NCBI RefSeq assembly: GCF_000143415.4
Contig: NW_003314492.1
Span: 1-30,535 of the forward strand
Direction of reading: 5' to 3'
Source: Selaginella moellendorffii
Taxonomy: Eukaryota > Plantae > Lycopodiophyta
DNA length: 30,535 nucleotides
A program made the translations under genes and the position numbers. Shown here piece by piece: positions 1-30,535 of the stretch (position 1 is the stretch's first letter; every line of letters begins with the position of its first letter). The notes beneath the pieces were generated by a model. That model saw only the letters and a list, made by a program, of their open reading frames with translations, had not been told where the DNA came from and searched no databases.

Positions 1-2
1 CC

Positions 3-390
3 GAATCTCACCTGGTAAGACCCAGTAATAAAAAACAAATGATATGGGTGGGGCGCTGCATCATTGATGCAGAGGAGGACGCGGAAACTAACTCCTTCAA
101 TGTAACTGTGGAGTGGTTCAAGCCAAGTTCCGGATATACGAAGGATTGCCTAGAAAAGAGATGGGTGCTGAATCCAAGGGATCCCAGCATGAGCATATCG
201 GTGGATAATGTTGTGCATGGTTGGATGCGGAAGCAGAGTGCCACCATCACCTTGCCAGACCATGCAAGAGATGCAGCAAGAGCATTCATAACCCGGGTTC
301 AAGGTGAGATTCATTAATATTCCTTTACTAAGTTTCTAATGTATTTTATTTCAAGGTGAACAATCCGAATCTGAATCAGAGGAGGCGTGA
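3..390 (+). CDS. 3' end of an unidentified spliced gene (possibly TE-associated); exons <3-303, 356-390
   Basis: The frame is open from the window edge (ESHLVRPSNKKQMIWVGRC...). A 52-nt GT-AG intron (304-355, AG|GTGAG...TCAAG) joins in frame to GEQSESESEEA*. No family recognised. Confidence 0.5.
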
Positions 391-1014
391 TGGCATGTGG
401 CCCTTTGCACTAGTATATCTTAATACCGGTCTGAGAAATAGAATGGCATGTGCCCTCAGGCCTTTTACTAAATCACCTTTGAAAGAAATGCAAGCCTCTA
501 TGTCGTAAAAAAAAGGTACTAGAGAAATTCCTTAATAATATGAATGTTATTTAGTTTCATGAAAATACACTAAGGGTCAAATGAGTTAAATGACTTCTCC
601 AGACTAGCAATGCCTCTTGCTACACCTTCACAATTAGATTCGTTAGAAAAAGATAACATTGAATAATATCTAAATGTTCTCACCATTAAGTTATATGTCT
701 GGCTAATAGGAATGACGTTCATCTTGGAAAGCTCACCACATGCTCAATGAACAAACAAATAGTGTGTGCGCGCATGCCATCGCTCTTCTTTAGCTTCAGA
801 TTCGGCTTGTTCACCTTGACAATGAGATTTATTATACAACCAAATGGACTCAGTCTGGACACAAAGTCACCGCGCTAGTCACCATGCCCTAGATATGTCT
901 AGCCCCTGGACAAAAAACATATAATTTCACGTCATTTTCAAATACTTGAAAATTTGTACCTAGTCCCATTTTACTGAATAAATCCCACTTTAACGAAATA
1001 GAGCTTATAGACCC

Positions 1015-1185
1015 AAGATGGAGTCCGAGATGGAGTCCAAAATGGATCTGAGATGGAGTCCGAAATGGAGTCCGAGATGGATCTGAGATAGAGTCTGAGA
1101 TGGAATCTGAGATGGACTTGAGATGGAGTCCGAGATGGAATCAAGACCGAAACTGAGACCCAGTCCGAGTCCAAGTCCAAGTTCG
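1015..1185 (+). repeat. Degenerate 11-12 bp tandem repeat (consensus GAGATGGAGTCC), about 11 units decaying into GAGTCC hexamers
   Basis: Visible units include aagatggagtcc, gagatggagtcc, aaaatggatctg, gaaatggagtcc and gagatggaatct. Confidence 0.9.
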
Positions 1186-2678
1186 AATACTAATACAGGC
1201 TATTGGGTGAAAGCCCAAAGCAATCGTTCCCTTGGGGGGGGGGAGCCTATAGGGGGTTCCAAAAGTATAGTAGGGAGAGTGTGGAGTTGGACCTAGTGGA
1301 GCCAATTTGGAGCTAGTTTGGCCTAGGAAGGATGTACCCAAGTGTTGGGTGATAGGATAACCACTAGGAAGTCTAAGGCTAGAGTGAATACGGAGTATCA
1401 AATGGGGTAACTTAATGAGGTGTTCAAGAGCCAGCTCTAGTTCCCCTGGGAGATTGAATGGTCAATGCTCCCAGTTCAAGTGTGAGTGGCACTACCTACT
1501 TGGATACTTAGTATGGCTCAACAGAACCTCGCTCTAAGCCCATGGCTAGAGCATCCAAAGGTGGAAGGTGGGGAGAGTACCCATGAGGCTTGTGTAAGGC
1601 CATGGTGTTCCGAAATGTTGTCCCAAAGTCCCAGACTGTGAAAAAAAGAGGAGTAGTCCTTTAGTGCAGTGACTAAAGATATGGTCACACAGTGAGGAAT
1701 CCCTAGAGGACAATGGGACTTAGAGGTCGGGCTTACAAGCCTTGTATTAATGGCAGAAACACGGCCATGGGGCAAAAGGGATTTAGTGGGGACTAAAACA
1801 GGGATATTGGGGAAGATTGTTCTCCATATCTGTGGGCATCCTAAAGATGTTAAAGAGTGGATATACGATGATCACTCATGGATAGATGGCCAAGTCTTAA
1901 AGAGACAGGACTATGATACATGTGGTATTGGACCACTGAATCTGGCGACGGAGCCTGGGCCTGGTCTTTAGCGAAACGCGCAAAGATGTCGGTGGTACCT
2001 TCGAGTGCCGGATCTGGCATCTAGCACGTGTGGCACTTGTACCAAGTGCAAAAGTCAAGTGTGCCTGGATGCCATTCTCGGGGCTAGCAAGCCCCAAAAT
2101 CGCTGAATTGGACTTATGGAGGTAGTAAATTAGACTCCTCCAAGTGGTTGAAGGTGTGGTTAAATGACTAAAGTAGAATGGAAAAATTAATCACTATTTT
2201 TATTCATAAACCCTTTCTCTTTATATTTGAACTACAATTGTTTGAGGGCATGAATGGAAGTTAAGAGGGCTCTCAACTCTCTAAACACCCTACTTCTTAA
2301 ATCTAACCCAACCAAAAAAAATTAAATTGCTAGATATCAATATTAATGATTCTTCTAACCAACTAATATAGTCAAATTTGAGACCTCTTTAATACCAAAT
2401 ATAAACTCATGAAATCAAAATTCCTAAAAGGACATAAAGCTTAATACTATTTAAACTCAAAAAACATGTAATCCTAAAATTTTTAAGACCTCTGCTAGAT
2501 GCATATGCCTAGGTGGGGCACCTTTAACTGAATAAAAAAAAATGCATTTTTATTTATGAACACCTTCCCTTCATATTTTGAACCATAATAAATTGTTTTT
2601 CAAATTGTTCTTTTTAGTGACTTACACAAAATAATGTAGTGTCAAATTTATAACATCTATAAAACAACACTCCCGTCA

Positions 2679-2748
2679 GTGGCACTTGTAGTGGAGCATA
2701 GGGTGGTGAGTTTACCACATGCTCCAAGCATCTACATAGGTGGCACTT
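2679..2748. repeat. 52-bp hairpin segment between 9-bp direct repeats (possible MITE/Mutator-like remnant)
   Basis: GTGGCACTT occurs at 2679-2687 and 2740-2748. Internal inverted arms are TGGAGCAT/ATGCTCCA and GTGGT/ACCAC. Confidence 0.5.
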
Positions 2749-3027
2749 AAGAGAAATCTTTTGCCAAAATACATTAATAATGGCTAACTATCAAAATGTT
2801 TGAGCTTATTTTATCCGATTCACATTTACGTTTTTTTAGAATGTTGCAGTTTATAGTAAAGCAATATAGCTTTAGAAATCATAAAATTTAGAAACTTTGA
2901 CTTAGGTACTTATATATTTCAATATTTTAAAGTTAATCTTAGGTTTTCTTTTTATAATTTGACAAACTCATAGGCTTGCTGTGTCAGCAGATGCCAAGTC
3001 AAGATATTCTAGGGAATCTAAAGAATA

Positions 3028-3618
3028 TTGCTGGGTGACGCTCTTATCACCCCCCTCGACAAAATCGGCAGCTTGAAGGGGAGCTTCATGGAAGAAGTGG
3101 GAAGGATTGCAGAAGCTAATGCTAGCCCTGGCAGAGAAGCATTGAGGCTTGTCGAAGTGCTGATTACGCCTTTCACTTTTGTGGCTTCTACATGCCTCCA
3201 ATCTGGAATCTCCCTCATCAAAGAAGATGCAACGCCAGTGGAAAAGGGGCGCTGCTTCCACTTTCTTCTCGCTGCAGCCATCTCAGTGATTGGATTAGCA
3301 TGGTGTCTAATAGCGATCGGTGAGAATGAACAAGGAAACACTTCTGAGGTCAAAAAGCTCATGATCTCTATTTGGATGATCTTCTTTATGAGCTTGTCCG
3401 TGATGATGACACCACTCTTTTTCAGCCTCCTCTACATTGTCTACGACGTTAGCAACATGATCGCAACGTGGTCAACCGTGGGTGCATTTTTACTTCTTGG
3501 AATTCTAATCTTCGTTACTTCCTTGAAAAAGTTGTTCCAAAGGATTCCACTGAGAGGAACTATTTTCGCCATCATCTTTCTTGCTAATGGGTATGGGTAC
3601 AGTCTATACAAAAAGTGA
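3028..3618 (+). CDS. Multi-pass membrane ORF of unknown family (start uncertain, possibly a pseudogene)
   Basis: 196-aa frame with no ATG at its start (first ATG at 3088) and several hydrophobic segments (FLLAAAISVIGLAWCLIAIG, IWMIFFMSLSVMMTPLFFSLLYIV, VGAFLLLGILIFV). A paralogous inverted copy lies at 4670-4875. Confidence 0.45.
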   Translation: MLGDALITPLDKIGSLKGSFMEEVGRIAEANASPGREALRLVEVLITPFTFVASTCLQSGISLIKEDATPVEKGRCFHFLLAAAISVIGLAWCLIAIGENEQGNTSEVKKLMISIWMIFFMSLSVMMTPLFFSLLYIVYDVSNMIATWSTVGAFLLLGILIFVTSLKKLFQRIPLRGTIFAIIFLANGYGYSLYKK

Positions 3619-4279
3619 AGAAAGAACACAAGAATTCCATTTCGTGTGGTAATCGCCTACAAAAAGTGTAAAAGAATTTCATTTCTTGTGGTAAAACATC
3701 CAAAAGCTTTTGTTTGTTCTAACTAGCAAGTCGCTGTCTCTCCCTGCGTTGGAGGATTCTTCTTGCTCTTGGATTTCTTGTCCTTTCTCCGCTTCTCCTT
3801 CACGTCCACCCAGGTGGAATCGGGGCCGTGATCGTCCGCCACCGCTGACGAGCTTGCCTGGCTGTGCCCGCGCTTGAGGAGCGTCGCCCTCCTTGGCTTC
3901 GCGTCTTTGGAGTGACGCGGACTCGAGTGGCGTGGAAAACTCCTCCGACGGCGTCTGATCTCATCAAAGCGAGTGAAAGTCACGACTGGCATGGTGCCAA
4001 GTCAAGAATTGATAGCAGGGGCGGAGGGAGGAAGATGGTGAGGAGGTGGAAATTTTGAAACTGCATGCCTTGCATTACATAATGTCTCATGCTTCTCGAT
4101 GTAGAAACAGAAGAGAGATAGATAGATAGTTCGTGGGCTGCAGCAACACCACGAGTGGGCGGCGGCGCCACCAGCGGCGCCGTTGGGCATAGATCACGGT
4201 GGTGCTTTCTCTCCTCCTCCTGACAGCCTCCAGCGCCTTGACCTTGTCCACTCTCCAAAGGCCACTCCACGCATCACGC

Positions 4280-4875
4280 TTACAAGCCCTGGCGCAGTGG
4301 TGCTCTGCCGATTGGAGTAGAGGCCGCCATGGATTCTCCCGCAAGGGCCTCAAAGTCAACTGGTAAGATTATCTTTCTTCTTCGTTTTTTCTCTAGATTT
4401 TGTTCTTGCCTGTATAGGTGCATCCAAAACAGCCAAGTTCTTGGCATATCACCCAGATGATCCGTGGATGTGAGCTCGATTTGCAGTTGTTCGCGGATTT
4501 TGCTCACGTTGGGGACGACGACGGCATTTTTGCTGGTGTGGTTCCAGGTATTTAAAAACTTGTATAGTTCATTTCGAGCTTGGGAAGTTTTCTCTTCACT
4601 TTTTCTTGATGGAGATGTTCCTTTGCTATGGAAGGATTGCCAGAAGCGTGGATGCTCAGTAGCCTGATTTAGACACCATGCCATACTGAGAAAGAAGTGG
4701 AAGCAACGCCCGTTTTCCGCTGCCATTGCATTCTCTTTGATTATGGAGATTGCCGACTCGAGGCAGGCAGGCCACAAAAGCGAAAGGCGTAATCAGCAAT
4801 TTTGAAACTCAAAAGTGATCAACATTACATATTCTTTAGATTCCCTGGAATGCCTTGACTCGGCATTTGCTGCAC
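4280..4875 (-). pseudogene. Inverted, frameshifted paralog of the 5' half of the 2980-3310 locus, fused to unrelated sequence
   Basis: CLESAISIIKENAMAAENGRCFHFFL aligns with CLQSGISLIKEDATPVEKGRCFHFLL, and ANAESRHSRESKEY aligns with ADAKSRYSRESKEY. Confidence 0.6.
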
Positions 4876-5032
4876 ACAAGTGACACAAGGTGTTCTGCAA
4901 CTTGCCACGATAAATAATCATATGTATGTTTTGTTCATACAAGTCAAGCTGATTCTGACATTTTGCTACATGAATAGCAACGGGAAACAAAACTTCGTGA
5001 TAAAACCAAATGGCAATTGAACATCTTTGATT

Positions 5033-5315
5033 TTATATGGGGATTTCATAATTTAGAAATAATTTCTTTGTGATTGGTCTTACATAATCCTGCAAGGTTG
5101 GTAGGCTGCTCGCTAGTGTTCTTACGATAAGCAGTTGCTCCACAGTCAGCCTCTTGCCCGGATCAACCTCCAACATCCAAATGATCAAACCCTGAGCCTC
5201 CCTCGACACACCCACGCTGTCTAAGGTATTCTGAGAACGGAACACTTCCCGGACAAGCTCATAGAGAATGAGCTCGAGGCCCCACAGAACCACATCTTGA
5301 GTGTAGTTGCTTGGC
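5033..5315 (-). pseudogene. Ser/Thr protein kinase C-terminal fragment (subdomains IX-XI, CAMK/CDPK-like), degenerate and truncated by a gap
   Basis: DVVLWGLELILYEL resembles D(V/I)WSxGVILYxL. VSREAQGLIIWMLEVDPGKRLTVEQLL resembles SxEAKDLIxxMLxxDPxxRLTAxQxL. Confidence 0.65.
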
Positions 5316-5640
5316 NNNNNNNNNNNNNNNNNNNNNNNNNNNNNNNNNNNNNNNNNNNNNNNNNNNNNNNNNNNNNNNNNNNNNNNNNNNNNNNNNNNNN
5401 NNNNNNNNNNNNNNNNNNNNNNNNNNNNNNNNNNNNNNNNNNNNNNNNNTTTGAGAAAACTATTAAGTTTCACTGTCTAGAGTTTGAAAGATTATGTAAT
5501 TTGAATATTTTAAGATATTATACATCTAATAAACATTGTTTATAAATTATTAATATAATTTATAAAACTAATAGTATTGTATAGACTCTTGCCAAATTAT
5601 TTTATTGTTGTTAATAATAAACTCTTAGGGTTTCAGGGCC

Positions 5641-6120
5641 ATGGTGAGGTTGAGCTCGCTCAACGATGCTGCGCGGCTGGGCAGGAAGAATGCGGTGATC
5701 AGGCCGTCGTCCAATCTGGTACTGAGGTTCCTGGAGGTGATGAAGAAGCAAGGTATGGGGATCGGATCGCTTTGGGTGATTGGAGTGTTTCCATGTCGAA
5801 GCAGGGTTTGTGGAAAATTTCCAGAGGCACGGCGGACACACTCCAGGGCACATCACCGTCGAGATCACGGACAAGCTCAAGAAATGCGTGCTGCTGTCGC
5901 AGCGATTTGATACGAAGTCGCGCAGGATCGATGCGTGGGCGAGACAAATTCTCCCAGCTCCAGAGGTAGAATAAGAAGTATGAATTTTCTTTATGCTAAA
6001 ATCCTTTTTTGTTCTTGGAAGGTTGGTCACCTTGTGATCACGAATTTCCTGGGTGTCATGGATCACCGAGAAGCCAAGAAAAAGAACCTTGGTGGCCGGA
6101 TTTTGGGATACTTCTACTGA
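5641..6120 (+). CDS. RPS15A: Divergent 40S ribosomal protein S15a (uS8 family), 123 aa; exons 5641-5752, 5805-5965, 6022-6120
   Basis: Spliced product: MVRLSSLNDAARLGRKNAVIRPSSNLVLRFLEVMKKQGFVENFQ...KKCVLLSQRFD...QILPAPEVGHLVITNFLGVMDHREAKKKNLGGRILGYFY*. It matches the S15a motifs IRPSS and MDHxEA..GG.LGFFY. Two GT-AG introns (52 and 56 nt) keep the frame. Confidence 0.9.
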
Positions 6121-6193
6121 TTTGGGATCGAATTTTCTGTGGCAAGATCGAGGGAGCTTTGGATCAATCGGAGGGACAAAAACCCCAGCTTTC

Positions 6194-7818
6194 TCAAGCA
6201 AAGTTTGTGAGGACTTTTTTCACGAGATGTTCACCGTAGACGACTGGCTTCTCCTCCTCCTTAGAGTTTCCAAGACAAAAACTTAAAGGCTCCACCTTTG
6301 TATCGAAATTTGGCTGGAAAAGAAAAAAGTTTGTCAAAAGTACACACCAAAAACTTTAACCTCGTAGAAAAANNNNNNNNNNNNNNNNNNNNNNNNNNNN
6401 NNNNNNNNNNNNNNNNNNNNNNNNNNNNNNNNNNNNNNNNNNNNNNNNNNNNNNNNNNNNNNNNNNNNNNNNNNNNNNNNNNNNNNNNNNNNNNNNNNNN
6501 NNNNNNNNNNNNNNNNNNNNNNNNNNNNNNNNNNNNNNNNNNNNNNNNNNNNNNNNNNNNNNNNNNNNNNNNNNNNNNNNNNNNNNNNNNNNNNNNNNNN
6601 NNNNNNNNNNNNNNNNNNNNNNNNNNNNNNNNNNNNNNNNNNNNNNNNNNNNNNNNNNNNNNNNNNNNNNNNNNNNNNNNNNNNNNNNNNNNNNNNNNNN
6701 NNNNNNNNNNNNNNNNNNNNNNNNNNNNNNNNNNNNNNNNNNNNNNNNNNNNNNNNNNNNNNNNNNNNNNNNNNNNNNNNNNNNNNNNNNNNNNNNNNNN
6801 NNNNNNNNNNNNNNNNNNNNNNNNNNNNNNNNNNNNNNNNNNNNNNNNNNNNNNNNNNNNNNNNNNNNNNNNNNNAATCTTTCGGAGGATAACCAATGAC
6901 TCGCAGTATCCAGAATGGATCCCCAGCTCTGGAGGCCTCAAAAGTGTCAGCTTCGCCACCCAAAGCCAGTGCTACCCCTCGGAATATCGCCTTTGACAGT
7001 GCTACAAAGAAAAAGAGAAACGAGAGACATAAACTTTTTGCCAGAAAGAAACTGTTTACCTCGCAATTGATCAACGTAATCCTCCATCACTGCACGAAAA
7101 CGCTTTGGATTCTCTGGCCTACGAGAAGAGAACGAAATGAAACCAAGATTAACTGCTGCTGGAGCTTTCTACCTTGGTGTTTACCATTGGTTTGGACCCA
7201 TCACCGTTTTTGCGAGTTCTAGATCCTGGATCTCTGGTCCAAATTCTCGAAAGTACTGCCAAAGGAGAAATTTCCCTGAGCATGAAAGCTTCGTCAACTT
7301 CAATGGAAACCTTACATCAATGGCTTCGTGACAGTCGTGCATGCCATACGATACGTTTTCTCCAAGCTTTTGGTATCCCCTGGTTGAAAAAAAAAACTAA
7401 GAACGAGGATTTCTACCCAGCTCTTTACCGATAGCCGCTGGAAGGAGTCATCTTGATTCGCATTTTCTCACAGTCTGGAAGCTTGAAAAATTCGTGGCTT
7501 AAACTCCGGACGTCGTCCATAAGCTCCCGAGAGACGCCATGGCCTGTCTGAAAGAAAAAAGGAGCGAGAAATTTGCTTGAATTCCGTGAAAGTAGATCGA
7601 TCGATCGATCGCGAGAGTCTAAATCGTACCGCGTAGAAGAAGCCAATGTTCCTGCAAGCGTGATCGAGCTGCTCGATCACGTCTCTCACATCCGGAAAAG
7701 CGCCAAGGCCGGGATCATCGAATCGCCTCACCAGTGGCTCCACATCTGGAAAAACGCAAGCGTGATAGATGGAAATCTTGCGCGCGCGAGAGGAATTTGG
7801 GAGCGTACCGATTGTAGG
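6194..7818 (-). CDS. 2-oxoglutarate/Fe(II)-dependent dioxygenase, DIN11/2-ODD-C23-like; start and catalytic exons lie in N-gaps
   Basis: Exons: <7818-7809, 7745-7630, 7547-7429, 7379-7316, 7255-7185, 7118-7060, 7001->6877, <6372-6361, 6313-6194. Motifs include LDHACRNIGFFYA|TGHGVS, SGYRGYQKLGENV, HEAID, GPNQWP, GDPFWILRVIGYP, FYEPNFDTKVEPL and VVYGEHLVKKVLTNF*. Confidence 0.9.
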
Positions 7819-8890
7819 NNNNNNNNNNNNNNNNNNNNNNNNNNNNNNNNNNNNNNNNNNNNNNNNNNNNNNNNNNNNNNNNNNNNNNNNNNNNNNNNNN
7901 NNNNNNNNNNNNNNNNNNGCGCCATAGCCAGACGATGCCGCTGAATATGCCCTAGATAGAATATTCGTTATTTTGGTGTCTGTAAGCCCTAATATTAGTT
8001 CCTTTCAACCCTTGTAATGAGGATGAAAATCTCTTTACTAGATTGAGTAATTATTTTGATTAACTAAAGCTACAGATTTTAGTATCTCTTGTTGTCATAG
8101 CTTCTAAGGTGACCTCTAAAACAATCCAAGCTTATCCAGCCTAAGCCTCCATGATGACAACCCAAAACATGTATTATAACTAAGAAATGTACTGCAAACA
8201 GGTGTTTAATTAAAGTATATTTTACTTAATTATTTTAAACTAATCTGATACTGCAAATGCATTGTTTGTGGTCCCAAATTGCTCCTTTTCAGTGAATTAT
8301 TGTCAAAGACAAGCCCATGCCTGGTAGAAACACTGTGATGAGATAGCTGTAAAAGAAAAATAGCCTCAGTGTAAGTTCTGCAAGCCTTACCACAAACTGA
8401 TGTCTGCCACTTAAAAGTACTACTTGGACAAAGTTTCAAATTAAACTCCCACGTGGCATCATCGCCGTCGCCCGTTCTCACACTCAACGGCTGCGATCCG
8501 CCCAGGCGCCAGACTGTTGGTGTCAGTCGTGAAACAGTTTAAAAACAATTTTCCCGCATTAAAAAAGTTTTTTTACTCTTGTTCAAAAACACTGGGACCA
8601 ATAAACTACCCGGGAAAAATCCCGGAAATTTGATTTTCCCCAGTGTGAAAGCGCCCTCTCATATCGTGGGTTTCAGCGTGGCCGTCGGATGGAGGGCATC
8701 GACGGCCAGGATGGGGCCACCGAGGCGGGAAAATAAAGGGCAATGGAGTCTAGTTAGCGTCTCTCGTGTGTTCTTCGAGCGTGTGTGAAAGAGTGAGAGC
8801 ACCGAAAGCTTTGGAGAGAGTTTTCATTGCATGTGAAAGCTCTTGGGGATTTTTATTTCGAGTTCCAGGCTCCAGCAGCGGTGAGGAGGA

Positions 8891-8914
8891 GCGGCGGCGG
8901 CGGCGGCGGCGGCG
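8891..8914 (+). repeat. (GCG)n microsatellite, about 8 units, upstream of the ZF-HD gene
   Basis: gcggcggcggcggcggcggcggcg is directly visible. Confidence 0.85.
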
Positions 8915-9762
8915 CTCGATTTCACGGCGATGGCGCTTGCTCCAGGTGATGCGGTGCTGGATCGATCGATCTAGCCCCGCGTCGTGCAGCCGGCGGGGCT
9001 TGGTAGGAGCCGAATCGCCACTTCGCAAGCGCTGTGTCGGTAATATTAATTGCTGCTGCTGCTCGATCTCTCCTCGTTTGCTTTCTTCCATATTTCGATC
9101 GATCTCTTCCCGCTGTGCTTGATTTCTCGTCGTGCGTCAGTGCTGTGGGGACCAGGAGTGTGGATTTCTTTTTTCTTTCTCTCGCTTTTCTCTCTCAAGT
9201 GATCTAGCCAGTGTTTTAGCTCGATAGTCTCCTCGCAGTTCTTCCAAAACCCTGCCAGTCTTTTTTTTCCTTGACATTCCTCCTCCATACATAACAAATC
9301 TCCCTTCTTTTCCTTCTCTCCTCATCCCTGAGAGTTTAAAAAATCTGGTGTGCCAGTTTCTGTTTGTCTGTCTGCTTCCACTCCCTTCTTCTCTCTCTTC
9401 ATCATCGAAATTCCTGTGCTGCGCTTATCCTAAGCTGGGTTGGCTCTCAAATCTCCTAAGAGGCGGCCTAGCAGCAGCGAACTGGAATCCCACGATCATG
9501 CTCAGACGTGCTGGCAGGAGTAATGTCCGGTGTAGCTAGCTGGGCCGAAGCAGGGAAGAGGGTAGTGAGTAGCTCCTGAGGATGACGAGATCTAGCAGAT
9601 GGCAGGAGGCAGGCAATCTGGAAAGCTTTGGGCACAGGTTATAGACTCGAGAAGATGGTGGCTGTAGCTCAGTGACCGCAAAGTCATCTCTAAAGTTCCA
9701 AGCTAGCACGACTCAGCAGGCAGGTAGCCACTGATCACTCTCGAGGACCACTCTCGAGAGCA

Positions 9763-10461
9763 ATGGATTTGGGTGGCCATGAAGAAGACATTCCCATTCC
9801 AATTTCAGCGCAGTTCAGTGCCGCGGCGATACACGAGACTGCAGCCAAGCTCAAGCTCCTGGCGAGTGGGAATGGAACGCCAGCGGCTCAAGTGGGAAGC
9901 GGCGCTGCAGTCGTAGTCGTCTCCGGAGAGGCGGGGGCGGCGGCGGCGGCGGCAGGGGGTGACAGCAAAAGCAAGCGTCCAGTGAGGTACACGCAGTGCT
10001 TGAAGAACCACGCCGCGGGTATCGGCGGGCACGCTCTGGATGGGTGTGGAGAATTTATGCCGTGCGGAGAGGAAGGGACGCTGGATGCTCTCAAGTGCGC
10101 TGCCTGTGACTGCCACCGCAACTTCCACCGGCGGGAGGTGGAGGGCGAGCCCTCTTGCCTCGAGTGCCACCACCGGAAGGACAAGAAGCGGCTCATGCTG
10201 CCGTCGAGATCAGGGGAGCTGGACGATCAAGGAGTCTACATGCCAAACGCTGGAGGGCCTAATCTCAAAAAGAGGTTTAGGACGAAGTTCACGGGAGACC
10301 AAAAGGAGAGGATGCTGGCATTTGCGGATAAGGTGGGCTGGAAGATCCAGAAGCACGACGAGGCCGAGGTCCAGCAGTTTTGTAACGAGGTGGGCGTCAA
10401 GCGTCACGTCCTCAAGGTGTGGATGCACAACAACAAGCACACGCTGGGGAAGAAGATGTAA
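9763..10461 (+). CDS. Zinc finger-homeodomain (ZF-HD/ZHD) transcription factor, single coding exon, 232 aa
   Basis: ZF-HD dimerisation domain [24 protein letters not shown]...[14 protein letters not shown] and atypical homeodomain KKRFRTKFT...[10 protein letters not shown]. Confidence 0.97.
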
Positions 10462-12792
10462 GCTGGCCAGCCGGGGGGGGGATCATATATCTCAAGAGGT
10501 TTCCTCGTCTTCTTTTAGTCGCTTCGTTTGAGAGGTACATTGTTTTCTTTCTCTCCATTTTACTTTGCATTCTCAACTCTAGCTTTTGTCTGTGGGGAAG
10601 CTGCAGCGAGAAACGCTTCAGGTTCTACCGCAGGGTTTTCTTTTAAAAACTTGACTCTCACCAGGCAAGAAAAGCATTCACTTGCTGATCAGAATTCCTT
10701 ATGTTTTCGTTTGGCTTTCGCCATTCCACGCTCTAACGTTTTTGTAATTACATGTTCTAGGTGGTGCTACTGCTACCTGTTTATGTTCTAAAGACTCGCT
10801 CTCGCTCCCGCTCCCAGGTGTATCTCGTGCATGCGTCTCTTAAAGTTTGGGTGCGTTCTCGGCTCGCTGCGAGAGGGAATGAGATCTCTTCGGTAGGAAC
10901 TTTCGGTAGGAACTTTGTTGAGCTTTCATTCTGTTTGTCTCTGCTGCTTGCTTCGCTTCAGGAACCCTTCGTTGGTTTTTCCATCTTGGTTTCAAAGCTT
11001 GGTGTGGTGATGATCAGCTGAGTTTCTTCTCTTCACTCTGACGTTTCCGGCAGCACGCCTTCGCTGCCTTGTACACTGTTCCGGAGGCGTGAAGGTGGAA
11101 ATCAAATCCAATGCTCCAGACTGGACGCGGCGGTGCAGCACACTTCATCATTTTCGGCATCAGACACCGAGACGGAGAGCGAGCAACAAAAGGTGACTGT
11201 TTTTTTCCTCTCGTTTTCTTTCGAGCGTTTTAAATGAACGTTTAATTCGATCAAAGTCTTCCCGAGCTGCTAATTCAGTTGTTGCTTTCCTTCGCAGAGA
11301 GAGCTTTAATCGCACATGTTTGGACGATGTATTAATGCACAGCTTACAAAAGGGTCGACGGAACGGACCCCGGGCCCCGGCTTGCCAGGCAGGGAAAGGA
11401 CTGTCTGTGCTCACTTGAAATTTTGGTTTCAGGTGATTGTCATGCACGAGACCTGGCTGGCTGCTGGCTGCAACAGCGCTCTGCACCACCACCTCATTGG
11501 AAAACGCAAAGGTTCTCCCTCTCTCTCATCTCGTTTTCTTTTGCAATTTTTTTCCACGATTTACCTTTTGCTTTTCGGGTGTAGGAGTGTGACCCTGACA
11601 CACCGTCGCTTTCTCTGGCCGCACCGCAACAGCGTCTCGCTGCACTGCCACCGCCACAACCATTTGCTAGCTCGGACAGCTACGCGGCTAGGCTGCTTTG
11701 TCCCGTAAGTTTCAAGTAAGATAAGCTGGTGGCTAACTCTTCCCGCGCATAAATCCGTCCTATCAGGTCAGAGCTGCATACTTTGCATCGTTATTCTTGT
11801 GCCCGGCATTCGCATCGGATCCTGCCTGTGTTCTGTGAGACCTTCCAGCTTTTGCACTGTACTGATCTTTGCTGGCCTTTCGAGGGTTGGCCGATTGGAG
11901 AAAAGAAAGAGAAAGTGAGTAGCAAATCATGGTGAGCGTGTCGTGCGTGTGCTGGAAGTGCTGCTGCTTGTAGCGATGTGGGATATCACAGATTTCTTTT
12001 AAGCCCAGGTGTGGTGGTGGTTGCTCCCGCTCATGATGCTAAATCCATGAACTCATGACACACGCACAATAAACAACGGCTAAGCTCCTTCGCTCAGGTC
12101 AGTAATTGTCAAGTCGTTGTTTTGTTTTTAAGTCGATTGGATCTGATGGTCTCGCGCGCAGCCGACAAGAGTGGTAGCTAAAGATCAGCCAAACGAACCC
12201 CGGCGACCCGAGCAAGCTGGAGCTAGTAACGGACTACCTGAATGTAAGTAAAAGTAGCTATGCCGGCTTTGTTTTGTACTTATAGATGGTTTTCTTGTTG
12301 CTCCAGTAGCTGGCCAGCCAGAGCTGGACTGGATGGACGAACCAAAAGCAAAAAAAAAAAAAAGAAACGCTGCCTCGCTCAATCAACTTCACAGCTTTAA
12401 TAGGTAAATTCTAGTTTTGCTCCACTGGATTATTAAAGTAATCCATGCGTTTGTGACGTGATCGTGGGGTGGTACAAATTCAACCACACTAACCACTGCC
12501 ATGTTCTCTCGCCAGGACTCGTATAATCTCGGACGCGAGAGGGCAGCAGCAACAACAAGAACGAATAAAATAGGAGGTATTTGTCGTATGGTTTGTAGGA
12601 CAGGCTTTTTCCTCCCCACAAAAAGATCTGATTCGCCACAGTGGTGCTGGTGGTGGTGTGGTGTTCTTCGCAGGGAAACACAGCGAGAGAGAAAGAGAGA
12701 GAAATAATATAAAAGAGCCAAAAGAGTCAGATTTCTAGAAGATCCCGGGCAGCGAGCGGGTGTTTGCGAAGAGCACTTGCGTGTTTTCCGGG

Positions 12793-13616
12793 CTAGAGGA
12801 AGATGCTGTCCTCGGCTGGCTGTGGCAATCTTTTGTTGTGGCTGGCGGCCATCTCTTTTCTCAGCTGCGTTAACACATCTTCCATCGTGAAGTCCGGCTT
12901 CCAGTCCGCAAGCATCGCAAAGTTCTTGCTGTCAATCTGTAAAGAAAAAATGCGTTAGCATCTTCTCCTCGACGAGGATCGAAACTGAAAGGAAATCAAC
13001 AAATCTACTGCATTTAAATCTTCTCTTTGGCTCTCTAGTGACTGCGGTGACTATAAACACAACTACTATCGATCTATCTATCTAGTAAAACGCGAAAGCT
13101 CTCGCTCGGGCGAGTGAAAAGGAGAGGCAAGAAACAGTATAGCTGTCCTTCCTTCCTCGCCAATAGTGTGAGTGTACTTACCAGTCCAGTTTCCTGATTC
13201 ACGCACGTCATGTTGATCCTTGACTGGAACTTCACGCTCGGGGGCTTGCTCGGGTAGTCATCGTCGCAGTAAAGCTTGAGCTGGTAGATGCGACCCTCGT
13301 GAACAGACTACAAGAAAAACCAGGCATTAAAACACGGGACACTGGAACAATTAACTTAAGACAAGCACTTACGTCGTAAGGGCCCAGGATGGTTCCTCGC
13401 CAGGAATACATGAGCAAATCGTCGGCGTCGTCCATTCCTAAGCTCACGGCGGGATCGCCCAGTCCTTTCTCTCCTCGCTCCAGCTCGTCGAGCAATCTAA
13501 AGTTCCTGGGAACTGCGCACTAGCACGCAGCAAAGCTGAGACAGTGCATGCCTCCAGAGAGAAATGATGGAAGGGAAAGAGTTTTACTACTGACCGAGTA
13601 CTTTGGCTCGAGACAT
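12793..13616 (-). CDS. UEV1: Ubiquitin-conjugating enzyme E2 variant (UEV1/MMS2 family); exons 13616-13595, 13512-13373, 13307-13182, 12936-12793
   Basis: [24 protein letters not shown]...SWRGTILGP|[41 protein letters not shown]|...[25 protein letters not shown]. All introns are GT-AG and in frame. Confidence 0.95.
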
Positions 13617-14853
13617 GCTTCCTTGAGCTGCTGCTGCTGCCTCCCGGGAGCCTTCCTGCCGCTCTTCCTGAACGTTCCGTCTTTGTCTTTTCCAGAGGAT
13701 CATATCCGGGAGCTGCTGAAGCAGGAGCACACAGTCGGCGACGATCGGCGAGAGCTTCGAGATTTCGACTCGCACTATTGAATCTCATCCCAAGGACGCC
13801 TGTTTTGTGCTTCCAGGGACCCGCTGTCTCTCTTTTTCCCCACCAACACAAGTTCGCCTGCCCGAATCATAGTTAAGTCCAAGGCCTCCGTGAATGCCAT
13901 AAAACTCCTTTACCTTGATGATAGTTGCGTGAGTAGTGGTTCTCAGTGCTAAGTAGCTTAATGTTTTCCGGGTTGAATGAATGTTTTTGCACTAAACTTC
14001 CGACAATGATTGGTGCATACTTCTATTAGGAAACAAAACCTCGCCATCATGATTAAGCCAGCTTAGAAAATCCTATTACACTAAACCCAACACGCATTAG
14101 AAGCTCGCGAAATACAAAACAACTCCCTGCTTACCTGGGGCCAGTTGATCCAGAGAGACAAGCGCAATAAACAAAGTGCATCGTGAAAACGACTGCCGGA
14201 AAAAAATGGCTCACTCCGCTGGCGGATTGGTACCACCACCAGAAGCACCAGGCGGAATTCTTTGACCCTTCAGCCGAAGGAATGAGATGTTTCAATTCAT
14301 CCTTGACAAGCGCAGCAGCGAAATCATTGCTTGTCTTGACCTGCGGAACTAAGTTTTTAGAAAAAAGCTTGCATTTCATTCACGCAAAACTCTTCGGGGC
14401 TTACCTTCAAAGCGGCACCTGGCATTCCTCGCAAACTAGTGGAGTCCAGATGTGCTCTTGTTCTACACATGATCTTCCGGAAGCGATTTTACTGGATCCG
14501 ATTACTTGCTTAAGAAGCTTCTTCGGTGCGGTCAAGGTTGTGTTTCAGTCGAACCTCCATCTGTATCCCACGCAAACAACTTGTTTAGAGCAGAAAGAGC
14601 AACTAAGTCAAGAGTGAATGTCCCAAGTGCTGCGTGTTTTACCAAATGACCGCAAGTCTAACATAACGGCCCCACGAGCAGATACCATGACAAGGAAACT
14701 TACGGAAATTGACAGGCATGGACCACTGAGTCGCCACCCCCGAACATAAATACAAGCAGTCCAGCTCCTTCGTAGCACCGAATTCATCTTGTTTGGTTGC
14801 TTGCATTATTCTCCCTACAAACCAAAAACATCAATTCCCTGCCAGAAAATATC

Positions 14854-15980
14854 ATGAAAAAAGCAGCCAAAACCTTGTGTGTGGCTATAGCATCTCTTGT
14901 GATATTGTCGGCAAGTACTTGTGCGCAGCTTAGCCCTTCATTTTACAACGGTACTTGTCGCGATGTGTCTCATGTTGTTTGGAAAGTGGTGTCTCAGGCT
15001 GTTGGAAGTGAGAAACGAATGGCAGCCTCCCTGCTAAGGCTCCACTTCCACGACTGCTTTGTCAATGTAAGGAGCCGCTAACCCTTTAGAATTCAGTGCT
15101 TCAAATTGTTTAAAAGTAACACTCACTTGTGCATTTGCCAGGGATGCGATGGCTCCGTTCTTTTGGATGACACTGCAAGCTTCACGGGAGAAAAGTCGGC
15201 AGGACCAAATAAGAACTCTTTACGAGGATTCGAAGTCATTGATGCTATCAAGAGCCAATTGGAGAGCCAGTGTCCGGGAATAGTCTCCTGCGCGGACATC
15301 GTAGCACTGGCAGCACAAACTTCTGTCTTCATGGTAAGATAGTGAGTTTTTGAACCATAGAGGAGGAGAAACTCACGTATATGTTGCGCTATAAACAGCT
15401 CGGAGGTCCAGGATGGGCCGTTCCTTTGGGACGGCGAGACAGTACCACGGCCAGCCGTGATGCAGCCAACAGCCAAATTCCACCCCCGGTTTTCACAGTC
15501 TCGGAGCTCACATCCGCATTTCAGGCCAAGGGTCTGTCACTTAAGGACATGGTCGTGTTGTCCGGCGCTCATACAATCGGTGCTGCGCAGTGTTTTACTT
15601 TCCGCAACCGCCTCTATAGCTTCAACAGCACAGCCGCTTCGGACCCAACCATCGACGCTTCGTTTCTAGCAACTCTCCAAAGCAGCTGTCCCAAGGAGTC
15701 CGGTGATGACCAGCTTTCAAACCTGGATGCTGTAACACCCAACCGGTTCGACAATCAGTACTACAAAAACTTGCAGAAAAACAAGGGACTGCTGACGTCT
15801 GACCAGGAATTGTTCTCCGGCACCGGCTCGGACGCAGCGACACTGGTGAGCTCGTACGCCAGTAACCCGCTCACATTCTGGCGGGATTTCAAGGAGTCGA
15901 TGATAAAAATGGGAAACATCAGCCCTCTCACAGGCACAAACGGAGAGATCCGTAAGAACTGCCACTTTGTGAACAGTTGA
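14854..15980 (+). CDS. Class III secretory heme peroxidase, 328 aa; exons 14854-15066, 15142-15333, 15399-15980
   Basis: Signal peptide followed by [69 protein letters not shown] and GEIRKNC. Exon 2 has the typical 192 nt. Confidence 0.97.
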
Positions 15981-16337
15981 GGTATAGTACGTAGATCAAA
16001 TTGAAATCAAAAGGAAACAAGGACTAAACTCCACATGTACCTTGGGAGGAACTCCCTCAACAACAAAATTTGGATGGTCCTGCCAAATAAATGTCATATC
16101 AGTCACAAGAAAATAAAAATAAAAAAGCATACTTACTTGTCTGCTGTGGATCACAAAGAATAAACAAACAAAAGCAAGAACATAGTCATAGTATCGAGAT
16201 TTACGAAGTCTTATTGGATGCCAAAAGGATACAGTAAACTCTACTGTGCCCGTACCGGAGCTACTTCACCCCCTCCGAGCACCAGTTTCACGTACTATCA
16301 TACAGTGCGTCGGCGTTCCTCGAGCACGCTGGGCTGT

Positions 16338-17321
16338 TTACGACCATGCTCGTCTTCGCTTTGCTGGGAAAGACACGTCAGGAACCAAGAGCGAATCGTC
16401 AACCTCTGGCACGACAGCCATGCCAAGTTTGGATTTTCCTTTTGCGGGGGGAAGCTTAGAGGCAGGCATGGTTGACGGAGTCATCTGTGGAACCTCATGG
16501 AACGTCTCGGCGTAAGACTGCTCGTCAAACAGACTCAAGTCTGCGAGCCAGTCATACTCTCCAAGGTTTCCAGCTTCGGCCTGGAAGAAACAGCGAATAA
16601 TCAGCTGCCAAGAAAGAAAACTTGGTAAGCTGTACCTTGGATGAGCCAATATCACTTAGAGAGTATCCGGAAGCCATGTCTGGAATGTTTAGCAACTCGT
16701 CGACACGCCAACCAGGAACCCCTTCGGTTAAATATTCCGAAATAGTACTACTCGTGCTCCGTTTTTCCATGACAGTCTCCGGCTCTGCTCTCGAGACTGT
16801 TTCAAACCTCTCCGGTGTGCGATTGGCCGAAAGCGAATTTCCCGACGAACTGGCTCCTGAAGCCGAGGCGTTCTTCCTGGGTTGCTGCGGAGTCACAGGC
16901 GGTACTTCGAGAAAGTCTTGGGCAGAAAGAGCACTGAGAGCCACTCTAACACCCGTGACTAGAAACCGGTTGTGGCTGGAAGCGTGCGCGTTGGACGAGT
17001 GTATGGATACGTCGCAAGCCCGGCAAAGCAAAGCGCGATCCTCGACACAGAAAAACCAGCCGGTTTTCTCCTAAGCAAACCAGGAATTAGAACCTCCCAA
17101 TCAAATGAGAAGAAGAAGAAAAATCGTCCCTGGCTAGATACCTGGCAAATGTCGCAAACAGGAGAAGTCCCAGAGAAGCTCAAAGGCAAGCGCTGATGCT
17201 TCCCAGCGAGCTTGTTCGCCGCATGGACCTCGGCATCGCAAGCGGCGCAAAGCGCAGCTTCATCGGCGCAGCACACCAAAGCGGCCTCGGCCTTCTCACA
17301 GACATCACATTGTATCCTCAT
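16338..17321 (-). CDS. Double B-box zinc finger protein (BBX group IV, STO/STH/BBX22-like), 285 aa; exons 17321-17142, 17070-16636, 16580-16338
   Basis: B-box1 MRIQCDVCEKAEAALVCCADEAALCAACDAEVHAANKLAGKHQR and B-box2 CDICQ|EKTGWFFCVEDRALLCRACD...HNRFLVTG. Also ISEYLTEGVPGWRVDELL, a C-terminal VPD motif and a KRRR NLS. No CCT domain. Confidence 0.95.
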
Positions 17322-17750
17322 CACCGTCTTTCTCCTGCCACAGTCACTCCATGCACTCGCTACACGGAAATCCCTCCCAGATGTGAGCACCGACCGAAAT
17401 ATTTCCCTAGCGCTGTGAAATACCTGGAATTTCGATCGCAGGACGAGCAGCGCCAACAGCCAAGCGCGCCTACACGACTCGGCGCCGCTGCGTAGATGAT
17501 TCCAGCTCCAAGAACCCTAGCCTAGCGCTGCCATTTTTAACCAAAGACACATGGCATCGCTTCCATGCCATGGATCTTTTAACCTGATTTTTTCCTGGCC
17601 ACAGGAACCACAAAGTGGACAAGCATCCCCAGCGAATATTCTCCAAATTTTTTATTTCGAATCTACCTTTTTCAACAGGTTAAACCTCCTTTTTCTAAGA
17701 TTCGCTTTGGACATTTTATTTATCTCCATGGAAAAGGTGACAAATAATTC

Positions 17751-18281
17751 TCAAGGCTTACCTCCATATCCGTACCCGCCATTCCCATTACCGTACCCAT
17801 ACCCGATTGGAACACCGCCAATCGTGACGCCGCCGCCGCCACCGCTCGGCCCGCCAAAGCCTCCGCCACAAACCGGCCCCCAGCAGCCGCCGCCGCCACC
17901 ACCATGGGAGTTTCCGTACCCACCGCCGCCAGCGCCCGGGGTGCCGCCGTACCCGCCGCCACTACCCGCATTGCCGTATCCCGCGCCGCCCGCGCTGGGC
18001 GTTCCGCCGTATCCGCCCCCGCCCTGGGAGCTCCCGTACCCGGCACCACCCGCGCTGGGAGTTCCGCCATAGCCGCTACCTCCCTTGGAGTTTCCGTACC
18101 CGCCTCCTCCAGCCGATTGCGTGCCTCCAGCGCCTCCGCCCGAGTACTCCTTGGTGGAGCTGGAAGTGGAGGACGAGGATTTGGAGACCTCCTCTTCGAG
18201 GATTCGAGAGACCCGGGCATCTGCGAGGAGGATCATTCCAGCCACAGCCAGCAACGCAAAGAGAAAGATCTTGGTCCCCAT
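17751..18281 (-). CDS. Secreted glycine-rich cell-wall protein (GRP)
   Basis: Signal peptide MGTKIFLFALLAVAGMILLADA followed by about four 20-aa repeats (GGTPSAGGAGYGxSxGGGGY). The 3' end may instead be spliced at G|GTAAGC near 17762. Confidence 0.85.
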   Translation of the reverse strand: MGTKIFLFALLAVAGMILLADARVSRILEEEVSKSSSSTSSSTKEYSGGGAGGTQSAGGGGYGNSKGGSGYGGTPSAGGAGYGSSQGGGGYGGTPSAGGAGYGNAGSGGGYGGTPGAGGGGYGNSHGGGGGGCWGPVCGGGFGGPSGGGGGVTIGGVPIGYGYGNGNGGYGYGGKP

Positions 18282-19100
18282 TGAAGATCCCCGCGATAGC
18301 ATCGAGGGATCACACGAAGAACACTCTCTAGACAGTCGATCAAACCCGGGAGAACTCCTGTCCTAGACGAAGAAAAAGAAAGGAGATGAGAGAATAGACT
18401 GCCACTGGCTGTGATTGAATACAGCACCAGCGGCGCCTTCTTTATACTCCCACTATATTCCAAAGCGCCATTGCATTGAATGCACTGTTAGCCCATCGAG
18501 ACCAAAGCGACCAGTGTGTGTAAAAAAAAGGACCATTTCTTTCCCCCGCACTTCCCCGCCACCTTTTTTACGTGGTCCGCATATGCCCGTACGCATGCTT
18601 TACCGCTGTCCGTACCCAGAAATTCACGACTTACCCGGGGGGAGAATAGAATCCGACAGCGTCCTGATTCCCGTGTGAACGATGCTTAGTGTCGCGTAGC
18701 CAAATGGGACGAGTCAGACCCGGTCAACCGCTCGGTCAATGTGAGTCAATGTGGGGCATTTAACGTTTGTGTTTGCATGTGAGCCTGGGATATTGGCATG
18801 CAACCACCGCCACCTTCCCCCACCTTTGGACATAAATACCGCCATGGAAAAACAATGACCTTTGATGGTAAAATAAGATAAAATGTTTTACTTTCTCACC
18901 CATCAAACCGTATATTCACATTTATTGCGCGGCTCAAGATGGCAAGAGCTCGTTGTCAAATTTGTGGTGGCGACTGCAACTTCGCTATCAAGTGGTTGCG
19001 CTTATTGGCATAAAATGAATTACATACAAAACTATGATGTTTAGCGATGTTAGTTCTAAAGCGAAAACAAAAAGGAAACGCTACATGTAAGATTACACAC

Positions 19101-20620
19101 CTAGTTTGCAGGCTCGGCTGTTCCATCATGGAGCGCACAACAATTCGCTGCTTTCGAATGCCCTTGATAAACTTTGATTGCCTCTCCGGTTGCTAGCTCC
19201 CACAGCCTTGCAGTTTTATCAGATGATGCTGGAATTTACACAAACATAAGTACGAGTCAAGGAAAAGAATAAGTGTTTCTGGCTTGCCTGTGACGAGAAA
19301 TGCACCATCGACTGAGAACACACAGTCCCACACCCAGGCGGAATGACCTGACAGAAAGTTGCATTTTGTGAGACAACACAGCTCAACGCAAAAAGCAGAC
19401 CTGTCAAAGTACGCTCCAGAGTGAAATTGTTGATATTCCAAATCTTTACGGTGTGATCGGCTGATGCCGTCGCCAGGTACCTGCAAAAGTTTTGAGTTGG
19501 CTCAAGAGCAGGCTGTAGAAAACAAAAACGTCACGCTTACTTGTGGTCCTCGTCACAGTATTCGGGAGACAAGAGGCACTTGAGGATGTACGTGTTGTGG
19601 GCTTCTAACTTGTGCAACGGATCAAACTTGGTTAGCAGCTGCCAGGAAAAACAAAATGTTCGTGAGCGGGGAAGAAAACGCAAAGGGAAATGGTTTTTTT
19701 GTTGGTACCTGTGTATCCTGACGCAAACGCCATACATAACAAATCCCACGATTATTAGCTGCGACCACAATGTCCCACATGACCGTCAGCGATCTTATGG
19801 CCATGTCGACCTCAGGAACCTGACAAGAAGGATTAGCATTACCAAAATCGATAGCATCATCCTAGTGCGTCGAAAAAACTTCACAAAGAAAATTTTTTTA
19901 AAAAAAGAAAACGAATAAACTATACCAGCTCGCAGCTACATGAGTTTGCAGTCAAGTCCCACACCCTGATGTTTCCATTTTGATCGCCAGAGATAAGCTC
20001 TTGCTGTTGTCACAACAGAAAGAATACATAGAAACCTCTAGAGACCATTTTTGCAAACCTGGTTGGGGTGGAGCACCACTGTGTTTACTGCTGCTCGGCT
20101 TTCATATTCCATCTGACAGCCAGGTGCACTGCGAAAAGAAAGGAAAAGTATAAAACTCGAGACTATGCCGATGAAATGAGTTAGAACTCACCGGAGATCC
20201 CAGATCTTCACCGTTCCATCCTCCGATCCAGAGTACATCCATTTTCCATCACACTGGAAACCAATGGCCGTCACGTTACTGGTGTGAGCATCATAGTTGA
20301 GAACCTGTAGAACAATGTAGTGAAAAGAAAAAGTAAAGAGAAGAAGCTACCGACTGGTTGAGGATTGCTGGAATTTATTTCGAAGAGCCGGATGTGAGGA
20401 TTGCCAGCAGCAGCGAGGAAATGCTTGTCGGGAGTGATCTCGAGCTTATTCACTTGCTGCAGAGACGAGAAATTCGCAAGGATCGCGATAAAAAACCAGG
20501 GAAGAAATTTACCGAATCGGTGTACTGCAAGACGCGATAGCAGCGGCCGCTCGTCGCCTCCCAGAAGCGGATCGTGTGATCGTAGCCCGCTGTGGCCAAG
20601 ATCACCGAGGGCTGTGGCAT
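19101..20620 (-). CDS. LST8: TOR complex subunit LST8 (WD40), 315 aa, 10 exons
   Basis: Exons: 20620-20513, 20456-20355, 20304-20192, 20128-20059, 20003-19926, 19819-19709, 19638-19541, 19480-19401, 19347-19288, 19228-19101 (948 nt). Motifs include [45 protein letters not shown] and [20 protein letters not shown]. Confidence 0.97.
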
Positions 20621-20659
20621 TTCTCCCGCTACTCCATCGACACAAAAAGAGAAAGCCCT

Positions 20660-20668
20660 AAACCCTAG
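20660..20668 (+). promoter_or_regulatory. Telo-box-like motif AAACCCTAG in the LST8/RsmG spacer
   Basis: The sequence aaagccctaaaccctag lies between the two ATGs. The telo-box (AAACCCTA) is a known element of plant translation and ribosome-biogenesis genes. Confidence 0.6.
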
Positions 20669-20677
20669 TTCTTCGCA

Positions 20678-21856
20678 ATGGCACTATCTCCCAAACTATT
20701 GCTCCAGTGGAAGGCGCTCCAAGGCCATGGCGGCAGTCGATTGGTATGTTTCTCGTCTAGAGCGAGAGTCTTCTGCGAGAATGCGCTCGATCCATCGCAA
20801 TCCAAGCTCGTGAGCGCCTACATTGACAAGCTTCTCGATTGGAACCAGGTTAGAGAGATTTCTAGAATTTTTTTGTGTTCATCTCATTCATTCGTGCTTC
20901 CAGCGTATGAATTTAACTTCCGTGACAGACCGTAAGGAAGTGATGGAAAGGCACATAAGAGACTCTCTTTCACTTCTCCCAGTGATTGAAAAGCACTGCT
21001 CACTGAGCGATGGGAGTTTGAAGGTGGTCGACATAGGCAGTGGTGCTGGTCTTCCAGGAATCATTTTTGGTATTGCAAGACCAAGTAAGTCGTAGTTCCT
21101 AGGATATATCTTTTCTCGATAACCAACGTAGCTGATTCCTGTGGTGTTGTGATGCAGGCTGGAAGATTACGCTGATAGAATCCATTCAGAAAAAGTGTGA
21201 CTTCTTAGAGGACGCTGTGCTCGCTGTGAGTTTACAAAATGTTAGCGTCGTTCGTGCAAGGGCAGAGGTAACTATGCTCAAGCTTAAGATGTTTGCTGGT
21301 GATTTTTCATGGGTTTAGTCAGGAAAAAGGTCGAGATGTGGAGTTTCGTGAAACTTTCGACGTAGCAGTGGCAAGAGCTGTCGCAGAAATGCGAGTTCTC
21401 GGTGAGTTTTTAAAGTCCTGAGAAGTGTGTTAAAAAAACTTACGAGTTCATGACATTGTGTAGCCGAGTTGTGCTTGCCTTTTGTTGCCGCTGGAGGAAT
21501 CATGGTTGCCGCTAAGGGTGCCAATCCTGAGGTCTGTTTTCGTCTTAGAAAAAGAGTTCACGTTCTTGATCGGTTCTTGGTGGACCAGGAGGAAGTTAAA
21601 AGCGCAGAAGAAGCTATAACGCTTTTGGGAGGATCATGTGCAAACATTATTGAAGGTTCCAAGTTTTATTTCCACTGTTGCCAAGGAGTTCTCATCATAC
21701 TTTCTTTCGCCAGTTGATTCTGAAAGTCCGTTCGGGACCAGGACTGCAGTTGTGTGCCTGAAAGCTACTCCCACGCCGGAGAAATACCCAAGGAGACCAG
21801 GAGCACCTAGCAAACGACCTTTGGGATTTAGAAGCAAGAGAACCGAAGCTGGATAA
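20678..21856 (+). CDS. rsmG: 16S rRNA m7G methyltransferase RsmG/GidB, probably organelle-targeted, 272 aa, 7 exons
   Basis: Exons: 20678-20848, 20904-21084, 21158-21267, 21323-21401, 21464-21531, 21589-21655, 21714-21856. Motifs include [42 protein letters not shown] and [10 protein letters not shown]. The N-terminal extension resembles a transit peptide. Confidence 0.95.
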
Positions 21857-22010
21857 GATCATCTAAGAACTGATTCTCGAGGGAAGTTCTACCAATTTTT
21901 ATACTGTAAGTCTCTTGTTATATCTTGAAAGACACAGGAAGTTGGATATCTAAACAACTGATCAGAAGGTAAAGACTTCTTATTGATTCTCCAGGAACAT
22001 AACATTTCTT

Positions 22011-22433
22011 TCAGTGGTAGAAGAGCTTGGCAATGACTTTGATGATGAAAGTAGCACCATCAATGGAGAGGCTCGCGATGAAGTTGGTTTTGCCATTAAA
22101 CTCGTTATGGCTGTCGATGATCGAGAAGACAAACATGGCGTTGAAAGCATTCCCAGGTTGAATCTGAGTATAGATGTAAACTCCCTCACCCGGTCTTGGA
22201 TGTTTGCAGTGAAGGACCCAGCGAGAGATTGTCATTGAAGACGATGACCTCCCAAAGTCGATGCCTGTGATGTTGTGACCCGGGCCGGCCACCTCTTGGG
22301 AGGTGTCACCGGATGGATTGGTGGTGTTTTGGAGAGTGTCGCGGAGAGATGAGGGTCTCTTTGGAGGAGCAGCAGTGATTTGAGAAGCTGTGATCATCGT
22401 GACCACAAGAAGAAGAAGATAGCGGAACTCCAT
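22011..22433 (-). CDS. Orphan putatively secreted protein, 140 aa, intronless
   Basis: ATG start and hydrophobic leader MEFRYLLLLVVTMITASQITA, with an AT-rich TATA-like region about 50-65 nt upstream. No family recognised. Confidence 0.6.
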   Translation of the reverse strand: MEFRYLLLLVVTMITASQITAAPPKRPSSLRDTLQNTTNPSGDTSQEVAGPGHNITGIDFGRSSSSMTISRWVLHCKHPRPGEGVYIYTQIQPGNAFNAMFVFSIIDSHNEFNGKTNFIASLSIDGATFIIKVIAKLFYH

Positions 22434-22672
22434 GGATCAGAGACTACTTGGGAAAACACTTTGATCTTGGTAGCTTTGCATAAATATTTATTTAAAACTA
22501 GGAGGATAGTTATTAGTATGATCACTAGAATCACGCACTATATGGACTTCTTGTCATGCTATACTGTAGTTAAAAAAAGAAAAGTATCCTTGCCTAAATA
22601 TTTAGAGGATAGTTATATACTGTAGTTCAAAAAAATCCTATAAATTATGGTCTAACTTTACTTTTTATTAGA

Positions 22673-22969
22673 ATGCGAGGAGGAAGTGATCGAGGGGGAG
22701 CAGCAGCGGCTTCCGGTGAGAGGTCAGGTGTGATGGAGCAATTGTCCAAGGATTTGAAGAACCTGGTCTCTACCACCTATTCCTCCTCCTTGCGCCTGGG
22801 GATGGCCTTCTACTTCCGTGGAACGCACATCAAAATCGACTGTGATAGAGGAGCCCCTGGGGACATCGATTTTCCTCTCCCCAGGGATGAGCTGATTGAT
22901 GTTATTGAGTGCGTCTACCGGGCGGCAAAAAAGGGTCACGCCATTGCCATGTCTCCTAAGGCTTATTGA
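22673..22969 (+). CDS. Truncated, divergent DIM1/TXNL4 (YLS8)-like ORF; C-terminal half only, possibly a pseudogene
   Basis: FYFRGTHIKIDCDRGAPGDIDF..RDELIDVIECVYRAAKKGHAIAMSPKAY aligns with the DIM1 sequence FFFRNKHIMIDLGTGNNNKINW..KQEFIDIIETVYRGARKGRGLVIAPKDY. A TATAAA lies near 22639. Confidence 0.7.
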   Translation: MRGGSDRGGAAAASGERSGVMEQLSKDLKNLVSTTYSSSLRLGMAFYFRGTHIKIDCDRGAPGDIDFPLPRDELIDVIECVYRAAKKGHAIAMSPKAY

Positions 22970-23053
22970 ACTTGCTGCATCTTATGCTCGCAATCCTTCT
23001 CAAGGTAGATTAGCTACATCTTCGCGAAACATTACTATTATTATTATTAATCT

Positions 23054-24088
23054 CTAACCTTCTAACGTATGATCGTTGAAAGTTCTACAAAGGGTCATAT
23101 AAGGAGCAGCACTGTGCGGCTCTAGCTCCATCACTCTGTTCCCAGATCTAAGACCTCGTCTTGTGTCGCCATGGACTCGACAAGCTCCCATAAGAGCCGT
23201 CCAAGAGATGGAATCCGGGAAGAATGGCATGTTGTCTAAAAGGTCTTGAGCCATTTTCAGCTGCCCTGCTCGAGCAAGGCTGTCAATCACGCAAGAGAAG
23301 TGCTTCAGCCTTCGTCTCAATCCATAGTCCATGCTCAAAGACACCAAAAAGTCACGACTCCTGCCAGATTTACCTTGACGGGCACAGGCGGCCAAAACTC
23401 CAGTGAAAGTAATCTCATCACACTCCACTCCATGGATCTGCAGCAAGAAGAAGAGATCCAGAGCTTTAGAAACAGTACGCCCAAGAGAGGCATACGCCAG
23501 GATCAAAACATTCCAGGATACCAGGTCTCTTTCGTCCATCTCGTTAAAAGTTTTCCTTGCAAGGTCTAGTTCACCGCAAGAGGCATATGCTTCTATCATG
23601 GCGGTGCACGCTACGACGTCTCTAACCGGCATCTTTTCTAGCAAGTGCCGGGCAGCTTCCAGATGCCCGTTCCGAGCATATGCTGTTACAATGGCGGCCC
23701 ACGAACAAATATTGTGCTCTGGCATTAGATTCTCAAAGACACCCATGGAATTTTCTACAATGCCATGCATGGAATATGCCGTCAGCATGGCTGTGTATGT
23801 GACAACGTTCCATTCTGGCATGCTATTAAAAAGAGCGCACGATTCCTCCAGATGCCCAGCTTCTGAATACGCTGTGATCATGGTTGTCCACGACACGAGA
23901 TCTTTGTAGGGCATTTTCTTAAAGAGCGCTTGGGCCTCTAAATCTTGGCCATGCTTGAGACAAGCACTGATTATTGCGTTCCATGAAACTACACTCTTTT
24001 GAGGCATTGCATCGAAGACAACCCTGGCATTGTGTAAGTCTTGAGCTCTGCTGATCAATTTAGTCCAAGTAACAATCCCTTGGCTCAT
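23054..24088 (-). CDS. PLS-class pentatricopeptide repeat protein with E domain and no DYW, 344 aa
   Basis: Repeated motifs of about 31 aa (VVSWNAIISA, DLVSWTTMITAY, NVVTYTAMLTAY), then ITFTGVLAAC, HFSCVIDSLARAGQL and the E motif PDSISWTALMGACRVHGD. Confidence 0.93.
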   Translation of the reverse strand: MSQGIVTWTKLISRAQDLHNARVVFDAMPQKSVVSWNAIISACLKHGQDLEAQALFKKMPYKDLVSWTTMITAYSEAGHLEESCALFNSMPEWNVVTYTAMLTAYSMHGIVENSMGVFENLMPEHNICSWAAIVTAYARNGHLEAARHLLEKMPVRDVVACTAMIEAYASCGELDLARKTFNEMDERDLVSWNVLILAYASLGRTVSKALDLFFLLQIHGVECDEITFTGVLAACARQGKSGRSRDFLVSLSMDYGLRRRLKHFSCVIDSLARAGQLKMAQDLLDNMPFFPDSISWTALMGACRVHGDTRRGLRSGNRVMELEPHSAAPYMTLCRTFNDHTLEG

Positions 24089-24559
24089 GTTTTAAAACCA
24101 TTACCCAAACATCCAGTGAAGTATGATGTTGAAAAACTTAACAGTGATTTTTTGGATATTCAGATGTTTATAAGCATTATAAATTTCCTTAAATACCAAG
24201 TATATGGTGAATGTTCACCACTTGGAGTGCATTGAAAATTTGAATTTTCACGGGATATACCAAACTCCCAAAGGGAGAGTTTACTGAAGACTACTTCTTG
24301 ATGGGTGCCACTAAACCCTGTAAACAGATGAACCTCTATTTGTCTTTTAAGGTTTGAGACTAAGCCACTGGACAGACGAGAGTATAGGACCTTTCCTTGT
24401 CTGCTTGTTCTGAGAGGGTTTTCTGTGCTGTGTTTGCTTGAAGTTGGAATACTCTTTCCTGAGCCCTGGGCACTAGCTCCATTTGAAGTTCCAATATTAT
24501 TAAAAGGGTTACTTATATGTAAAGTTTTAACCGTAAAAGGGCATGTTACAAAAATCGTC

Positions 24560-25480
24560 CAGCCCTTGCCGCTATAAACTGAGCAGCACGCGTACAATGA
24601 CTTGGTCCGCTAGAGCCACGAGAACTTCATCGTGGACGGCTCTCCCATAGGCGTTGACTGCCACCATGCCTTCAAGGTCCAGAGCAGCTTAGTCTGTACG
24701 TGGCGATCATGAAGTTCCAGTCCATGAGTTTCACCAAGCAGCATGTGTTTTTAGGGCAACGAGAGAATGGCAAAATAAGGGGCAGGCCGGGGAAACCACC
24801 GGCCTCCACCACCACCCGTGCTTGCTCCAACACCTCCTTTGCGATGGGGTAGTGATATGGCAAAAACTCATCGTGGGAAAAGAGATCATACGGTCCGTCA
24901 CTTCGGTGATGATTCGCTAGGGTTTGGAAGCCACCACCGCCGGTTCGTCGGCCACCTCACGCACTGCGGCCCTCCATCTGATAAACTCTTGATAGCAGAA
25001 GCGCGACGCATCCACAGCAAACTCCTCTCCGCAGCACACGCCAGCCTCTGCGCAAACTCGATCGCCGGCCGGAGCTCACTCGTCGTGAGCATGTCGCATG
25101 GCTGCTTGTCCACCACCACTCCACCCATTCGGGCGCGCCCGTGAGAAGTTGAGGCCGTCTTGTGAGATGCAGAGCGGCTCCTCGAAGAGGATAGCATAGT
25201 CGAGGCGCTGGGCGCAACTGGCGAACTTGCGGTAGAAGGAGTGGTCGAGGAGCATGTCCATTTGGAAGCGAGACGCTTCAAGGCCAGGCCGACTAGGGAT
25301 GTGTAGTTCCAGTAGTAGTCGTCCCTATTAGCGGCCCTCAGCTAGCGGCCGAGTCTCAGCTATCAGTTGCGATGCGGCTTGTAGAGAACCAGGCCTGGAT
25401 AGCGGAGAAGACCCAGATCACATATAAAATATCATCATCATACTCATCGTAAAAGACGCGGCAAAGCAAGCATTTTTGTG
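24560..25480 (-). pseudogene. GC-rich, frameshifted coding-like remnant of unknown family
   Basis: Protein-like segments continue across frames: LIAETRPLAEAANRDDYYWNYTSLVGLALKRLAS / MDMLLDHSFYRKFASCAQRLDYAILFEEPL / GVVVDKQPCDMLTTSELRPAIEFAQRL / YPIAKEVLEQARVVVEAGGFPGLPLILPF. GC content is higher than in the flanks. Confidence 0.35.
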
Positions 25481-25887
25481 GACTTTTGGCCGTCAGACGT
25501 TTCGGCCATTGTCCCTCCCCGACCACATCCATGCGCGGCACAACTGCTCATCTTTGGGAGCTCTGCCTGCTTGCTCTTTTTCTTTCCCAAGATGGCCCTG
25601 CAAGTGGAGTTGTACAGACTTTGCAGAATAAAAAAAGAAGATACGTAAAAAGAACCAGATGCTTGACATCTTCCATGCGTGGGCATCTTTCTTTTCCACT
25701 AACAGGGAAGTCGTGCAAATCCCTGCTCGAGGACATCCTGCCCATCCACTTTGTAGCTGATTTGTATTCTCGTGTTACTGTCACTGATTATTAAGCAACC
25801 CTTGTTTCTTCGCTCACCTTTGGACTGATAACAAAGTCCGTGCATGTCAGATTCCAAAATCAGGGTCAACTGGGGTTGATAAGCTCC

Positions 25888-25922
25888 ATAAGTCTCACTT
25901 TGATAAGTCTCACTTTGATAAG
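25888..25922 (+). repeat. 15-bp tandem duplication (ATAAGTCTCACTTTG)x2
   Basis: ataagtctcactttg ataagtctcactttg ataag is directly visible. Confidence 0.85.
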
Positions 25923-27526
25923 CAAGCATGGTCCTGTACTTTGGAGCTGCAAACACGCAAAAAAGCATACATCAAAGTTGATATCAAAGCTGATTAGTTA
26001 CCACCATATTACTGTCTCCAAGAAGTCTCCTTGCTTTGACAAACGTCTGTTTTATCGGTTGAGAGAGTGAATCCAGGCCACTGCTCAGATTGCACGGACA
26101 AACAATCCATCAGCACCACCTGAAGGTTTTTCAAACTTGTCAGATGCTACTAGCATATTATGAGGTGCAGAGGGTGTGCTTGGATTTCTTAGTCTTCTTC
26201 AGGTCTTGCCTATATAAAAACCCACTAAACGGTCTACACGCTACGAGATCTCACACTTAGATTTTGCAAGCTACCGGTCTTCTATACAGGGGTGGCTAGA
26301 AATCCAGAAGATAATTCATACCCTTATACACAGACGTCAGCTTGTTGTCTTATTAAAACTCTGTCACAACATGAAACTCCATGTCAGCATGAACATCCAA
26401 CATGTAATGAAACTCATCTAAGCTGTCGAGTCCTGTACTTAAGCCCTGGATAGAATAGTATAAAAAATGTCTATATAAGTAATCCACCTGTGTACTTCAA
26501 TTAGTGTTACTTGGGTCCAGTCCATACGAATTGTAATCACCGTAAGGAGTGAGAGGAATAACAGCCGAGCATATATATGTATATATAAGATGCTTTTGTT
26601 GTTGGATCAGGCTATGGAGGATCAATTGCTGTCTGTCAACTCACAAAAGGTGGGTTGTGTGTGTGCTAGAAAAGGGAAGATGATGGGATCCTCACAAGTG
26701 TGTTCACTTTTGGTGTTCAGATCCAACAACCTGGAATATCTCAGTTTATTCTATAAAATAACTGGTAAAATGTAGATTATAAATTATTTAAAGATTTAAT
26801 TTTATAAATATTAAATAAAATTATAAAACTCAGTTTAATTTATTTATGTCTCTTTTTAACCTTACCAATTTCTAAAGTAGCTATAAATCTTGGTGAGCTT
26901 AGTTGTTGCCCTTGAGATCACACACCTCCCCTATAACAAATAATGGCAAGGTTCTAGCATGTCCATCTCATGCTATTTAGCTGTTGAAATGTAAATCCCC
27001 TAGTGGATAATCTTCATTGATGAACATGAAAAGGCCTTAGAGTTGCATCCTTTTGCACTACACAAGAAGCCTCTCATTGAGTGTTGGATTCACATTAATC
27101 TATTATAGGACAAAATGCCTTAAAATGTGGGTATTCAAAATGGTTTTTAGATTAGCCACCACAAGACTATTCAGTCTTTAATGTTGATATGAGAGTTGAG
27201 ATTCGAGATTGAATTGTTTGGGGGTTTAAGTTGAAAAATGAAAAGTAGAGCTACAAGCTAGATCTGGACAGCTTAGTGAGGTGAGTTGCATGATGGCAGA
27301 TTCTACTTTGGGCTACAAAGACTTTTATGATTGAGGTAAAGAGTAAACATTTTTACAATTATTTGCAACTAGAGATTTGCCCTATACTAATATTAATATA
27401 GTGGGATTTGATAGCCATCTGATTGGTTTCAATTCGGACCATTCGCTCCTGTATATAAATTAAGGTTTTTGGGTTAATTGATATACACATTTCTCTATTC
27501 TATTTCTATATTCTACACACTCACAT

Positions 27527-27544
27527 TGGTGAAGATGAGGGGTA
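27527..27544 (+). promoter_or_regulatory. Primer-binding site complementary to the tRNA-Ala 3' end
   Basis: TGGTGAAGATGAGGGGTA matches TGGTGGAGATGCGGGGTA, the complement of the plant tRNA-Ala 3' end as I recall it, at 16/18 positions. It starts 1 nt after the LTR-terminal CA. Confidence 0.75.
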
Positions 27545-29901
27545 ACTTTAATTGTCCCTATGGAGTGTTTGGATTTGGGATTTTAGTTTAGATCTACCGT
27601 TTGTATTGTCTAGATCTCAATTTCCTTATAGTTTTTTCAATTTCTTTTTTTTTTTTTTCTTCCTTTTTGTTTATCTTCATCGCAAAGTAGTAGCCTCCTC
27701 CTATTTTAACTTTGGAGTAGTAGTTGGTGTAGTTGCTCAATACTATATGGTTGCAGTTGAATAATCACACTTTGTTGATGGCAGCATTCACAGTGTATGG
27801 TACAGCTCCTTCTACTCTTATTACTAATCCTCGCATTTGGCTGAAATTCTTATGTGGGAACCTTGGGGATGATGTGTACCATTGGTTCAATCACTTTATG
27901 GTGATTGCCATATATCATTCTTGTGATAATGCTCAGTATTTATGTAAATTTCCCATATGTCTCCAAGGGATAATACTATAGTGGTATAACGGTTTGAGTG
28001 TAACCACTCATATGAATTGGAGCATTCTCCTTGATATCTTTAAACATGTATTTAGACATGCCAATGATTTTTTAAACAATTGCATCATCTTTTTCAAGGG
28101 CTATCTAAATTAGTGATGCAATTTAGCATTTGTTTCTACAACCTCTTGCTTTGTGCAAAGCCAAATATGTCAGAGAAGGTCAAGTTGAGAATGTTGTGGT
28201 TAATACTTTGTCAAAATCTTGTAAGATTTATACATGTACTTGCTCCAACCACCCTTGACGATGCTCTTTTCTTGGCACAACATTATAATATATCACCTCT
28301 TCCATTTCTCATTGCAGATCCTTTAACTCCACTTTCTTTGGGAGATGGTCTTGTTCCAATGGAGGTTGATGCTGCTGCTACCCGTGTTCAAGGACAAGGG
28401 CGAGAATGTGGTTATGGCCATGATGTTCACTATTGGACATATGATGAAGTTGGTCACACTTATCAATGCTATCGTATTTTCCGGATTAGCAACCTCTATT
28501 TCCTATGTGGAGACCTTGGCATCAACGTCATATTGGTGCTACTATAGTAGGTCTAGACACTGCAATGCTTTCAGAAAATGAGGAGTCATATAAATAACAA
28601 GGGTCCTTGCATGAATAAATTAGTGACTCTTCTATCTTTCTTTCAAAAGTATCATCAAATGGTTCACTCGGCATTAGTTCATTTAGTGTTTACTTTCCAA
28701 GCTTGTTTTGATAATAAAATCTTTTATTATTCTCTCCATATTAATTGATATAGGCTCGAGTTTATCTTCTATTGCTCAGCATGTTGCTACACATTGTTAT
28801 CTATATTTGCGTTAAGTGATATAGCCATTTTTCATTCATTATAGAAATGTTTGTACACATGTATATATATGGGATGAAGTAGATTTAGTTGTGCATATGG
28901 GTGATCTCGAGTTTGAGTTGCAACTATTATAAGTTGTGTCGAGTTAAGCTTTTGACTTCACCCTTGATATAGATTGGTTGTGGCACAATCATGCTAAGTG
29001 TGACTTTGAGACTTCTTCCCTTGTCTCATACTTCTTTATATTTTTTATATTCTTCTCACTCCTGTTCTTCTTTATTTCTCTACTTTTACATTTGCTTTTA
29101 TCACTTTTGTCTCCCCATTATTTACTCTTATATTTTTTCTATTCCCTCTTCAAATCCCTATAACAATCTTTGTGTTGTAGCGGTTGACCAGTTCATGAAG
29201 GAGTATGTCAATCTTTTTGAATTTGACCTATCTTCTGGGGCCAAAATTGCAACATGTCATCCTATTCCAATTAGGGATGCTTATCCAATTAAGCTTTCTG
29301 TTCATTATTGATCACTAAAAGAGATCAAGATTTTACGTGCAAACATCAGTAAAATGTTGGAAAAGGGTGTTATTCTTATGCGCGTGAACTTTATCTTATA
29401 ATGAAGCTTAATAGGAATATTTGTTTCTACATCAACTATCATTTGTTAAATGAAGTAACAATCCTAAATATGTACCTTCTTCCTCATACTGTTGATTTTT
29501 GGGATTGTTTGAGAAGTCATTGGTTTACCAAGTTAAATCTTGCTTTTGAGTATTGGCAAGTGCCGATGGCCAAGAAAGATATTCCTAAGACTACTTTTCG
29601 TACACCATTTGGTTTGTATGAATTCTTTGTGATATCATTTGGCTTGAACAATACTCTAGCAACTTTTTAGTGGATAATGGACAAGGTTCTTTGCAATATT
29701 CTAGAAGTGACTATTAACTTCATTAATGATGTTTTGATCCACTAAGAGGGGATATAAGAAGAATATATCCATGATGTTCATAAAGTGTTGAATCAATTGC
29801 AAGAAGTTTATTTAAAGCTAAAGCGGTCAAAGTGCATGTTTGGGTCTAAAGACACAATTTATCTTGGGTACTATATTTTTTGTGAGGGTTTGCAAGTTGA
29901 T

Positions 29902-30330
29902 CTTTATTTGAATTTTTGGTTTGCTTAAATAAACGCTGTAGTAGTCAAATTGGGACCCATTTTCATTCATGGACTCATGCACTCACAGCAACAAAGCCTC
30001 AAAGACAACACACCTTTCTAGTCGTAACGTCTGCCAAACACCCCGTGAGCTCAGACTCTACTCCCCACCTCTGAGGTATCAATCTCCCTTCTCCCCAACC
30101 TCGCAAGAACCCCTCAAGATATCCCACCACATCAGCCTATTCACCATGTGAATTGTTCGCCAAGAAGCACCACCTGTTATGTGATACAACCAAAAACTAG
30201 AAAAAGTTAGGGTTAGGTTCGACATAAGGGCTTTGTTAATTAGTTGGGACACCTTAGCCCGCTACATATGTAGCGGTCACTCCCCCATTTACTTTGTGTG
30301 TCCTCACACAACTCTTAGACTAATGTCACA
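29902..30330. mobile_element. About 430-bp nested insertion interrupting RT, containing a solo-LTR-like TGTAG...CTACA unit (29937-30266)
   Basis: The RT peptide breaks at EGLQVD (about 29901) and resumes at DKLVIVLKFP (about 30333). The intervening sequence is non-RT and C-rich, with TG...CA termini. Confidence 0.7.
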
Positions 30331-30535
30331 TGGACAAACTTGTGATTGTTTTAAAGTTTCCAACTTCAAAATGTATGAATGATGTGCAATGCTTTTTGGG
30401 CAAGGTGCAATATCTTAGTCATTTTGTTGATTATTTTTCTAGTTGCACTACACTATTGCGAGCATTGCTGAAGTTATCAACATCATCTTTCATTTGGTTT
30501 AAGGATTGCAAATAGGCATTTATGGATCTCAAAGA

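What the first reader, a model, noticed from the sequence alone, without database searches (positions are those of the whole stretch)
5641..6120. Highly divergent but intact RPS15a: candidate mitoribosomal uS8 replacement
Seen: an intact 3-exon, 123-aa S15a with clean splice sites, many substitutions and about 7 residues missing after LNDA. Cytosolic S15a is normally nearly invariant. The segment GFVENFQ..HITVEI is closer to my recollection of angiosperm type-II S15a (GYIKNFQ..RITVDL) than to the cytosolic form (GYIGEFE..KIVVEL). Established: seed plants replaced mitochondrial rps8 with a diverged cytosolic S15a duplicate, and Selaginella mtDNA is reported to lack ribosomal protein genes. Inference: this may be an orthologous or independent recruitment to the mitoribosome in a non-seed plant.
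Basis: partly seen in the sequence, partly recalled or inferred. Interest (0 to 1): 0.72.

Follow-up and report, generated by a model that had tools for sequence, protein, structure and literature searches.

The report
Spikemoss divergent S15a: likely mitoribosomal uS8
The spikemoss Selaginella moellendorffii keeps an expressed, selectively constrained but very diverged extra copy of cytosolic ribosomal protein S15a (uS8). It most likely supplies the mitochondrial ribosome, as a similar copy does in flowering plants, but its location is untested and a 2026 preprint already places this swap at the base of vascular plants.

Summary
Window 5641-6120 (+) holds a 3-exon, 123-aa uS8/S15a gene: SELMODRAFT_432268 of Selaginella moellendorffii, scaffold GL377796.1. 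Its GT..AG introns are 52 and 56 nt, and about 7 residues are missing from the N-terminal helix.

- **Divergence:** it is 42% identical to canonical plant S15a, which is at least 92% identical among the angiosperms sampled, and 36-41% identical to angiosperm mitoribosomal type II S15a (uS8m).
- **Alive, not decaying:** RNA contigs from four studies splice intron 2, and one run splices both introns. The two haplotypes differ by 4 synonymous and 0 non-synonymous changes (P about 0.003). The predicted fold is a confident uS8 fold. The window's only telo-box, a promoter motif of cytosolic and mitochondrial ribosomal protein genes, lies in its 5'UTR.
- **Orthology unresolved:** grouping with type II was best or tied in every likelihood test but never significant.
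- **Context:** Selaginella mtDNA has no ribosomal protein genes. An October 2026 preprint states that a cytosolic uS8 paralog replaced uS8m in Tracheophyta.

Verdict: probably Selaginella's uS8m, a new member of a known kind. Localisation, a canonical S15a copy and absence of a bacterial-type uS8m were not tested.

The parts
5617..5640 (+). 5' UTR; the transcript start is near 5617
   Evidence: A contig of run X8 begins at 5617 directly after 25 nt of sequencing adapter. Positions 5585-5666 are identical between the two haplotypes, while the AT-rich DNA upstream is full of indels.
5625..5633 (-). Telo-box AAACCCTAA, 8 nt upstream of the ATG
   Evidence: This is the only match in the 30.5-kb window; 0.34 are expected by chance. 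Telo-boxes near the start codon mark cytosolic and mitochondrial, but not plastid, ribosomal protein genes in land plants, S. moellendorffii included (PMC3212954).
5641..5752 (+). Exon 1 CDS (residues 1-37 plus the first base of Gly38)
   Evidence: It encodes the shortened N-terminal helix and the IRPSS motif shared with canonical S15a.
5753..5804 (+). Intron 1: 52 nt, GT..AG, phase 1, 52% G+C, with a NAGNAG acceptor
   Evidence: It is spliced in the X8 contig and retained in the X1, X4 and X5 contigs. The alternative acceptor 3 nt upstream gives the 124-aa model P0126. The position matches that in a canonical Populus S15a gene and in type II genes.
5805..5965 (+). Exon 2 CDS (residues 38-91)
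   Evidence: It contains the type-II-like segment GFVENFQ..HITVEI.
5966..6021 (+). Intron 2: 56 nt, GT..AG, phase 0, 27% G+C
   Evidence: It is spliced out in contigs of all four runs laid, from four studies. The position matches canonical and type II genes.
6022..6120 (+). Exon 3 CDS (residues 92-123 plus TGA); C-terminal RNA-binding part of uS8
   Evidence: This piece alone hits PF00410 at 26.7 bits. It keeps the family-invariant T98, G102, D105, H106, A109, G115 and G116.
6121..6372 (+). 3' UTR, running into the assembly gap at 6373
   Evidence: RNA contigs cover up to 6369 and continue beyond it into sequence missing from the window. This stretch overlaps the 3' end of a convergent 2OG-Fe(II) oxygenase gene.

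Best explanation
This is a nuclear, DNA-level duplicate of the cytosolic ribosomal protein gene S15a (uS8). It has left the cytosolic ribosome's near-absolute sequence constraint and now evolves under a new one. Most likely it is Selaginella's mitoribosomal uS8m. On that reading the protein is made in the cytosol, imported without a long cleavable extension as Arabidopsis type II S15a is, and binds the central-domain uS8 site of the fast-evolving mitochondrial small-subunit rRNA. It would stand in for the bacterial-type rps8 that vascular-plant mtDNAs have lost.

Shown here: the gene structure, its transcription and splicing, purifying selection between haplotypes, a retained uS8 fold and core RNA-binding residues, a ribosomal-protein-type promoter motif, and the type-II-like segment.

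Inferred: the mitochondrial location and the role in the mitoribosome. Whether it descends from the same duplication as seed-plant type II S15a is unresolved, though slightly favoured.
For: - **Family and origin.** P0001 is a uS8 of archaeal/eukaryotic type, not bacterial. Pfam PF00410 scores 55.8 bits. NCBIfam NF003115 scores 102.6 bits against 41.7 for the bacterial model. The best PDB hits are cytosolic uS8 chains. Both intron positions are identical to those of a canonical Populus S15a gene and of type II genes.
- **Too diverged for the cytosolic role.** It is 42% identical to canonical S15a. It differs at 18 of the 55 positions that canonical and type II copies share.
- **Still constrained.** The two haplotypes differ by 4 synonymous and 0 non-synonymous changes. 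P is 0.003 from site proportions and 0.004 from the 1.96% divergence of introns plus 3'UTR. The AlphaFold model has pLDDT 89.6 and TM 0.92 to plant uS8. 28 columns are invariant across P0001, type II and canonical copies.
- **Expressed.** 20 of the 24 listed runs, from 7 studies, hold the stretch or part of it (15 hold at least half of its words). Spliced contigs were laid from 4 studies.
- **Promoter motif.** A telo-box lies in the 5'UTR. This motif marks cytosolic and mitochondrial, but not plastid, ribosomal protein genes, in this species too.
- **Type II likeness.** Residues 34-62 hit only plant uS8m-type chains. They share MK, NFQ, H and ITV where canonical S15a has MQ, EFE, D and IVV.
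- **Phylogeny.** The topology P0001 + type II was best or tied-best in all five AU tests, and it had UFBoot 87 in the first tree.
- **Need for a replacement.** S. moellendorffii mtDNA has no rps/rpl genes. mt rps8 is also absent from Isoetes and Cycas mtDNA and is not in the Huperzia gene list.
- **Precedent.** Arabidopsis uS8m is AT4G29430/AT2G19720, both type II S15a (PDB 6xyw_Bg, 9evs_G). The preprint 10.64898/2026.10.06.756942 places the swap at Tracheophyta.
Against: - There are no localisation, import or proteomic data.
- Over its full length P0001 scores higher against cytosolic uS8 (115 bits) than against plant uS8m (92-96 bits).
- It keeps canonical states where type II differs: MVR at the start, IRPSS and MDH. 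The strict counts are 8 positions matching canonical only and 6 matching type II only.
- Monophyly with type II is never significant, and the second unconstrained tree does not recover it.
- Two long branches could attract each other and inflate the grouping.
- In 3 of 4 RNA runs the assembled isoform retains intron 1, which would give a truncated 89-aa product.
- I could not exclude a second, more conventional type II copy or a nuclear bacterial-type uS8m in the same genome.
- No orthologue in another lycophyte was found.
Confidence: 0.6

Rival explanations
1. Same function (mitoribosomal uS8m), but by an independent duplication of canonical S15a in the lycophyte or Selaginella lineage. The type-II-like residues would then be convergent adaptations to the mitoribosome. 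This rival concerns the gene's history only and is nested inside the best explanation.
For: P0001 keeps canonical-specific states where all type II copies differ: MVR at the start, IRPSS and MDH. The topology with P0001 outside a (type II + angiosperm canonical) group is only 0.2-1.5 lnL worse than the best, with p-AU 0.12-0.53. The N-terminal indels differ: 7 aa here against 1 aa in type II. Nothing in the type II word-sharing set is closer to P0001 than 41%.
Against: The topology P0001 + type II is best or tied in every test, including under LG+C20. The shared NFQ/H/ITV hairpin segment points the same way. The preprint assigns the event to the tracheophyte stem. mt rps8 is already missing from the otherwise archaic Huperzia mtDNA.
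Confidence: 0.27
2. A specialised paralog of the cytosolic ribosome, or an extraribosomal protein, with no mitochondrial role.
For: P0001 has no N-terminal extension. Its full-length similarity is highest to cytosolic uS8. The telo-box fits a cytosolic ribosomal protein gene equally well.
Against: Cytosolic uS8 is almost invariant, yet P0001 changes 58% of positions and loses two turns of helix 1. That is hard to fit into the same 18S rRNA and protein environment. Type II S15a also lacks an extension and is still mitoribosomal. No case is known to me of a cytosolic uS8 this divergent working in an 80S ribosome.
Confidence: 0.15
3. A duplicate on its way to being lost: transcribed but no longer useful.
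For: It has a very long branch, with 18 changes at positions otherwise conserved across the family. The frame-shifting intron 1 is retained in 3 of 4 assembled runs. No orthologue was found elsewhere.
Against: The ORF is intact on both haplotypes with 4 synonymous and 0 non-synonymous differences (P about 0.003). 13 of the 18 unusual changes are conservative (BLOSUM score 0 or higher). The fold is predicted with confidence. The 5'UTR and telo-box are conserved between haplotypes. A fully spliced mRNA contig exists.
Confidence: 0.07
4. A replacement for plastid uS8c rather than for the mitochondrial protein.
For: Selaginella plastomes have lost many ribosomal protein genes. I could not establish whether plastid rps8 is retained.
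Against: There is no transit-peptide-like extension. Telo-boxes are not enriched in plastid ribosomal protein genes. The preprint lists plastid replacements for Selaginella and lycophytes (uL33, uS15) but not uS8.
Confidence: 0.04

Closest known systems
Type II S15a / uS8m of flowering plants (Arabidopsis RPS15aB AT2G19720 and RPS15aE AT4G29430; PDB 6xyw chain Bg, 9evs chain G)
   Same: Both are diverged duplicates of cytosolic S15a with no long presequence. Both have the same 3-exon structure and intron positions. They share the MK..NFQ.H...G.ITV hairpin segment. Both occur in a lineage whose mtDNA lacks rps8.
   Different: P0001 is only 36-41% identical to type II. It lacks the type II hallmarks GYIKNF, DPHRVG, ALTYRQD, LPTRQW and TTPDG. 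It has 123 aa with a 7-aa deletion, against 129 aa with a 1-aa deletion. It is even further from canonical S15a (42%) than type II is (49-53%). Monophyly with type II is not demonstrated. Its location is untested.
Canonical cytosolic S15a / uS8 (type I; e.g. PDB 8auv chain e, 9h3g chain AE)
   Same: Same fold (TM 0.92) and the same archaeal/eukaryotic-type lineage. It shares the MVR start, IRPSS and MDH motifs, the same intron positions, and a telo-box-type promoter element.
   Different: 58% of residues differ, whereas canonical copies are at least 92% identical across the angiosperms sampled. Helix 1 is shortened by about two turns. The acidic EFE motif is replaced by NFQ.
Bacterial-type mitochondrial rps8 (encoded in Marchantia mtDNA)
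   Same: The presumed function: the uS8 position of the mitoribosomal small subunit.
   Different: The evolutionary origin is different. P0001 scores 102.6 bits on the archaeal/eukaryotic model and only 41.7 on the bacterial one.

Membership tests
Ribosomal protein uS8 (Pfam PF00410) | Profile match above the curated cut-off | tested here: met
   55.8 bits against a cut-off of 24, covering residues 4-123.
Ribosomal protein uS8 (Pfam PF00410) | Two-domain alpha/beta uS8 fold with conserved C-terminal RNA-binding residues | tested here: met
   AlphaFold pLDDT is 89.6 and pTM 0.83. TM is 0.92 to plant cytosolic uS8 and 0.87-0.89 to plant uS8m. T98, G102, D105, H106, A109, G115 and G116 are invariant with the family.
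Eukaryotic/archaeal-type S15a lineage (as opposed to bacterial or organellar rps8) | Closer to the archaeal/eukaryotic model than to the bacterial one; gene structure shared with nuclear S15a | tested here: met
   NF003115 scores 102.6 bits and NF001109 41.7 bits; both are below NCBI's equivalog cut-offs. The intron positions and phases equal those of canonical Populus S15a and of type II genes.
Canonical cytosolic S15a (type I) | Near-invariant sequence (at least 92% identity among the angiosperm copies sampled; about 78% plant to mammal) | tested here: not met
   42% identity to plant canonical S15a and 39.5% to Bos, plus a 7-aa deletion.
Type II S15a / uS8m (seed plants) | Monophyly with type II sequences | tested here: inconclusive
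   This topology was best or tied in all AU tests, with delta lnL 0.2-1.5 and alternatives at p 0.12-0.53. UFBoot was 87 in one tree, and the group was absent in another.
Type II S15a / uS8m (seed plants) | Diagnostic motifs conserved from Amborella to eudicots and monocots (GYIK[ND]F, D[PM]HRVG, AL[TM]YRQD, LPT[RH]QWGY, TTP[DN]G, NVGGQVLG) and a length of 129 aa | tested here: not met
   Only NFQ, one H, ITV, VIT and GYF- are shared. The strict counts are 6 positions equal to type II only and 8 equal to canonical only. The length is 123 aa.
Type II S15a / uS8m (seed plants) | Mitochondrial import and presence in the mitoribosome | not testable with these tools
   This needs GFP or import assays, or mitoribosome proteomics or cryo-EM. 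It has been shown only for Arabidopsis and another flowering plant (PDB 6xyw, 9evs).
Type II S15a / uS8m (seed plants) | No mitochondrion-encoded rps8 in the same organism | tested here: met
   From the literature only. Hecht 2011 reports no rps/rpl genes in S. moellendorffii mtDNA. A nuclear bacterial-type copy was not searched for.

The most novel reading that the evidence does not exclude
Selaginella recruited its own, separately duplicated cytosolic S15a to the mitoribosome. On this reading the NFQ/ITV hairpin changes it shares with seed-plant uS8m are convergent solutions to fitting an archaeal-type uS8 onto a bacterial-type rRNA. This would be a natural replicate of an inter-compartment ribosomal protein swap.
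Probability: 0.27. Interest if true: 0.6.

Novelty: new member of a known kind. Interest (0 to 1): 0.38.

Why it matters
Replacement of an organellar ribosomal protein by a retargeted cytosolic paralog is a rare, well-defined kind of molecular tinkering. It was first shown for rps8/S15a in flowering plants. Selaginella is an extreme test case: its mtDNA encodes no ribosomal proteins, no tRNAs and no 5S rRNA, is very GC-rich and is heavily edited.

If this gene is its uS8m, it is by far the most diverged eukaryotic-type uS8 among the plant sequences compared here. It would show how far the protein can drift while tracking a fast-evolving mitochondrial rRNA. It would also help date the swap to the tracheophyte stem or reveal a second, convergent swap.

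The general claim is already in the literature, so the specific gain is modest. It consists of a concrete gene model, evidence of expression and selection, and a clear statement that orthology with seed-plant type II is not yet demonstrated.

Tried and rejected
- **Pfam on single exons.** Only exon 3 matched. This was superseded by the scan of the full protein.
- **Word-index search with P0001.** Only 14 candidates came up and it found only itself. P0001 shares almost no 5-residue words with any relative.
- **Exhaustive search with exon 2 alone.** The spliced protein had no reference, so I used the 53-aa exon. It gave 5 hits and mainly served to return P0001 as a citable id. A 53-aa query is too short to say anything about absence of relatives.
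- **Search with canonical S15a.** The best 120 hits were all angiosperm type I. No type II and no Selaginella copy was visible.
- **Getting type II sequences.** I scanned JGI metagenome contigs with a degenerate pattern for the type II motif seen. This returned 25 plant contigs, which were used as references.
- **Profile of P0001 plus tiny type II fragments.** The fragments misaligned in local tests. A safer version with two C-terminal fragments worked but showed nothing closer to P0001 than angiosperm type II. Three Logan proteins that looked unusual proved to be N-truncated or asterid-like angiosperm type II.
- **ESM Atlas look-alikes.** Generic uS8 clusters only, so uninformative.
- **Fold search.** It cannot separate cytosolic from mitoribosomal uS8.
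- **Intron positions.** They are the same in canonical, type II and P0001 genes. They show duplication at the DNA level but say nothing on orthology.
- **Papers.** Adams et al. 2002 (PMC150693) is not held. Two lycophyte plastome papers do not mention rps8, so the plastid rival could not be closed that way.
- **Tests not run.** A canonical S15a and a bacterial-type uS8m in the same genome could not be looked for.

Full report
**What is in the sequence**

Joining 5641-5752, 5805-5965 and 6022-6120 on the + strand gives a 372-nt ORF of 123 codons plus TGA. The two introns are 52 and 56 nt, both GT..AG.

The product equals database protein P0001, which is SELMODRAFT_432268 / XP_024527238 / D8TFH4 of Selaginella moellendorffii. 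The window is the entire 30,535-bp scaffold GL377796.1 of assembly GCA_000143415.2.

The protein is a bona fide uS8:
- Pfam PF00410 scores 55.8 bits against a cut-off of 24.
- It is of archaeal/eukaryotic type rather than bacterial type: 102.6 against 41.7 bits.
- AlphaFold2, run with a 25-sequence alignment, gives pLDDT 89.6 and pTM 0.83, with helix 1 only nine residues long.
- The model superposes on plant cytosolic uS8 at TM 0.92 and on plant mitoribosomal uS8m at 0.87-0.89.

**How unusual it is**

Canonical S15a copies from the 24 angiosperms sampled are 92-100% identical to one another and about 78% identical to cattle. P0001 is 42% identical to them. It is 36-41.5% identical to angiosperm type II S15a, which is itself 49-53% identical to canonical.

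P0001 lacks seven residues in the N-terminal helix. The gap can be placed after LNDA or after MVR at about equal cost.

At 55 positions canonical and type II agree with each other. P0001 keeps 37 of these and changes 18, and 13 of the 18 changes are conservative. Twenty-eight columns are invariant across all three groups, including the C-terminal T98, G102, D105, H106, A109, G115 and G116.

Neither the word-index search with P0001 nor the exhaustive search with exon 2 found anything closer. The same holds for a profile search seeded with type II words and ranked mostly by likeness to P0001. The best hit there was angiosperm uS8m at 41% identity.

**Is it alive?**

*Transcription.*
- 20 of the 24 listed public runs, from 7 studies, hold the stretch or part of it; 15 hold at least half of its sampled words.
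- I laid contigs of four runs from four studies. All four skip exactly 5966-6021, so they are RNA-derived. One run (X8) also skips 5753-5804 and yields the full ORF.
- The other three runs carry intron 1 unspliced. That shifts the frame and would give an 89-aa product.
- Intron 1 is 52% G+C, while intron 2 is 27% G+C and is always spliced. Its acceptor is a NAGNAG, which explains the alternative 124-aa model P0126.
- An adapter-joined contig places the 5' end near 5617.

*Selection.*
- The gene is present on two further scaffolds. GL377617.1 is identical to the window. GL377572.1 is the other haplotype.
- The haplotypes differ at four CDS positions, all synonymous, and at none of about 282 non-synonymous sites.
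- The probability of that under neutrality is 0.003 from site proportions. It is 0.004 using the 1.96% divergence of the introns plus 3'UTR.

*Regulation.*
- The only telo-box (AAACCCTAA) in the window lies at 5625-5633, inside the 5'UTR.
- That stretch is identical between haplotypes, whereas the DNA further upstream is riddled with indels.
- Wang et al. 2011 (PMC3212954) report telo-boxes enriched near the start codon of cytosolic and mitochondrial, but not plastid, ribosomal protein genes, in S. moellendorffii too.

**Which ribosome?**

Residues 34-62 alone hit only the three plant uS8m-type chains among uS8 chains in the PDB (9evs_G, 6xyw_Bg, 8ip8_va). In this segment P0001 shares MK, NFQ, H and ITV with them, where canonical S15a has MQ, EFE, D and IVV.

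Over its full length, however, P0001 scores higher against cytosolic uS8 (115 bits) than against uS8m (92-96 bits). It also keeps MVR, IRPSS and MDH, which type II has lost.

To test orthology I needed type II sequences by reference. A degenerate-pattern scan of JGI metagenome contigs returned 25 plant contigs with Arabidopsis-, Salicaceae- and grass-like type II genes. The last protein search added named type II proteins from Amborella to eudicots.

The three groupings compared in the likelihood tests were:

| Label | Grouping |
|---|---|
| H1 | P0001 with type II |
| H2 | P0001 outside a (type II + angiosperm canonical) group |
| H3 | P0001 with canonical |

The results were:
- The first maximum-likelihood tree joined P0001 to type II (SH-aLRT 73, UFBoot 87), with two very long branches of 1.36 and 1.18 substitutions per site.
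- In AU tests H1 was best or tied every time, but only by 0.2-1.5 lnL. The alternatives had p-AU 0.12-0.53.
- This held under LG+G4 and LG+C20+G4, with and without the ambiguous N-terminus.
- H3 was marginally rejected in one analysis only (p 0.046).
- A second unconstrained tree with more type II taxa did not recover the P0001 + type II grouping.

Orthology with seed-plant type II is therefore mildly favoured and unproven. Long-branch attraction would push in the same direction.

Intron positions are identical in canonical, type II and P0001 genes. This shows a DNA-level duplication but does not help decide orthology.

**Context from papers**
- Hecht et al. 2011 (PMC5654404) report that S. 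moellendorffii mtDNA has no rps or rpl genes. In their table mt rps8 is present only in Marchantia, is a pseudogene in a hornwort, and is absent from Physcomitrella, Isoetes, Selaginella and Cycas.
- The otherwise gene-rich Huperzia mtDNA does not list rps8 (PMC3325193).
- Arabidopsis uS8m is AT4G29430/AT2G19720, both type II S15a (PMC6953067; PMC3585428).
- A preprint of October 2026 (10.64898/2026.10.06.756942) analysed 85 eukaryotes, including three Selaginella species. It states that a paralog of cytosolic uS8 replaced uS8m in Tracheophyta. Its tree is in a supplement that I could not read. P0001 is in EukProt, so it may be one of their sequences.

**Verdict**

The most likely reading, at about 0.6, is that this is Selaginella's mitoribosomal uS8m. 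About 0.27 of that is an independent, convergent recruitment; in the rest the copy is orthologous to seed-plant type II.

The lesser rivals are:
- a specialised cytosolic or extraribosomal paralog (0.15);
- a decaying duplicate (0.07), disfavoured by the selection, fold and promoter evidence;
- a plastid role (0.04).

This is a new member of a known kind, and the general claim is already published. The specific contribution here is the verified gene model, the expression and selection evidence, the intron-1 retention caveat, and the finding that orthology is not yet demonstrable from sequence.

Not tested: subcellular location, a canonical S15a copy and a bacterial-type uS8m in the same genome, and dN/dS against congeners.

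Noticed in passing
window 5753-5804: Intron 1 (52 nt, 52% G+C, NAGNAG acceptor) is retained in the assembled transcripts of 3 of 4 RNA runs, while the AT-rich intron 2 is always spliced. Retention shifts the frame and gives an 89-aa product. This could be inefficient splicing or regulated unproductive splicing, as is known for ribosomal protein genes.
   Followed up: partly
window 5625-5633 (-): The single telo-box AAACCCTAA of the whole scaffold sits 8 nt upstream of the ATG, in a stretch identical between haplotypes. It fits co-regulation with cytosolic and mitochondrial ribosomal protein genes.
   Followed up: partly
window 1-12120 compared with L027 (GL377617.1) and L028 (GL377572.1): Over the 920 bp compared (5451-6370), the scaffold matches GL377617.1 at all but one position (6370), with the same neighbouring genes, so it looks like a redundant copy in the assembly. 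GL377572.1 is the other haplotype. The AT-rich 130 bp upstream of 5585 differs between haplotypes by several indels of 8-32 bp.
   Followed up: partly
window 6194-9091 (-): A convergent 2OG-Fe(II) oxygenase gene (DIOX_N) ends inside the S15a-like gene's 3'UTR. RNA contigs run on from 6369 into sequence missing from the window (gap 6373-6875). One 1468-nt contig probably spans both genes.
   Followed up: no
PDB 8ip8 chain va: The uS8 chain deposited in a wheat 80S (cytosolic) ribosome entry has a type II (uS8m-like) sequence: 129 aa with GYIKNF..DPHRVG..ITVEL. This is either a paralog chosen by mistake during model building or a hint that type II can sit in 80S ribosomes.
   Followed up: no
L001-L025 (JGI metagenome contigs): Environmental 'metagenome' records contain plain plant nuclear DNA and cDNA: Arabidopsis-, Salicaceae- and grass-like type II S15a genes. 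Several Salicaceae-like copies are intronless ORFs, which may be cDNA or retrocopies.
   Followed up: no
P0003: The 50%-identity cluster representative for canonical plant S15a is a 255-aa head-to-tail fusion of two S15a units. It is probably a gene-model artefact over a tandem duplicate.
   Followed up: no
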